NCBI GenBank assembly: GCA_963770835.1
Contig: CAVYRH010000005.1
Span: forward strand, 320,001 to 384,000
Direction of reading: 5' to 3'
DNA length: 64,000 nt
Origin: an uncultured Pseudomonadota bacterium
GTDB lineage: Bacteria > Oederibacteriota > Muellerivitia > Muellerivitales > Muellerivitaceae
This document shows, piece after piece, positions 1 to 64,000 of this stretch (positions are counted from its first letter, which is position 1; the number at the start of each line of letters is the position of its first letter). The position numbers and the translations under genes are program-made. The notes under the pieces are model-generated. The model worked only from the letters and a program-made list of their open reading frames with translations. It had not been told where the DNA came from and made no database searches.

Positions 1-1296
1 GCCTCCGGCGAGCTGGATCATACCTCGCTCTTCCACTTGGGGGCGGGCCAACTGACCCTGACGGCCCAATACACCTACCGCAATGGCGGGGCCCCCAACG
101 GCGACAGCCTGGCGGCGCAGGATATCGGCGAATTCGATACCGACGACCGGGGCGAAAAGCAAACCTTCACGGCGGCCCTCCAGGATGAACACCCGCTGGG
201 CGACTGGGTCCTCGACAGCTCCTTTTCCTACAACTACGCCTATGTCTACCGCTTAAGCCCCCTGCAGGCGGACAACGCGGCGGGGGTCCCTCCCGTGGAC
301 TTGAACAACTACGATACCTTCGACGGGGCCGCCTCGGCTTCCCTGAAACAGGAAGGCTGGGGCCTGACCCTGGGGCTGGAATTCCGCTCGGAGCAGGTGC
401 AAGGCACCGAGGGCCTGGACAACGGGGGCACCCGGGAGAATAACGTGCTCTCCCTGGACGCGCGGGGCAGCCTCCGTCTCGCCCCCTCCCTGACGCTCGA
501 TTGGAGCGGCCGGGTCGACTCTTTCACCGACTACAACACCACGGTTTTCAATCCCGAGGGGACGATCCGCTACGAGTGGGAGCCGGGCCTTTCCCTCTAC
601 GCCGAGGCGAGCACGGGATACCGCCGGGCGGATTTCGACGAGCTTTACCACCCCAACATCCCCTTCGCCCCCGGCGGTCCCCAGGAATTCGGGGCGGGGG
701 AAACGGGCAATCCCAACCTGCTTCCGGAAAGCTCGGTCAATGGGGAAGTGGGGGCGAATATGGCCTGGAAAAACCTGGCTTTCCAGGCGGATGGTTTCGC
801 CGATTTTTATTCCAACCTCATCACCCCGGCACAGGACGGCAACGGGTTCTGGACCTTCGAAAACATCAGCCAAGCCCTTTTGCTCGGGGTCGAGGCAGAT
901 TTGCGGTGGAGCCTGGCGCCCTGGTTTTCCCCCTACGGAAACTTTCTCTATGTCGATTCCCAGGACCAGCAAACCCAGCAGCCCATCCCCGACCGGTTGA
1001 AGGATAAATTCACAACTGGATTCCGGTCCGAAATCGCACCTGGAGTCGAATAGAACCTGTACACCCAATATGTGGAACATAATCCGGTCCTCTACCAGGG
1101 CGCCTATGATGAGGAAACACCCCTCATCACCACCCTCTCCTATTGGATCTGGAACACGGAATTCAGTGTCCGGGTCGATTCCGGCCTCAAGCTTTTCCTT
1201 AACGGCACCAACCTCTTTAACCGGTACTACGACACCCTCCAGGGCTTACCCATGCCCGGGCGCTACGTCGAGGCGGGAACAACTTGGGGGTTTTAA
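1..1296 (+). pseudogene. TonB-dependent outer-membrane receptor (BtuB-like), 5' truncated by window, interrupted by in-frame TAG at 1051-1053
   Basis: ORFs 37-1053 and 1072-1296 share a frame; motifs STGYRRADFDELY, GNPNLLPESS, NGTNLFNRYY, PGRYVEAGTTWGF (terminal Phe beta-signal). Confidence 0.8.
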
Positions 1297-1585
1297 ATCG
1301 GAAGGAAATGGGTTCCGTCCACGACGGGGACCCGCATTGGTAGGGCATCTTCCCAACAACCTTCATTTGTGATCTTCACGCCCCTCGGTTAAACTAACCA
1401 TCTTCTGTTCCACGGGCGGTCATTTAAATGCAAATTTTTTAGGATTTTAGAATGAAAAAAGTTTACGGTGATATCCGATCCATTTTAGTGTTGGGGCCTG
1501 CATCTGCTTTTCTTTTCTATATGTATATTGAAAAACAAACGTCTTTGTATCTTTTTTTAGTTTGGTTTTTCTTTTTTTTAAATGC

Positions 1586-2640
1586 GCCGAATTCACGGAG
1601 TAAGTGCAACACTTCGCCGGAAGACTTCCGCCGGAGTTTGAAAGCCCAGACACTTCTTAGGCCTGTTATTGAGGGACCTTTCGATTGCCTTGAGCTTCTT
1701 GGAGGACACTTTAGCAAGGTCAGTCTTTTTTGGCAAATAGCGGCGAACAAGACCAATGATATTTTCCACGGAACCTTTTTCCCAACTGTGGAAAGGAGCG
1801 CAGAAAAAGGATTTTGTACCAAGGACTTGATTGGTTTCCAGATGGTTGGTGTTTTCGGTTCCATTGTCATAGGTCAGACTCAGGCGAGCCTGTTGCGGGA
1901 AGCGGCTTAAAGTACGGTTAAGGCTATGACTCATTTGGAGAGCTGTCTTTCGTTTGAGCTTTCCCAGCTTGGAGAACCGGCTTTGACGCTCGACGAGAGC
2001 GCGTACAGCAGCCTTACTTTGACGGGAAACCATAGTGTCCGTTTCCCAATGGCCAAACTGCTTGCGATGCTTGACGGTCTCTGGTCTCTTGTCGATGGAA
2101 ACACGGCCTGGGATATGGCTTTTGGCGTGCCTGTGGCTGTGACCAAAGGCGAGCCGCCGCCGGTGGTGACGGACCAGGCAAGGAATCAGATCAGTGGCCT
2201 CAGCGTAAATCCACTGGTAGATGGCTTCGGGACCAATGGTTTGCTTAGGCCGCAGGTGGCCTAAACGGCCTGAAATGAGTTCGGGAGACCAACCGCGTTT
2301 CAATTGGCGACGGACGTAGGCACGAATTCGTTTTGTTTTCAGGCGTAAACGACGAGCCCGTTGTTGGTTACGGGCCACATACCGTTGATGGGCCCGATGG
2401 GAAAGATAGTAACCAGAACGGATGGGGGGAGCGTTGCGCTTGAGTTCCCTGGAGAGGGTGGAAGGAGACCTCTTCAAGGCGCGGGAGATGGCCCGAAGGC
2501 TAAGGCCTTTTCCCTTCAAGACGGATAAATGATCTCTTTCCTCAACACTTAAATGCTTGTAGTTCTTTTTCATGGCCGCATATCCTATGGATGCGGCCTT
2601 CTTCAGGCACTAAGTGTTGCACTTACTAATGGAACTCGGG
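1586..2640 (-). mobile_element. IS30-family insertion sequence
   Basis: Imperfect ~28-bp terminal IRs (CCGAATTCACGGAGTAAGTGCAACACTT / AAGTGTTGCACTTACTAATGGAACTCGG); 3-bp target duplication TGC at 1583-1585 and 2641-2643. Confidence 0.92.
1593..2573 (-). CDS. IS30-family DDE transposase
   Basis: N-terminal HTH (RSPSTLSRELKRN), GHWETDT, LTYDNGTE, WEKGSVEN, LNNRPKKCLGFQTP. Confidence 0.95.
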   Translation of the reverse strand: MKKNYKHLSVEERDHLSVLKGKGLSLRAISRALKRSPSTLSRELKRNAPPIRSGYYLSHRAHQRYVARNQQRARRLRLKTKRIRAYVRRQLKRGWSPELISGRLGHLRPKQTIGPEAIYQWIYAEATDLIPCLVRHHRRRLAFGHSHRHAKSHIPGRVSIDKRPETVKHRKQFGHWETDTMVSRQSKAAVRALVERQSRFSKLGKLKRKTALQMSHSLNRTLSRFPQQARLSLTYDNGTENTNHLETNQVLGTKSFFCAPFHSWEKGSVENIIGLVRRYLPKKTDLAKVSSKKLKAIERSLNNRPKKCLGFQTPAEVFRRSVALTP

Positions 2641-3014
2641 TGCTTTATTTTTTTATTTTTTTTCTTTTTGGTCTTACAACGCGAAGGGTTTTAAAACCAA
2701 CTTAATAAAAACGAATGAGTATAGTTGGAGTGACGTGAAACAAATAAATTCCTTAAAATATTCAAATTTTGTTGTGATCGTGACGAAAGATAACTTCGTG
2801 CTTATTTTAACCGCTTCTTTTACCCGTCAATATTTCAAGGTTTTGGCGGATGTTGTTAAGTGTGTCCAAAAAAACAACCCATATGCCTTTATCCCTCCAA
2901 CGCTACTAAAAAAATTAAAAAAACCGCCAAAATTTTACATCTTCTGAGGCCCCAATATTAACCGAATGGTTTTGTTACAATGGCGTAGTTAAAAAGCGCG
3001 GGGAAGGCACTTCA

Positions 3015-3200
3015 ATGATTGTAACTAAAAGTCAAGTAGCGGAGATGGTTAAAGACCTGCCGGAGAAGGTGGATTTGGACGATCTGATGTACCGTCTTTA
3101 TCTCCTCAAAAAGATCGAAAAAGGTGAAGCGGACATCCGGGCAAAACGTACGATTTCGCATGAAGACTTGTTAAAGAAAATCAAAATAAAGAACCGTTAA
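3015..3200 (+). CDS. Small hypothetical protein, antitoxin-like
   Basis: 61 aa, RBS GGAAGG; KIEKGEADIRAKRTISHEDL resembles small antitoxins usually paired with RelE/ParE. Confidence 0.55.
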   Translation: MIVTKSQVAEMVKDLPEKVDLDDLMYRLYLLKKIEKGEADIRAKRTISHEDLLKKIKIKNR

Positions 3201-3204
3201 AACC

Positions 3205-4272
3205 ATGAACTACCACATCGTCGTTCTGGCCGGGGACGGCATCGGGCCGGAGATCTGCAAGGAATCAAAGAAAATCCTCAACCGGGTCGGGGAAGTGTTC
3301 GGGCACAAGTTCGAATACGAAGCCCAGGACGCGGGCGGGATCGCCATCGACAAATACGATACCCCCCTGCCGGACCATACCCTAAAGGCCTGCCAGGCCG
3401 CCCAGGCGGTTTTGAAGGCCCCCATGGGTGGGCCTAAGTGGGACAAGATCGAAAACAAAAAGCGCCCGGAAGCGGGCATATTGGGCCTCCGCAAGGGACT
3501 GGACCTTTACGCCAACCTGCGGCCCGTGAAACTTTTCGACGCCCTTAAAGATGCTTCGACCCTTAAACCGGAAATCATCGATGGGGTGGATATGCTCATC
3601 GTGCGGGAACTGATTTCCGGCATTTACTTCGGCGAACCCCGGGGCATCCACGGGGAAGGGAAGGACCGTTACGGGGTCAATACCGAAATCTACAGGACTC
3701 CCGAGGTGGAACGCATCGTGGGGCTGGCTTTCGGGCTGGCCAAGCTTCGCCGGAAAAAAGTCACCAGCGTGGACAAGTTCAACGTGCTGGAATCCTCCCG
3801 CCTCTGGCACGACGTGGCCGAAGAGGTTTCCAAAAAGCACCCGGACGTGGCCTTCGAGCACCAAATCGTGGATAACGCCGCCATGCAGTTGATCTTGAAC
3901 CCCAAGCAGTTCGACGTGCTGGTGACCACCAATATGTTCGGCGATATCCTCTCCGATGAGGCCTCCATGCTGACGGGTTCCCTGGGGATGCTGCCCTCCG
4001 CCTCCTTGGGAGGGAAGGTTGGGCTTTTCGAGCCGTCCCATGGGTCGGCGCCGGATATCGCGGGGACGGGTAAGGCCAATCCACTGGCCATGATTTTATC
4101 CGTAGCCATGATGCTCCAATATGCCTTCAAGCGTCTAAAAGAGGCGGAGACGGTCGAGAAGGCGGTCGAGAAAGTGCTGAACGAAGGCCTGCGCACCGCA
4201 GACCTGGCCAAAAAGGCCGAAAAGGCTGTTTCCTGCAAGGAAATGGGCGACGCGGTTTGTAAGGCGATATAA
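3205..4272 (+). CDS. leuB: 3-isopropylmalate dehydrogenase
   Basis: [45 protein letters not shown]. Confidence 0.96.
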
Positions 4273-4292
4273 CCACGAAGGCACTCAGGGTA

Positions 4293-5159
4293 TTGAGAAA
4301 AGCAAAGAGCAAGGATTTGAAAATCGTGAGCCGTCACTATCTTATTCTGTATTTCTTAGCCGCATATGGGCTGGCTGGTTCCCTCTGCGCCCAGGCCCTG
4401 AGACCTACTAATGCTCCCTCGGCCACGCCTTTCCTCCTCGCGGCCCTTTCCCCCACCAGTACCTTGCCGCCGGCGGCCACATTCACCCCGACCCCGACTT
4501 TGACAGCCACGGCCACCGGCACCCTTTCGCCCTCGCTGACCCCCACGCCCACCCTGACCCCCACTTCCACGGGCACCTCCACCTTTACCTCCACCTGGTC
4601 CTGGACTTTCACCGTGACGGTCACGCCCACGGGTACCCTTTCGCCTTCCCTCACCCCCACGCCCTCTTCCACTCCCACGAAAACCGGCACTCCCACTGGA
4701 ACACCCACCATCACCGACACTCCCACCATTACCCCCACGGGAACCCTGTCGCCTTCCCTGACGCCGACTCCCAGTTCCACTCCCACGGAGACCGTTACCA
4801 AAACGCCCACCCGAACCCCCACTTCAACCGCCACGGCCACTTCTACACCGGGTGTGTTCCAGTTCTCCGTTTCGCCCAAGCCAAATGAGAAGGGGGAGAT
4901 TCATTTCGCATGGGGAACCACCTTTCACGCGGACCAGGCTTATATAAGGGTTTATACCAGCGGTTTCCGCCTGGTTTGGGTGGAGAACTTTAATAAGAAT
5001 GAAAAACCGGAGTACCTCGATTCCGGTACCCATGAAACTACTTGGAACGGGCTGGACGACCAGGGGCGGCGGATGCCCCCCGGAACTTACCTATGCTTCA
5101 TTTCGGTGACCACTGGAAAGAAAACCTATGAAACCAGCGGCAAGACGGAAGTTCCATAA
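4293..5159 (+). CDS. Secreted Thr/Pro-rich protein with C-terminal FlgD-Ig/CTD-like domain (start may be GTG 4326)
   Basis: Signal peptide; (T)[11 protein letters not shown] x3; C-terminal [21 protein letters not shown]. Confidence 0.75.
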
Positions 5160-5240
5160 GAGGGGCTTTTTGCCGTGAACCGGCGTCCTTTGCGGCATTG
5201 AAACTCATCTCGAATATGTTATTCTTTCCCTTCCCAAAAG

Positions 5241-5275
5241 GCGGTTCGCAGTCGGCAGTTGACGGTTCGCAGCTA
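5241..5275. repeat. Degenerate 7-mer tandem array (RCRGTYS)
   Basis: gcggttc gcagtcg gcagttg acggttc gcagcta. Confidence 0.55.
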
Positions 5276-5396
5276 CGACTTAAAGGCAAAACGCCGCCGA
5301 TATAACCGTTTTGAGGTTTTTCCCGCGCGGATTTCACGGAAAGTTTAAAGTGGCGCATAGAAAGCGCCGTGTGACCGGTCCATAAGGAACAAGGAA

Positions 5397-6476
5397 ATGA
5401 AAAATAAAAAAGTCGCCGTCATCGGCGCCACGGGAGTGGCGGGCCAGCAATTCCTGGCCTCCCTTTCCGGGCATCCCTTTTTTGAGGTCGTGGCCCTGGC
5501 CGCCAGTGAGCGGTCGGCGGGCAAGGCCTTCAAGGACGCCATTACCGACGCCCATGGGGCCTTCCGTTGGTACTGCCAGGAGCCCTTGGACCCGGCTTTC
5601 GCCAAAATGAAAGTGGAGGACGCCTCCAAGCTGGACGCCTCCAAGGTGGACCTCATCTTCACGGCCGTGGAGTCGGACGCGGCCAAGGATTTGGAACCCC
5701 GTTACGCCAAGACCACTCCGGTGGTCTCGACAGCCTCGGCTTTCCGCTATGAGGAAGACGTGCCCATCTTCATCCCCGGCGTCAACCTGGACCATGACAA
5801 GCTGATCGCCGTCCAAAAAAAGAACCGCGGCTGGAAAGGCTTCGTCACCCCCGTTCCCAACTGTACGACTATGGGGCTCGCGATGACCCTCAAGCCCCTG
5901 CACGACGCCTTTGGCGTACTGCAGGTGATCATGACCTCCCTGCAGGCCTGCTCCGGCGCGGGGCGCTCACCCGGCGTCATCGCCTTGGATATCATCGACA
6001 ACGTGGTTCCCTATATCCCCAAGGAAGAGGAAAAGGTGGAAATGGAAACCCAGAAGATCCTGGGCACCATCGTGGGGGAGAAAGTGGCCCCCGCGCCCTT
6101 CCCGGTCTCCGCCACCTGCACCCGGGTTCCGGTGTTGGAAGCCCACACGGAGGCGGTTTATGTTTCCCTGGGGAAACACGCCACCGTGGACGACGTCAAA
6201 AAGGTAATGCGCGATTATGGAAAAGAATTCGTGGCGCACAAGTTTCCTTCCTGCCCGCCACACCTGATTGAAGTTTCGGACGATCCTTTCCGTCCCCAGC
6301 CCCGGCTGGACCGGGACAGGGAAGGGGGAATGGTGACTTCCGTGGGGCGCGTCCGGGCGGACCACGCCCTGCCCAACGGGATCAAATATATGCTGGTTTC
6401 GCATAACACCAAGATGGGCGCGGCCAAGGGCGGCATGTTGGTGGCGGAATATTTGACGCACCAAGGCCACATCTGA
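5397..6476 (+). CDS. asd: Aspartate-semialdehyde dehydrogenase (archaeal/fungal-like type)
   Basis: GATGVAGQ, ASERSAGK, PNCTT, QACSGAG, NVVPYIPKEEEK, HNTKMGAA. Confidence 0.93.
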   Translation: MKNKKVAVIGATGVAGQQFLASLSGHPFFEVVALAASERSAGKAFKDAITDAHGAFRWYCQEPLDPAFAKMKVEDASKLDASKVDLIFTAVESDAAKDLEPRYAKTTPVVSTASAFRYEEDVPIFIPGVNLDHDKLIAVQKKNRGWKGFVTPVPNCTTMGLAMTLKPLHDAFGVLQVIMTSLQACSGAGRSPGVIALDIIDNVVPYIPKEEEKVEMETQKILGTIVGEKVAPAPFPVSATCTRVPVLEAHTEAVYVSLGKHATVDDVKKVMRDYGKEFVAHKFPSCPPHLIEVSDDPFRPQPRLDRDREGGMVTSVGRVRADHALPNGIKYMLVSHNTKMGAAKGGMLVAEYLTHQGHI

Positions 6477-6478
6477 CG

Positions 6479-6513
6479 ACAGTTGACAGTCGACAGTCCA
6501 CGGTTGACAGCTT
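6479..6513. repeat. Degenerate 7-mer tandem array (ACRGTYS)
   Basis: acagttg acagtcg acagtcc acggttg acagctt directly after the asd stop. Confidence 0.6.
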
Positions 6514-6579
6514 AGCTTAAAGGCCGCTGGCTAGTGGTTGACGACCGTGAGCTGACTTTAATCTTTAAGGAGAGAAGCC

Positions 6580-7092
6580 ATGCAGGAGAGAAAAGGCGTT
6601 GTTACGTTTAAGGGAGGGCCTTTGACGCTGATCGGCCCCGATATCAAAGTGGGGGATAAGGCCCCCAATTTCAAAGTTTTGACCAACAGCTTGGGCGAGG
6701 TCACCCTGGACAACTTCAAGGGGAAGACTCTCATCCTTTCCGTGGCGCCTTCGCTGGACACGGGTGTTTGCTCGGCGCAAACCCACCGGTTCAACGAGGA
6801 AGCGGCCAAATTGCCGGCCTCCGTGGAGATCCTCACCATCTCGGCGGACCTGCCCTTCGCCCAGAGCCGCTTTTGCGGGGCGGAAAACATCAAGATCCAG
6901 ACCCTGTCGGACCACCGGGAAATGTCCTTCGGCGACGCCTATGGGACCCACATCAAGGAGCTGCGCCTGGAGGCCCGGGCCCTGTTCGTGGTGGGGAAAG
7001 ATGGTAAAATCAAGCACGTTGAATACGTGAAGGAAGCCACCACCCATCCGGATTATGACAAGGCGCTTGCGGCCGCCAAGGCCGACGCTTAA
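6580..7092 (+). CDS. tpx: Thiol peroxidase
   Basis: PSLDTGVCS, ISADLPFAQSRFCGAE, EATTHPDYDKAL. Confidence 0.95.
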   Translation: MQERKGVVTFKGGPLTLIGPDIKVGDKAPNFKVLTNSLGEVTLDNFKGKTLILSVAPSLDTGVCSAQTHRFNEEAAKLPASVEILTISADLPFAQSRFCGAENIKIQTLSDHREMSFGDAYGTHIKELRLEARALFVVGKDGKIKHVEYVKEATTHPDYDKALAAAKADA

Positions 7093-7175
7093 CCGCAACC
7101 GGCACAAAGGTTCCCAACCGCCGGTTGGCGGCTGGGAACCGATAGCCGGCAGCTCTATTTAAGGAATCCCCTAAA

Positions 7176-9671
7176 ATGTTCATCCCTGTCTTCCTTTTTT
7201 TGTTTGTCTTTGAAACCTACCTGCTGACCCATTGCGCCACCTTCAATATCAACGACTCGGGCGAAACCATCATGGTCTGCAAACTATTGACCATCAGCCA
7301 TTCCCCCGGCTATCCCCTCCACACCCTTTGGGGAAATGTCAATTGCCTCCTGCCCATCGGGCAGCCCATGTTCCGGGTGACCTTCGCCTCCCTGCTGACC
7401 TCCAGCCTCTCCGTGGTCATGATTTACCTGATCCTGCGGTTGCTGTTCAAAGGGATATTCGAGGCGCAGGCCTCCTCACCCGCCCCTGCCCAACCGGCAC
7501 CCGAAACGCCCCAACCCACACCCTGGCTCTGGGAAATTCCGGCGCTTTTTGGGGCCCTGGTTTTCGCCTTCTCGTACCAGCATTGGTTCCAAGCCGGCGG
7601 TGCCAAAGGGGGGGTCTATACCCTGAACACCCTGCTTTATACCCTTATCGTTTACTTCCTCTTTAAGATGCGCCAAAGCGGCTGGTTCCTGAAGTCCTTC
7701 TTCGTCATCGCCTTCCTCTTCGGCATGGGGTTGACCCACCACTGGCACGACCAGTTGGCCATGTTTCCGGGATATCTTTGGTTGATCCTGAACAACCAAA
7801 AGAAGGTTCCCTTGGACGACCTTTACCGATGGGTGGTTCATCCCGCCTTTTCCATTTCCCTGTCCGCGCTTTTCGTCCTGGCCTTCATTTTGGGGTGGCC
7901 CATAACTTCCTCCGCCTCGGATGGGTTCATCCTGGCGATGACCGTGGTCATCGGGGCCTTGGTTGTGGCGGTGACCGTCATCTTCATCAGCATTGCCATC
8001 CGTTTCCATGGGTGGTTTTTCCTGTTATTTACCGCCATGGGCTTCGCGATCATCGCGGTCATCTTTTTGACTTTTTTCAATTACTTGATTCCCCCCTTGT
8101 ACCTGTTCGGTATCGCGGCCTTTTTCGTGGCCATGGCCATCCTGCCCCGCATTTTCGGGTGGATCAATTCCATCCGCGCCATGGTTTTCGGGACCATCCC
8201 CCTGTCGGTTTATTTGTTCATGCCGATCCGTTCGGTGCAGAACCCCCTAGTGAACTGGTGGAACCCGGATAACTGGCAGCGGCTCAAGGAAACGATCCTT
8301 CGCAAGGGCTACCAGGACATTGGGGACAAGGATTTTTGGGCTTCCTACACCCGCAACGTCAAACGGTTTTGGTTCCACGCCCAGGACCAATACGGGGCGA
8401 TTTTCACCATCTTGGTCATTCTTCTCCTCATTTGGGGCCTTTATTGGCTTTTAAAGCGCCAAAAAACCACTCCGCCGGGTATTGTCTTGATGGCCGGTGG
8501 AATCCTGATGGGCGTTTGGATGTATTGCAAGCCGCTGGAAGGCTACCAGTGGACCTTGGACAACTTTTTTTCCACGATCTTCCTGATTATGGCCTTGTTC
8601 GCCGCCGCAGGCGTGGCGGGAATCCTGGAATGGATCGCCAAGGAACTCCCCTACCGCCAGACGGGTATTTTCGCGGGGGCTTTCTGCATGTCCCTGGCTT
8701 TGATGCCCCTGATCCTGAATTACCACGCCGACGACCAAAGCCGTTACGTCAGCTCCTACGACGAGGGCATGAACATGCTCAAGACCGTCAACCGCGACGG
8801 CGTCATTCTTTGCAACGGCGATATCGACATTCTCCCGCTGTGGTACCTGCAGTTCGTTGAGGGTAAAAGGCAAGAGGTTGTCAGCTTCACCATGCAGCTG
8901 ATTCCCTACGATTGGTACAGGGACCCTCTTTTCAAACGCTGGCCCTTCCTTTATGTCCCCATGCGCAAGGACGTTTACGGCCGGGAGGACATCCGCCCCG
9001 ACACGGTCGTGCAGGATATGATCGACCAGCATTCCAAGGACCGTTCCTTTTACTTTACCAACATCTTCACCGCGCCCTGGATGCGGGAGAAAAACCAGGC
9101 CCTGCCCGAGGGGTTCCTTTGGCGAATGGTAAACACCAAGGACCTCAGCTATCCCATCACTTCCGAGCGGATCAACCAGCTTTGGGATACCTACCGCCTG
9201 CGGTATTTGGACGCGCCCGACCGGGGTTATTGGGATGAGTACACGGATGTCATGAAGGACTCCTACGGTATCGGCTACGATTTCACAGGTTATTTCGCCT
9301 ACATGAATAAGATGCCGGACCTGGCCCTTTGGAGCTTCAACAACGCTCTCAAGTACCGGCAACCCCAGACCTTGGGGCGTATTTACATGATGCTGGGTGA
9401 AACCTACCTGGGGATGAACGATTTCGCGGCGGCGGTCAACAATTACCAGGAATCCCTGAAGCGGGACTCGCGGAACCCCGGCGTACCCTATATTTTTGCC
9501 CGGATGGGCGACGCCTACCGGCTAATGAATGATTACTCCAACGCCGATGCGGCCTACCACCAGTCCCTTCAGTTTAATCCCCAGCAAAAGGAAGCCTTGG
9601 ACGGCCTTCAGCTGCTGAACAGCGGTAAAAAAGAAATGCCAACAGGGGCGCAGGGATTCATTCGTCCGTGA
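7176..9671 (+). CDS. DUF2723 / TMEM260-like (GT-C fold) membrane glycosyltransferase with C-terminal TPRs
   Basis: DSGE..HSPGYPL N-terminal motif, many TM segments, GDIDILPLWYLQ, C-terminal TPR-like helices. Confidence 0.8.
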   Translation: MFIPVFLFLFVFETYLLTHCATFNINDSGETIMVCKLLTISHSPGYPLHTLWGNVNCLLPIGQPMFRVTFASLLTSSLSVVMIYLILRLLFKGIFEAQASSPAPAQPAPETPQPTPWLWEIPALFGALVFAFSYQHWFQAGGAKGGVYTLNTLLYTLIVYFLFKMRQSGWFLKSFFVIAFLFGMGLTHHWHDQLAMFPGYLWLILNNQKKVPLDDLYRWVVHPAFSISLSALFVLAFILGWPITSSASDGFILAMTVVIGALVVAVTVIFISIAIRFHGWFFLLFTAMGFAIIAVIFLTFFNYLIPPLYLFGIAAFFVAMAILPRIFGWINSIRAMVFGTIPLSVYLFMPIRSVQNPLVNWWNPDNWQRLKETILRKGYQDIGDKDFWASYTRNVKRFWFHAQDQYGAIFTILVILLLIWGLYWLLKRQKTTPPGIVLMAGGILMGVWMYCKPLEGYQWTLDNFFSTIFLIMALFAAAGVAGILEWIAKELPYRQTGIFAGAFCMSLALMPLILNYHADDQSRYVSSYDEGMNMLKTVNRDGVILCNGDIDILPLWYLQFVEGKRQEVVSFTMQLIPYDWYRDPLFKRWPFLYVPMRKDVYGREDIRPDTVVQDMIDQHSKDRSFYFTNIFTAPWMREKNQALPEGFLWRMVNTKDLSYPITSERINQLWDTYRLRYLDAPDRGYWDEYTDVMKDSYGIGYDFTGYFAYMNKMPDLALWSFNNALKYRQPQTLGRIYMMLGETYLGMNDFAAAVNNYQESLKRDSRNPGVPYIFARMGDAYRLMNDYSNADAAYHQSLQFNPQQKEALDGLQLLNSGKKEMPTGAQGFIRP

Positions 9672-10459
9672 GTGAGCGCAACATCCGTCTCACCGTCGAA
9701 TACGACGGGACGGCTTACTCAGGCTGGCAAAAACAGCCCCAGGCCCCCACGGTCCAGGGAGCCCTGGAGGACCGCTTAAAACTGATCTCCGGCCATCCGG
9801 TGGACCTTTTGGTGGCGGGCCGCACGGACGCCGGGGTGCATGCCCTGGGCCAGACCGCCAATTTCCACACCCGTTCCCCCCTGTCCGTCGGCCGCATCTA
9901 CCAAGTGTTGAACCAGCTTTTGCCCCATGACATCCGCATCGTGAAGGCGGAGGAAGTTCCCGCCACTTTCCACGCCACCTATCACGCCTCGGCCAAGCTG
10001 TACCGCTACGTCATCCGCAACGCCAAGGACTATACGGTCTTCGACCGCCACACCTATCATCACTTGCGCCTGCCGTTGGACCTTCCGGCCATGCGGGAGG
10101 CCGCCCGGCACTTGGTGGGAACCCATGACTTCACGGCCTTCCGGGGAACACTAGGGAAACGGGCAAACCCAAAGCGCACCTTATTGAAGATTGAGATCAA
10201 AAAGAAGGGCCCGGATGTGATCCTGGATTTCACCGGGGAGTCCTTCCTCCACCAAATGGTGCGCATCTTGAGCGGGACCCTGGTGTACGCGGGGACGGGA
10301 AAGATCGCCCCCGGGGACATACCGGCCATCCTGAAGTCCAAGGACCGGAAAAAAGCCGGGCCGACCCTGCCGCCCAACGGGCTTTTTTTGGTGAAGGTGT
10401 TCTACCCCAAAGTTTTCCCGCCGGTGAAAAAGCACAGGCCGCGAGAGGTGGAGGAATGA
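9668..10459 (+). CDS. truA: tRNA pseudouridine(38-40) synthase
   Basis: YDGTAYSGWQ, AGRTDAGVHA, GTHDFTAF, FLHQMVRI. Confidence 0.96.
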   Translation: MSERNIRLTVEYDGTAYSGWQKQPQAPTVQGALEDRLKLISGHPVDLLVAGRTDAGVHALGQTANFHTRSPLSVGRIYQVLNQLLPHDIRIVKAEEVPATFHATYHASAKLYRYVIRNAKDYTVFDRHTYHHLRLPLDLPAMREAARHLVGTHDFTAFRGTLGKRANPKRTLLKIEIKKKGPDVILDFTGESFLHQMVRILSGTLVYAGTGKIAPGDIPAILKSKDRKKAGPTLPPNGLFLVKVFYPKVFPPVKKHRPREVEE

Positions 10460-11052
10460 AGCCGTCCATGGTTCTTTACCGGCTGGGAGCCCTGGGGGTT
10501 TTCTTGACCTTCGGCGTTTTGGGGGAGGAACCGCTGGCGGGATCCCTGCGGCAGGATCCTTCCGTTTGGCTGGGAACCGCCATCCTTTTCGGGTTCGCCG
10601 GATTAGCCGGGTTGTTTCTTCTCTCGGTGCGTTATGACTGGCTTCGGCGGGAGAACCGGACCTTGATGTTCTTTTCCCACGGCGCGGCCCTGATCGCCGT
10701 GCTTTGGCTGATCCTCTGGTGTTTTGTCTGGCTGGCGAAGATGATGGCCATGGGCGACAACGCGGAAATGTACATCAAGCACACCGCCTACCTGCACCTG
10801 TTCGGCGTGAGCTTCGCCATGGCGGGCTACGCCACGGGTTGGATGGCCCCCCGGCTGGGGGAGCGTTCGGCGAGGTTTTTGATGACCGTGGGCTGGGCCG
10901 TCAGCTACATGGCTTGGTTCAACCTGTTTTTGCAGCCCGCCCTGAAGTGGCTCTGGGCCCCCGCCATCGGCGGCCTTTTGGCGGCCTTGGGTGCCTTTTT
11001 GATGTCCCGGGAGCCAAAAAGCAACATTGTGACGGCAAAGTCACTGACGTAG
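10456..11052 (+). CDS. Hypothetical integral membrane protein
   Basis: ~6 hydrophobic segments; ATGA overlap with truA stop. Confidence 0.7.
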   Translation: MKPSMVLYRLGALGVFLTFGVLGEEPLAGSLRQDPSVWLGTAILFGFAGLAGLFLLSVRYDWLRRENRTLMFFSHGAALIAVLWLILWCFVWLAKMMAMGDNAEMYIKHTAYLHLFGVSFAMAGYATGWMAPRLGERSARFLMTVGWAVSYMAWFNLFLQPALKWLWAPAIGGLLAALGAFLMSREPKSNIVTAKSLT

Positions 11053-11086
11053 AATGATCCGTCCAAAACACCAAAAAGCTTTATTA

Positions 11087-11171
11087 GCCACAGATGCACA
11101 CGGATAAACACAGATTAGAATTTTAAGAAAATCCGGTTTGTCGTCCGTGTGAATCCGTGTTCATCCGTGGC
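11087..11171. repeat. Intergenic palindromic element built of 10-mer repeats
   Basis: GCCACAGATGCACACGGATAAACACAGAT ... TCCGTGTGAATCCGTGTTCATCCGTGGC. Confidence 0.7.
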
Positions 11172-11193
11172 AAATCATTTTAAAGGATTTTCC

Positions 11194-12645
11194 GTGGCCT
11201 ATGCTTCTTTAGTGGAATTTGTCGAATTCCTCGAAAAAAAAGACGAACTGGTCCGCATCCAAGACGAGGTGGATCCGGTCCTGGAAATCACGGCTATCGC
11301 CGACAAGGTTTCCAAGTCCCCCCAGGGCGGCAAGGCGCTTCTTTTCGAGAAGCCCAAGGGAAGTTCCTATCCTGTCCTCATCAACGCTTTTGGTTCCTAC
11401 AAACGCATGAGCTGGGCCTTGGGTGTGGAGGATCTGGAGGAACACGCCGAGGCACTACGGGAACTTTTAGAGTTGAAGCCTCCCAAAGGTTTCGTCGAAA
11501 AGCTGAAATTCCTGCCCAAGTTGGCCGACATCGCCAAGTTCCCGCCGACGGAAGTGGGAAAGGGCGCCTGCCAGGAGGTAGTCGAAAACAAGCCGGATTT
11601 GACGACCCTTCCGGTTTTGAAATGCTGGCCCCAGGACGGGGGCCGGTTCATCACTTTTCCATTGGTCTATACCCAGGACCCGGAAACGGGCGTCCGCAAC
11701 ATCGGTATGTACCGCATGCAGGTCTATGACGCTACCACTACCGGCATGCATTGGCAGGTGCACCACGGCGGGGCGGGGCACCACCGCAAGGCGGAGAAGA
11801 TGGGGAAGCGACTGGAAGTGGCGGTGGCCTTGGGCGGCGATCCGGCCCTTACTTACGCGGCCACGGCGCCCTTGCCGGAAGGTATCGACGAACTGCTCTT
11901 CGCGGGTTTTTTAAGGAAAAAAGCGGTGGAACTGGTCAAGTGCAAGACCGTCGACCTCATGGTCCACGCCGACGCTGATTTCGTGTTGGAAGGCTATGTT
12001 GAAGCCGGGGAACGCCGGTTGGAGGGGCCTTTCGGCGACCATACGGGCTATTACAGCCTGGCGGACCAATACCCGGTTTTCCACGTGACTTGCCTTACCC
12101 GCCGCAAAAACCCCGTTTATCCCACCACTATCGTGGGCAAGCCGCCCATGGAGGATGGTTATTTAGGGAAGGCCACGGAACGGTTGTTCTTACCCCTAAT
12201 GCGGAAGGTGCTTCCGGAGGTTGTGGATATGGACCTGCCGGTGGAAGGCATCTTCCACAATTTGGCGATCGTCTCCATCGACAAGCAGTATCCGATGCAC
12301 GCCCGCAAGGTCATGTTCGCCCTTTGGGGCTTGGGGCAGATGATGCTCAATAAAATCCTGGTGATCGTGGACAAGGATACGAACGTGCATGACTACGGCC
12401 AGGTGCTGTGGCGGGTCGGCAATTGCATGGACGCCAAAAGGGATGTGGTGATTACCGAAGGTCCCCTGGACGTGCTGGACCACACCTCGCCCATGTGGGC
12501 CTGGGGCGGGAAGATGGGAATTGACGCCACGAAGAAATGGAAAGAAGAGGGGTTTAACCGGGAGTGGCCGGAAGAGTTGGTGATGAGCCAGGATGTCGAG
12601 AATAAAGTAATGCCGATCCTCAAAAAATATGGATTAATCAAGTAA
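11194..12645 (+). CDS. ubiD: UbiD-family (menaquinone biosynthesis, MqnL-type) decarboxylase
   Basis: RNIGMYRMQ, EGPFGDHTGYY, GKPPMED, GKMGIDAT; GTG start after AAAGGA. Confidence 0.9.
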   Translation: MAYASLVEFVEFLEKKDELVRIQDEVDPVLEITAIADKVSKSPQGGKALLFEKPKGSSYPVLINAFGSYKRMSWALGVEDLEEHAEALRELLELKPPKGFVEKLKFLPKLADIAKFPPTEVGKGACQEVVENKPDLTTLPVLKCWPQDGGRFITFPLVYTQDPETGVRNIGMYRMQVYDATTTGMHWQVHHGGAGHHRKAEKMGKRLEVAVALGGDPALTYAATAPLPEGIDELLFAGFLRKKAVELVKCKTVDLMVHADADFVLEGYVEAGERRLEGPFGDHTGYYSLADQYPVFHVTCLTRRKNPVYPTTIVGKPPMEDGYLGKATERLFLPLMRKVLPEVVDMDLPVEGIFHNLAIVSIDKQYPMHARKVMFALWGLGQMMLNKILVIVDKDTNVHDYGQVLWRVGNCMDAKRDVVITEGPLDVLDHTSPMWAWGGKMGIDATKKWKEEGFNREWPEELVMSQDVENKVMPILKKYGLIK

Positions 12646-12656
12646 AGGAACCTGAA

Positions 12657-13346
12657 ATGAGCCAGCAAATTCAGACGATGTTTTCGAATATAGCATCTAC
12701 CTACGACCGGGCGAACCACGTCTTGTCGTTCAATAAGGACGTCCAATGGCGCAAGGATGCGGTTCAACAGATGCTCAAGGACGGGTTCAAACCCAACCGC
12801 GTGTTGGACCTCTGCGCCGGCACGGGGGATTTCGCCCTGGCGGTCAGGGAGCAGGTGCCTGGCGCCCAGGTGATCCTGGCTGACTTTTCCAAGCCCATGC
12901 TTCTTTTGGCTAAACAAAAAACAGGGATGACACAGGGTTTTGAAATCCTGGAGGCTGATGCTTTGAAACTGCCTTTCCAGGACATGACCTTTGACGCGGT
13001 GGTTTGCGGGTTCGGCGTCAGGAACCTGGACGTATTGGAGAAGGGTTTGAGGGAAATTGCCCGAGTCTTGAAGCCCGGCGGGAAAGCCGCCATCCTGGAG
13101 TTTTTTAAACCGACGGGCTTCCTCAACCGGCTCGCCCATGCCTTTTACGTGGGAACCATTGTCCCAATTCGGGGCGGTGTCATTTCCGGCAACAAGGAAG
13201 CCTATGACTACCTCCAAAAATCCGCGAAGAATTTCACTTCCCTTAATGAATTCAAGGGACTCATGGAAAAATGCGGGTTCAAGGACGTTGCCTCTGAAAG
13301 CAAAACCATGGGGGTAGCCGTCAGCATCGTTGGGATTCGAAAGTAG
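12657..13346 (+). CDS. menG: Demethylmenaquinone methyltransferase (UbiE/MenG)
   Basis: YDRANHVLSF, LDLCAGTGD, GFGVRN, RVLKPGG, AYDYL. Confidence 0.9.
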   Translation: MSQQIQTMFSNIASTYDRANHVLSFNKDVQWRKDAVQQMLKDGFKPNRVLDLCAGTGDFALAVREQVPGAQVILADFSKPMLLLAKQKTGMTQGFEILEADALKLPFQDMTFDAVVCGFGVRNLDVLEKGLREIARVLKPGGKAAILEFFKPTGFLNRLAHAFYVGTIVPIRGGVISGNKEAYDYLQKSAKNFTSLNEFKGLMEKCGFKDVASESKTMGVAVSIVGIRK

Positions 13347-13353
13347 GAGCCGC

Positions 13354-13935
13354 ATGAAGAAAATACTTGTCGCAGTCACCGGGGCTTCGGGCACCATCTA
13401 TGCCCGCAGGTTTTTCCAGCATTTTCCCTACGACGATTGGGAAGCGCACGCGGTGGTTTCCGAATCGGCGCGGATCGTGGCTTCCCACGAGGGTGGGCTG
13501 AATCTGCCACCCCATGTGAAGGAATGGGAAGAAAAGGATTTGACTGCCCCCTCAGCCAGCGGCTCCAACAAGTTCGAGGCCATGGTGGTTATTCCTTGTT
13601 CCACCACCACCCTGGGGAAATTAGCCCACGGCATCGCGGACAATTTGATTACCCGTTCCGGGGAGGTCTTCCTGAAAGAACGCCGCAAGCTCATCCTGGT
13701 GCCCCGCGAAACGCCCCTCTCCCTCATTCAGATCAAGAATATGGAGCTACTTACATTGGCAGGTGCCCATGTCATACCCGCCACTCCCAGCTTTTACGGT
13801 AACCCCAAAACCATTGAGGATGTGGTGGATACGGTGATCGCCCGGGTTTATGACCATGCGGGTATCCAGGCGGAAGTATCGAAACGTTGGAGGGAAGAAG
13901 AAACAGAGAAAAAAGAAAAACATTTGGAAGCTTAA
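13354..13935 (+). CDS. ubiX: Flavin prenyltransferase
   Basis: VTGASG, ASGS, PCSTTTL, LKERRKLILVPRETP. Confidence 0.93.
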   Translation: MKKILVAVTGASGTIYARRFFQHFPYDDWEAHAVVSESARIVASHEGGLNLPPHVKEWEEKDLTAPSASGSNKFEAMVVIPCSTTTLGKLAHGIADNLITRSGEVFLKERRKLILVPRETPLSLIQIKNMELLTLAGAHVIPATPSFYGNPKTIEDVVDTVIARVYDHAGIQAEVSKRWREEETEKKEKHLEA

Positions 13936-13952
13936 TTTTTCAGGGGAAAAGT

Positions 13953-14666
13953 ATGAAAAGGTTATTTTTTACTTTTGCTGTGATGTTGTTTACTTTTCCC
14001 GTTTCGGCGGATGATTTGCAGCCTGAACCTCTAAACCAGGCGATCAAGGAATACAAGAAATTCTCTAAAACCGACGATGTTGATCCGGCGAATGACGTAA
14101 TTTGGAAACTTTATGTTCTCTTCAATGTAGGCTCGAATGCATCTTATGGATCGATTACGTCCGGTTCGTTATTCTTGGGAGCCGCTTCGTCTGGGATATC
14201 TTCGCTTGTGATTTTTCAGAAAACGGATAGTTATTCAAATCCTGACACTTTGTTGGCAGGATTGACCTCGGAACCTGATTTTTTTGTCTTGCTTCCCGTC
14301 AACAATCTTTATAACTATTTTCGTCCCATTCCCAAACCGGGTGATGTTATTGTCTTAAAGGGGAGAATTTCGGGCCATTTCAATTATCAAACTCATGCTG
14401 GTCAAAAAGTTTTTATCTTAAGCGCCCTCAATCTTTATTTGGAAGATGGGAAAAAACTTCCATTCGAACATTTTGACCCTCCGAGGGACTATTCTATAAT
14501 GCCTTCGGTTACGCCTGCGATTTTGACCCCCGAACCGGTGCCTGCTTCGATGGCTGGCCCGACAACGACTTCGACTAGTGTGGTTTTTACACCAGCTTCG
14601 CCAACGGCTGTTGCTTCATTTACTGCGACTCCAGGCTTCTTCAAATCCAGAACCGTAAACCAATAA
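13953..14666 (+). CDS. Hypothetical exported protein, AT-rich, Thr/Pro-rich tail
   Basis: Signal peptide MKRLFFTFAVMLFTFPVSA-DD; visibly lower GC than neighbours. Confidence 0.65.
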   Translation: MKRLFFTFAVMLFTFPVSADDLQPEPLNQAIKEYKKFSKTDDVDPANDVIWKLYVLFNVGSNASYGSITSGSLFLGAASSGISSLVIFQKTDSYSNPDTLLAGLTSEPDFFVLLPVNNLYNYFRPIPKPGDVIVLKGRISGHFNYQTHAGQKVFILSALNLYLEDGKKLPFEHFDPPRDYSIMPSVTPAILTPEPVPASMAGPTTTSTSVVFTPASPTAVASFTATPGFFKSRTVNQ

Positions 14667-14692
14667 ACCATTTTGAATAAAGGCATAGCAGG

Positions 14693-15565
14693 GTGACTCT
14701 TCAAAAACTCAAAACCCTTTCCGATCTTGTGGTTTTGCCCCACTCCGTATTCGCCCTTCCGTTCGCTTTGGCGAGTCTTTTGACCGCTACCCACGGCAGG
14801 CCGTCCCTTCACGTCCTATTTTGGGTCATTGTGTGTATGGTTTTGGCCCGGACAACGGCCATGGCTTATAACCGGCTGGTGGACGCGGACATCGACGCTA
14901 AAAATCCCCGGACCCAAAACCGGGACATTCCAGCGGGGCGCATTAAGCCCTGGCAGGTACGGCTTATGACGGTCATTTGTTCCCTTTGTTTTGTGCTGGC
15001 CTGTTATCCCTTGAATGTCCTGGCATTTAAGTTGTCCCCCCTGGCGCTCGTCATTGTCTTCTTTTATTCCCATACCAAGCGTTTCACTTGGGCTTCCCAT
15101 TTGTTCCTGGGGTTGGCGTTGGGGGTTGCCCCGGTCGGGGCCTGGATCGCGGCCACGGGTGCTTTCGCACCGGAACCTTTCTGGTTGATGGCCGCCGTTA
15201 TCTGTTTCCTGGCGGGTTTTGACATTCTCTACGCCACGCAAGATGAGGCTTTCGACAGGAAAGAGGGGCTCCAGTCCTGGGTCGTGCGCTGGGGCTTGCC
15301 TAATAGCCTGAAAGCCTCTCGATTCTTCCATGCCTGTATGTTAGGATTTCTGGCCGGTTTCGGGGTTCAGGCCGGGTTTTCGCCCATCTATTACTGGGGA
15401 ATCGGCGTTATCGGGGCGGTCCTGCTTTACCAACATAAAAATGCTTACAAGTTGGAAGCCGTCGGCGGCAGTTCGCAGTTTACCCTTTCTCCTTCCATGA
15501 TGAAGATGAACGGGTGGATTTCCATCCTCTATTTCGCTGTCGTAGGAGTCACCATTTGGTTCTGA
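14693..15565 (+). CDS. ubiA: UbiA-family prenyltransferase (MqnP-like)
   Basis: HSVFALPFA, NRLVDADIDAKNPRT, YSHTKRFT, FDILYATQDEAFD. Confidence 0.9.
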   Translation: MTLQKLKTLSDLVVLPHSVFALPFALASLLTATHGRPSLHVLFWVIVCMVLARTTAMAYNRLVDADIDAKNPRTQNRDIPAGRIKPWQVRLMTVICSLCFVLACYPLNVLAFKLSPLALVIVFFYSHTKRFTWASHLFLGLALGVAPVGAWIAATGAFAPEPFWLMAAVICFLAGFDILYATQDEAFDRKEGLQSWVVRWGLPNSLKASRFFHACMLGFLAGFGVQAGFSPIYYWGIGVIGAVLLYQHKNAYKLEAVGGSSQFTLSPSMMKMNGWISILYFAVVGVTIWF

Positions 15566-16680
15566 AAAAGCTTTTAAACCAGTCGCCCCTCAAAGACATC
15601 TATGAGAAAGTTGAAAAAAGCATCCGAATCACGGATGAGGATGCCCTCCGTCTTTACCAGACCAACGATCTTTATATTTTGGGAGCCATAGCCAACCTGG
15701 TTCGGGAAAGAAAAAACGGGAACGACACTTACTACAACATCAACCGGCATATCGACTACACCAACGTCTGCGCCACCACCTGCAAGTTCTGCGCTTTTTC
15801 CAGGTTTGAGGGGGAAGAAGGCGCCTTTGAGTTTACCCACCAGCAGATCGCCCAAAAAGCCAAGGAAGCCTTCGAAAAGGAACATATTACGGAGCTGCAC
15901 ATCGTCGGAGGCCTCCACCCGACTTATGATTTCGAGTGGTACGAGGACATGCTACGGCTCTTGAAGAAAACCGTGCCCAGTGTGCACCTGAAGTGCTTCA
16001 CGGCCGTGGAAATCAACTTCTTCGCCGACAAGTACAATCTGTCCTACGGGGAAGTGTTGAGCCGGTTAAAAGCGGCGGGGTTGGATTCCATGCCCGGCGG
16101 CGGAGCCGAGATTTTCCACCCAGAGGTAAGGGAGCAGATCTGCCCCGGCAAGGCTACGGCGGACCAATGGATTGAAGTACACCGCACCGCCCACGGTCTG
16201 GGGTTCAAGACCAACGCCACCATGCTTTACGGCCATATCGAGAAATACGAGCACCGGGTGGACCATATGCGGCGCTTGAGGGAACTGCAGGACGAGACCG
16301 GCGGCTTCCAAACTTTTATCCCCCTGGCCTTTCACCCCGACCACACGGCCATGGACCATTTCGCCCGGCCCTCTGGCATGGAAGACCTGAAAACCCTGGC
16401 CGTTGCCCGGGTTTACCTGGACAATTTTCCCCATATCAAGGCCTATTGGATCATGTTGGGCGTGAAGCTGTCCCAGCTTTCCCTTTCCTACGGCGTGGAC
16501 GACATCGATGGAACGGTGATCGAAGAAAAAATTTATCATATGGCCGGAGCGGATACCCCGGAGATCATGACGGTGGGGGACCTGCGGCGCCTGATCCGGG
16601 AAGCGGGCCGCACACCCGTGGAACGGGACACGTTGTACAAGGAACTTAAAACCATTCAGGAACCGGCACTCTCGAAGTAA
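15556..16680 (+). CDS. mqnE: Aminofutalosine synthase (radical SAM)
   Basis: CATTCKFCAF, ELHIVGGLHP, PGGGAEIF, ATMLYGHIE, HIKAYWIM; TTG start after AGGAG. Confidence 0.9.
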   Translation: MVLKKLLNQSPLKDIYEKVEKSIRITDEDALRLYQTNDLYILGAIANLVRERKNGNDTYYNINRHIDYTNVCATTCKFCAFSRFEGEEGAFEFTHQQIAQKAKEAFEKEHITELHIVGGLHPTYDFEWYEDMLRLLKKTVPSVHLKCFTAVEINFFADKYNLSYGEVLSRLKAAGLDSMPGGGAEIFHPEVREQICPGKATADQWIEVHRTAHGLGFKTNATMLYGHIEKYEHRVDHMRRLRELQDETGGFQTFIPLAFHPDHTAMDHFARPSGMEDLKTLAVARVYLDNFPHIKAYWIMLGVKLSQLSLSYGVDDIDGTVIEEKIYHMAGADTPEIMTVGDLRRLIREAGRTPVERDTLYKELKTIQEPALSK

Positions 16681-16704
16681 ATTTCAAGTTAAAGAGGATA
16701 TGGA

Positions 16705-17625
16705 ATGAGCGATACCACTGCCGATACCCCAGCTGCCGCGCCTGCCCCGGCGCCAAAACCGGCGGTGACGCCCGCACCTGTGGCGACAGCAACTCCCGCT
16801 GCGGCTCCCGCAGCCACTGCCACTGCGGCTCCGCCAACGGCTGCACAGCCGGTTAAATTCATTGCGAAGCCCATGAATATCGGCGTCATACCCTTCCTCA
16901 ACGTCCAGCCACTGATCTGGGATATGAAAAACCACCATCATTTATTTCCCGTTCCCCCCAGCCAAATGGGCGCCTTGCTCAAAAAAGGCCAACTGGATGT
17001 GGCCATTGCTCCCGTCGTGGTGAAATTCCTGAATCCGGAGCTCCAGATTGTTCCGGTGGCGGCCATCGGCTGCAAGGGGCCGGTCAAAAGTGTCCGCCTA
17101 CTGTCCCACGTTCCATTAGATCAAGTGACCCGGCTTTTCGCCGATTCGCGTTCCCAAACTTCGGTCCTTTTGACCCGTTTGATCCTGAAAAAATGGTATG
17201 GGGTCAAGAAACTGGAGGTGAAGCACGTGGAGACGGAAAGCTTTAAGCCCAACCAAACCAAGCCCTGGGAAGCATCCCTGCAGATTGGGGACATTGCTTT
17301 GGAATCAGCCCCTTCCGGCATGAACGTTTTGGACCTGGGCGAGGAATGGTTCCTTCGTACCCAAAAACCCTTCGTCTTCGCCGTCTGGATGGCCCGTAAC
17401 GTACAGGTTGCCCGTGAGATCGAAATGGACCTTTTGGCCGCCAAGACCGAGGGTCTCAAGCATATTCTGGAGATCGTCGATGGTTACCATGGCATCTGGG
17501 TTTTCCACCGGCCCCAAGCCAAGGAATACCTGGAAAAGAACATCGATTTCACCTATACCGCTAAAGAGGTCCAAGGCCAGTTGGAATTCGAGAAACTGCT
17601 GAAAGAAGAAGGTTTAATCCTTTAA
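16705..17625 (+). CDS. mqnA: Chorismate dehydratase with Ala/Pro/Thr-rich N-terminal extension
   Basis: IPFLNVQPL, GPVKSV, SQTSVLL, IGDIAL, DLGEEW, PFVFAVW. Confidence 0.88.
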   Translation: MSDTTADTPAAAPAPAPKPAVTPAPVATATPAAAPAATATAAPPTAAQPVKFIAKPMNIGVIPFLNVQPLIWDMKNHHHLFPVPPSQMGALLKKGQLDVAIAPVVVKFLNPELQIVPVAAIGCKGPVKSVRLLSHVPLDQVTRLFADSRSQTSVLLTRLILKKWYGVKKLEVKHVETESFKPNQTKPWEASLQIGDIALESAPSGMNVLDLGEEWFLRTQKPFVFAVWMARNVQVAREIEMDLLAAKTEGLKHILEIVDGYHGIWVFHRPQAKEYLEKNIDFTYTAKEVQGQLEFEKLLKEEGLIL

Positions 17626-17642
17626 TACCGAGGAAACGTTGA

Positions 17643-18719
17643 ATGTCCCTAGCCACCGTTGAAATGCTGCAAGAGAGGGTTTTAGACGGCCACGTGGTGG
17701 ACCGCCAGGAAGCGCTGGAGTTGTTCCAGGGTTCCAGCTTGAACGAACTGGGGGCCATCGCCGACACCCTGAAGGTCCGTTCCAAGGGCGACAAGATCGC
17801 CACCTACCTCATCGACCGCAACATCAATTACACCAATGTCTGCGTGACCTATTGCAAGTTCTGCGCCTTCTACCGAGAGCCCGGCGACACGAAGGAAGGC
17901 TACGTCAACGAGGCGGATAAGATCATCCACAAGATCGCGGAAGCCAAGGAAAAGGGCTGCACGCAGATTTTGCTGCAGGGCGGCCACCACCCGGATTTGA
18001 CGCTGGACTGGTACTTGAGCATGCTGTCGAAGGTCAAAAAGGCCCATCCGGATATCACCCTACATTCTTTCTCCCCCCCGGAACTGGTGCATTTCTCCGG
18101 TCTTTTCGGGATGACAGTTATCGAAATTCTTAAGAAATTCAAGGAAGCGGGCATGGACTCCATGCCGGGCGGCGGGGCCGAGATATTAGTGGACCGGGTG
18201 CGCAAGGAAATCGCGCCCCTGAAGGCTTCCACCGAGGAATGGCTGGGCGTCATGCGCGACGTGCATTCCCTGGGCATGCGTTCCACGGCCACAATGATGT
18301 TCGGCCACGTGGAAACCATCGAGGACCGTATTGAACACATTTTTCATATACGGGAACTTCAAGAGGAAACGGGCGGATTCCTGGGTTTCATCCCCTGGCT
18401 TTACCAGCCGGGCAACGAAAGCCTGGGGCTAAAAAGCGCCAGCGGTCAAGAATACCTGAAGACCCTGGCCCTTTCCCGCGTCATCCTCAACCATTGCCTG
18501 CCCAACCTGCAGGCTTCCTGGGTCACGCCTGGCAAAAAGATCGGCCAAATCGGCCTCAAGTACGGGGCCAACGACCTGGGCAGCATCATGCTGGAAGAAA
18601 ACGTAGTGGCTTCTACGGGCCTCAAATACCTGATGAGTCTGGAGGAAATGCGGCGCCTGATCAAGGAAATGGGTTATGAGCCCCATCAGCGCGATACTTT
18701 TTATAACCTGGTCAATTGA
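17643..18719 (+). CDS. mqnC: Cyclic dehypoxanthine futalosine synthase (radical SAM)
   Basis: DRNINYTNVCVTYCKFCAFYR, LLQGGHHP, ATMMFGHVE, QASWVT, GANDLGSIMLEENVV. Confidence 0.92.
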   Translation: MSLATVEMLQERVLDGHVVDRQEALELFQGSSLNELGAIADTLKVRSKGDKIATYLIDRNINYTNVCVTYCKFCAFYREPGDTKEGYVNEADKIIHKIAEAKEKGCTQILLQGGHHPDLTLDWYLSMLSKVKKAHPDITLHSFSPPELVHFSGLFGMTVIEILKKFKEAGMDSMPGGGAEILVDRVRKEIAPLKASTEEWLGVMRDVHSLGMRSTATMMFGHVETIEDRIEHIFHIRELQEETGGFLGFIPWLYQPGNESLGLKSASGQEYLKTLALSRVILNHCLPNLQASWVTPGKKIGQIGLKYGANDLGSIMLEENVVASTGLKYLMSLEEMRRLIKEMGYEPHQRDTFYNLVN

Positions 18720-18744
18720 CGGAATTCCCAAGAAAGAAAAATTA

Positions 18745-19137
18745 ATGAAGGAATATAACGAGAGCCACGCCAAGTCGGGGCTCAACATAAAGCTTCCCAG
18801 TATTGAGACCTTTCCCAACCAGTTTCCGGCTTATACTATCCGTATCGAAATTCCCGAATATACGGCGGTTTGCCCCAAGACCGGCCTGCCGGATTTCGGC
18901 ACCATCATCTTGGAATATGAACCGGTGAAGAATGTTTTGGAATTGAAATCCCTGAAGGGCTATATCCTGGCTTACCGGAACATCGGCATTTTTTACGAGA
19001 ACGCCGTCAACCGAATGCTGCGGGATTTCGTGGCCGCCGCCAAGCCCAAATGGTGCCGGGTGACGGGGCAATTCGCCACCCGAGGTGGTATGCATTCCAC
19101 TATCTCAGTCCTTTACGGGAAACCGGTCAAGCGCTAA
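18745..19137 (+). CDS. queF: preQ0 reductase (short type)
   Basis: PEYTAVCPKTGLPDFG, ELKSLKGY, TRGG. Confidence 0.92.
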   Translation: MKEYNESHAKSGLNIKLPSIETFPNQFPAYTIRIEIPEYTAVCPKTGLPDFGTIILEYEPVKNVLELKSLKGYILAYRNIGIFYENAVNRMLRDFVAAAKPKWCRVTGQFATRGGMHSTISVLYGKPVKR

Positions 19138-19353
19138 CGTTTTTGGCGGTCTTTTGGGCCCTTTAAGCCTTGGATTAAATCGGATGAAAACCGTCTATAA
19201 GCCGAAGACCAACACTCCCTATTTAATTCCTGAAATGGTTCGCTCGAAAATCCGAAGGGGTGTATGATCTTTCCCATAGACCGGAAAAGGCTGACTTGTA
19301 CAATTGGCTGAAAACGTTTTTTGCCAATTTTTTGATGGTGGGAGTTTATTGAG

Positions 19354-19770
19354 ATGAAAAATTCCAAAATCCTTCTTCTGATCGGTATAGCCGTCCTGGC
19401 TCCCGCTTTTCTGTGGGCGGGGTCCACCATTACCCCTGAAAACGACTATCGCAAAGGGCTCGACCTTTACGCCAAGGGTAAGTATGAGGCGGCATTGGAA
19501 CGCTTCCAATTGGCCATCGATGAAAATTGGAACTTCTGGCAGTCCTATCAAATGGTGGGTTATTGCTATTTTGAACTGAGGGATAAAGAAAGTGCTCTCA
19601 ATGCCTTCGAAGAAAGCCTCAAAATCAAGCCCGACAATCCCAAATTGGTGAAGATCATCAACGATTTAAAAGCCGGAACCCTCGATATCCCCGTCCGGCC
19701 CGTGGAAGCTGAGGTCCAGCCTGTCGGGACCCCGGTTTATCTCCAGACGTATTACACCTATAACAAATAG
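19354..19770 (+). CDS. Exported TPR protein
   Basis: Signal peptide plus two TPR-like repeats. Confidence 0.75.
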   Translation: MKNSKILLLIGIAVLAPAFLWAGSTITPENDYRKGLDLYAKGKYEAALERFQLAIDENWNFWQSYQMVGYCYFELRDKESALNAFEESLKIKPDNPKLVKIINDLKAGTLDIPVRPVEAEVQPVGTPVYLQTYYTYNK

Positions 19771-19856
19771 TTTCCGCCCTTCCAAACCCCCTTTGGAATT
19801 TTCCCGTTTCGGCTATAATTCCCCCATTCTTGAACTCCCCGTAAGGAGAACACTCC

Positions 19857-20756
19857 ATGGCCACTAAAACCGAATGGACCACCGACAGCTTTGGGCATGT
19901 TTACAAAGGCCACTCCCTTTACAAAGGAAGGACTCCCTTCCAGTCCATGGAGATTTTCGAGGACAAGACGTTCGGAACCCTGCTCTTTCTGGACGGTAAA
20001 ATCCAAATCTCCGACGGGGATGAAAACCGTTACCATCAGTACCTGGTGTCGGCTCCGCTTTTGGCCCACCGGAACCCCCAAAGCATCTGCATCATCGGTG
20101 GCGGGGACTGTTTCGCGATCGAGGAAGCCGCCAAGTTCAAGAGCCTGAAACGCATTCTGATGGTGGAGATCGACAAGGGAGTTGTGGATTTCTGCCGGAA
20201 GAATTATCCGGAAATCGGAAGATGCCTGAGGGATGAGCGGGTGGAGATCATCTACAAGGATGCCCGCAGATGGTTGCAAGACCATCCCGAAACCTTCGAC
20301 GTGCTCATCATCGACTTAACCGAGCCCCATGGGCCTTCCAAGATGCTTTACACCCAAGAATTCTACCGGCTTTGCAAGAAACGGATGAACCCCCAGGGAC
20401 TCATCGCCATTCACACGGACAACTATTATTTGTTTCCCGATTCTTTTGCCACCATCTATAAGACCTTCCGTTCCGTGTTCCCGAACATTCTGACCGCTCG
20501 GGTGGACATGCCTTGCTTCGGCATGGGCTGGACCTATCGCATCGCCTCCTCTTCGCCCATTTCGGTGAAACTGATGGAAACCAATATCAAGAAGCTGAAG
20601 AAGCAGGGAATCACCTTTGATTATTTCACACCTTCGACCTACTTGGTCCAGCCGACCAGTGAGGAATTAAAAAACCTTAAGACCCGGGGCCGTATTTCAA
20701 CGGACAAGAAGCCCTTCGATAAGTTCGAGAAGATGGAAAAATACGTAACGAAGTGA
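19857..20756 (+). CDS. speE: Polyamine aminopropyltransferase (spermidine synthase family)
   Basis: TPFQ, LDGKIQ, IIGGGD, VEIDKGVV, IIDLTEP, LYTQEFY. Confidence 0.88.
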   Translation: MATKTEWTTDSFGHVYKGHSLYKGRTPFQSMEIFEDKTFGTLLFLDGKIQISDGDENRYHQYLVSAPLLAHRNPQSICIIGGGDCFAIEEAAKFKSLKRILMVEIDKGVVDFCRKNYPEIGRCLRDERVEIIYKDARRWLQDHPETFDVLIIDLTEPHGPSKMLYTQEFYRLCKKRMNPQGLIAIHTDNYYLFPDSFATIYKTFRSVFPNILTARVDMPCFGMGWTYRIASSSPISVKLMETNIKKLKKQGITFDYFTPSTYLVQPTSEELKNLKTRGRISTDKKPFDKFEKMEKYVTK

Positions 20757-20831
20757 ATCCGGAAATATCAAATATCCGTTTCGGAAATTATTTTTCCTTT
20801 ATTGAAAAAACTCTAATTGTGGGGGAATGGG

Positions 20832-21272
20832 ATGGATACCATCGGAAGCCTTGTTGACAAATTGTCGATTTTGGAAATCAGGAAGGACCATACAAAGGAT
20901 TCTGATTCGATAAGGGTATTAAATGAATCAGCCGAACGGCTAAAAAACGAGATTAATGAAATTATTTTAAAGATACTTAAAGGCGAAATTTGTGATGAAT
21001 GGACGATTAAACAGCCTAAACTTAAAAATTATGCCCACCAAGACAATAACATGGAAAAGTCCGAAGGTTTGGCAAAAGTAATACAGAATCTTATCGTGGC
21101 CAACATACAGCTATGGAATATTGAGGATACAAGACGAAACAAAAGTTTGGCCGATAATGTCAGGCTTGGAGCGGCCGACCAAGTATCCGTGTGGAATAAA
21201 AAACGCAATGACGCAATGGATAATATTGACAAAGAAATATGGCTATTGGTGGTTGCCAAAAAAGGTAAATGA
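20832..21272 (+). CDS. Hypothetical helical protein (DUF6165/DUF4254-like), AT-rich
   Basis: IGSLVDKLSILEIRK and NIQLWNIED..N.KRND motifs. Confidence 0.6.
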   Translation: MDTIGSLVDKLSILEIRKDHTKDSDSIRVLNESAERLKNEINEIILKILKGEICDEWTIKQPKLKNYAHQDNNMEKSEGLAKVIQNLIVANIQLWNIEDTRRNKSLADNVRLGAADQVSVWNKKRNDAMDNIDKEIWLLVVAKKGK

Positions 21273-21319
21273 TCCTGAAGCCGCCGAATCGGCAGTTGAC
21301 CCAAGGGCGTATTGCTATC

Positions 21320-21346
21320 CCCCATCCAGCCAATCACCAGATGGGG
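21320..21346. terminator. Hairpin between convergent genes (putative terminator)
   Basis: CCCCATC-N13-GATGGGG. Confidence 0.35.
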
Positions 21347-21404
21347 CATTACAATTTGTAACCTCTGAAAAACTCCCTGTTTTGGTTTGAAACTCTTCTC
21401 ACCA

Positions 21405-21471
21405 GGGTTTTCAACCCCGCTTGGAGATGTTTTTGTTTCTCCAAAGGTGTTGCACTTACTCCTAGAACTCC
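21405..21471 (+). mobile_element. Relic 3' end of an IS30-family element
   Basis: GTGTTGCACTTACTCC (21447-21462) is identical to the reverse complement of the IS30 IR at 1597-1612; upstream GFSTP echoes transposase tail GFQTP..VALTP. Confidence 0.6.
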
Positions 21472-22181
21472 TTTTTCGACCCTTCTTGCGTCATCTGCCT
21501 CTGAAAAAACTCCCCTTAGCTCAGGCCGCCGCCAACTTTACGGCTCTTTTCCCATTAAATGCGATGCCACAGATCAACACCCAAATCTTGTTTCGGGCCA
21601 TCCCGTAGTACCTCATTCGTCCCATCGAACACCACCGCTTCAAGGTACTCATTGTCGCCTCGATCCCGCACCTCACACGGCCCCAAACCTTGTTTTGCTT
21701 TAATTGCCTCTGGGTCAGCTTCTGTCCCCGCCAAACACGATGTAACACTCGATTCCGAATCCCTCGTTCCTCCAAATATTCATCGTGTTGCGCCGACCGG
21801 TAAGCCTTGTCAGCAAATGCCTGTTCTACCCCGCGAGGAACCATGTCTTTGAAATGTTCGTGATCGTGTTCCTCAATATGACTTAGATCCATCTTTCGAA
21901 TCAGGCCGCTTTTCTCGTCCTGACCCACATGAACCTTCATCCCATCCACGGCTTTTCCTTGCCGGGAGGTGTAATGAACATCTTCATCCACCGGCTTTCC
22001 CTCTTGATCCTTGGATTCCGGTTTACAGGCTCCTTCCACCAGGGTGGAGTCCACAATGGCCCCTTTCTTGACCAAAAGGCCCTTCCGGTCCAAACCCTGT
22101 TGCACTGCCCCCCAAACCCGGTCTATCAAACCGGCTTCCCGAAGTCTTTCCCGAAACTTCACCAAAGTGGTGTCGTCGACG

Positions 22182-24122
22182 GTGCGTCCAGAAAAGGCAG
22201 GTGTGTTCAGCAAGAGATAGTCTTGCATGGGTAATAGCCAAAGCCCATTAGCTAGGATGGCAGGCAAGCGGGAAACCAAATGCCTGAAGCCCATCAACAA
22301 AGCCATCGAAAGGATGGTGAGCGAGTCGTCGGGCCGTAACGAAAGTAAATGCACAGGTGGCCCCGAAAACACTTGCCTCGGAGGCTGAGTCCGCCGTCGT
22401 GGGACGAAAGCATCATGGGACAGCGCGGAGAAATGGCTGAAGCGCTGGAACACTCCGACGGGGTGATAGCAACGGCACGAAGACAAGGACACGCCAAGCA
22501 ACTGGAGAAACCCTCCTTGCCCCAGGCAGAAATGCTTGGAGAAAGGTAGGCCGTATAACCGTGACGCGGGAAAACGGTCGAAGGTGAGAGGGTTTAGGAT
22601 GGGTTCATGGTAGCGATGAAGCGGGGTAATGCCCGTGGAGCGAAGGAACCCTGCTGTTGTTAAGTCCCTCGACAAAACGGAAGGCAGTGACGGTATGAAA
22701 AAGACGTCAATTAACCTGCAAGACCTGAGACGAGAGATATACGTCAAAGCGAAGGCTGAAAAGAACTGGAGTTTCTGGGGACTGTACACCCATGTTTGCA
22801 AGATGGAAACGCTTCAACAGGCTTACCGAATGGCTAAGGTAAATAACGGAGCCCCTGGAATAGATGGGGTGACGTTTGATGCCATTGAGGAGGCCGGAGT
22901 GGAGTCGTTTCTGGAAAGCATCCGGGGTGAATTAGTTCAAGGCACGTATAAGCCCGTTCGAAACCGGAAGAAGGAAATACCCAAGGGAAATGGGAAGGTA
23001 AGAGTCCTTGGGATACCCAACATTCGGGATAGAGTAGTCCAGGGAGCACTGAAGTTTATTCTGGAACCGATTTTTGAGGCCGATTTTCAAGAAGGGTCCT
23101 ATGGGTATCGACCCAAGCGGACCGCTCATGCGGCTGTGAACAGGGTAGCATCGGCAATCGTCTGTAGAAAAACCCGAGTCATTGATGTAGACCTCAAGGC
23201 ATATTTCGACACGGTAAGGCACGACCTTCTGATGAAGAAAGTTGCCCGAAGGGTTGAGGATGAAACGGTGTTGAGATTGTTGAGGATGATCCTGAAGGCC
23301 AGCGGCAAAAGAGGAGTCCCGCAGGGAGGGGTTATTTCCCCTCTTCTGGCTAATCTCTACCTCAACGAGGTGGATAAGATGCTGGAAAAGGCAAAAGAAG
23401 TGACTCGGCAAGGGAAGAACAACTATATCGAATATGCGAGGTTCGCTGACGATATGGTGATCCTTGTTAATGGATATCCGCAATGGGAATGGTTGGCAAA
23501 GGCTGCCTACCGAAGGTTACTTGAAGAATTGACCAAGCTCGACTTGCAAATCAACACGGACAAGACGCGGATAGCAGACTTAACGAAAGGTGAAAGTTTC
23601 GGGTTTCTGGGGTTTGACTTTCGACAGGTGAAAACCCGTCGAGGGAAATGGGGGGTGAAGTTCACGCCGAAAATGAAGGCGCGAGCAACACTTCTGGGTA
23701 AGCTCAAGGAAACATTTGGAAGCTTCCAATCTCAGCCGGTGCAGAGGGTGATTGAGATTATCAATCCCAAACTGCGTGGGTGGGTGAATTACTTTCGGAT
23801 AGGGAATTCTAGGCGCTGTTTTAACTACGTGGAAAGATGGGTCGAGAATAAAATCAGACGGCATATGATGCGTGCGAAGAAGCTCGACGGTTTTGGGCGG
23901 GATAGGTGGAGTAGGGAGTGGATATATAAGTATCTGGGGTTGTACAGAAGCTACCAAATACGATATTACCAAGAACCGAAAGCGCTACCCGTCTGATAGG
24001 TCACATAAACTTTGACAGGAAAGCAACAGGTGAGCGTAGTGCGGGAAATCCGCACGCTACGTTCGAGGAGGCGGGGACTGGAAACGGAGCCAGAAGGCCA
24101 CCGCACCAGTCCTCGACCCTAC
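22182..24122 (+). mobile_element. Group II intron (1941 nt), RT-encoding, endonuclease-less
   Basis: 5' GTGCG; domain V GAGCGTAGTGCGGGAAATCCGCACGCTACGTTC (24032-24064); domain VI ending CGACCCTAC; boundaries restore the host frame. Confidence 0.93.
22695..23996 (+). CDS. ltrA: Group II intron reverse transcriptase/maturase
   Basis: APGIDG, RVLGIPNIRDRVVQ, SYGYRP, PQGGVISPLLANLYL, RFADD, FLGF, LRGWVNYF; no C-terminal HNH. Confidence 0.95.
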   Translation: MKKTSINLQDLRREIYVKAKAEKNWSFWGLYTHVCKMETLQQAYRMAKVNNGAPGIDGVTFDAIEEAGVESFLESIRGELVQGTYKPVRNRKKEIPKGNGKVRVLGIPNIRDRVVQGALKFILEPIFEADFQEGSYGYRPKRTAHAAVNRVASAIVCRKTRVIDVDLKAYFDTVRHDLLMKKVARRVEDETVLRLLRMILKASGKRGVPQGGVISPLLANLYLNEVDKMLEKAKEVTRQGKNNYIEYARFADDMVILVNGYPQWEWLAKAAYRRLLEELTKLDLQINTDKTRIADLTKGESFGFLGFDFRQVKTRRGKWGVKFTPKMKARATLLGKLKETFGSFQSQPVQRVIEIINPKLRGWVNYFRIGNSRRCFNYVERWVENKIRRHMMRAKKLDGFGRDRWSREWIYKYLGLYRSYQIRYYQEPKALPV

Positions 24123-24465
24123 TGGTACTCCCGGACCCCTTCACCCACGAACCGCTCAAAACTGCGCCGGTCGTGGATTTCTTGGACTACTTCCACATCC
24201 GACAGGCCGTACCAGGATTCCAGCAAAAGGCATTTAAACAAGATCAAAGGCGGGATGGGAGGTCTCCCCGTGTTGCCCCGGTACATTTCCATCAGCAATT
24301 TCTCGATCTTCGGAAAGTCCAGAACCTTATCCACTTCCTCTAGCATGGTCTTTTTGAGTCGCCGGTTCTTGTCCTCGTACATCCCGAAGCTGATTTGCAT
24401 GGAATCCCTCCGTCTGGAATGCTGCTATTATATTTCAGCATTTAGACGAAGGAGTTTTTCAGAGG

Positions 24466-25764
24466 TTACAATTTATTTAATCTTTCCAGGTGCAGCTTAA
24501 CATCCGCGACGATTTTCCCGACGTCCAGCGCCTCATAACATCTCACCTTTTGACAGGTCTTTGCCATCTTGTTAACGCAAGTGATATTGCGGCAGGGGCT
24601 TTCGGAAACGTAGGTTTTGGACCACACGTCCTGGTTGGCGGGAGGGAAGAGTGGATTGGTCGAATCATACCCCGACATACGGGCTGGGGTTGCGCCAAAA
24701 ACCGAGATGACAAAGGTTCGGTTCCTGAATTTCACATTTCCCGTTCTGGAGTATTTGCGAGCCGCCGCAATATGCAAGGGACCGGTATCACCGGAAATGA
24801 ATACATCGGCGAAATCCACTAAGGCGGCGTAAGCATCGATTGGCAGGGTAGACGGGACGACGACAACCTTCTTTTTTTCATCCGCCGACAATGTTTCCAA
24901 AAGTTTTTTTTCGACGTCCTTATGGACGAAAGCGGTTCCGAAAAGAACTATCGAATCTGTTTCCAGTATTTGTTTTAGCATGGCAGCTTGGTGCTCAAAA
25001 GGCATTAGGGTATACCGGGAGGCCGTGTCCGGGTTCATGAACACCAGGGGTTTCCCCGTGGGAACGCCGGATTCGCTTAATAAGGTCTTAGCTTTTTCGT
25101 GAGCTTCGTCGGAAAGAGTGACCGGGACGCCCGGAAAAGGCTTGTCGGGAAGGAAAGAAATCGTTTCCCTTAGGAGCTTTTCCACGAATAAGTAGGATTG
25201 GAAAAGAAAGTGGTTGATACCTGTTTGGTCGATCTCGTTTCTTACCAATTGGGGGGCGACGGTCAAGAAATTTAATATCTTCTGTCCTTGCGGGAAAAGA
25301 CGATCATCCTCAAAAAAAGGCGAGCAGTTAAAGCATAGGTCGTATTGATTCTCAACCACCAACTTTTGGATGCTTTCGATGTCGTTGGGATCCGGAAAAA
25401 CGCCGCCCGTGAAAACCGGGTAGAGGTTTGAAATGGCGGGGTTTCCCTCAATAAGACAGGCCACCGATTTCTTGATGACGTAATCGATACGAGCCGCAGG
25501 GAAGAAATCCCGGAAGGCTTGGACCGCGCCTTGCATCATGACCGCATCTCCGATGTGGATGTCAGGAATGACGAGGATTTTTTTGAATTGGGGAACGCCG
25601 CGAAGGTTTCTGAGGTTTTTGTGCCGGATGTGCTGGACCAAGAGCTTGTTTCCCAGGATGGGCGGGATCGTGCTGTTAAAAAACCAGGCCCCCCCCCGGG
25701 GAAACCAGGTGGTCAAAAGGCTCGTCCAATGGAAAATGGTTTTTTGTAATTTGTTGTCGAGCAT
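24466..25764 (-). CDS. Glycosyltransferase family 9 (heptosyltransferase-like)
   Basis: HIGDAVM, FISGDTGPLHIAAA, VFGAT, C-terminal PCRNITC. Confidence 0.85.
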   Translation of the reverse strand: MLDNKLQKTIFHWTSLLTTWFPRGGAWFFNSTIPPILGNKLLVQHIRHKNLRNLRGVPQFKKILVIPDIHIGDAVMMQGAVQAFRDFFPAARIDYVIKKSVACLIEGNPAISNLYPVFTGGVFPDPNDIESIQKLVVENQYDLCFNCSPFFEDDRLFPQGQKILNFLTVAPQLVRNEIDQTGINHFLFQSYLFVEKLLRETISFLPDKPFPGVPVTLSDEAHEKAKTLLSESGVPTGKPLVFMNPDTASRYTLMPFEHQAAMLKQILETDSIVLFGTAFVHKDVEKKLLETLSADEKKKVVVVPSTLPIDAYAALVDFADVFISGDTGPLHIAAARKYSRTGNVKFRNRTFVISVFGATPARMSGYDSTNPLFPPANQDVWSKTYVSESPCRNITCVNKMAKTCQKVRCYEALDVGKIVADVKLHLERLNKL

Positions 25765-25874
25765 AGGAGCTTCGCTACTTTAAGGAACCCGGCCAATTGG
25801 GTCAATACTTACCCGGCGGTTTGGGACGTAAAATTGCCTATAATCGTTTTTTTGCGGATGTTAACCTATAACCC

Positions 25875-27179
25875 ATGAGTCAGCGTCTCGTTCTTTTTTC
25901 CAAATACATCCTCACGATGGACCGGCCCCAGCCCATTGAGGATGGCTTTGTCCTGATCCAGGGCTCTCGCATCCTCCAAGTGGGAAAACGGAAGGACCTT
26001 TTTTTTCTCCCCTCGGTACGCATGCTGGACCTGGGCGACACGATCCTCCTACCCGGGTTCATCAACGCTCATTGCCATTTGGATTTCACTGGTTTCAAGG
26101 GTCGTGTGCGCTACCAGGGCGGCTTCCGGGAATGGCTGCGAAAAATGGCGGTCAAGTCCCGGGAAACAAGCCCCGCCGAATTCCGGCGGTCGATCCAAAA
26201 GGGAATCAAGGAAAGCCTGGATTACGGCACGACCACGATTTGCGATGTGGCCACCAGTTGGGAAAGCTATCCTCTGCTTCGCCAATCCGGATTGCGGGCC
26301 TTTGTTTTCCTTGAAATGATCGACCTGGGACAATCCTCCACACCAGCTTATTGCCGGCAATTCCAGGAGAAATTGCGGGCCATCACGCACACGGCGCCGC
26401 CCACCCCCACTTTTCGCTGGGGCCTGAGCCCCCATACGCCTTTTACCGCCTCGAAGGAGTTACTGGAGTGGACAGGAAAATACCTGAACGATCACCGGGA
26501 CGTTCCCACCACCATCCATGTAGGTGAAAGCCGTGAGGAAGGGAATTACTTCAAAAAGGGGTCAGGCCCCATGGCCGACCGGATCCGGGTCCTAAACCCG
26601 GATTGGAATATTCCCCGGCGCACTACGCCCGTTCAATATTTAAATGATTGCGGCTGGCTGCCGAAACTGGACCTGGGAGTCCACTTGAACGTCCTGGACC
26701 AGAGGGATATTAAACTCCTGGCCAAAAACCGCATCACTGTCGTTCATTGCCCTGGAAGCCACGGTTATTTCCATCATCCGACCTTTAAGTATCATTCTTT
26801 GCGCCGCCACCGAATTTCAGTGTGCTTGGGGACCGACAGCCTGGCGAGCAATCGATCCCTTTCCCTATTCCGCGAAATGAGGCTTTTTAAGAAGAACCAA
26901 CCTATGGTGTCTTCGGAAGAAATCCTATCCATGGTCACGGTCAAACCCGCCCAGGCCTTGGGGCTAGGACACCAGCTAGGGCGCATCAAGCCCGGTTACC
27001 TGGCAGATTTGATCGGCCTTCCCGTTCCGGCCCGGAAAAGGGCCAAGAATATAAGCCTCTTTGACCAGGTTTTGCGGTATCGGGGCACGGTTTCCTTTGC
27101 CATGGTCCAAGGGGAGCCGCGGTTAAGATTGACCGGTGGATCAACGATTCGGGGGCTTACCAGTTCTTTCCGTTCTTGA
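25875..27179 (+). CDS. Metal-dependent amidohydrolase (aminofutalosine or MTA/SAH deaminase-like)
   Basis: PGFINAHCHLD, SPHTPFT, HVGESREE, HCPGS, LGTDSLASN, GYLADL. Confidence 0.8.
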   Translation: MSQRLVLFSKYILTMDRPQPIEDGFVLIQGSRILQVGKRKDLFFLPSVRMLDLGDTILLPGFINAHCHLDFTGFKGRVRYQGGFREWLRKMAVKSRETSPAEFRRSIQKGIKESLDYGTTTICDVATSWESYPLLRQSGLRAFVFLEMIDLGQSSTPAYCRQFQEKLRAITHTAPPTPTFRWGLSPHTPFTASKELLEWTGKYLNDHRDVPTTIHVGESREEGNYFKKGSGPMADRIRVLNPDWNIPRRTTPVQYLNDCGWLPKLDLGVHLNVLDQRDIKLLAKNRITVVHCPGSHGYFHHPTFKYHSLRRHRISVCLGTDSLASNRSLSLFREMRLFKKNQPMVSSEEILSMVTVKPAQALGLGHQLGRIKPGYLADLIGLPVPARKRAKNISLFDQVLRYRGTVSFAMVQGEPRLRLTGGSTIRGLTSSFRS

Positions 27180-27203
27180 CACAATGACGAAAACCCTTAT
27201 AAT
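27176..27203 (+). promoter_or_regulatory. sigma70 promoter of rplM-rpsI
   Basis: TTGACA-N16-TATAAT. Confidence 0.75.
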
Positions 27204-27262
27204 TCAGGCCCTTGTCCCTCTTTGGGACATGATGATTTGAGGAAAGAGTAGGATTGGGTTAC

Positions 27263-27721
27263 ATGCAAAAGACAATGCTCGCATCGAAAAAGGACATCCA
27301 TCGCCAATGGTGGATCGTCGACGCCAAGGACCAGGTTTTGGGAAGGCTGACTTCCCAAGTAGCCGCCATCTTGAGGGGTAAGCACAAGCGTACCTTTACG
27401 CCGCACGTGGAAAATGGGGACCATGTGGTCATCATCAATGCCGAGAAGATCGTCCTGACCGGTAATAAATGGGAAACGAAAGCCCACCACCGCACCTCCG
27501 GCCGACCGGGGGGCTTGTCCACCGAAGAGTATAAGCAAATCCGCCACACCCGCCCCGAGCGGATTCTAGAATACGCCATCAAGGGAATGCTGCCCAAGAC
27601 CTCCCAGGGTGACAAGATGTTCGGCCGCGTCAATATCTACAAGGGTGACACTCACCCCCACTCGGCCCAAAAGCCCCAGCCGCTGACCCTGGCTCACAAC
27701 GCCAAAAGAGGAGACGCTTAA
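27263..27721 (+). CDS. rplM: 50S ribosomal protein L13
   Basis: [44 protein letters not shown]. Confidence 0.97.
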
Positions 27722-28116
27722 TGCCCGCCACGAAGGAACAATTCGCCGCAACCGGACGCCGTAAAACCTCCGTTGCCCGGGTCATTTTAAGGCCGGGGAA
27801 GGGGCAATTCATCGTCAACGGCAAGCCTCTCGAGAAGTTTTTTCCCGAGATGAAACTAGCCGTCGTCCGGTCCCCCCTTGAAACCGTATCGGCCCTGGGA
27901 AAATACGACGTGTTCGCAAACCTGACCGGCGGCGGGGTCACGGGGCAGGCGGAAGCCTTGCGCCACGGTATCTCCCGCGCCCTCTTAAAAATCGACGCCG
28001 AGATGCGCAAGCCCTTGAAGGCCGCTGGATTCCTGACCCGCGACCCGCGCATGGTCGAGCGTAAGAAGTACGGGCGTAAGAAGGCTCGCCGCCGCTTCCA
28101 GTTCTCGAAGCGTTAA
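27721..28116 (+). CDS. rpsI: 30S ribosomal protein S9
   Basis: [39 protein letters not shown]. Confidence 0.97.
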
Positions 28117-28136
28117 TTTCGAGGACGTTTTTCCCG

Positions 28137-28171
28137 ATCCCGCGCATCTTTCAGGATGCGCGGGATTTTTT
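28137..28171 (+). terminator. Rho-independent terminator after rpsI
   Basis: ATCCCGCGCATC-tttcag-GATGCGCGGGAT followed by T run. Confidence 0.85.
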
Positions 28172-28187
28172 GTTTAAGAACATCGCC

Positions 28188-28634
28188 ATGGACCAAAAAG
28201 AACATAAACCCCAAGTGACGCCCAAGATCGCGGTGAATGCCGTAATTTTTAACGGCAAGGATGAGGTTCTTTTGGCCAAGCGCACGGACAACGGCCTTTG
28301 GTGCATCCCGGGCGGGCATGTGGATTTGGGGGAGACGCTGGCCCAGGCCTGCTTGAGAGAACTTTACGAGGAAACGGGTTTGAGGGCCGAGGTGGTCCGT
28401 CTGGTGGGGATTTACTCGGACACGAAGGGCTCCCTTCATATTGCCCAGGGGGCCGAATGGCACACGGTCCGGGTTTCCTTCCTCTGCAAGGTGACGGGCG
28501 GATCCATTCAGCCCAGCGAGGAAACCAGCGAGATCCGCTATTTCGACGTCAAGAAGTTGCCCCCGTTGATCACTGACCACGCAAGGCGTGTCCAGGACGC
28601 CTTGGAAAACAAGAGCGAAGCGGTCATCGCATAA
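28188..28634 (+). CDS. NUDIX hydrolase
   Basis: Nudix box GGHVDLGETLAQACLRELYEETGL. Confidence 0.9.
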   Translation: MDQKEHKPQVTPKIAVNAVIFNGKDEVLLAKRTDNGLWCIPGGHVDLGETLAQACLRELYEETGLRAEVVRLVGIYSDTKGSLHIAQGAEWHTVRVSFLCKVTGGSIQPSEETSEIRYFDVKKLPPLITDHARRVQDALENKSEAVIA

Positions 28635-28654
28635 AACGCCCAAGGAAGGCCAAC

Positions 28655-29386
28655 ATGTCAAAGTCCAAATCCAAACCCCGCGTCGAAAGGCGGGCCATCG
28701 CCCGGCCCAAGAACGGGTTCTCCTCTCAGAACCCTTACATCGCCAACGACTTCAAGGAGCAGGATACCTGGCGGATGTTTCGCATCATGTCCGAGTTCGT
28801 GGAAGGCTTCGAGGCCCTGCGCAATATCCGTCCCGCCGTGACCATTTTCGGCTCGGCCCGCACGCTCCAAAACGCGGAGGATTTTCAATTGGCCCGCCTG
28901 ATTGGCTACAGCCTTTCCAAGAAGGGCTTTTCCATCATCACCGGCGGGGGCCCGGGCATCATGGAGGCGGCCAATATGGGGGCCCATGAGGCGGGGGGAC
29001 GATCGGTGGGCTGCAACATCGAACTGCCTTTCGAGCAAAAGCCCAATCCCTATATCAACCTGCCGGTGAACTTTCATTATTTCTTCATCCGCAAGGTCAT
29101 GTTCCTGCGCTACACTTCGGCGGTGGTTGTGATGCCGGGCGGGTTCGGTACCATGGATGAGTTGTTCGAGACACTAACCCTGGTACAAACCCACAAGATC
29201 GATCCCATGCCCATCATCCTGGTCGATAAAAAGTATTGGCAGGGGGGAATTGATTGGATCAAAAACACGATCCTGGGGGACCGCCATTACATCGACAAGG
29301 ACGACATGAACATCTTCCATGTGGTGGACAAACCTGAGGAAGTTGTCCAAATCATCACCAAGTATTACCGCTATAAAAAACTGTAG
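28655..29386 (+). CDS. LOG family (TIGR00730-like) Rossmann-fold protein
   Basis: IFGSAR, TGGGPGIMEAAN, LPFEQKPN, PGGFGTMDE. Confidence 0.9.
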   Translation: MSKSKSKPRVERRAIARPKNGFSSQNPYIANDFKEQDTWRMFRIMSEFVEGFEALRNIRPAVTIFGSARTLQNAEDFQLARLIGYSLSKKGFSIITGGGPGIMEAANMGAHEAGGRSVGCNIELPFEQKPNPYINLPVNFHYFFIRKVMFLRYTSAVVVMPGGFGTMDELFETLTLVQTHKIDPMPIILVDKKYWQGGIDWIKNTILGDRHYIDKDDMNIFHVVDKPEEVVQIITKYYRYKKL

Positions 29387-29396
29387 AATCCAGGTT

Positions 29397-31562
29397 ATGC
29401 GCCAATCGCTATCCGCCACCCTCCTTTTCCTGGCCTTCCTAGTCGCTGTGGTTTCTCCAGTCCGGGCTGGCATTTCGTTCATCGACCTTTCCAAGGCCGC
29501 CAACATGGGTCCGGCCCAATCCTTCGATGAGGCCGTTCCGGGTGGGGAGGACCTCAAGGAGAAGGAAGGTTTTGCCAACATTCCGCAAGGACCTCAGACC
29601 TTGCGGGGCATCCCTTTTCTAATGCTGGAAACGGACGCCAACCAGGGCAACTCCTTTATTGCCTTGTATGGACGGCGGCACGGCATTTTTCCCCAGGCGG
29701 TAGCGATTAACGTCGGGGGCATCAAGGCCAAAAACCTTTATTTCCTCCATTCCTGCCGTTGGGGGGGAACGGCCTCCAACATCGCGGTGGCCGAATACGA
29801 CATTGTTTACGGGGACGGCCAAGTGGACGTCATCCCCCTGAAAGTAGGGGCGGAGCTGACGAATTTCACGGGTTCAGACGACACCCCCGAGAGTTACCTG
29901 GCCTGGTGGCACAAATACAAAAACATCGATATGGGCCTTAATTTGTTCGCATGGAAAAACCCCCAGCCGGACGTTCCCATCCAGACCATCCTCTTCAAAT
30001 CTATGAACAAAGCCCCGGTGCCCATGTTGTTCGCCATCACGGCTTCGGATATGGAAATCCCTATTTCTCCCACCTCGCCGAAACCGGAAAAAACCTTCCA
30101 GACCGACACCCGGGGCTGGTTTCCTTTCCAACCTTCGGACGCCTCCCCGGTGGGCACATCTATCGACATGAGCTTTCTCCTGGACGCGCCCGCCGGAAAG
30201 CACGGCGGTGTGACAACGGAGGGCGAGAAACTGGTTTTCGCGGACGGTACGGAGGCCCGCTTCTGGGGAACCCAGCTTTTGGGGGACTGGTGGAACCAAA
30301 CGGACGAACAATTGGCCGGGACCGCCGAACGGCTGGCGGCTTATGGTTGCAACCTCGTAATGTTCGACACGCTGCCCGATGGAGCCGGGGGACGGTTGCA
30401 GGATTTGTTGGCGGCCCTTAAACCCAGGGGAATTTACTTGGACCTGACCAGCTTGGTGAACCAAGAACTTCCGGACGGACTAGTAGCGGACCCGGCTGTT
30501 TTGAAGGATGGGGTGGATTGGACCATGACGGATGATTCTTTCAGCGCGGCCTCCCACAACCCCTCTGCCACCGGTGAGTTCCAGGACCTTCCCACGGTTT
30601 TAATGTCCAATATGCGCAATCCGTTGTTTTTGATCCTGGGCCGCCTGTTTGGAAGTCCCTATCGGGCTGGATGGAGCGAAGACTGGCCGAACGAATATTT
30701 GGGCGAGATCCCCCCCCTGATGGCCGCTTACGGATCCTTCGATGACTGGACTGCCTGTGTTGGAATGGGAATGGGTGGGACCCATTGGGGGGGCAGCCTC
30801 TCCCCGGCAGTGTCCCTTTACGATACGCCTCAACTTTTGATCCAATGGCCCGCTGCGGCCCTGGCCTTTTTGAGAAAAGACGTCAAACAAGGGCGATTTT
30901 ATGACCTGGAAAACGCCAAAGGAATGCTGGGTGACATGATCGGCGCGAATCAGGCCCCGGATATGGAAGACCTTCTGAAAGCTCTTGCCCATTGTTCCGG
31001 GGTCAACAAAAACGATCCTCGATTTAAGACCGATAGCGCGGGAACTTTAAAGGCGAAAATCAACCTCAAGCAGAAAAGCTTTGTTTCCGACACGGGCCAG
31101 ATCAGCTGGCAGGGAAACGTCGGGGTATTCCAAGTTTCCAGCCCGCGCTTTCAGGCGGCCGTTGGTTTCTTGGGGAACCGGAAACTGGTGAGCCCCGTTT
31201 GGCAAGTGGAGACCCCCAATTTCTTTGCGTCCCTATCCCTCGTTTCGCTGACCAAGACGAACCTTTGGGCTTCGGACCACATGCTTTTAACCGGGGTTAC
31301 GCGCATGGAAAACACCGGCCAGGTTTATAACGCGGCCAAGACGAAATTGATTTCCCTGGGGAAGGGTCCGATCCTTGTGGAACCTTTGCAGGCCAAGATC
31401 ACTCTTTTTCGTTATATGGCGGATCCCAAGCTCAGAATCCGTGCGTTGGATGCGAACGGTCAAAGCCTCCAAACAAAAGTTCACGTAAAATGGGTAAAAA
31501 ACAATCTGGTCTTTTCATGGGTTCCGGGAGCCTTTTACTTGGAAATATTTAATATCAAATAA
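29397..31562 (+). CDS. Secreted carbohydrate-active-like protein (beta-sandwich plus glycoside-hydrolase-like region)
   Basis: Signal peptide; LLDAPAGKHG..DGTEARFWG..LAAYGCNLV..GIYLDL; C-terminal TRMENTGQ..GPILVEP. Confidence 0.55.
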   Translation: MRQSLSATLLFLAFLVAVVSPVRAGISFIDLSKAANMGPAQSFDEAVPGGEDLKEKEGFANIPQGPQTLRGIPFLMLETDANQGNSFIALYGRRHGIFPQAVAINVGGIKAKNLYFLHSCRWGGTASNIAVAEYDIVYGDGQVDVIPLKVGAELTNFTGSDDTPESYLAWWHKYKNIDMGLNLFAWKNPQPDVPIQTILFKSMNKAPVPMLFAITASDMEIPISPTSPKPEKTFQTDTRGWFPFQPSDASPVGTSIDMSFLLDAPAGKHGGVTTEGEKLVFADGTEARFWGTQLLGDWWNQTDEQLAGTAERLAAYGCNLVMFDTLPDGAGGRLQDLLAALKPRGIYLDLTSLVNQELPDGLVADPAVLKDGVDWTMTDDSFSAASHNPSATGEFQDLPTVLMSNMRNPLFLILGRLFGSPYRAGWSEDWPNEYLGEIPPLMAAYGSFDDWTACVGMGMGGTHWGGSLSPAVSLYDTPQLLIQWPAAALAFLRKDVKQGRFYDLENAKGMLGDMIGANQAPDMEDLLKALAHCSGVNKNDPRFKTDSAGTLKAKINLKQKSFVSDTGQISWQGNVGVFQVSSPRFQAAVGFLGNRKLVSPVWQVETPNFFASLSLVSLTKTNLWASDHMLLTGVTRMENTGQVYNAAKTKLISLGKGPILVEPLQAKITLFRYMADPKLRIRALDANGQSLQTKVHVKWVKNNLVFSWVPGAFYLEIFNIK

Positions 31563-31685
31563 AAGTGAATATTGGGTCATGCTATTTATCTGGAAACGCT
31601 TGCATGTATATTTTTCATACCAAAATCAAATCGATTTAACATCCCAGTTTGATTAAGGTATCATCTGTTTACCGTTTTATCTTCA

Positions 31686-32078
31686 ATGGAAAACGCAGCA
31701 ACCCGTCGAGGCAAAAAGATGAACCAGCCTTTTAATCCCAAACCTGAGCGGCGCAAGCATCCGAGGGCCAAATTCCAGGAAACTGTCGTAATCCACAATG
31801 TCGTGGAATCGAAATCAGGGAACGTTTTTGAGGTTCAAGGCACCCCCCTCATGGCAAAGGCCCAGGATGTCAGTGAAGGCGGTATCCGGTTAGAAATCGG
31901 AAACACGACGACCCTGAACAGGATCTTCAAACTGAATTTTCAAGTCCAAAAAGACAAGTCGGTGGACGTTTATTCCAAGCTGGCTTGGGCCAGTGAGGGC
32001 ATATTAGGCCTTCAATTCATCGTGGCGGACGAGGAAATCCGCCGGATGATCCGCGGTTTCGTGGAGAAAAGCAGGTAG
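31686..32078 (+). CDS. PilZ-domain (c-di-GMP binding) protein; start may be 31719
   Basis: RRKHPR (RxxxR) and DVSEGG motifs. Confidence 0.85.
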   Translation: MENAATRRGKKMNQPFNPKPERRKHPRAKFQETVVIHNVVESKSGNVFEVQGTPLMAKAQDVSEGGIRLEIGNTTTLNRIFKLNFQVQKDKSVDVYSKLAWASEGILGLQFIVADEEIRRMIRGFVEKSR

Positions 32079-32112
32079 CTTTTAACCTGTGTTTATAAGA
32101 CAATTCCGAATC

Positions 32113-32148
32113 CCGCTCCCCGCAAGGAGGGCGGAATTTTTTATTTTT
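32113..32148 (+). terminator. Putative Rho-independent terminator
   Basis: CCGCTCCCC-GCAA-GGAGGGCGG then T-rich run. Confidence 0.5.
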
Positions 32149-32174
32149 ACTACAAAATTTCTAAAAATTTTATT

Positions 32175-32329
32175 GCTGTCATTGCGAGCCTCGAATTTTG
32201 AGGCGAAGCAAACTAAGTTTATGGGCGGTTTTGTCCGTGCTTATGTATTCTTTGTAACGGCATATTTAAACTGTGGTTGCTTCGTCATAGGCGACCGCCT
32301 ATTCGGCGGTCATTCCTCGCAATGACAGC
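32175..32329. repeat. GTCATTGCGAG-type palindromic intergenic element
   Basis: 14-bp perfect IR GCTGTCATTGCGAG / CTCGCAATGACAGC; inner CGAAGCAA / TTGCTTCG. Confidence 0.75.
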
Positions 32330-32353
32330 TATTTTTGATTTAATGGATTCTCA

Positions 32354-34558
32354 ATGAAACGCACCTACCGGGATCTAAACGAAGAACAACGTGAAGCGGT
32401 TGTCCACAACGCCGGCCCAGCCCTGATTTTGGCGGGGGCGGGTTCGGGCAAGACCCGTGTCATCACTTATCGCATCCTCCGCCTTATGGAGGAAATGAAG
32501 GTCCCTTCCTTCCGGATCCTGGCGGTCACCTTTACCAACAAGGCGGCCCAGGAGATGAAGGACCGAGTGGCCAACCTGGCGGGCCACCAGCAGGCGAGGG
32601 AAGTTTTCATCGGCACTTTTCACCGCCTTTGCCTCCAAATCCTGAAGCTCCACGCGGAGAAGCTGGGTTACCAGCCAGGGTTCACCATTTACGACGACTC
32701 CGACCAGAAGGCGCTCATCAAGGAATGCCTCTGGGACCTCAAATGGGACGAGAAGCAAGTCCATCCTTATGCGGTGCATTCCCATATCAGCGCGGCCAAG
32801 AATGAGTTGAAGAATCCCAAGGAGTACGAGGAACTGGTGGCGGGTGTTTTCCAAGAACGGGTGGCCCAGCTTTACCCCCGATACCAGCAGAAGCTTAAAG
32901 AAAACAACGCCATGGATTTCGACGACCTGTTGTTCAACGCCGTCCTCCTCATGAAACAAAACCCCGATATCCTGGAAGGCTACCGGAAGCGCTTCGAGTA
33001 CATCCAGGTGGATGAGTACCAGGACATCAACACGGCCCAATACCAGCTCATCTCCTCCATCGCCCATCCCCTGAACAACCTCTACGTCGTGGGGGACCCG
33101 GACCAGTCCATTTACGGCTGGCGGGGAGCGGATATCCGCAACATCCTGCGTTTCGAGCACGACTTTCCAGGCGCCCGTATTTTCAAACTCCAGCAGAATT
33201 ACCGCTCCACGAAGTCCATTATCCAGGCCGCCCAGGCGGTCATCCGCAACAACTCCCAGCGCAAGGAAAAGGAACTTTTTTCATTGCGGGAAATGGGGGA
33301 GACACCCACCTATTACCAGGCGGAGGACGATAAGGACGAGGCGGAATTCGTGGTGAAAACCCTATATGAGCGGCTGGCCCAACCGGGCCGGTCCTTCCGG
33401 CACGTGGCCATTCTTTACCGCACGAACGCCCAGTCGCGCGTATTGGAAGACTCCTGCCGCAGGCACAATATTCCCTACATCATTGTGGGTGGGCTGAAAT
33501 TCTACGACCGCAAGGAAGTAAAGGACCTGCTGGCTTACCTGCACGTGCTGGTAAACCCCAAGGATTCGGTGTCCCTGCGCCGCATGATCAATACCCCCAT
33601 CCGGGGCATCGGCAGCGGCACGGTGGCCAAGCTGGAGGAAAGTGCTAAGGGGCAGGACCTCACCTTGTTGGAAGCGGCCCGGCAAGCTTCCCAGAACGGC
33701 GAATTCCCTAAAAAAGCCACCCAAGCCCTGGCCAACTTCGTGGCCATGATGGACAGCCTCATCGCCGAGAGGGATTTGATTGCCCCCTCCGAGTTCGTGA
33801 AGCATGTGTTGGAAAGGTCGGGTTACCTGACCGATTTGGCAACGGAAGACACCTTGGAAGCCAAGATGCGGGCCGAGAACCTGAAGGAACTGGTGAATTC
33901 CGTGGTGGATTACCAGAAGAGCGCCGAAAAACCGACCCTGGAGGGCTACTTGGACCAGGTTTCACTCGTTGCCGATATAGACAAGCTGGAGGATAAGAGG
34001 AACTGCGTGACCCTCATGACCATGCATAACGCCAAGGGCCTGGAATTCCCAATCGTTTTCATCACCGGCATGGAGGAGGGGCTGTTTCCGCATAAAAATT
34101 CTATGGAAGAGGACAACCAAGTCCAGGAGGAGCGACGCCTCTGTTATGTGGGAATGACCCGGGCCATGGACATACTCTATCTTACAGGCGCTTCCTCCCG
34201 CATGGTCTATGGCACCCTTCAGTGGCGGACTCCCTCCCGGTTTCTTTCTGAAATCCCGAAGGAAATGATCCAGACGACCGGCAAGGCGGCAAATATTGTT
34301 GCTACTGAGGGAGGACTTTACGAGGTCAAGGACGTCAAAAAGAAGGAGTTCGACGAGCTCAAGGACCCCGAATGGGACGATGAACCGGTGATGGTTCCCT
34401 ATGGATTGAAAGATACTGTTCGGCACAAGATGTACGGGAAGGGAATAGTATTGGGCTTTATCGGATCCGGGGATAGCCTAAAGGTGACGGTTTCTTTCCC
34501 CAATCACGGCAAGAAAGACATTTTTGTTAATATGAATAAACTGGAGAAGGTCGAATAA
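32354..34558 (+). CDS. pcrA: ATP-dependent DNA helicase PcrA/UvrD
   Basis: AGAGSGKTRV, TFTNKAA, VDEYQD, GDPDQSIYGWRGA, QNYRST, EERRLCYVGMTRA. Confidence 0.93.
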   Translation: MKRTYRDLNEEQREAVVHNAGPALILAGAGSGKTRVITYRILRLMEEMKVPSFRILAVTFTNKAAQEMKDRVANLAGHQQAREVFIGTFHRLCLQILKLHAEKLGYQPGFTIYDDSDQKALIKECLWDLKWDEKQVHPYAVHSHISAAKNELKNPKEYEELVAGVFQERVAQLYPRYQQKLKENNAMDFDDLLFNAVLLMKQNPDILEGYRKRFEYIQVDEYQDINTAQYQLISSIAHPLNNLYVVGDPDQSIYGWRGADIRNILRFEHDFPGARIFKLQQNYRSTKSIIQAAQAVIRNNSQRKEKELFSLREMGETPTYYQAEDDKDEAEFVVKTLYERLAQPGRSFRHVAILYRTNAQSRVLEDSCRRHNIPYIIVGGLKFYDRKEVKDLLAYLHVLVNPKDSVSLRRMINTPIRGIGSGTVAKLEESAKGQDLTLLEAARQASQNGEFPKKATQALANFVAMMDSLIAERDLIAPSEFVKHVLERSGYLTDLATEDTLEAKMRAENLKELVNSVVDYQKSAEKPTLEGYLDQVSLVADIDKLEDKRNCVTLMTMHNAKGLEFPIVFITGMEEGLFPHKNSMEEDNQVQEERRLCYVGMTRAMDILYLTGASSRMVYGTLQWRTPSRFLSEIPKEMIQTTGKAANIVATEGGLYEVKDVKKKEFDELKDPEWDDEPVMVPYGLKDTVRHKMYGKGIVLGFIGSGDSLKVTVSFPNHGKKDIFVNMNKLEKVE

Positions 34559-34575
34559 TTTCGAGGAGGGTTTGA

Positions 34576-35283
34576 ATGACGAAGCTTATTGAAAACACGG
34601 TCCAACTTAAGGTTTCCGACGGTACCGAAATGCAAGCATTCGTGGCCAAGCCGGAGGGGCCTTCCAAATCCGGAGTCCTGGTGTTCCAGGAAGCTTTCGG
34701 CGTAAACGTGCATATCCAGGAAGTGACGCGGCGATTGGCCCGGGAAGGCTACTTAGCCGTAGCCCCCGAGCTTTTCCACCGCACCCTGCCGCCGGGCGGC
34801 ACACTACCCTATCCAACTAACAACGATTGGTCCTACATCATGCCCCATTTCAACGCCATCACCCGGGAAGGTTCCCTGGCGGATTACCAAGCCGCCTTTG
34901 ATTGGTTGAAGGGTGAACTGAAGTCCGACAAGATCGGTTGCGTCGGTTTTTGCTTGGGTGGATACTCCTCCTTCACCGCCAACAGCCGCCTTCCCCTGAG
35001 GGCCGCGGTTTCCTTTTACGGCAGCCGCATCATGCAAAGCTTCGACTTGGCGCCGGAGCAAAAGGCGCCCCTTCTCCTCATCTGGGGTGGTAAAGACCAA
35101 AGCTCCACGCCGGAAAAACTGACGGAACTCGCCACAGCCTTAGAGGGAAAGAACTATGTCCAGGCCGTCTTTTCCGAGGCCGGACACGCCTTTAATTGCG
35201 ACGACCGGCCGGCTTATCATGCCGCTTCCGCCGCCACGGCCTGGGCCATGACTTTGGGGTTCTTCAAGCACCACTTGGCTTAA
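34576..35283 (+). CDS. Dienelactone hydrolase family protein
   Basis: QEAFGVN, GFCLGG, AGHAFNCDDR. Confidence 0.9.
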   Translation: MTKLIENTVQLKVSDGTEMQAFVAKPEGPSKSGVLVFQEAFGVNVHIQEVTRRLAREGYLAVAPELFHRTLPPGGTLPYPTNNDWSYIMPHFNAITREGSLADYQAAFDWLKGELKSDKIGCVGFCLGGYSSFTANSRLPLRAAVSFYGSRIMQSFDLAPEQKAPLLLIWGGKDQSSTPEKLTELATALEGKNYVQAVFSEAGHAFNCDDRPAYHAASAATAWAMTLGFFKHHLA

Positions 35284-35289
35284 CAGGAT

Positions 35290-35431
35290 GTAACCCTGAA
35301 AAAGGGTTTTGTAGGGGCGGCCCTCTGTGGCCGCCCGGCATAAAACCGTTGAAAACAAAGGCTGAGCGATCACGATGGATCGCCCCTACAACTGCTAGAC
35401 CACAAATCGAATCAAGTTTTTCAGAGGTAAC
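35290..35431. mobile_element. MITE-like element with IS5-like ends enclosing an inverted GTAG-REP pair
   Basis: Ends GTAACCCTGAAAAA / TTTTTCAGAGGTAAC; 5-bp duplication AGGAT (35285-35289, 35432-35436); inner GTAGGGGCGGCC..GGCCGCCC and GATCGCCCCTAC. Confidence 0.75.
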
Positions 35432-35455
35432 AGGATGCTAAAAAGTTCAAAAGAT

Positions 35456-36568
35456 TTACGGGTTTAAGAGGTTTAACTGGGCGGTGCCGTCCAGGGACAT
35501 CTGGACCTGGATGCCGTCCCGGTCCACAAAAGCATCCAGGACCCGGAACGAATCCACTTGGGTCACGAGACGGCTGTATTCCCCCACCGGGCGGGTCAAG
35601 ACGGCGTTCATCCGTTCCCTCAATTGGTTCAGTTTCCCGCCGATAGGGATGTGGGCCTTCTTACGAAGGGCATTGAGGATGTCGGACTTCAAGATCCAAC
35701 TGGCTACCTGCATGAGAAGGTCCCCGGTTTTCACGTCGAAATCCAAGTGCCTCAAGTAAAACATTTCCTCCGCCGCATTGTATTGCGGGACACCCCGGAA
35801 ATAAATCGTCATTTGGGAAGGGCGTCCCCCGAGGTTGATGAACGGGTAGTACTCGATCCGGGTCTCGGCGATCACCTGCCCGGCCGCGCCGTAGAGTCTT
35901 ACCCCCTTCACCCGCAAGTGGTAACTACCCGTCCCCCGGATGGGATAATTCACCAGGCCGCTTTTAGGATCGGCAAGGATGCGGTTGGCTTCCGCGAAGC
36001 TGATGGAAGTATTTCCGACGGCGTGGAACCCGGTGGAGCCGGGTTTGTAGGGCCGCAAGGGTGGAAGTACTTTCTTGACCAAGGCGGGTTTTTCCCCGAA
36101 CGTTAAAATGGGGTAAGCCGTCATTTCAAGGACCATGTTCCAAAACAGGGGATTATGTTTATCGGTTTGGGCTAGACCGCTGCTCAGGGCTTCGGGCCGG
36201 ATCAACAGCCAAATATTCTTGTCAATGAAGATGGGTTCCTGCATGGCGTCCCAAAGCTTGGTGATGCTTTCCAGCCCTGAAACTTCCATCACTGGAGGGG
36301 TAAGCCAGTGAAAGTCCCCGGGCTTTTGAACAGCGCTTCCTATTTTGTGGATCTCATGATCCACCCATAGGGTCAAATCCTTGGGGATTGAGCTTATTTT
36401 CGGCAACTTCACCGGAAGGCGGATGATGGCGGGCGGAGGAGGGCTAAAGGTGCGGGCTGCCGAGTCTGAAGGGGAGATGTAAAGGGACGATGCGGTGGTG
36501 GCACAACCCGAGAGTGCCAGTTCCAAGGCTGACAAAAGGGCGAAAAGAGAAAATCGTTGCGATAGCAT
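35456..36568 (-). CDS. DUF4403-like lipoprotein
   Basis: Lipobox LALSGC; WDAMQEPI..WLLIRPE; IYFRGVPQY..LDFDVKT. Confidence 0.65.
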   Translation of the reverse strand: MLSQRFSLFALLSALELALSGCATTASSLYISPSDSAARTFSPPPPAIIRLPVKLPKISSIPKDLTLWVDHEIHKIGSAVQKPGDFHWLTPPVMEVSGLESITKLWDAMQEPIFIDKNIWLLIRPEALSSGLAQTDKHNPLFWNMVLEMTAYPILTFGEKPALVKKVLPPLRPYKPGSTGFHAVGNTSISFAEANRILADPKSGLVNYPIRGTGSYHLRVKGVRLYGAAGQVIAETRIEYYPFINLGGRPSQMTIYFRGVPQYNAAEEMFYLRHLDFDVKTGDLLMQVASWILKSDILNALRKKAHIPIGGKLNQLRERMNAVLTRPVGEYSRLVTQVDSFRVLDAFVDRDGIQVQMSLDGTAQLNLLNP

Positions 36569-36673
36569 GCCTTTAATATAAAACAGCCCGGGTCCGGTAT
36601 TGGCCGAAAATATTGAGCTTTTGGGGTTCTTCTGGCAAGATAAGCGGCCCCAACTAATTAGGAGAAATGAACA

Positions 36674-36958
36674 ATGGCCCTATCCGAAAAAGACGTCCAA
36701 TACGTCGCCAAGCTGGCCCGCCTGGAAGTCACCGACCAGGAAGTGGCCAAATACACCCAACAATTGGCGAATATCCTCGAGTATGTCGAGCAGTTGAACA
36801 AGCTCGACACTTCCAACGTGGAGCCCTTGACCCACCCCCTGGACGTGAAGAACGTCTTCCGCCCGGATGAGCTGGTGCCGTCGCTGACCCAGGCGGAAGT
36901 GCTGTCCAATGGGCCTGAGGTCCAGTCGGGTCATTTTAAAGTTCCCAAGATCATGTGA
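36674..36958 (+). CDS. gatC: Asp/Glu-tRNA amidotransferase subunit C
   Basis: VAKLARL, LDTSNVEP, FKVPKI. Confidence 0.95.
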   Translation: MALSEKDVQYVAKLARLEVTDQEVAKYTQQLANILEYVEQLNKLDTSNVEPLTHPLDVKNVFRPDELVPSLTQAEVLSNGPEVQSGHFKVPKIM

Positions 36959-36964
36959 TTTGAA

Positions 36965-38437
36965 ATGAAAAACGAACTACTCGAAAAAACCATCCACGAA
37001 GTCTCGTCAGACCTTAAGGCCAAAAAGGTCTCCGCAGTCGAACTGACCAAATCCGCGATGGATTACCTGGAAGAAATCGAGCCCAAAGTCCAATCCTTCA
37101 TCACCATCACCCGGGACGAGGCATTGAAACAGGCTGCTGAAGCCGACAAACGCCTGGCTTCCGGCAAGGATATTCCCCCCCTTACCGGCGTGCCTATCGC
37201 CATCAAAGACTTGCTTTGCACCAAGGGCATCCGCACTACCTGCGCCTCCCGGATGCTGGAAACCTTCAAACCACCCTATAACGCCACGGTGGTGGAGAAG
37301 CTTTATGGGGCGGGGGCCGTTTCCGTCGGCAAAACCAACATGGACGAATTCGCCATGGGCTCCTCTACCGAGACTTCCTTTTACAAAAAGACAAGAAACC
37401 CCTGGAACCTCAACTGCGTCCCGGGAGGCTCCTCCGGCGGTTCGGCGGCTTGCGTTTCCGCCGACCAGGCTTTCGCCTCCTTGGGGTCCGACACCGGCGG
37501 TTCCATCCGCCAGCCGGCCGCCCTTTGCGGAATCGTTGGATTAAAGCCTACCTATGGCCGGGTTTCGCGCTATGGCCTGATCGCTTTCGCCTCCTCCCTG
37601 GACCAGGTGGGTCCCTTTGGCAAGGACGTCGAGGATTGCGCCCTCATGTTGGGGGTCATCGCGGGCCACGACGCCAAGGATTCCACCTCCGCCGACCTGC
37701 CGGTACCTGATTACGTGGCCGAGGCGAAGAAGGGCGTCAAAGGCTTGAAGATCGGTTTGCCCAAGGAATTTTTCCCCGAGGGGTTGAACCGCGAAGTGTC
37801 GGTGGCGGTGAAAGACGCCATTGCCAAATTACAAAGCCTGGGCGCGGAAGTGATGGAAGTCTCCCTGCCTTCGTCCCCTTACGGATTGGCGGCTTATTAC
37901 GTCTTAGCCCCCTCGGAAGCCTCTTCCAACCTGGCCCGTTACGATGGCGTCCGTTATGGCTTGAGGGAACCGGGCGAAAACATAATGGAAATGTATTCCA
38001 AGACCCGCGCTGCGGGGTTTGGCTCCGAAGTCAAGCGCCGCATCATGTTGGGCACTTACGCGCTTTCGTCCGGTTACTACGACGCCTACTACTTGAAGGC
38101 CCTCAAAGTACGACGCCTGATCAAGCAGGACTACGATAAGGCTTTCGAAAAGGTGGATGTCATTGCCACCCCCACAGCCCCCAACCCGGCTTTCCGGTTC
38201 GGGGAAAAGACCGGAGATCCCCTTTCCATGTACCTGGAGGACGTCTTCACAGTCTCCATCAATATTACCGGCCTCCCGGGGTTGTCGGTACCATGCGGAA
38301 TGTCCAAGAGCGGGCTCCCCATTGGGTTGCAGTTAATCGGCAAGGCCTTTGACGAAGCCACGCTATTACGCGCGGCTTATGCTTACGAGCAGGCCACACC
38401 CTGGCATAAACAAAAGCCGTCGTTGAAAGAGGATTAA
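36965..38437 (+). CDS. gatA: Asp/Glu-tRNA amidotransferase subunit A
   Basis: [51 protein letters not shown]. Confidence 0.97.
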
Positions 38438-38493
38438 ATGGCGACCGCACCGACGCAAAACAGCGTCGGCGCCATGAAAATGATGATTATTTA

Positions 38494-38526
38494 TCCATTC
38501 TTGAATAAGAATTATTCAAGAATGGA
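38494..38526. repeat. Perfect 15-bp inverted repeat between gatA and gatB
   Basis: TCCATTCTTGAATAA-gaa-TTATTCAAGAATGGA. Confidence 0.7.
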
Positions 38527-38546
38527 AAGACATTTGGAGAATTTCC

Positions 38547-39998
38547 ATGGAATATGAACCAGTAATTGGGCTTGAGGTTCATTGCGAGCTCAAAACTGTC
38601 ACAAAGCTCTTTTGCGGCTGCCGCACGACCTTTGGCAACGAAGCCAACACCCAGGTTTGTCCCGTTTGTTTAGGTTTGCCGGGTACCTTGCCGGTCATGA
38701 ACCAGAAGGCGGTGGAATATGCCGTTAAGATCGGCCTAGCCCTCAACTGCACGATCGCCAAGTACGCCAAGATGGATCGGAAAAACTATTACTATCCGGA
38801 CCTGCCCAAGGCCTATCAAATTTCCCAGTACGACAAACCTCTTAACTATGGCGGTTACCTGGAAGTGCCGCTTAAAGATGGGATCAAAAGAATCGGGATA
38901 ACCCGAGCCCACCTGGAAGAGGACGCCGGCAAGTTGGTGCACGCGGGCGGCAAGGCAGGACGTTTGGATTCCTCCGATTATTCCCTGGCCGACTACAACC
39001 GGGGTGGCATTCCGCTGGTGGAGATCGTCTCCGAACCTGATATCCGAAGCGCCGATGAGGCCTATGCCTACCTAACCGAATTAAAGAACATCCTGCTTTA
39101 TATCGACGTTTCGGACTGCAATATGGAAGAGGGTTCCTTGCGTTGCGACGCTAACGTGTCCATCCGCCCGAAGGGAACCGAGAAATTCGGCACCAGGACT
39201 GAAATTAAAAACATGAACAGTTTTAAATTCGCCAAGCAGGCCATGGAATATGAAATCAAGCGCCAGGCCGCCCTGCTGGATAAGGGCGAAAGGGTAGTCC
39301 AGGAATCCCGCCTTTGGGACGTGACCGAGAACAAGACCAAAACCATGCGCTCCAAGGAAGAAGCCCACGATTACCGCTATTTTCCCGAACCGGACCTGGT
39401 ACCAATCATCCTTTCTGAGGATTACATCAAGAAGATTAAGGACCAGCTCCCCGAACTGCCGGGCGCAAAGCGGGCCCGTTTTGCATCCAAATACGGCTTG
39501 ACCACTTATGACGCAGGGGTTTTGACCGCCGAACAGGAATTGGCCCATTGGTTTGAGGAAGGGGCCAAACACACGAAGAGCCCCAAGGGGCTCGCTAATT
39601 GGATGATGGGCGATATGACCGCCAAGATGAAGGAACAAGAAAAGGAACTCAAGGACCTCAAGTTCGACCAGAAGAAGCTATGTGAACTGGTGGACTTAGT
39701 GGAAGCGGGCACGATCAATTCAAAGCAGGCCAAGGAAGTCTTCGCCGAGATGTTCGATATGGGGGTTTCCCCGGCGGAAGTGGTGAAATCCCGTGGCATG
39801 GCCCAGGTCTCAGACCCCAAGGCCATTGAAGGTGCTGTGGACAAGGTCTTGGCCGAAAATCCAAGTGTTGTGGCCGATTACAAGGGCGGAAAACAGGGTG
39901 TGATAGGGTTCCTGGTCGGCAAGGTCATGCAGTCTACCCAGGGCAAGGCTAATCCCAAATTAGTGAATGAGATTTTAAAGAAAAAGTTAGATTCCTAA
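38547..39998 (+). CDS. gatB: Asp/Glu-tRNA amidotransferase subunit B
   Basis: IGLEVH, RKNYYYPDLPKAYQISQ, HLEEDAGK, DYRYFPEPDL. Confidence 0.97.
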   Translation: MEYEPVIGLEVHCELKTVTKLFCGCRTTFGNEANTQVCPVCLGLPGTLPVMNQKAVEYAVKIGLALNCTIAKYAKMDRKNYYYPDLPKAYQISQYDKPLNYGGYLEVPLKDGIKRIGITRAHLEEDAGKLVHAGGKAGRLDSSDYSLADYNRGGIPLVEIVSEPDIRSADEAYAYLTELKNILLYIDVSDCNMEEGSLRCDANVSIRPKGTEKFGTRTEIKNMNSFKFAKQAMEYEIKRQAALLDKGERVVQESRLWDVTENKTKTMRSKEEAHDYRYFPEPDLVPIILSEDYIKKIKDQLPELPGAKRARFASKYGLTTYDAGVLTAEQELAHWFEEGAKHTKSPKGLANWMMGDMTAKMKEQEKELKDLKFDQKKLCELVDLVEAGTINSKQAKEVFAEMFDMGVSPAEVVKSRGMAQVSDPKAIEGAVDKVLAENPSVVADYKGGKQGVIGFLVGKVMQSTQGKANPKLVNEILKKKLDS

Positions 39999-40136
39999 GA
40001 TTTCGCCAAGAGCTCAATGAGTTCCAACTGCTTTTGGTTTCCGTAGGGTTTTTTACCCACTGTTTTCGTTTATGGGCCTTCCTTCCGGGTGTAGGCTGGT
40101 GGGGTTTCCGAAAGTCATTCTAAAAGAGGTGCTTTG

Positions 40137-40997
40137 ATGATCAACTATATTTCTGGGCTCATTTTCGTCATCCTGCTCATCGTGGGCGGGATTGTTTCTT
40201 TCACGCTGGGCACGGCCAACGTGGGTCTGGGCGTTCTGGTGGGCATTCTTTGGCTGGGGATGGATATCATCATTTCCTCCGGCTGCCAGCTGGCGGCCCA
40301 ATGGGAAAGAGGCGTGATTTTCCGCTTGGGCCAGTTCAGCGGCATCAAGGGACCTGGCTTGTTCTTCATCATTCCCCTGGTGGACCAGGTCAGACTGGTG
40401 GACACCCGCATCCGGGCCGTGGACATCCCGGCCCAACAGGCCATCACCAAGGACAACGTGCCGGTTAAGATCAACGGCGTCATTTTCTTCAAGGTGGATA
40501 AGGCCGAGGATGCCATCATCAAGGTGCAGGACTACCGCTACGCCATTTCCCAGTACGCCCAGACGGCCTTGAGGGACGTGATCGGCCAGATGACCCTGGA
40601 CCAGATCTTGAGCGAAAGGGAAAAGATCAGCAAAATGATCCAGGCGGCGGTGGAGAAGGACACGGAAGGCTGGGGATTGGAAGTGACCGGGATCAACATC
40701 CTCGACATCGACATGCCCGAGGAACTCAAGAAGATGATGTCCCGCCAGGCCTCAGCGGAGCGGGAAAAGCGCGCCACCATCACCAAGGCCGAGGGTGACA
40801 AGGAAGCGTCCATAAACCTGGCTGCGGCAGCCGCCACCATGGCCACCAGCCCTGGCGCCATGCAGTTGCGGACGCTGCAGACCATCGACGGCCTGGGGCC
40901 GACGGCTTCCAACACAGTCGTGATCGCCGTGCCGGTTGACCTGATGGACGCCCTGCAGTCGGTGGCGAAATCCCTCAAAGCCAAACAACAGGGGTGA
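40137..40997 (+). CDS. SPFH/stomatin (slipin) family protein
   Basis: ERGVIFRLG, GPGLFFIIP, ITKDNV, AQTALRDVIG, QASAEREKRA. Confidence 0.9.
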   Translation: MINYISGLIFVILLIVGGIVSFTLGTANVGLGVLVGILWLGMDIIISSGCQLAAQWERGVIFRLGQFSGIKGPGLFFIIPLVDQVRLVDTRIRAVDIPAQQAITKDNVPVKINGVIFFKVDKAEDAIIKVQDYRYAISQYAQTALRDVIGQMTLDQILSEREKISKMIQAAVEKDTEGWGLEVTGINILDIDMPEELKKMMSRQASAEREKRATITKAEGDKEASINLAAAAATMATSPGAMQLRTLQTIDGLGPTASNTVVIAVPVDLMDALQSVAKSLKAKQQG

Positions 40998-41007
40998 TCC
41001 GGCTGCC

Positions 41008-41598
41008 ATGAGCCCTGTTTCTTACGGTCCTTCGGACGTCATCAACCCCCGCGGAAACCCTTTCGCGGGCCCCGTGCCGGAAAGCTTCTGGCTGACTAAG
41101 GCCCTTTTGTTCGACTTCGACTGGGTGATGGCCGAATCCAAGAACCTCCATTACAACAAAAAGGACTACGAGGACCCGACCCCCATCACGGCTTTAAAGG
41201 ATTGCTTCCGCACGCTGCGCAGTTATGAAATCCGCCTGTCCCTTACCTCTAACCGGAAGAACAGTGACATCGTCCCGGAATTGGCCCGCCTGAACCTGGT
41301 GGAGGATTTCGACAACATCCGCTGCTTTGACGACGTCAAGGAAGTGAAACCATCCCCCGAAATGCACCAGCTTTCCATTGATATGTTGGGGGTGAGGTCC
41401 TGGCGGGCGGTGGCTTTTGAGACGACCCTGGAAGGAGTGCAGGCCGCCAAGGCCGCTGGTATTTTTTGTGTGGGAATGCCTCCTGCGGTCAATGGCCAGG
41501 CGGATATGAAGATGGATTCTTTCCTGGATACCCCGCTTATTCACGTTCTTGAAAAAATCGACCAGCTCAAACGCTCAGCCATTTCCCAAGCCCGTTAA
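41008..41598 (+). CDS. HAD-superfamily hydrolase-like protein
   Basis: LLFDFD, KPSPE, GVQAAKAAG. Confidence 0.7.
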   Translation: MSPVSYGPSDVINPRGNPFAGPVPESFWLTKALLFDFDWVMAESKNLHYNKKDYEDPTPITALKDCFRTLRSYEIRLSLTSNRKNSDIVPELARLNLVEDFDNIRCFDDVKEVKPSPEMHQLSIDMLGVRSWRAVAFETTLEGVQAAKAAGIFCVGMPPAVNGQADMKMDSFLDTPLIHVLEKIDQLKRSAISQAR

Positions 41599-41778
41599 AG
41601 CCCTCAATTTTTCCCGGCAGTTTCATCTTCCCACAAAACATGCGTTTTTAGCCTTTGGCATTACGGCTCTATTTTTGACCGGTTAATGTTTTCCTAAAAT
41701 TCGGGCAAGCACCCAAGAAAAATACAGCGAAAGGGAGTAGGGTTGAATGAAAGACCGATCGTTTTCGGGAGGGGGAAC

Positions 41779-42018
41779 ATGAAAAAGGAATGGGCGGTCA
41801 TCATATGCTTGACCATCATGGGATGCCTGGGAGGGGTTGTGGGCTGCTTGAACGAAAATAACACCTCAACGCCCAAGGGGGGGAATTATGGCTTGGGAGG
41901 GCCCAACCCAACGTTCACTCCGGCTCCTTCCTTGACGCCGACAGCGACCGTAACGGCCACGCCGACCGCCACCCCGATGTTATTCTTTCCTACTCCCACG
42001 CCGACCCCCACTTTGTGA
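41779..42018 (+). CDS. Small putative lipoprotein with Pro/Thr tail
   Basis: RBS GGAGGG; hydrophobic leader ending VVGC; PTFTPAPSLTPTATVTATPTATP. Confidence 0.6.
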   Translation: MKKEWAVIICLTIMGCLGGVVGCLNENNTSTPKGGNYGLGGPNPTFTPAPSLTPTATVTATPTATPMLFFPTPTPTPTL

Positions 42019-42026
42019 ATTGATTT

Positions 42027-42863
42027 TTATTTTTTTCTAAGGCAGGATTTTTCAAAATCCTGAATTGGCTTTTCATATTGGTAGGCCACACTGGGAAAGT
42101 CGTTATGGTTGATTCCCTTAATCACCAGCCATTCTTTCGGTTCCACCGCTTCCTCGAAAACCTTCTGGCCCAACTCAATCGGAATAATCGTGTCTTTTTC
42201 GGCGTGGGTTTCCAGCAAAGGGCAGGACCGTTCGGCCACATATTTGCCCGTCTCGAACTCGTCCCGAATCATGAAGGGAAAAACCAGGAGCCAGGGGTTC
42301 CTTTGCCGGCTGACGGCGTAAATGGAAGGGAAGGCTCCCTCCAGGATCAGCCCGGCGGGATGGGTTTGGGTGGCTAGCTCCGCCGCCACGGAAGAACCGA
42401 GGGAGTGGCCCCAGATCAGAATCCGGTTGTCCGGGATTCCCTTGTATCGGAGCCATTGATAGGCGGCGAAGGCATCGCCATCCACGGCCTTTTCGCTTAA
42501 GGGGGCCTTTTGGCTGCCACCATAACTTCGGTAGTCAAAAATGAGGGTGTCGAAGCCAAAATCATAAAAGATTTTTGAAACTTCCGCCAATTGAGAAAGA
42601 CAGTCGGCATTCCCGTGGCAATAAAGAAGAACCGGCCGATGGTAATCCTTTTGGGGATGCTCGATCCACCAACCCGTCAGGGTGACGCCATCAAAGGAAG
42701 GAAAGGAAACGTCCTTGAAGTTCTTCAGGTGAAAATCGGCAGGAGTGGCGCCCGTCAGGCCGACGGGGTGAAAGACCAGTTTGCCTTGAAAAACAACGTA
42801 AAGACCCAGAATGGACAAATAAGCCGAAACAAGCGGTAGCAGGACGATGCGGAGTTGTTTCAT
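42027..42863 (-). CDS. Alpha/beta hydrolase (ABHD13/BEM46-like)
   Basis: YCHGNA, DYRSYGGS, WGHSLG, HAEKD, NHND. Confidence 0.88.
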   Translation of the reverse strand: MKQLRIVLLPLVSAYLSILGLYVVFQGKLVFHPVGLTGATPADFHLKNFKDVSFPSFDGVTLTGWWIEHPQKDYHRPVLLYCHGNADCLSQLAEVSKIFYDFGFDTLIFDYRSYGGSQKAPLSEKAVDGDAFAAYQWLRYKGIPDNRILIWGHSLGSSVAAELATQTHPAGLILEGAFPSIYAVSRQRNPWLLVFPFMIRDEFETGKYVAERSCPLLETHAEKDTIIPIELGQKVFEEAVEPKEWLVIKGINHNDFPSVAYQYEKPIQDFEKSCLRKK

Positions 42864-42924
42864 TATTTCTCTTTTGGACAGGGATTTATCAATTGGGTAT
42901 AAACCTCAAATCAAAAAGCAATTT

Positions 42925-43178
42925 AGCCACGGATGAATGGGATTCACAGGATGGTTTAAAAGCAAAAAATCAAAGGAACTTAAAGTTTTAGTTTAGGGCA
43001 CCTCTAATAATTCATGCTTCACCCTCACCCCGCCCTCTCCCCTCAAGGGAGAGGGTGCAAAAGATAAGCAAATTCCACATTCCCCTCGCCCCTTGGGGGA
43101 GAGGGTTAGGGTGAGGGGTGCCGTTAGTTTTATTTTTAGAGGTGCCTTTTATCCAATGTATCCCATGCATCTGTGGCT
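42925..43178. repeat. 9-mer-based palindromic intergenic element (outer layer of nested structure)
   Basis: AGCCACGGATGAATGGGATTCACAGGAT ... ATCCAATGTATCCCATGCATCTGTGGCT. Confidence 0.65.
42996..43147. mobile_element. MITE-like element enclosing a CCCTCACCC/GGGAGAGGG palindrome
   Basis: IR GGCACCTCTAATAA / TTTTTAGAGGTGCC; 4-bp duplication TTTA (42992-42995, 43148-43151). Confidence 0.7.
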
Positions 43179-43193
43179 CATAAGCCGTTGTTC

Positions 43194-43715
43194 TCAGCTT
43201 TTAGCGCTGGGGACCGACTTCCAAACCTTGTCCACTCCGGCGGGCAGGGAATCCATGTGCTTCAAAAACAGGACCACCTGCCAAACCTGTTCCTCCGTCA
43301 GGGTTCCGCTGAAGGCGGGCATGCCGGTCAACCGGATGCCGTGCTTTACCTTCCAATAAATGACCCCCTCGGGATCGTCCTCTACTCCATCATCGGCCAA
43401 CTGGGGGGCATGCTGATATAGGCCCATAGCGATGTTGGAGGCCTTGGCGTCCGAGGCTCCATGGCAGGCCGCGCAGTTTTGGGCGTAAAGCTTTATTCCA
43501 ACTGTGAGGTTGGCGTCGTTTAGGGCAACGGGGACGGGCCCCTTGGGGGCTTCCCGTTGGATAGACGCATGAAGGGATTTGCGGGCCATCCATTTTTCAA
43601 TCCATGGGGGTTTCCCGTCCGCGTTCGCCGGCATGCATCCGAAGGAAATAAAGGCATAGGCTCCAACCACCAGTGCAACCAAGGTCACGATGACTCCAGC
43701 CAGGAACTTCTTCAT
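43194..43715 (-). CDS. c-type cytochrome
   Basis: N-terminal TM; CAACH heme motif; GIRLTGMPAF. Confidence 0.88.
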   Translation of the reverse strand: MKKFLAGVIVTLVALVVGAYAFISFGCMPANADGKPPWIEKWMARKSLHASIQREAPKGPVPVALNDANLTVGIKLYAQNCAACHGASDAKASNIAMGLYQHAPQLADDGVEDDPEGVIYWKVKHGIRLTGMPAFSGTLTEEQVWQVVLFLKHMDSLPAGVDKVWKSVPSAKS

Positions 43716-43875
43716 GGTTCAGCCTCCTTAGGCGTTCAGCAAAGAAAACCGCTTCCTAAGATTGCAAACTCAAGGAAAGATGGCAAGTTCTTCTTGATCG
43801 TAAGGACGAATCATGGGCCTGAAAAGTTTTGAGACGGGCTTGAACGGGTTAAGGCCGGTAAAGGGAAAAGTCTTC

Positions 43876-44544
43876 TTACTGGGCTGCGCCCAAGTGGACT
43901 TCTTGGCGGAGAACCTTCGAGCCGGAGGTTACGACCAGGTAATAAGTTCCCGGAGAAGCCACGGAGCCGTTCATATCCTTGCCGTCCCAGGTAAAGGTCC
44001 GTTTTCCCGCTGGGAGAATACCAGCGAAAAGAATGCGCATTTCCTTCTCCTGTGGGTCCATTACCTTTACCGTCACAAGGCCCTGCTGGGGATGAGTCAC
44101 CACAACGGAAAGCTCCTCGTGGATTTTTCCGCTTTGGCCCGAATTAGGGGAGGGTGCCGTGGAATGTTTTTTCGCATGGGCGGGTTTAGAGGACTGGGAC
44201 TTGGGTGATTCACGGGAATGGGTCGGCTGAGGCGTAAAAAGGGTGGAAGGGGTTTGGACCCGGAACAACCAACGGTAAAGGCAATAACCCGACCAGGCCA
44301 GGAACAGGAATAAAAGGGACCAGAGAAGGATGCGGAATGGACGGAAGCCGGATTTAGGGAAGAAGGGGGGCAAAGGCTTCTCCATCCACTTGGGCTCCGG
44401 AAGGCCGAGTGATCGGTAGTGCGCTTCCATCAATTCGACGAAACGCTGGGCGTCTTCCGGCGAGGAAGAAAGCCCTTGGGCCATTTGTTCTTCCTCGGAC
44501 TCGGTCAGGTCCCTCTTGAAATATTCGTCCAACAGCGGATTCAC
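43876..44544 (-). CDS. Putative anti-sigma factor: N-terminal helical domain, TM helix, C-terminal FlgD-Ig/CTD-like domain
   Basis: GTGA overlap with sigma stop; LLDEYFKRDLTESEEEQM; TM ILLWSLLFLFLAWSGY; FTWDGKDMNGSVASPGTYYLVV. Confidence 0.75.
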   Translation of the reverse strand: MNPLLDEYFKRDLTESEEEQMAQGLSSSPEDAQRFVELMEAHYRSLGLPEPKWMEKPLPPFFPKSGFRPFRILLWSLLFLFLAWSGYCLYRWLFRVQTPSTLFTPQPTHSRESPKSQSSKPAHAKKHSTAPSPNSGQSGKIHEELSVVVTHPQQGLVTVKVMDPQEKEMRILFAGILPAGKRTFTWDGKDMNGSVASPGTYYLVVTSGSKVLRQEVHLGAAQ

Positions 44545-45113
44545 GATTTCTCCCCTTTCCACTCACCCTCAAAAAGGTTTCTCAAAGCTTTCCGGCAGCG
44601 CGCTAACGGGGACATCACCGTCCCCATGGGAATTTTCAGGGTCCGGGAGATATTGATATAGCTCTCGCCTTTTTTGTCGCGCAATTCCAGGACTTTGCGG
44701 CACCTTTCGCTCAAAGAGTTGGTGATTCGGCCCAGAAGCGCCAGACGAGCCTGTTTTTCCTCTTCGACTTCTCTTTCCTCCCCCGGCGAAAGGGATTGGG
44801 GAAGGGCCAACCTTTCCAAGTCCTCGTGGAGGGACGCCAAGACCTTCTTTTTCCGCCTCAGCCTTTCATAGCAGAGGTTGGCGCAAATATTGGATAGCCA
44901 GGTGTAAAGGGTGGACCGGAATTCAAATTCCCGCAGCTTCCCCAGGGCAATGAGGAAGGTTTGCTGAAGGATATCCTCGGCGTCATCGTCCTCCGGACCC
45001 AAAAAGTGGATGCAAGTGTGGAAAAGGCGGCGGGAGTTTTCCCTATAAAAAACGGTTTGGGCCTCCACGTCGCCCGCCAGGATCCTTTTGACCAACTGCC
45101 TTTCGTCGGACAT
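44541..45113 (-). CDS. ECF RNA polymerase sigma factor
   Basis: Region 2 DAEDILQQTF..FRSTLYTWL..N; region 4 SYINISRTLKIPMGTVMSPLARCR. Confidence 0.92.
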   Translation of the reverse strand: MSDERQLVKRILAGDVEAQTVFYRENSRRLFHTCIHFLGPEDDDAEDILQQTFLIALGKLREFEFRSTLYTWLSNICANLCYERLRRKKKVLASLHEDLERLALPQSLSPGEEREVEEEKQARLALLGRITNSLSERCRKVLELRDKKGESYINISRTLKIPMGTVMSPLARCRKALRNLFEGEWKGEKS

Positions 45114-45129
45114 TCTTTCCTCGTAAATG

Positions 45130-45155
45130 TAGTGAATGGGGCGGCGGTTTATTCC
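45130..45155 (-). promoter_or_regulatory. Putative autoregulatory ECF promoter GGAATA-N15-CACTA
   Basis: Minus strand GGAATAAACCGCCGCCCCATTCACTAC upstream of the sigma RBS; same spacing as two copies at 47245 and 47331. Confidence 0.7.
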
Positions 45156-46660
45156 CCCCCGGGGCTCACCGGGTGGGATTGTCGGTACCGGGCCATCCAG
45201 TCTTTCAAGGCCTGTGCACCGGGTTTCAAGCGTAAAACCTCAGTAAAGCATTGTATGGCGTAATCGGGCTGACCCGACTGCCAATAGAGGTTTCCAAGAT
45301 CCATCCAGGCTTGGGCATCATTGGGGTTTTGCCCCACCTTCTGCCCTGCCTCATCCAGGGCCTTTTCCAGTTCGGGGGATGGCGTGGAGGAAGCGGATAC
45401 CGGGGATTCCACCGTGTCGGGGATTTGAAAAAAGGTTTCAACCTTCACCACTTGGTCGGAAGGAAGCTGCGTTGAGGAAGGACTGAAATTGAGTGAGGTT
45501 ATAGTGGGTGAGGGAGAGGGTTTATTGGAAACCACGGCCGTATTTGTCGGGCTCGGGACCTGAAGGTTTTCCGGGCTTGGGGTAACAGAAGGGGAAGCGG
45601 GGGTTGGGAGACGTGTGGAAACCGGCGTGGGGGAAGGGAAAAGGAAGGTTTTTGCCGGAACCGGAGTGGGTTTCGGGGTTTGGGTGGGAGAAGGAGTGGA
45701 AACCGGGGTGGGGTGGGGGATTGGGGGCCTTGAAGCTGGACTGGGCAGGCGGTAAGTGAGGCCGACCATTTGGGAAAACCCCAGGTCGCCGTCCGGCGCG
45801 TAACTGTAGTCCAGGCTGAAATCCTGAAAATCGAAACCCAAGCCACCGGTCAGGCCCCGGAATCCCGCAATGTAATTGTTATTCAATTCCCATTGGTAGC
45901 CCAAGCGGGCGACCAGGACATTTAAAAAAGGCTGTTCCGCCCCGAATTGAAGCCTCGCTACGTTGTAAAGAGGAAGGGAAAAAGTGGATTCCAGGAGGGT
46001 TGGATTTTTAAAGAGCAAGAGGGTAGACCAGGATGCCCCAACGCCCAAAAAGCCGACCCCAAGCTGGGAGTCCGTATTCAAAAAGGTATAGGAGGCTCCC
46101 AAATCGAAGTTTGAAAAGGGATTCCAGAGCGCTCCGGCTTGCAAGGAAGAAGACAGGTTGGAGATGCCGGGGGCCAGGGATTGGAAAAGACCCTGGACTG
46201 AAAGCCCAACTGAGAAGCCGGAAAACCAGGGACTGCCCCATCCCAATGAAAGGGAACCCCTAAAAGGATGGTTGGAAGAAGTCGGGTTTCCCAATGCGTC
46301 ATAACCCTCTAGCGGCCCAAAGTCGAGGTAGTTCGCGCCAAGTGCGAAACCGCCGATTTTTCCGGTTGGAAAGCCGGCCAGGAGGGTTTCCTGGGAAATG
46401 CCGGCGATCCAGTCCTCGTGGACCAGGGACAACTGGAAGGAATCCAGCCCGCCCAAACCGGCGGGATTGTAAAAGAGGCAGGCGGGGTCCCCCGATACCG
46501 CCGTGAAAGCCTCACCCAGCGCGGAAGCCCGGGGGGAATGGCCCAGGTTTTCCAACGGGTAAGGTGTATTAGCGGTGGTATAAATCGTCTGACTGAAGGA
46601 GAGCGCCGGGAGGGAGAGAACGCCTCCCAAGACGCAAGGCAGAAGCTTCTTGGGAACCAT
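45149..46660 (-). CDS. PorV/PorQ-like beta-barrel with Pro/Thr linker and C-terminal TPR (start 46660-46717)
   Basis: SPRASALGEAFTAV..LFYNPAGL, LVARLGY, GLTGGLGF, LDYSY, GLTYRL; then P/T tract and NPNDAQAWMDLGNLY. Confidence 0.8.
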   Translation of the reverse strand: MVPKKLLPCVLGGVLSLPALSFSQTIYTTANTPYPLENLGHSPRASALGEAFTAVSGDPACLFYNPAGLGGLDSFQLSLVHEDWIAGISQETLLAGFPTGKIGGFALGANYLDFGPLEGYDALGNPTSSNHPFRGSLSLGWGSPWFSGFSVGLSVQGLFQSLAPGISNLSSSLQAGALWNPFSNFDLGASYTFLNTDSQLGVGFLGVGASWSTLLLFKNPTLLESTFSLPLYNVARLQFGAEQPFLNVLVARLGYQWELNNNYIAGFRGLTGGLGFDFQDFSLDYSYAPDGDLGFSQMVGLTYRLPSPASRPPIPHPTPVSTPSPTQTPKPTPVPAKTFLFPSPTPVSTRLPTPASPSVTPSPENLQVPSPTNTAVVSNKPSPSPTITSLNFSPSSTQLPSDQVVKVETFFQIPDTVESPVSASSTPSPELEKALDEAGQKVGQNPNDAQAWMDLGNLYWQSGQPDYAIQCFTEVLRLKPGAQALKDWMARYRQSHPVSPGGE

Positions 46661-46728
46661 GGGTTTAAAATCTTTCAAAGCGCGGAACATGCGATCAACC
46701 TTTTGGGTGCCGTGCACAGGCGTGTTTT

Positions 46729-47106
46729 TTATTTGGAGACGATGAACTTGAAAAGTGGGAGGGCCGATCCCCCTCCCGAGTCCAGGGTTAAAACCACGCG
46801 GCAGATGTAAACGCCGGGACGGTAATGGGTTAGGTCCAAGTAAACCTGTTGGACGCCAGCGTTGTTCGATTGTTGGGTTTGGGCCGCCAGGTCGCCGGCC
46901 TCGTTAAAGATGTAGACGGTGGCGGTTCCGCTTTCGGGAAGGTTGTAGACGACCCAGGCGGAGCTTCCTTGGGATGGGGAAGGATAGACGAAACACTGGC
47001 CTTCGGCCGGCACCTGTAAAGCGGAGGCTTTGGAAAGTAACAGGAAAAAAACCACGAAGGTTTTCGCCCAAAATTCGAGTCGCCAGATGGATGAGAAAAG
47101 TTTCAT
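46729..47106 (-). CDS. Stand-alone T9SS type-A sorting (CTD)-like protein with signal peptide
   Basis: VYPSP..VYIFNEAGDL..PGVYICRV..KFIVSK directly after a signal peptide. Confidence 0.72.
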   Translation of the reverse strand: MKLFSSIWRLEFWAKTFVVFFLLLSKASALQVPAEGQCFVYPSPSQGSSAWVVYNLPESGTATVYIFNEAGDLAAQTQQSNNAGVQQVYLDLTHYRPGVYICRVVLTLDSGGGSALPLFKFIVSK

Positions 47107-47240
47107 AAGGTCTTTAGGGAAAGGAATTGAAATAACTCGGAAACCCTGGAAAAGCAAATCCAGCCAGCCTTTTGAACGAAAATTATTTTATCTTTTGTCT
47201 GGTCAAATGAAAGACATCTCTTTGGGAAAATTATTTTGAG

Positions 47241-47359
47241 TTAGGGAATAAAAAGGCGGGCCGATCACAATACTTTCATTCGAAGGCGCAGGCCGGTTTT
47301 TGGCTAGTTGTGATAAGCTTTGGCAATTAGGGAATAAAACCCACGTTTTGACACTATAC
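47241..47359 (+). promoter_or_regulatory. Two tandem putative ECF promoters TTAGGGAATAAAA-N12-CAC(A/T)ATAC
   Basis: 47241-47273 and 47327-47359, identical spacing. Confidence 0.7.
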
Positions 47360-47392
47360 GGTTGAAGGAAAAAAGGCGTGGAGGGATATGTT

Positions 47393-49039
47393 ATGAAACG
47401 CTTCATTATTCCAATGTTTTTATGTCTTTTGGTCTCGAACCTGGCCTGCAGGGGCACCTATCCACCTACCTCTCCGTCGGGCCCCATTACTTTGACTCCC
47501 TCAGGTACTGTTACGCAAACTGTCACCCAAACAGTGCCCGTAACTCTTACGGGTACTCCTAGCCCCTCCGGGACCATTCCCGTGACGGTGACCGTGACCT
47601 CGACGGTTACATGGACTCCAACAGCCACCCTGCCCGTTACTTTAACGGGTACGCCAATCCCTTCCCCAACCAATTCGATCACAGCCACTTGGACTCCCAC
47701 GTCAACAATGCCCGTTACTTTAACAAGCACACCCAGTTCTACTGCAACCATTCCAGTCACGGTGACTTTGATTCCCACAAGCACGGCCACTCCCACCGGG
47801 ACGTCAACGGCTTCGCTACCTACCCCCTCCTGCGGCACGACATGGTATTTAGGATTCCCCGCGAACCAGAACTCCTTTTCCATATCAGGAATAACCGACG
47901 CTTATGACCAAAGTACCGCCCCATATTCTGGAATGGTCTCCAGCCTTCATTTTTACGTTCCATCCGGTGGAGTGACGGCCAACGTCGGGATTTACTCCGA
48001 TAACGGCGGCCAGCCGGGGACGCAGTTGTCCTCATCTAATGTTTTCATCGACGGTAGCGGGTGGAATACAGTCTCCCTGAACACCCCTGTTAATGTAACC
48101 GGCGGGACCAACTATTGGCTGGCCGTTTGCTTCGGCTCCTTCACGACGATCGGGGGCGGGAACAATGCTAGTTACAGTTATCTTACCCAACCAGTAAGTT
48201 CGCTCATCCTTCCTTCCTCCTATGGCGGGGGAGCCGCTTCAAATATTGGATGGCTGGCAATTTACGCGGACATCTGCCCCTCCGCTGGAACCCCGACCTC
48301 GACACCAACCTCCACCGCCACGCTAACCGGCTTGGATATTTCGGGCCCTGTTACTCTTTCCGGAGGAAATTACGACTATTCCTATGTTCATGTTCACTCA
48401 AACACTCTTTATCTCGGCGGTCCGGTAACCTTTAGCCTAACGGGATATTTCGCTCTGGATGCTGGAGCATCCATCACAGGATGGGCGGGCTATTCCGTGA
48501 CTGAGCCAGGAGTGCCTTCTAATTTTGCTTCCGGCGGCGCCGGTGGAGGTCATGGCGGCACGGGCGGGGCGGATGCCCAGGGAAATAGCGGTGGGTCGGC
48601 TTATGACAATATCCTGGCGCCAACCCTTCCGGGAAGCTGGGGAGGAGGGGGCAGCTGCAGCCAGCAAGGATTCGCCGGCGATTTGATTCAGGTTAACGTA
48701 GTGAATGGCCCTGCGACATTGAATGGTATCATTTTCGCGAGCGGGGGTGCTGGTACTGTTTCTAATTGCGTTGGCGCCGCCATGGCTACAGGAGGGGCTT
48801 CGGGTGGAACCATCTTTATCCAGGCGGATACCATCGAAGGCAACGGCGCATTGTTGGCAGATGGCGGCGCGGGAGGCGCGGGCAGCACCTATAACAGCGG
48901 CGGAGGAGGGGGAGGAATTATCCTTCTTTCTACCCATACGGCGAACAATTTCACTGGCACCAATTCCGTGCAAGGCGGAATAGCGTCCTCCCCCGCACAG
49001 GCTGGCCAGCCGGGTGCCTTTAACAACACGACTTATTAA
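47393..49039 (+). CDS. Surface lipoprotein: Thr/Pro mucin-like stalk, beta-sandwich domain, Gly-rich C-terminal domain
   Basis: Lipobox NLAC; repeated PVTLT; GIYSDNGGQPG..GWNTV..YWLAV; GGAGGGHGGTGG, GGASGGTIFI, GGGGGGIILL. Confidence 0.78.
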   Translation: MKRFIIPMFLCLLVSNLACRGTYPPTSPSGPITLTPSGTVTQTVTQTVPVTLTGTPSPSGTIPVTVTVTSTVTWTPTATLPVTLTGTPIPSPTNSITATWTPTSTMPVTLTSTPSSTATIPVTVTLIPTSTATPTGTSTASLPTPSCGTTWYLGFPANQNSFSISGITDAYDQSTAPYSGMVSSLHFYVPSGGVTANVGIYSDNGGQPGTQLSSSNVFIDGSGWNTVSLNTPVNVTGGTNYWLAVCFGSFTTIGGGNNASYSYLTQPVSSLILPSSYGGGAASNIGWLAIYADICPSAGTPTSTPTSTATLTGLDISGPVTLSGGNYDYSYVHVHSNTLYLGGPVTFSLTGYFALDAGASITGWAGYSVTEPGVPSNFASGGAGGGHGGTGGADAQGNSGGSAYDNILAPTLPGSWGGGGSCSQQGFAGDLIQVNVVNGPATLNGIIFASGGAGTVSNCVGAAMATGGASGGTIFIQADTIEGNGALLADGGAGGAGSTYNSGGGGGGIILLSTHTANNFTGTNSVQGGIASSPAQAGQPGAFNNTTY

Positions 49040-49096
49040 CCCTTTACAAACGGTCCAAGCCACTAGGTATGCCTGGTGGCTTGGCACAGCCGATGA

Positions 49097-50920
49097 TTAA
49101 TGCCCAGTAATGAGCTTTCTCCATTGTTTCCGCAGAACATGGGCCGCCAGTTTGGGACGCCGGTCGCGGGTGAAGACGCCCTTCCAGTTCATGGCGCCGG
49201 GCCGGTGGGGGGCCTGGGCGGTCTTGAAATCGCAAAGATTCCAAATATGGGCTCCAGCCACGTAGGGGAGCTTATCCAGGACCTTCAGGTAACGTTCAAT
49301 CATTTCGGCCTGGTATTCCTCCGAAAACATCTCCGGCGGTTCGGCATGATGGCCCGGTATGGCATCCGCGCCAAATTCGGTCAGGATCAGGGGTTTTTGA
49401 AAGCGGCGGTGGATGGTCTCCATGTCTTTGGGAAGCTTTTCGCAAGCCTTATCCAAGTCGCCTTCCTCGCTGTACCAACCGAAGTAACGGTTAACGCAAA
49501 CTGCGTCCAGGAACTGGAACGCTTCTTCCTTTAAACCGATATAGCTTGCGAGGGTGATGGGGCGGGTTTTATCAAGGCTCCGGGCCAAATCCGCCAGGTT
49601 CTTGAAAAAGCCCCTGGCAGCGGGCCGGTGGGAATGGGGCTCGTTGGCCAGACTCCACAGAATGACGCTGGGGTGGTTCTTATCGCGGTCGATCAGTTCC
49701 TGCGTGTATTGGCTGCAAAGCTCAAGGCGTTTGCCCAAGCCCTCCTCGTTGAAAAAAAGGCCCACCGCGGGCGTTTCATCGATCACAAGGAAACCCATCC
49801 GGTCGGCCAGGTCCAGGATTTCCTCCGAATAGGGGTAATGGGATGTCCGGAAGGAATTGGCGCCCACCCATTTCATCAATTCATAATCCTTGACCACCAC
49901 GGCGGCAGGTAGATGGCGGCCGGTAACGGGGAAATCCTCGTGGCGCCCGAAACCCCTCAGGTGGATGGGTTTTCCATTCAAAAGGAAACGGCTCCCCTTG
50001 ACGCGGATGGTCCGAATGCCAACGGGCAAGTCGATTTGATCGATGATTTCATTGTTCTGGACCATCTCCACCTTGAGCTGGTAAAGATTCGGCGAACCTG
50101 GGGCCCAAAGCCTCGCATTGGGAACGCTCAAAAGAGCCGTGGTTTTCCCTGGGCCGATTGCTTTGACGGCGATTACTTTGCGGTCGAATCCTGTCAGGCA
50201 GAAACGCGCAGTAAGGGATTGGGAAGAATCGGTGGCCACTTCGACCTTTACCGCGCCCGTCTTGCCGGAGATATCCGTTATGACGGTTATATCCTGGATA
50301 GAGGTTTGGGGAGTTGCGACCAAAAGAACAGGCCGATGTATTCCGCAGTAAGGGAAGAAGTCGAACGAAGCGGGTGGGTTAAAAAAATTATTAAAACGAT
50401 CCTTGGGATCGGGCGGGACATTGCCGGGAGGTACCCGGTTGGGGGCCAAAAGGCCTTCAACCCTTACCACCAAGAGGTTATCCTTGGGTTTTAAATGTGG
50501 AGTAGTTTCCAAAACAAAGGGCAGGTGTCCCCCTTCGTGTTCCCCTAATTTCGTCCCATTGAGCCAAACCTGGGCCAGGTAGTTCACCGAGCCGAACCGG
50601 ATGGAAAGATGCTTGTCTTTAAATCCCCAAGGTAAGTCAAAACGAGTTTGGTACCAGGCCGGTCCCAGATAATCCCGCGTGTCCTGGTATTGATCATTCC
50701 AGCTGGAAGGAACGGCGATGAGACGGTCCTGGGGGAAACCCTTGGACCAGCCTTTGGAAAGGCCCGAATCTTTCGGGTCCAGCCGGAAATCCCAAAAGCC
50801 CGAAAGGTCCTGGAATTGACGGAAGGAATTATTTTGGGGATAAATCACGGTTTTTTCTTGGGCTGCGGGTATTTGCTCTCGTAAGGATTTAACATGTTCC
50901 GATATGAAGGGTTTTTCCAA
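49097..50920 (-). CDS. uidA: Beta-glucuronidase (GH2)
   Basis: GFGRHED, ANSFRTSHYPY, WSLANEP, NRYFGWY, TEFGAD, NWKGVFTRDRRPK. Confidence 0.88.
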   Translation of the reverse strand: MEKPFISEHVKSLREQIPAAQEKTVIYPQNNSFRQFQDLSGFWDFRLDPKDSGLSKGWSKGFPQDRLIAVPSSWNDQYQDTRDYLGPAWYQTRFDLPWGFKDKHLSIRFGSVNYLAQVWLNGTKLGEHEGGHLPFVLETTPHLKPKDNLLVVRVEGLLAPNRVPPGNVPPDPKDRFNNFFNPPASFDFFPYCGIHRPVLLVATPQTSIQDITVITDISGKTGAVKVEVATDSSQSLTARFCLTGFDRKVIAVKAIGPGKTTALLSVPNARLWAPGSPNLYQLKVEMVQNNEIIDQIDLPVGIRTIRVKGSRFLLNGKPIHLRGFGRHEDFPVTGRHLPAAVVVKDYELMKWVGANSFRTSHYPYSEEILDLADRMGFLVIDETPAVGLFFNEEGLGKRLELCSQYTQELIDRDKNHPSVILWSLANEPHSHRPAARGFFKNLADLARSLDKTRPITLASYIGLKEEAFQFLDAVCVNRYFGWYSEEGDLDKACEKLPKDMETIHRRFQKPLILTEFGADAIPGHHAEPPEMFSEEYQAEMIERYLKVLDKLPYVAGAHIWNLCDFKTAQAPHRPGAMNWKGVFTRDRRPKLAAHVLRKQWRKLITGH

Positions 50921-50984
50921 AGGTCCTTTCCCTTATTGGGGGTCTTCTTGGTTTTGGGCTTCTTGAGCTTCATTGGGTGCGCTC

Positions 50985-51896
50985 CTAAAACAAAACTGCC
51001 GAAAGGCTGATGGCGCCCGTGACCGTCACGGCTGAAAGGAGGGTCGTGATAAACACTACGTCCGCCGTGAAAGTGGGCTCTTTATTATATTCGATGCCGA
51101 ATAAGACCACGGTTACGGCGGTGGGGAAGGCGCTGGAAACGAACAAAACTCGGGCCAAAAGGCCGTGGAGCCCCATGAGGTGAATCAAGCCGAAAGCCAG
51201 TAAAGGGCATAAAAGAAGCCGGGCCGCCACCGTTACCCAGACTTGCAGGGGATGGCGCAGCGAAATACCGCTTTGCCCCAATTGGGCTCCTAACGTTAAA
51301 AGGGCGATCGGGGCCATGCTGTCCGCCACCCATTTTAACGGGGTCATCAGGGCGTCAGGCAGGTCCAGGTTGAAGCCACGGATCGCGAGGGCGAGAAAAA
51401 GGGCGTAAAGGATCGGGAGCTTGAGGATGGTCTTGACGCCCATTCTCCATTCGCTCCATCCCCCCACAACTAGGATCCCCAAGGTGTAAGTAATGACATT
51501 CATGGCGGTGATGGTGAGAACCTGGATTGCGACCCCCTCCCCCTGAAAGGCAAGCATCACGACCGGTATGCCGTAATTGGCTGAATTAAAAACCATGACG
51601 GCCAGGGTGGCGGCGGAGGCAAGATTGGTTTCGAACTTAAGCAGGCGGGTCAGCCCATACATGACCCCGAAAGTGAGGCAAGCCAATAAGATGTTGAAAA
51701 GGATAGTTTCCGCCATGGCCTGGTTGGCGGGTTTAAAGATGAGCAGGCTGTAAAACATGAAGACGGGGATAAAGATGTAAAAATTCAACTTGGAAAGGGA
51801 AGCCAGGTCCAATGTGAAATATTTGGAAACCAAAAAACCCAAACCCATGACGATGAAGATCGGAAGGATGACATTGACGGCGATAAAAAGGAACAA
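50985..51896 (-). CDS. AEC (auxin efflux carrier) family transporter
   Basis: ~10 TM; NSANYGIPV, PIALLTLG, AFPTAV. Confidence 0.85.
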   Translation of the reverse strand: MFLFIAVNVILPIFIVMGLGFLVSKYFTLDLASLSKLNFYIFIPVFMFYSLLIFKPANQAMAETILFNILLACLTFGVMYGLTRLLKFETNLASAATLAVMVFNSANYGIPVVMLAFQGEGVAIQVLTITAMNVITYTLGILVVGGWSEWRMGVKTILKLPILYALFLALAIRGFNLDLPDALMTPLKWVADSMAPIALLTLGAQLGQSGISLRHPLQVWVTVAARLLLCPLLAFGLIHLMGLHGLLARVLFVSSAFPTAVTVVLFGIEYNKEPTFTADVVFITTLLSAVTVTGAISLSAVLF

Positions 51897-52092
51897 GAGA
51901 AACTCCAGTGAGAAATTTCCCGGCGTGTAGAACGGTTATTTTACTCGACGGTTCGAACACAACGGGCAACATTTATGTTCAAAATTTTCATTCCCATGGG
52001 CTATACTTTGATTCCAAGATGACATTCTCCACCGGAACTTCCCAGAAATACGATTTCCCAGGTTTCCCGCATCTTTTGAGGCGGGAATTCTG

Positions 52093-54563
52093 ATGGCCAA
52101 AGATGAACGCCACCATTTCCTGGTGGTTTTTCTTACCGGTAGCTTGGGTATTCTTCTCGGGCTATCCCTCATCCCCACGGGCGCGAAGCCAAACCTCTTA
52201 GGAAACATTGGATCGGGCGCCTCTTTTTCCTTTATGACGGCTTCGGCCTTTGTGCCTGGGTTTTTCCGCTAGTTTTTTTCCGGTTCGCCGTTGCCCGATT
52301 CCAAAACGCCCCGCTTTCCAAACCCGGCTTGAAAATCATCGGTTTGTTTTTGGGGTTGGTATCCCTCTGCGCGGCCCTGCATGTCCTTTTTCCCAATATC
52401 CAAATGTTTTCCCCCGCGCAAATGCGGGAGGAGATCGAGTGGGGGGGCAAATTGGGCCAAGTGGTGGGGGACCGGATGGAAGCGGTCCTAACGCGCTTTG
52501 GCACCGTGGTCATCTGCCTGATGGTATTGGTGTTGGCCGCGTGGTTTTTGGAAAAGGAAGAACACCTGGTGAGGGCGGCTAAGGGGACCCTGGAAGGCTT
52601 TAGCCGGGGGGGAAAATGGTTCCAGGAACACGGTTTTGAGGCTTTCGCCCTTCTCCACGAGAAAGCCTTGGCCGCCTTTTCCGACTGGAAAAACCGCAGG
52701 CAAGAAAAAAAAGTGGCCGACGAGGCAAGGCGGAAATTAAAAACCGGAACGGAAACCGTTAAATTCCCAACTCGAGAAGAGCCAGCTCCCCGGAAACCCA
52801 AACCCGCACCGATCGTGGCCACCGTGGAATTATCTTCCAAATCAGCCCTGCCGCAAAAGACCTCCGCCAAATCCAAGGGCTTTTTTACCGGGGAAGTGGA
52901 GCCCGAGGAACTTTCCCCTAACACTTTCCATCCCGCTGCGGATACAACGCCTGAAACCGAAGACGATGTTGTATCCGCGGCCATGGCTGAAGCCAAGGGA
53001 CCCGATCCACTGACCCGCCGGCAAAAGATGGAAGCCGCCAGTATTGAGATTGCCGGGGAAGAAGAGGAAGCTGGGGAACCCGCCAAGCCCGTACGCGTTA
53101 TCCGCCAATGGCAGCTGCCGACCCCGCATATCCTCAAATCCGTGGAGGAATCCAAGGATTGGCCCACCGACGACTTTGAGGGGGTGAGCCGCACCCTTAA
53201 GGAAAGTCTGACCAATTTCGGGGTGGACGCCAACGTGGTGGGGGTCAACCCCGGTCCGACCGTCACCCAATACGAAGTCCAACCCGCCGCCGGCGTGAAG
53301 ATCACCCGCATCGCGTCCCTGGCGGACGATTTGGCCCTGGCCCTAAAATGCGGACATGTGCGCGTGGTGGCGCCTATTCCGGGCAAGGCCACCGTCGGCA
53401 TTGAAGTTCCCAACGTCAAGGGGCGCATAGTCACTTTAAAGGAGCTTATTTCCCAGGAAAATTTTCTTTCCTCAAGCAAGAAGCTACTCGTGGCCCTGGG
53501 CAAGGACATCGCGGGCGACATCGTCTTGGCCCCCATCAGGGAACTGCCCCATGTCTTGATCGCCGGTTCCACGGGTTCGGGTAAGAGCGTTTGCGTGAAC
53601 ACCTTCATTGCCAGCCTCATCTTCAAATACAACCCTGAGGAACTCCGGATGGTGCTGATCGATCCCAAAAGGGTGGAAATGGCCATTTACCAGGGTTTGC
53701 CCCATTTGGCCCTACCGGTCGTCAACGACCCCAAGGAAGCCCACTTTGCCTTGAAATGGCTGGTGAGGGAAATGGAAGAACGCTATCAAGCGCTGGCTCA
53801 CGCGGGCGCCCGGGATATCGACACCTACAACGCGAAAATTCTTCAAAAGCGAGCGGCGGGCGAAACAGACCAGTACCCGATGTATTACATCGTCGTGCTG
53901 GTGGACGAACTGGCGGACTTGATGATGGTCGCCAAGGACCAGGTGGAGGATTCCATCACCCGGCTAGCCCAGATGGCCCGGGCCGTTGGCATCCACCTGG
54001 TTCTGGCCACCCAGCGACCCAGCGTGGAAGTCATCACGGGAATCATCAAAGCCAACTTTCCCTCGCGCATCGCCTTCCAGGTTTTTTCCAAGGTGGATTC
54101 CCGAACCATTCTCGACATGAACGGCGCGGAAGCGCTTCTAGGGCGCGGCGACATGCTTTACCTGCCTTCGGGCGCCCCCAAACCCTTGCGGCTTCAGGGG
54201 GCCTATGTTACGTTGGAAGAAATCGAGCGGCTGGTGGATTTCTGGAAATCCCAGGGATCACCCCAATATTCGGCCGATTTAACCGCTTCCAAGTCCAAGG
54301 ATGTTGTTACCGAGGATTCGGAGGACGAACTTTACGATGAGGCGGTGGAGATCGTTATGCGGGCCAAACAGGCCTCCACCTCCCTGCTCCAACGGCGCCT
54401 GAAGGTTGGCTATGGCCGGGCGGCGCGGCTCCTGGATGACATGGAAGTGCGGGGAATCGTGGGTCCCGCCGACGGCAACAAACCCAGGAAGATACTCGCC
54501 CCCAGCGCGTCTAATCTTCCGATGGAAGACGATGAGGAAGCCCTTGATGAAAAAGTCGATTAA
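52093..54563 (+). CDS. ftsK: DNA translocase FtsK with a 1-nt frameshift near 52224-52228
   Basis: Motor motifs AGSTGSGKS, IDPKRVE, VDELADLM, LATQRPS, gamma LQRRLKVGYGRAAR; the N-terminal TM start at ATG 52093 lies in another frame. Confidence 0.9.
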
Positions 54564-55251
54564 ACCATTTCTTGGTCGTCAGTTCTCAGTCATTAGCAAA
54601 GGCATCATCTTTGGTGTTTTTTCCTTGATGATAGCCTCAGGCGTTTGGGCTGATGCGGCGAAGGACTTGTCCGTCGACGAGGTTTCCAAAAAAGTGGAGG
54701 ACGCCCAAGCTGTCGTCAAGGATGTCCAGATGGACTTAAGCATGGAAATGAAGGATTCCCTTTCGGGCACCCAACAAAAGGTGAAGGGCCAGATCAAGAT
54801 CAAGTCGCCGAATCTGGTTTATGTCCATTACACCCAGCCCACCGAACAATTCCTTTACGTAGCCGGGACCTCGGCGCAAATGTACCAACCGGCCCAAAAG
54901 ATGGTTTACCAACAGCGCAATGGCAATGGAGCGCAAGCCGAGCCCGTCTACCTGGGAGTGGGTAAGGAATTAAAAAGGTATATTAGTATCAGCCGGGTTT
55001 CCATCATCAAGGACACCGAGAGTGAAATCGAACTGCTTTTTATCCCGGTGGTGGAAGACGCAGGTTTCGACAAGATGCGTGTTTCTATCCATAAAAAGGA
55101 CTGGTGGCCCTACCAGATGGAAGTGGAAACGCCTTCCATGACCACCGAGGCCGTATTTTCCAATTTTTCCTTTAATCAGGGCCTGGCCGAAAGCCTCTTC
55201 CAATTCACCCCGCCCAAGAGCGCGCAGGTCGTGGAAGGAGCGGTTTTTTAA
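54547..55251 (+). CDS. lolA: Outer-membrane lipoprotein carrier protein LolA-like
   Basis: Signal peptide; KGQIKIKSPN..HYTQPTEQ; NQGLAESLFQFTPP; follows ftsK. Confidence 0.78.
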   Translation: MKKSIKPFLGRQFSVISKGIIFGVFSLMIASGVWADAAKDLSVDEVSKKVEDAQAVVKDVQMDLSMEMKDSLSGTQQKVKGQIKIKSPNLVYVHYTQPTEQFLYVAGTSAQMYQPAQKMVYQQRNGNGAQAEPVYLGVGKELKRYISISRVSIIKDTESEIELLFIPVVEDAGFDKMRVSIHKKDWWPYQMEVETPSMTTEAVFSNFSFNQGLAESLFQFTPPKSAQVVEGAVF

Positions 55252-56139
55252 ATGATCATCGGTACGGAATTAAAAGAAGCCCGGGAGTCCAAGAAGATAT
55301 CCCTGGATACGGTTTCCAAACGGACCAAAATCCCCCCGAAATACCTGGAAGCCCTTGAGGAAAACCGGTTTGACATTTTCCCATCTCATACCTATGCCAA
55401 GGGTTTCATCCGGGCCTACGCCAAAGTCGTAGGGTTGGATCCGGCAGTCCTGACCCGGCAATTCAACGTCGAGGTCCAGCCGGTGGAAATGCGCATCCAA
55501 CCTAAAAATGCCGAAGCCGAATTGGAAAAAACCTTGGGTTGGCGGCCCACCCTGGACCGCCCGCCGGTCTTCCGTAAACATGACGAAGAACCCGACCTGA
55601 ACTTGGAAATGGTGGAAGAGGAGGCGACCCAGCACAATCCATCGATCATACGCCGGAGGGACTTTGCCCTGCGGCGGGAGAAGTGGGCCCAGTGGAGCGG
55701 AAAGGCGGTTGTAACGCTTTTGGCCTTGGCACTGGTTGGAACGGTTGTGGTTTACGGCGTCAAATGGATTTCCAATATAAAATGGGGTGGAACCAAGACT
55801 GAAGCCGTTTTGACGGACAACCCGGCTTATCAGCCGGTGGCGGTGGCAGATAAATACCAGCACCTCATTTTGAAAGGGTTGGACAAATCCTGGGTTCAAG
55901 TCACCATGGATGACGGCCAGTCCAGTTCCGAAGTGGACCTGGATCAGGGTGAAACCAAGACCTATAAAGCCCTCAAGAGTTTCAAGGTGAAACTGGGGAA
56001 TGCCGGGGGAGTGCAAATCCAATTCAACGGCAAGCCCTTGGGCATTTTGGGTGCCACTGGACAGGTTGTTGAAATTCAATTACCGCCCGGTTCGGGCGGA
56101 TCCAGCGATACTTCCGATGGAGTCAATAACGGAACCTAA
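55252..56139 (+). CDS. rodZ: RodZ-like protein (HTH, TM, DUF4115)
   Basis: LKEARE..TKI..YLEALEE..KGFIRAYA; LGNAGGVQIQFNGK. Confidence 0.85.
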   Translation: MIIGTELKEARESKKISLDTVSKRTKIPPKYLEALEENRFDIFPSHTYAKGFIRAYAKVVGLDPAVLTRQFNVEVQPVEMRIQPKNAEAELEKTLGWRPTLDRPPVFRKHDEEPDLNLEMVEEEATQHNPSIIRRRDFALRREKWAQWSGKAVVTLLALALVGTVVVYGVKWISNIKWGGTKTEAVLTDNPAYQPVAVADKYQHLILKGLDKSWVQVTMDDGQSSSEVDLDQGETKTYKALKSFKVKLGNAGGVQIQFNGKPLGILGATGQVVEIQLPPGSGGSSDTSDGVNNGT

Positions 56140-56191
56140 ATCCCGTTCCTTTCCTTTGTGCTTAAAAGCGGTTTAAATTTAGGAGTTTTAA

Positions 56192-56692
56192 ATGGCGGAC
56201 ACCTATTCATTCGACGTGGTTTCGGACGTGGATCTGCAGGAAGTGGATAACGCGGTCAACCAGTCCATGAAAGAAATCTCCCAGCGTTATGACTTTAAGG
56301 GGAGCATCAGCAAGGTCACCCTCAACAAGACCACCAAGGAACTGGAAATCGTTGCGGATAACGAATCCAGGCTCAACGCCGTGGTGGATATCCTCAAAGG
56401 AAAGTTCATCAAACGCAACATCTCCCCGAAAGCCCTGGATTTCCAAAAGATGGAGCCCGCCTTCAGTGGAACCGTGACCCAGAAGGTGAAGATCATCAGT
56501 GGGATGCCTATGGAGGCCTGCAAGGACATCGTGAAGCGCATCAAGGATTCCAAACTCAAGGCACAAGTTTCCATTGTGGACGAGAAGGTGCGGGTTTCGG
56601 GCAAGTCCAAGGATGACCTCCAGGCGGTAATGCAGTTGCTGAGGTCGGCGACGGACATCAAGATTGCGCTTCAATTCAACAACTACCGTTGA
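56192..56692 (+). CDS. yajQ: YajQ family nucleotide/c-di-GMP binding protein
   Basis: SFDVVS..EVDNAVNQ..RYDFKG; VRVSGKSKDDLQ; QFNNYR. Confidence 0.93.
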   Translation: MADTYSFDVVSDVDLQEVDNAVNQSMKEISQRYDFKGSISKVTLNKTTKELEIVADNESRLNAVVDILKGKFIKRNISPKALDFQKMEPAFSGTVTQKVKIISGMPMEACKDIVKRIKDSKLKAQVSIVDEKVRVSGKSKDDLQAVMQLLRSATDIKIALQFNNYR

Positions 56693-56703
56693 AAAAGGCG
56701 GAA

Positions 56704-57633
56704 ATGAAAAATATCAAAGCACCCTCCTCCGTCTTTGATGCCTATCCCTGGGTTTGGAAATCCTGTCTTACCCTTTGGCCCCTTTTCTTAGTCCAATTTC
56801 TTTTCTTGGTCCTCCAATACGCGACGTTTTTTTTGTGCCTAGCCGTGCTCTTTGGCCCCTTTATTACCCATAACATTGATCAAATCGCCGAAGGACTTAA
56901 ACATCCCCAAGGCTATGATTGGACCCCCATTGTTTCCAACTGGGTTTCCACCGCCACCGACCCTACTTGGATTGCCATTGCGTTTGGGTTGGTGCTGCTC
57001 TACGTCACGTGGTGGTGCCTTCTTTCCGCGATGTCGGATGGAGGTGTTTTCAGGACGTTTTGGGACTACTTTGAGAACGGTAAGACTTTCGACTGGGGTA
57101 ATTTTTTTAAAAGCGCCTTCCATTGGATGATCCCCATGCTTTGGCTGCAGTTTTTCCTCTCGCTTTGGTTTTTAGGTGTATTTCTCGTTTGGCTGACACT
57201 CGTTGGCGTAGTCGCCGCGCTTCTGGCCTTAACCGGGGCAAGTGCTGGAGTAATTATTGTCGTTGCGGTTGTTTTGGGAATACCCTCCCTTCTTTTATGG
57301 ATCCCATTTGGCATGGGGTTCACGGTTTTCAGTTTTTTGAGCAAGGCTTATCTGACGAAAGGTAGGACCGCCCAAGAAGCCATCCGCGAGGCCTTTCACA
57401 AATTCAAAGCCGATAACTGGCAAGTGGGCTTGGGACTTCTCGTGGCTTTTTTAATCTATGTGGGGGTAAGTGTTTTCTTGAGGATGGCATTGCAAGTCAT
57501 GAGCATGATACCGATTTTGGGAGTCCTTTTTTCGCTCCTGGATATGGTCGTTGGTATCGGGTTGGTCATTCTGATGGTGATTTACCTCTCGGGCCTGTCG
57601 GTGGCCTACCTCCAGGATGAGGCCAAGGCTTGA
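56704..57633 (+). CDS. Hypothetical integral membrane protein
   Basis: Six or more TM segments; coupled between yajQ and recO. Confidence 0.7.
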   Translation: MKNIKAPSSVFDAYPWVWKSCLTLWPLFLVQFLFLVLQYATFFLCLAVLFGPFITHNIDQIAEGLKHPQGYDWTPIVSNWVSTATDPTWIAIAFGLVLLYVTWWCLLSAMSDGGVFRTFWDYFENGKTFDWGNFFKSAFHWMIPMLWLQFFLSLWFLGVFLVWLTLVGVVAALLALTGASAGVIIVVAVVLGIPSLLLWIPFGMGFTVFSFLSKAYLTKGRTAQEAIREAFHKFKADNWQVGLGLLVAFLIYVGVSVFLRMALQVMSMIPILGVLFSLLDMVVGIGLVILMVIYLSGLSVAYLQDEAKA

Positions 57634-58394
57634 ATTTTCAGTCCACGCGCGGATTCGTGCTGGCTTCCTTCCCCTACGCCGAAGCGGACAAGATTGCCCA
57701 ACTTTACACCCTGCAACTGGGCCGGGTAAAAGCCGTCGTCAAAGGCGCACGGAAACCCAAAAGTAAGCTGGCTTCGGCCTTGGATTTATTCAACGAGTCC
57801 GGTTTTTCACTCCATAATGGGCGCTCGGGCGACCTGTTCATTCTTAGCCAAGCCAAAGTTCTTAATACTTATTCAGAGTTGAAAAAGGACTTCCCAAGCA
57901 TCACCGCCCTTCAAATGCTGGCGGACATCCTGATTCAAACGATCCACGACTCGGAACCCCAGCCGGAAATTTATTCCCTGATCAAGAAAACTCTGGACGC
58001 ACTGCGGGCCCAACCAGAACAGCCGGAGTTATTCTTGACGGCTTTTACCGTTAAATTGCTCGACCTTTCGGGTTATCCCCTCGAACTGGCCTTGTGCGCC
58101 GAATGTGGAACACCGCTGCAAAAAAAGAAGTCTTATCTTGTCCCCCATAGGGGAGGTGCGCTTTGCGAGGACTGTTGTCCCTCGGGGCCTGTCCGTCTCA
58201 AAGTTTCGGCCGCCGGCCTGGAGGTTTTAAAAAAAATCCGTAGTTTGCCTATGGAAAAAATCCACATCCTCAAATTAAAACCAGTTTTCCTCAGGGCGCT
58301 TTTCCGAACCCTCTTGGAATACCTGGAACGAACCATTGAAAAGCAGTTGAAGACAGTCGAATATTACCTGAAATTGGTACCTGTCGAACTATGA
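57630..58394 (+). CDS. recO: DNA repair protein RecO
   Basis: YAEADKI..GRVKAVVKGARKPKS; zinc motif CAEC..GGALCEDC. Confidence 0.92.
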   Translation: MNFQSTRGFVLASFPYAEADKIAQLYTLQLGRVKAVVKGARKPKSKLASALDLFNESGFSLHNGRSGDLFILSQAKVLNTYSELKKDFPSITALQMLADILIQTIHDSEPQPEIYSLIKKTLDALRAQPEQPELFLTAFTVKLLDLSGYPLELALCAECGTPLQKKKSYLVPHRGGALCEDCCPSGPVRLKVSAAGLEVLKKIRSLPMEKIHILKLKPVFLRALFRTLLEYLERTIEKQLKTVEYYLKLVPVEL

Positions 58395-58879
58395 TCATTG
58401 TGCTCATGGGAGTGATGGGGTCGGGCAAGACGACCATCGGTCGAAAGCTTGCTGAAGAGCTCGGCTTTCTTTTTTACGATGCAGATGATTTTCATCCCCC
58501 GGCCAACAAAGAAAAGATGAATCGTGGTATTCCTTTGATGGATAAGGATCGGGCGCCCTGGCTTGGTATCCTCCGGGCTCAAATGGAAAAATGGAACAAG
58601 GAAGAGTCCAATGCGGTTTTGGCTTGCTCCGCCCTGAAACAAAAATACCGGGATTTTCTTTCGATGGGGCTTCGGGTTCAATGGGTTTACCTGAAGGGTG
58701 ACCGGGAAATCCTGCGTCAAAGAATCGAAAAACGTACAGGCCACTTTGCCGGTTCACAATTGCTCGACAGCCAATTCGAGGCCCTGGAAGAACCGAACGG
58801 CGCCCTCGTAGTTGACGTCCGGGAAGACCCTGATACGATTGTTCGCCGGATTTTCCAGCATTTGAAAAGAACGGATTAA
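58391..58879 (+). CDS. gntK: Gluconokinase
   Basis: MGVMGSGKTT, DADDFHP..NKEKM, CSALK, LLDSQFEALEEP. Confidence 0.92.
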   Translation: MIIVLMGVMGSGKTTIGRKLAEELGFLFYDADDFHPPANKEKMNRGIPLMDKDRAPWLGILRAQMEKWNKEESNAVLACSALKQKYRDFLSMGLRVQWVYLKGDREILRQRIEKRTGHFAGSQLLDSQFEALEEPNGALVVDVREDPDTIVRRIFQHLKRTD

Positions 58880-59080
58880 TATATGGGTAGTGGAAGGGGA
58901 GCACTTGCCATTTTCGCTGCCGTTTTATTGGTAGTCGTCCTGTGTTATCCGAGCCAAACGTTTTTCTTGCTGAATTTCGTTTGGGATATCATCCTTCGAA
59001 ACCTCCAGCCGCTCTTTCAAGGTTTTCTTAGCTTTTTCAAACATATACTCCCTAATTGACGCCTGATTTTTCAAAAAAGC

Positions 59081-59124
59081 TTGATTTCATTGAACTTCTG
59101 CCTATACTTGACTTTCTTTTCAAC
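59081..59124 (+). promoter_or_regulatory. Putative suf promoter with possible Rrf2 operator half-site
   Basis: TTGATT-N16-TATACT overlapping ATACTTGACT (IscR type-1-like half site). Confidence 0.35.
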
Positions 59125-59177
59125 ATTCAGCAGATTATAGAGGCAAAGGGTTTTTAGGGTTTTTTAGGGAGTTTTCG

Positions 59178-59696
59178 ATGAAATTTTCGTCCACGGAAGA
59201 ATACGGCTTAAGGTGCATGCTTCAAATGGCCAAGAAAGGCCATAAAGGTATGACCAACATCGTGGAATTGTCCCAGAAAGAGGATCTCACCACGGCCTAT
59301 GTCGCCAAAATCATGGGTACCTTGCGCAAGGGCGGATTGGTTCAAAGTATCCGGGGGCAAAGCGGAGGTTATCAACTAGCCCGGCCGCCCCAAGAGATCA
59401 ACGTCAACGAGGTGTTGGAAGCTCTGGGAGGAAAATTCTTTTCCCGGGAGGAATACTGTCTGACGCCCTCCGGGGAGCACGAATGCTGTATCCATTCCAT
59501 GGATTGCGCCGTCCGGTCCCTCTGGACGGGACTCTCTATGACCATCACCAATTATTTGATGCGGTGCAAACTTTCCGACCTCGTGGCCACCGAGCCAGAA
59601 ATGGAAAAATGGCTAAATCAAACCCACAAGCCGGCCCATCCTCCCCTTGCCGCAGCCCTTTCCGCGGAAACGCCCGTTGGGAAACAGGAGGCCTGA
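59178..59696 (+). CDS. Rrf2 family transcriptional regulator (Fe-S cluster regulator)
   Basis: [21 protein letters not shown], Cys cluster C..CC..C; heads the suf operon. Confidence 0.9.
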
Positions 59697-59697
59697 G

Positions 59698-61146
<1,449 letters not shown>

Positions 61147-61197
61147 AGGCCACTTGGCTACAGATGCGCACCGATAAGAATTTTGGAGAAATCAAAA

Positions 61198-61956
61198 ATG
61201 CTAGAAATTAAGAACCTAAAGGTTAGGGTTGAAGAAAAAGAAATCCTGAAGGGCGTGGATCTGACGATCGAGGCGGGCGAAGTACACGCCGTCATGGGAC
61301 CCAACGGATCAGGCAAAAGCACCCTGGCCCACGTATTGGCAGGCCGGGAAGGCTACGAAATTACTGGCGGGCAAGTCCTTTTCGAGGGGCATGACCTGCT
61401 GGCCATGAAACCCGAGGATCGGGCGCGGGCGGGCATCTTCTTGGCCTTTCAATATCCTGTGGAAATTCCAGGCGTCAACAACACCTATTTCCTCAAGGCA
61501 GCTCTCAACGCGATTCGCAAGTCCCGGGGTGAGGAGGAACTGGACGCCATGGATTTCTTAGAACTGGTCAAGGAGAAGCTTAAACCCCTCAAGATGGAAG
61601 AGTCCATGCTTCAAAGGGCGGTTAATGAAGGTTTCTCGGGCGGCGAGAAGAAAAAAAATGAAATCCTCCAGATGGCGGTCTTGGAACCCAAGATGGCTAT
61701 CCTGGACGAGACGGACTCGGGGCTGGACATTGACGCCCTCAAAGTGGTGGCCGACGGCGTGAACGCTTTGCGCCACAAAGACCGAGCCATCTTGGCGGTC
61801 ACCCACTACCAACGCCTTTTGAATTATATCGTGCCGGACCAGGTCCATGTCCTGGTGAACGGTCGCATCGTGAAGACGGGCGGCAAGGAACTGGCCTTGG
61901 AACTGGAGGAAAAGGGCTATGGCTGGATTACGGGGGCCGAGAAGGTGAAGGCATGA
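61198..61956 (+). CDS. sufC: Fe-S cluster assembly ATPase SufC
   Basis: GPNGSGKST, FQYPVEIPGV, NEGFSGGEKK, LDETDSGLDID. Confidence 0.97.
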   Translation: MLEIKNLKVRVEEKEILKGVDLTIEAGEVHAVMGPNGSGKSTLAHVLAGREGYEITGGQVLFEGHDLLAMKPEDRARAGIFLAFQYPVEIPGVNNTYFLKAALNAIRKSRGEEELDAMDFLELVKEKLKPLKMEESMLQRAVNEGFSGGEKKKNEILQMAVLEPKMAILDETDSGLDIDALKVVADGVNALRHKDRAILAVTHYQRLLNYIVPDQVHVLVNGRIVKTGGKELALELEEKGYGWITGAEKVKA

Positions 61957-63290
61957 CGGAAGCGGTTGAAATGAAGGAACTTTACATCTCTAACTTTGGG
62001 AAATCGGGAATAACAACCGGTGGAAAGGACGCCGCTTGGCTGAAGGACCTTCGGGAGAAGGCCCTGACTTCCTTCAAACATACAGGCTTTCCGACGACGA
62101 AGGATGAGGTTTGGCGGTACACCGATTTAAGTACCAGCCTTCTTAAAGTTTCGTTTGGGTTTGAGGCCGAAACGGCCACCCGGACGGTCGTAATGGCCAA
62201 ATTGAAATCCATGGGATTTGCCACTGAGAAGGCCCATGTGATGGTTTTCGTGAATGGGCGCTTTTCCGCAGAGCTGTCCTCCTTACAAACAATGCCCAAA
62301 GGCATGACGCTTCAAAACTTAGCCGGAGCCTTGGCTGACGATTCTTTACGGCCGTTCCTGAACCATATTCACCCCTTCGAGGGCCGCGCCTTCACGGCTT
62401 TAAACATGGCTTTTTTCAATGATGGCCTGTTTCTGAGGATTCCCAAGGCCCAAACCTCCGCCGAACCCATCCATGTGGTTTATTTGTCCACAAACGCGGG
62501 AAAGAACACTCAGTCCCATTTGCGGAACCTGGTCTTAATGGAAGACGATAGCAAAGCCACCTTGATTGAACATTACCTGGGAGACGCTGTGAGCCCCTAC
62601 TTGACCAACGTGGCAACAGAAGTTCAACTTTCCCGTGGGGCGGAATTGGAACACATCAAAATCCAAGAGGAAGAGGCAAAAGCCTACCACATTGGAACCC
62701 TGGCCGTCCGGCAGGAGGAGGGGAGCCGACTGGTCTCCCGCATTTTCTCCTTCGGCGGGTTGCTGGCCCGCAATGAGGTGGAGACTGTATTGGCGGACAA
62801 GAAGGCCGAGTGTTCCCTGGAAGGTCTTTTCCTGGTGAAAGGAAAGCAACATTCGGACAACCGCACCTTCATTGACCACATGTCACCTGCCTGCAAGAGC
62901 GAGGAGTTCTTCAAGGGCGTCCTGGACGATGAAGGAACGGGCATTATGGACGGCCATATCCTGGTCCGGGAAAACGCCCAGAAAACCGACGCCCGCCAGA
63001 GGGCCCATAACCTCCAGCTTTCCAATACCACCAAGGTTTACTCCAAGCCCCAGCTTCACATTTACGCCGACGACGTGAAGTGTTCCCACGGCTCGGCCAC
63101 GGGACAGCTGGCGGAGGAGGCGTTTTTTTACCTGCAGTCGCGCGGTATCGGCCGTGAAGAAGCCAAAAGGATGCTGGTTTACGCTTTCGCGGGAGAGGTG
63201 CTGGAACGTGTCAAGGATGATTACGTGAAGGCCCCCTTAAGGCAAATGATCCAAGTTTGGATGGAAGGAGATAAAGGGAAGAGGCTATGA
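61953..63290 (+). CDS. sufD: Fe-S cluster assembly protein SufD
   Basis: FPTTKDEVWRYT, KPQLHIYADDVKCSHG, FYLQSRGI. Confidence 0.94.
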   Translation: MTEAVEMKELYISNFGKSGITTGGKDAAWLKDLREKALTSFKHTGFPTTKDEVWRYTDLSTSLLKVSFGFEAETATRTVVMAKLKSMGFATEKAHVMVFVNGRFSAELSSLQTMPKGMTLQNLAGALADDSLRPFLNHIHPFEGRAFTALNMAFFNDGLFLRIPKAQTSAEPIHVVYLSTNAGKNTQSHLRNLVLMEDDSKATLIEHYLGDAVSPYLTNVATEVQLSRGAELEHIKIQEEEAKAYHIGTLAVRQEEGSRLVSRIFSFGGLLARNEVETVLADKKAECSLEGLFLVKGKQHSDNRTFIDHMSPACKSEEFFKGVLDDEGTGIMDGHILVRENAQKTDARQRAHNLQLSNTTKVYSKPQLHIYADDVKCSHGSATGQLAEEAFFYLQSRGIGREEAKRMLVYAFAGEVLERVKDDYVKAPLRQMIQVWMEGDKGKRL

Positions 63291-64000
63291 AGACCAAAAT
63301 CAAACCGAAAAAACAAAAGCCTTTGTCCGTTCCCCCACGCTCCAGGAGAAACGCGGCTTATGACGTTACGAAAGTACGAAAAGATTTTCCCATCCTCCGG
63401 GAAAAGGTCCACGGTAAGCCGCTGGTTTACCTGGACAACGCCGCCACTACCCAAAAACCTCTTTCCGTCATCGAAGCCTTGGACAAGTATTACCGGGAAT
63501 ACAACTCCAACATCCACCGGGGCCTTCACCTTTTAAGCGAAAGGGCCACCGAAGCCTATGAGGCCTCCCGCATTAAGGTCCAAAAATTCATGAACGCCGC
63601 CGATTCGCGGGAAATCATCTTTACCCGGGGGGCAACCGAAGGAATCAACTTGGTGGCTCAAACCTGGGGACGGCAGAGCGTGAAGGCCGGGGATGAGGTG
63701 TTGGTGACGAACATGGAGCATCATTCCAACATTGTGCCCTGGCAGATGCTCTGCGGGGAAAAGGGCGCAACCCTGAAAGTGGTGCCCATCAATGACGACG
63801 GCGAATTAATTCTTAAGGAATTTCACAAACTTCTTACCTCCAAAACCAAAATTTTGGCGGTCACCCACGTTTCCAACGCCCTGGGCACGGTGAACCCCCT
63901 CGCGGAAATCATCAAGGCGGCCCACGAAAAGGGCATAAAAGTCTTGGCGGACGGGGCCCAGTCGATTCCCCATTTGGCCGTTGATGTCCAAGAACTGGAT
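63287..64000 (+). CDS. sufS: Cysteine desulfurase SufS (runs off window; absent from ORF track)
   Basis: Manual translation from ATG 63287: DFPILREKVHGKPLVYLDNAATTQKP..NIHRGLH..MEHHSNIVPWQ. Confidence 0.94.
   Translation, partial: MKTKIKPKKQKPLSVPPRSRRNAAYDVTKVRKDFPILREKVHGKPLVYLDNAATTQKPLSVIEALDKYYREYNSNIHRGLHLLSERATEAYEASRIKVQKFMNAADSREIIFTRGATEGINLVAQTWGRQSVKAGDEVLVTNMEHHSNIVPWQMLCGEKGATLKVVPINDDGELILKEFHKLLTSKTKILAVTHVSNALGTVNPLAEIIKAAHEKGIKVLADGAQSIPHLAVDVQELD

Follow-up and report, generated by a model that had tools for sequence, protein, structure and literature searches.

A recurrent ECF sigma factor cassette with type IX secretion-like parts in an uncultured bacterial family, a candidate cell-surface signalling system

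To our knowledge, the Gram-negative routes that lead from the cell surface to an ECF sigma factor are TonB-dependent transporters or stress sensors. The closest described systems are given below. (i) In cell-surface signalling (FoxA-FoxR-FoxI, FecA-FecR-FecI, PupB-PupR-PupI; PMC11637429) the periplasmic domain of an outer-membrane (OM) barrel, i.e., a TonB-dependent transporter, meets the C-terminal domain of a FecR-type, single-pass membrane anti-sigma factor co-encoded with the ECF sigma factor; in the Fox system this contact protects the anti-sigma factor. (ii) In Porphyromonas gingivalis (PorA-PorV / PorY-PorX-SigP) a small PorV-binding protein with a C-terminal domain (CTD) feeds an ECF sigma factor; PorA acts from the periplasm via a histidine kinase and does not require PorV (PMC7712824, PMC12152298). 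(iii) The genes of type B CTD cargo adjoin those of their own OM shuttles, PorP/SprF (PMC12618676). (iv) SigI-RsgI of Bacillus and cellulolytic clostridia (PMC10556640) form parallel sigma/anti-sigma copies which sense plant polysaccharides, and a two-chain beta-sheet keeps the system off until the chains separate; RsgI is a single autocleaved chain of Gram-positive bacteria.

The locus compared with these systems lies in the window, i.e., the whole stretch of 64,000 nucleotides that was analysed (Table 1). A preliminary description had proposed a minus-strand run of genes for a stand-alone CTD protein with signal peptide, a PorV-like barrel followed by a Pro/Thr linker and TPR, an ECF sigma factor and a transmembrane (TM) anti-sigma factor with an exported FlgD-Ig/CTD-like domain. 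All genes were found where claimed. The starts of the barrel and anti-sigma genes are likely ones (database products of 513 and 222 aa, respectively; for the anti-sigma gene a GTG overlapping the sigma stop codon), and those of the CTD protein, shorter than its longest ORF, and of the divergent lipoprotein were placed from the sequence. Residue numbers are those of the longest ORFs.

Table 1. Features of the cassette and of its divergent neighbour (positions in the window)
Feature	Position	Strand	Basis and remarks
Membrane anti-sigma factor	43876..44544	-	PF13860, AF2 model; longest ORF to 44562
Ig domain of the anti-sigma factor, which the barrel tail is predicted to bind	43891..44109	-	complex model
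ECF sigma factor, 190 aa, cassette-specific group	44541..45113	-	Sigma70_r2 and r4_2 above cut-off; alignment
Predicted sigma promoter (GGAATAAA ... CACTA), 42 nt ahead of the sigma gene	45130..45155	-	motif
PorV-like barrel + Pro-rich periplasmic linker + strand + TPR	45149..46690	-	profiles, AF2, Foldseek; longest ORF to 46717
C-terminal TPR, residues 448-514, second half of the predicted anti-sigma-binding surface	45176..45376	-	profile, models
Conserved tail strand, residues 422-434, F430	45416..45454	-	conservation, AF2, complex model
Signal peptide + stand-alone cassette-type CTD	46729..47106	-	TIGR04183; longest ORF to 47157
Weaker second copy resembling the promoter, with its -35 intact and its -10 altered	47245..47272	+	motif by sequence; under genome-scan threshold
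Predicted sigma promoter facing the lipoprotein gene	47331..47356	+	motif, genome-wide rank 1
Divergent lipoprotein	47393..49039	+	ORF, weak DUF4082; longest ORF starts 47378

The window barrel scores 85.8 bits against NF033709, slightly below the cut-off of 90, its five paralogues being above it. PorV (6h3i_F) is matched by profile (E 2e-13) and ranks first in Foldseek (E 7.9e-11), followed by the FadL family. In the AlphaFold2 (AF2) model, 14 strands form the barrel, the linker is disordered and a TPR follows. The 14 strands, PorV as best match and the C-terminal position of the tail set it apart from TonB-dependent transducers, whose signalling domain is N-terminal. The search for barrel homologues gave at least 27 proteins, among the 8000 candidates scored. 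The CTD protein reaches 28.4 bits against TIGR04183 (cut-off 23) and has the type A CTD pattern, i.e., a first YPxP strand with the invariant P, and K137; its signal peptide was judged by eye. The cassette CTDs form a distinct CTD subtype.

The anti-sigma factor is modelled as a three-helix cytoplasmic domain (residues 7-51), a TM helix (73-100), a Pro/Ser linker and a six-stranded Ig domain (152-224) with FlgD as best fold match (FlgD_ig, PF13860: 39.4 bits, cut-off 27). The three helices are confident and align, though weakly (Z 6.3), with the anti-sigma factor RsiW (5wuq_C). FlgD_ig is the only Pfam match at E up to 0.1, FecR being absent, and the Ig domain has no TIGR04183 match. It resembles the cassette CTD (HH probability 87) and the PorU CTD fold (Z 8.7), and the last-strand Lys, comparable to the Lys with which type A CTDs bind PorV (PMC10994853), is kept in 47/70 anti-sigma Ig domains. 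The type A pattern itself is not found: the first YPxP strand has no counterpart, Gln replaces the Lys in the window copy, and in the cassettes with a stand-alone CTD the Lys is kept in only 4/16 anti-sigma factors vs. 14/16 of their CTD proteins. When 1.84 billion representatives were searched with a profile, 270 proteins matched at E up to 1e-30, counted without gene context or taxa; 8 representatives were looked up and 4 are named, as «hypothetical» or «FlgD immunoglobulin-like domain». The Atlas leads for the anti-sigma factor, all low-scoring (<0.9), suggest Bacteroidota proteins of similar size with Por_Secre_tail or CHU_C; Ignavibacteriota are also among the leads.

The source genome contains six copies of the four-gene cassette (the window and five other places), the five paralogues of the sigma factor each lying beside the same partners, and the anti-sigma factor is found in 30/30 other family genomes. 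Linkage was counted over 96 distinct full-length anti-sigma loci: the sigma factor is present at 93, the barrel at 84, the tail at 80, the CTD protein at 77 and the complete cassette at 72 of them. The genes stay together across four main gene orders (at least four rearrangements). The cassette anti-sigma factor occurs, among the matches listed, at 0/158 other ECF loci taken as controls. The window cassette is not a chance arrangement, given the five other places, the 72/96 loci and the 0/158 controls. The synteny expected from the preliminary description is found in the source genome and in the family, and a conserved trans-envelope sigma module of T9SS-like parts outside Bacteroidota is supported; among the loci listed, the single named record in which the cassette is complete, L081, bears the label candidate division FCPU426. 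It must be added that pattern scans based on the sigma alignment, on genome and metagenome contigs, gave this one cassette among 159 loci listed, and thus say little on the range outside the phylum; the other 158 loci served as controls. At 2/158 control loci, an unrelated weak PorV-like gene adjoins the sigma gene.

The anti-sigma Ig domain is predicted to bind the periplasmic tail of the barrel, i.e., its strand and TPR. The predicted complex has a score of 0.61, the best of three controls reaching 0.09; the score mark used is reached by 116/157 solved pairs and 2/215 mismatched pairs, and is a rough guide here as own alignments were used. The runs share at least 90% of contacts, with partner pLDDT of 76-77. 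In the model, contacts link residues 422-434 of the tail and the TPR to the Ig domain at its first and last strands (interface residues 147-159, 161-164, 174, 177, 179-182, 209, 211-216, 218, 220, 222). The pairs of lowest error are the contacts between TPR and loops, and the strand insertion is read from the contact ranges. The tail strand has a pLDDT <50 when modelled alone and is ordered in the predicted complex; Phe occupies the F430 column in 65/70 sequences. No homology was found between tail and CTD by profile comparison. Residue covariation (MI-APC over 70 paired cassettes, with a within-clade permutation null) beat the naive expectation but not the within-clade null, neither for tail-Ig (6 of the top 20, null 1-11) nor for barrel loops-CTD (16 of the top 20, null 12-18), and is thus not counted as support. 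Partial distance correlations are only 0.10 for tail-Ig (no clear signal), 0.16 for CTD-Ig and higher, 0.29, for Ig-barrel.

The stand-alone CTD is the likely ligand of the outer loops of the barrel, judging from sequence comparison. PorV loop residue F115, involved in type A CTD binding (PMC10994853), is retained as F133 in the window barrel. Divergence of the loops expected to bind the CTD follows that of the cassette CTD (partial r 0.33) and not that of the Ig domain (0.03; jackknife contrast 0.19-0.42). In paralogous cassettes, the CTD protein bears sugar-binding heads matching downstream enzymes: pectate lyase head with GH28 next (2/2), LamG/DUF11 head with PL4 (4/4 scanned), PA14+CBM9 head with GH62, GH30 or GH44 (8/15 scanned, 4/15 having no Pfam match downstream). 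These matches are mostly co-inherited and correspond to about three independent cases. The CTD protein of the window has no sensing head, thus an outside ligand is not evident for this copy.

A promoter motif, GGAATAAA-N15-17-CTA, precedes the sigma gene and the divergent lipoprotein gene; ahead of the sigma gene, the stop codon of the barrel sits inside the -35 element. The window has 2 motif sites vs. 0.05 expected. The site facing the lipoprotein gene is first of 18 genome-wide sites (score 28.7, matrix trained without the source genome). The motif is found at 48/90 cassette sigma genes vs. 0/158 controls, the regular expression being derived from the same upstream regions. In the window subtype (head-less CTD, 16/76 ordered cassettes) it faces away from the cassette in 12/15 and towards it in 0/15. 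The -10 elements differ among the six copies of the source genome. The lipoprotein has a lipobox-like Cys, a Thr/Pro stalk, a DUF4082-like domain (weak match, below cut-off) and a Gly-rich C-terminal domain; it has no usable match in Atlas. A divergent lipoprotein gene is present in 13/16 window-type cassettes (by eye). It is probably an output gene of the sigma factor, as the motif suggests. The earlier proposal that it is under sigma control is supported as far as the divergent promoter is concerned; the part which placed this control in a competition of Ig and CTD on the barrel is not supported.

The comparison with described systems leads to the following picture. The cassette shares with cell-surface signalling the co-encoded ECF sigma factor and single-pass anti-sigma factor (93/96); a contact between a periplasmic barrel domain and the anti-sigma factor's C-terminal domain is predicted, and the cassette likely works like such a system built from T9SS parts. 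It differs in that (i) the barrel is of PorV/FadL type; (ii) contact would be made at the C-terminal end, by a strand and a TPR borne on a long linker; (iii) the anti-sigma factor ends in a FlgD-type Ig domain; (iv) sensing is likely handed to a separate, exchangeable CTD-tagged protein. Unlike PorA-PorV, it has a cognate anti-sigma factor and a barrel of its own whose tail would signal, and it exists in several parallel copies, each likely acting on nearby genes. Compared with type B cargo and shuttles, the CTD is type-A-like, the shuttle is PorV-like with a periplasmic tail, and a sigma pair is attached. In contrast to RsgI, the sheet is predicted between two gene products across a Gram-negative periplasm, and the sigma factor is an ECF with a different promoter.

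On balance we favour, with some reserve, a reading in which a dedicated PorV-like barrel holds its own CTD protein at the cell surface, its tail clamps the anti-sigma Ig domain, and loss of the clamp frees the sigma factor for its own gene and the lipoprotein gene. The CTD protein would leave through a SprA-like translocon and stay bound to the barrel of its own cassette, much as type B cargo stays with cognate shuttles. In the model, the tail strand would insert between the first and last Ig strands, replacing the missing first strand of a CTD, and the TPR would cradle the Ig loops, so that barrel and anti-sigma factor may form a tether across the periplasm. By analogy with the known systems, this contact may protect the anti-sigma factor, and a surface protein binding its target may pull or pry it apart; in the head-less version of the window, the trigger might be the loading or movement of the barrel. 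We infer the trigger and its direction from such analogy. The freed Ig domain would then be degraded, RseP (its gene is present in 5/5 genomes checked) would cut the membrane stub, and the sigma factor would be released. Following the motif, the outputs would be the sigma operon and adjacent surface proteins. The latter are lipoproteins in cassettes of the window type, whereas other subtypes have proteases, large propeller proteins or enzymes that degrade polysaccharides.

The same clamp could instead report on secretion status, the signal being CTD protein that has stayed in the periplasm for want of export, or a barrel without load; this is judged unlikely. The head-less CTD of the window subtype suits an export reporter, the periplasmic PorA CTD activating PorY in Porphyromonas gingivalis (PMC12152298) is a precedent, and the CTD-Ig partial correlation agrees with it. 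Moreover, the CTD and barrel genes of the window subtype have no sigma motif ahead (0/15) and would thus be produced independently of the sigma factor. Most cassettes, however, have sugar-binding or propeller heads matching neighbouring enzymes, which are needless for export monitoring; none of the 18 genome-wide motif sites lies ahead of the SprA-like gene; and six parallel copies with differing -10 elements fit separate stimuli.

A static link, in which the tail merely stabilizes or positions the anti-sigma factor, the stimulus being read by the latter or by proteases and barrel plus CTD being a co-regulated shuttle and cargo, appears rather improbable. The linkers are long, flexible and variable (24-203 residues from barrel to strand; 45-142 from TM to Ig, 54 in the window copy), thus poor conduits for allostery. 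Two barrel-TPR genes (L291, L292) lie beside CTD cargo, and the stretch of DNA examined around them has no sigma pair; some sigma pairs have no barrel nearby: eight anti-sigma loci (L032, L047, L051, L253, L268, L269, L270, L273), plus L278, are without barrel, tail and CTD protein, some at contig ends. Yet the tail strand tracks the presence of the anti-sigma factor: it is absent from L291 and L292, and the source genome has 6 tail matches for its 6 cassettes among 23 PorV-like ORFs. Against a static link also stand the four genes kept together through the rearrangements and the heads that match outputs.

The docking first proposed, i.e., an Ig domain threaded as a secretion tag into the translocon and competing with the stand-alone CTD for the outer loops of the barrel, is very improbable, and is kept as a disfavoured model since 47/70 Ig domains retain the Lys: its CTD-like fold, the Ig-barrel correlation and the low-scoring Atlas leads speak for it, whereas the predicted tail binding, the absent first CTD strand, loops that track the CTD rather than the Ig, the Gln of the window copy and the scarcity of Lys in stand-alone-type anti-sigma factors, a linker of 54 residues, short for spanning periplasm and OM, and locus L061, which keeps sigma factor, anti-sigma factor and tail with no barrel, argue against it.

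The tail clamp can be extended to a TonB-independent modular mechanosensor, in which a secretion shuttle would have turned into a signal transducer, with an exchangeable CTD sensor and a tail donating the missing strand of the Ig domain; pulling or loading would unzip the two-protein beta-sheet and free the sigma factor, and each paralogue would link a single substrate to its own group of secreted proteins. This extended form is considered possible but doubtful.

As to the secretion apparatus, the survey for SprA suggested at the outset gave a SprA-like ORF of 1994 aa (E 5.8e-34, 116.6 bits, below the cut-off of 200), present in 28/31 family genomes. GldL, GldM and GldN were found in 0/3 near-complete family genomes and 2/2 Bacteroidota controls, a search that remote homologues could escape. 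Only the CTD end of the PorU model was matched (search without positive control). With SprA under its cut-off and GldL, GldM and GldN not found, export of the CTD through a SprA-like translocon is kept as a proposal.

The cassette was not found described in the papers searched, most subscription papers being outside the search scope. «FlgD» is absent from the main text of the ECF re-classification (PMC7826278), and cassette terms from the one supplementary file searched. By title or start of abstract, no paper found with «FCPU426 + secretion» deals with the cassette; in the T9SS literature searched, the PorA system is the only related sigma link found.

The lineage suggests a reduced T9SS, with SprA-like and PorV-like proteins and no GldL, GldM or GldN found. 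The cassettes supply related sigma/promoter pairs with differing -10 elements, and would add an ECF route assembled from parts of type IX secretion, in which the sensor is exchangeable and both the interface of the two chains and the promoter are defined. They suggest how polysaccharide degradation may be regulated in an uncultured phylum which includes cellulose degraders (PMC7031533).

The gene content attributed to the cassette by the preliminary description is present in the window, with domains confirmed by Pfam/NCBIfam scans and AlphaFold2 models. The 142-aa ORF matches TIGR04183 above cut-off (NCBIfam); the three others (Pfam/NCBIfam) are a PorV-family protein with TPR (522 aa, 85.8 bits vs. 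a cut-off of 90), an ECF sigma with regions 2 and 4 (190 aa) and an anti-sigma with FlgD_ig (228 aa). The barrel protein, whose closest match is PorV, is modelled with 14 barrel strands, followed by a disordered linker and a TPR. For the anti-sigma, whose closest matches are FlgD and the CTDs of T9SS, the model shows three helices, then a TM helix, a linker and an Ig of six strands, whereas CTDs have seven (PMC10994853). The Ig has no equivalent of the first YPxP strand of CTDs. The flanking genes, i.e., monoheme cytochrome c and GH2, are not kept beside the other cassettes compared.

The synteny comparison bears out the cassette as a unit, found six times in the source genome and complete at 72 of 96 anti-sigma loci. 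Of the 99 phylum genomes searched, 44 match the anti-sigma profile (E up to 1e-12), including all 30 other members of the family; outside the family, G069 alone gives full-length copies, the remaining matches being partial. The 101 stretches picked around these matches give 96 distinct full-length anti-sigmas, found with a sigma (93), barrel (84), tail (80) or CTD protein (77), part of the missing partners falling at contig ends. The anti-sigma is present in none of the 158 other ECF loci examined. Gene orders are S-A-C-B (33), S-A-B-C (16), c-B-S-A (16), C-B-S-A (9) and other (2), where S is sigma, A anti-sigma, B barrel, and C or c the CTD protein with or without a head (domains ahead of the CTD). 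The window is of the head-less c-B-S-A type; in the other five cassettes of the source genome a head of 350-500 residues precedes the CTD. Cassette CTDs form a subtype separate from 52 source-genome ORFs selected by the general C-terminal cargo motif. The sole named record with a full cassette (L081) is labelled candidate division FCPU426.

It had been proposed that the Ig docks on the CTD site of the barrel; this is disfavoured. PorV holds CTDs by its extracellular loops, N87 and F115 touching a conserved Lys (PMC10994853), and F115 aligns, via the paralogue of L025, to the position of F133 in the window barrel. Loop distances track those of the cassette CTD, with a partial r of 0.33, but not those of the Ig (0.03; jackknife contrast 0.19-0.42). 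The best covarying pairs join F133, W103, I107, P151 and R153 to S60, E86, V116, I118, K137 and F138, a clade-level signal. Cognate cargo-shuttle gene pairs are described for type B CTDs (PMC12618676).

The Ig is instead predicted on the tail of the barrel protein, i.e., a short strand kept between linker and TPR (F at one column in 65/70 barrels) plus the TPR. The tail-Ig complex scores 0.61, vs. 0.09 for the best of three controls (the score mark is reached by 116/157 solved and 2/215 mismatched pairs, counts that are approximate with our own alignments), with at least 90% contact agreement between runs and a partner pLDDT of 76-77. Predicted contacts run from residues 422-434 and the TPR to the first strand, last strand and loops of the Ig; the strand is modelled as disordered when the partner is absent. 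From these ranges, our reading is that the strand would insert into the Ig. Natural variants agree with this contact: tail matches track the anti-sigma (29/30 family genomes and G069), and L061, a locus of G069, retains the sigma and anti-sigma together with a tail borne by a non-barrel protein. Seven tail matches come from four further genomes: six begin past the strand, and the seventh lacks it by eye; L291 and L292 hold barrel-TPR and cargo, with neither strand nor sigma pair within the stretch. Against the contact, the tail-Ig partial correlation is weak, and residue covariation is not above the within-clade null.

Features with coordinates (G000, source genome; C, contig, the window being on C5; L, fetched stretch around a locus)
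Feature	Position	Context	Basis
Monoheme cytochrome c	window 43194-43715	flanking gene	
Anti-sigma	window 43876-44544		
Further motif site	window 45155	ahead of sigma	motif matrix
Best genome-wide motif site	window 47331	ahead of lipoprotein	motif matrix
GH2 beta-glucuronidase	window 49097-50920	flanking gene	
SprA-like gene, 1994 aa	G000:C5 192794-198778 (L293 6795-12779)		
Split anti-sigma	G000:C4 557151-557865 (L024)	over two frames	
Locus of the most divergent cassette	G000:C10 101862-103754 (L025)	sigma without upstream motif	
Orphan anti-sigma homologue	G000:C10 209178-210059	internal duplication, no adjacent sigma	
Sigma and anti-sigma in one 652-aa ORF	L280 6445-8403 (G020:C6)	apparent in-frame fusion, beside barrel with tail	
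Tail (strand and TPR) fused to Gly-rich membrane-type non-barrel domain	L061 9158-10201 (G069:C2)	directly after sigma and anti-sigma	
Cassette-type sigma, then large TPR protein	L064 1214-5345 (G026:C118)	anti-sigma N-terminus attached to a periplasmic domain other than Ig	

The large TPR protein of L064 presumably has a CHAT-like C-terminus. For the window anti-sigma, the Atlas leads, all below 0.9, comprise clusters from Bacteroidota (261-391 aa), which have Por_Secre_tail (34%) or CHU_C (43-55%), and one cluster from Ignavibacteriota, which has zf-HC2 (45%). These may be anti-sigmas of other phyla whose ends resemble secretion tags.

A SprA-like gene occurs in 28/31 family genomes (match under cut-off), and GldL, GldM and GldN have no match in three family genomes, both Bacteroidota controls being positive. 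With 23 PorV-like ORFs of varied C-terminal extensions and more than 100 CTD-like cargo ORFs in the source genome, this points to a reduced type IX-like system. The best reading of the cassette, by analogy, is cell-surface signalling made from other parts. Contact with the tail would keep the Ig from proteolysis, which their separation would permit; RseP is present. Likewise the FoxA signalling domain shields FoxR until the signal arrives (PMC11637429), and the shared sheet of RsgI, which must be pulled apart (PMC10556640), recalls the proposed pairing. The main rival is signalling of PorA type; PorA, the nearest T9SS precedent, signals from the periplasm via a kinase. As for cell-surface signalling of FecIRA type, the cassette has neither TonB-dependent transducer nor FecR domain, and the lineage falls short of a full Bacteroidota T9SS; the cassette is thus considered a variant of trans-envelope ECF signalling. 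No account of it was found in the literature searched.

Heads among the 40 CTD proteins scanned include PA14+CBM9, pectate lyase+malectin, lectin-like+DUF11, NHL or Kelch propellers and IgGFc-binding. Downstream genes (61 listed, 49 scanned) pair with them, although the pairings represent few independent events: GH28 with pectate lyase (2/2 cassettes), PL4 with lectin/DUF11 (4/4), GH62, GH30 or GH44 with PA14+CBM9 (8/15; malectin alone 3, no match 4), and NHL proteins or proteases with propeller and unclassified heads. In the C4 cassette, the divergent lipoprotein and the CTD protein have lectin-like domains in common.

Cassette upstream regions yield a bipartite motif, a predicted promoter, GGAATAAA-N15-17-CTA, found upstream of 48/90 cassette sigmas vs. 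0/158 control sigmas, and twice in the window (0.05 expected). Its matrix, trained on 50 sites all from other genomes, has 18 matches in the source genome vs. 4, 4 and 6 in shuffles; 10 of the 18 precede cassette genes, lipoproteins or CTD cargo. The gene preceding the L025 cassette resembles, by its termini, flagellar hook FlgE. In the subtype of the window, the motif is directed away from the cassette in 12/15 cases and a divergent lipoprotein gene is seen by eye in 13/16. Since only 2 of 112 CTD cargo genes of the source genome have the strict motif, regulons look local. The -10 varies by subtype (ACTATA/GCTATA for that of the window; ACTCAT/CTAAT; ACTAAG/ACTGG/ACTAG), which suggests insulation between paralogues; in the C4 cassette the frameshift, if real, would leave the sigma without its Ig sensor.
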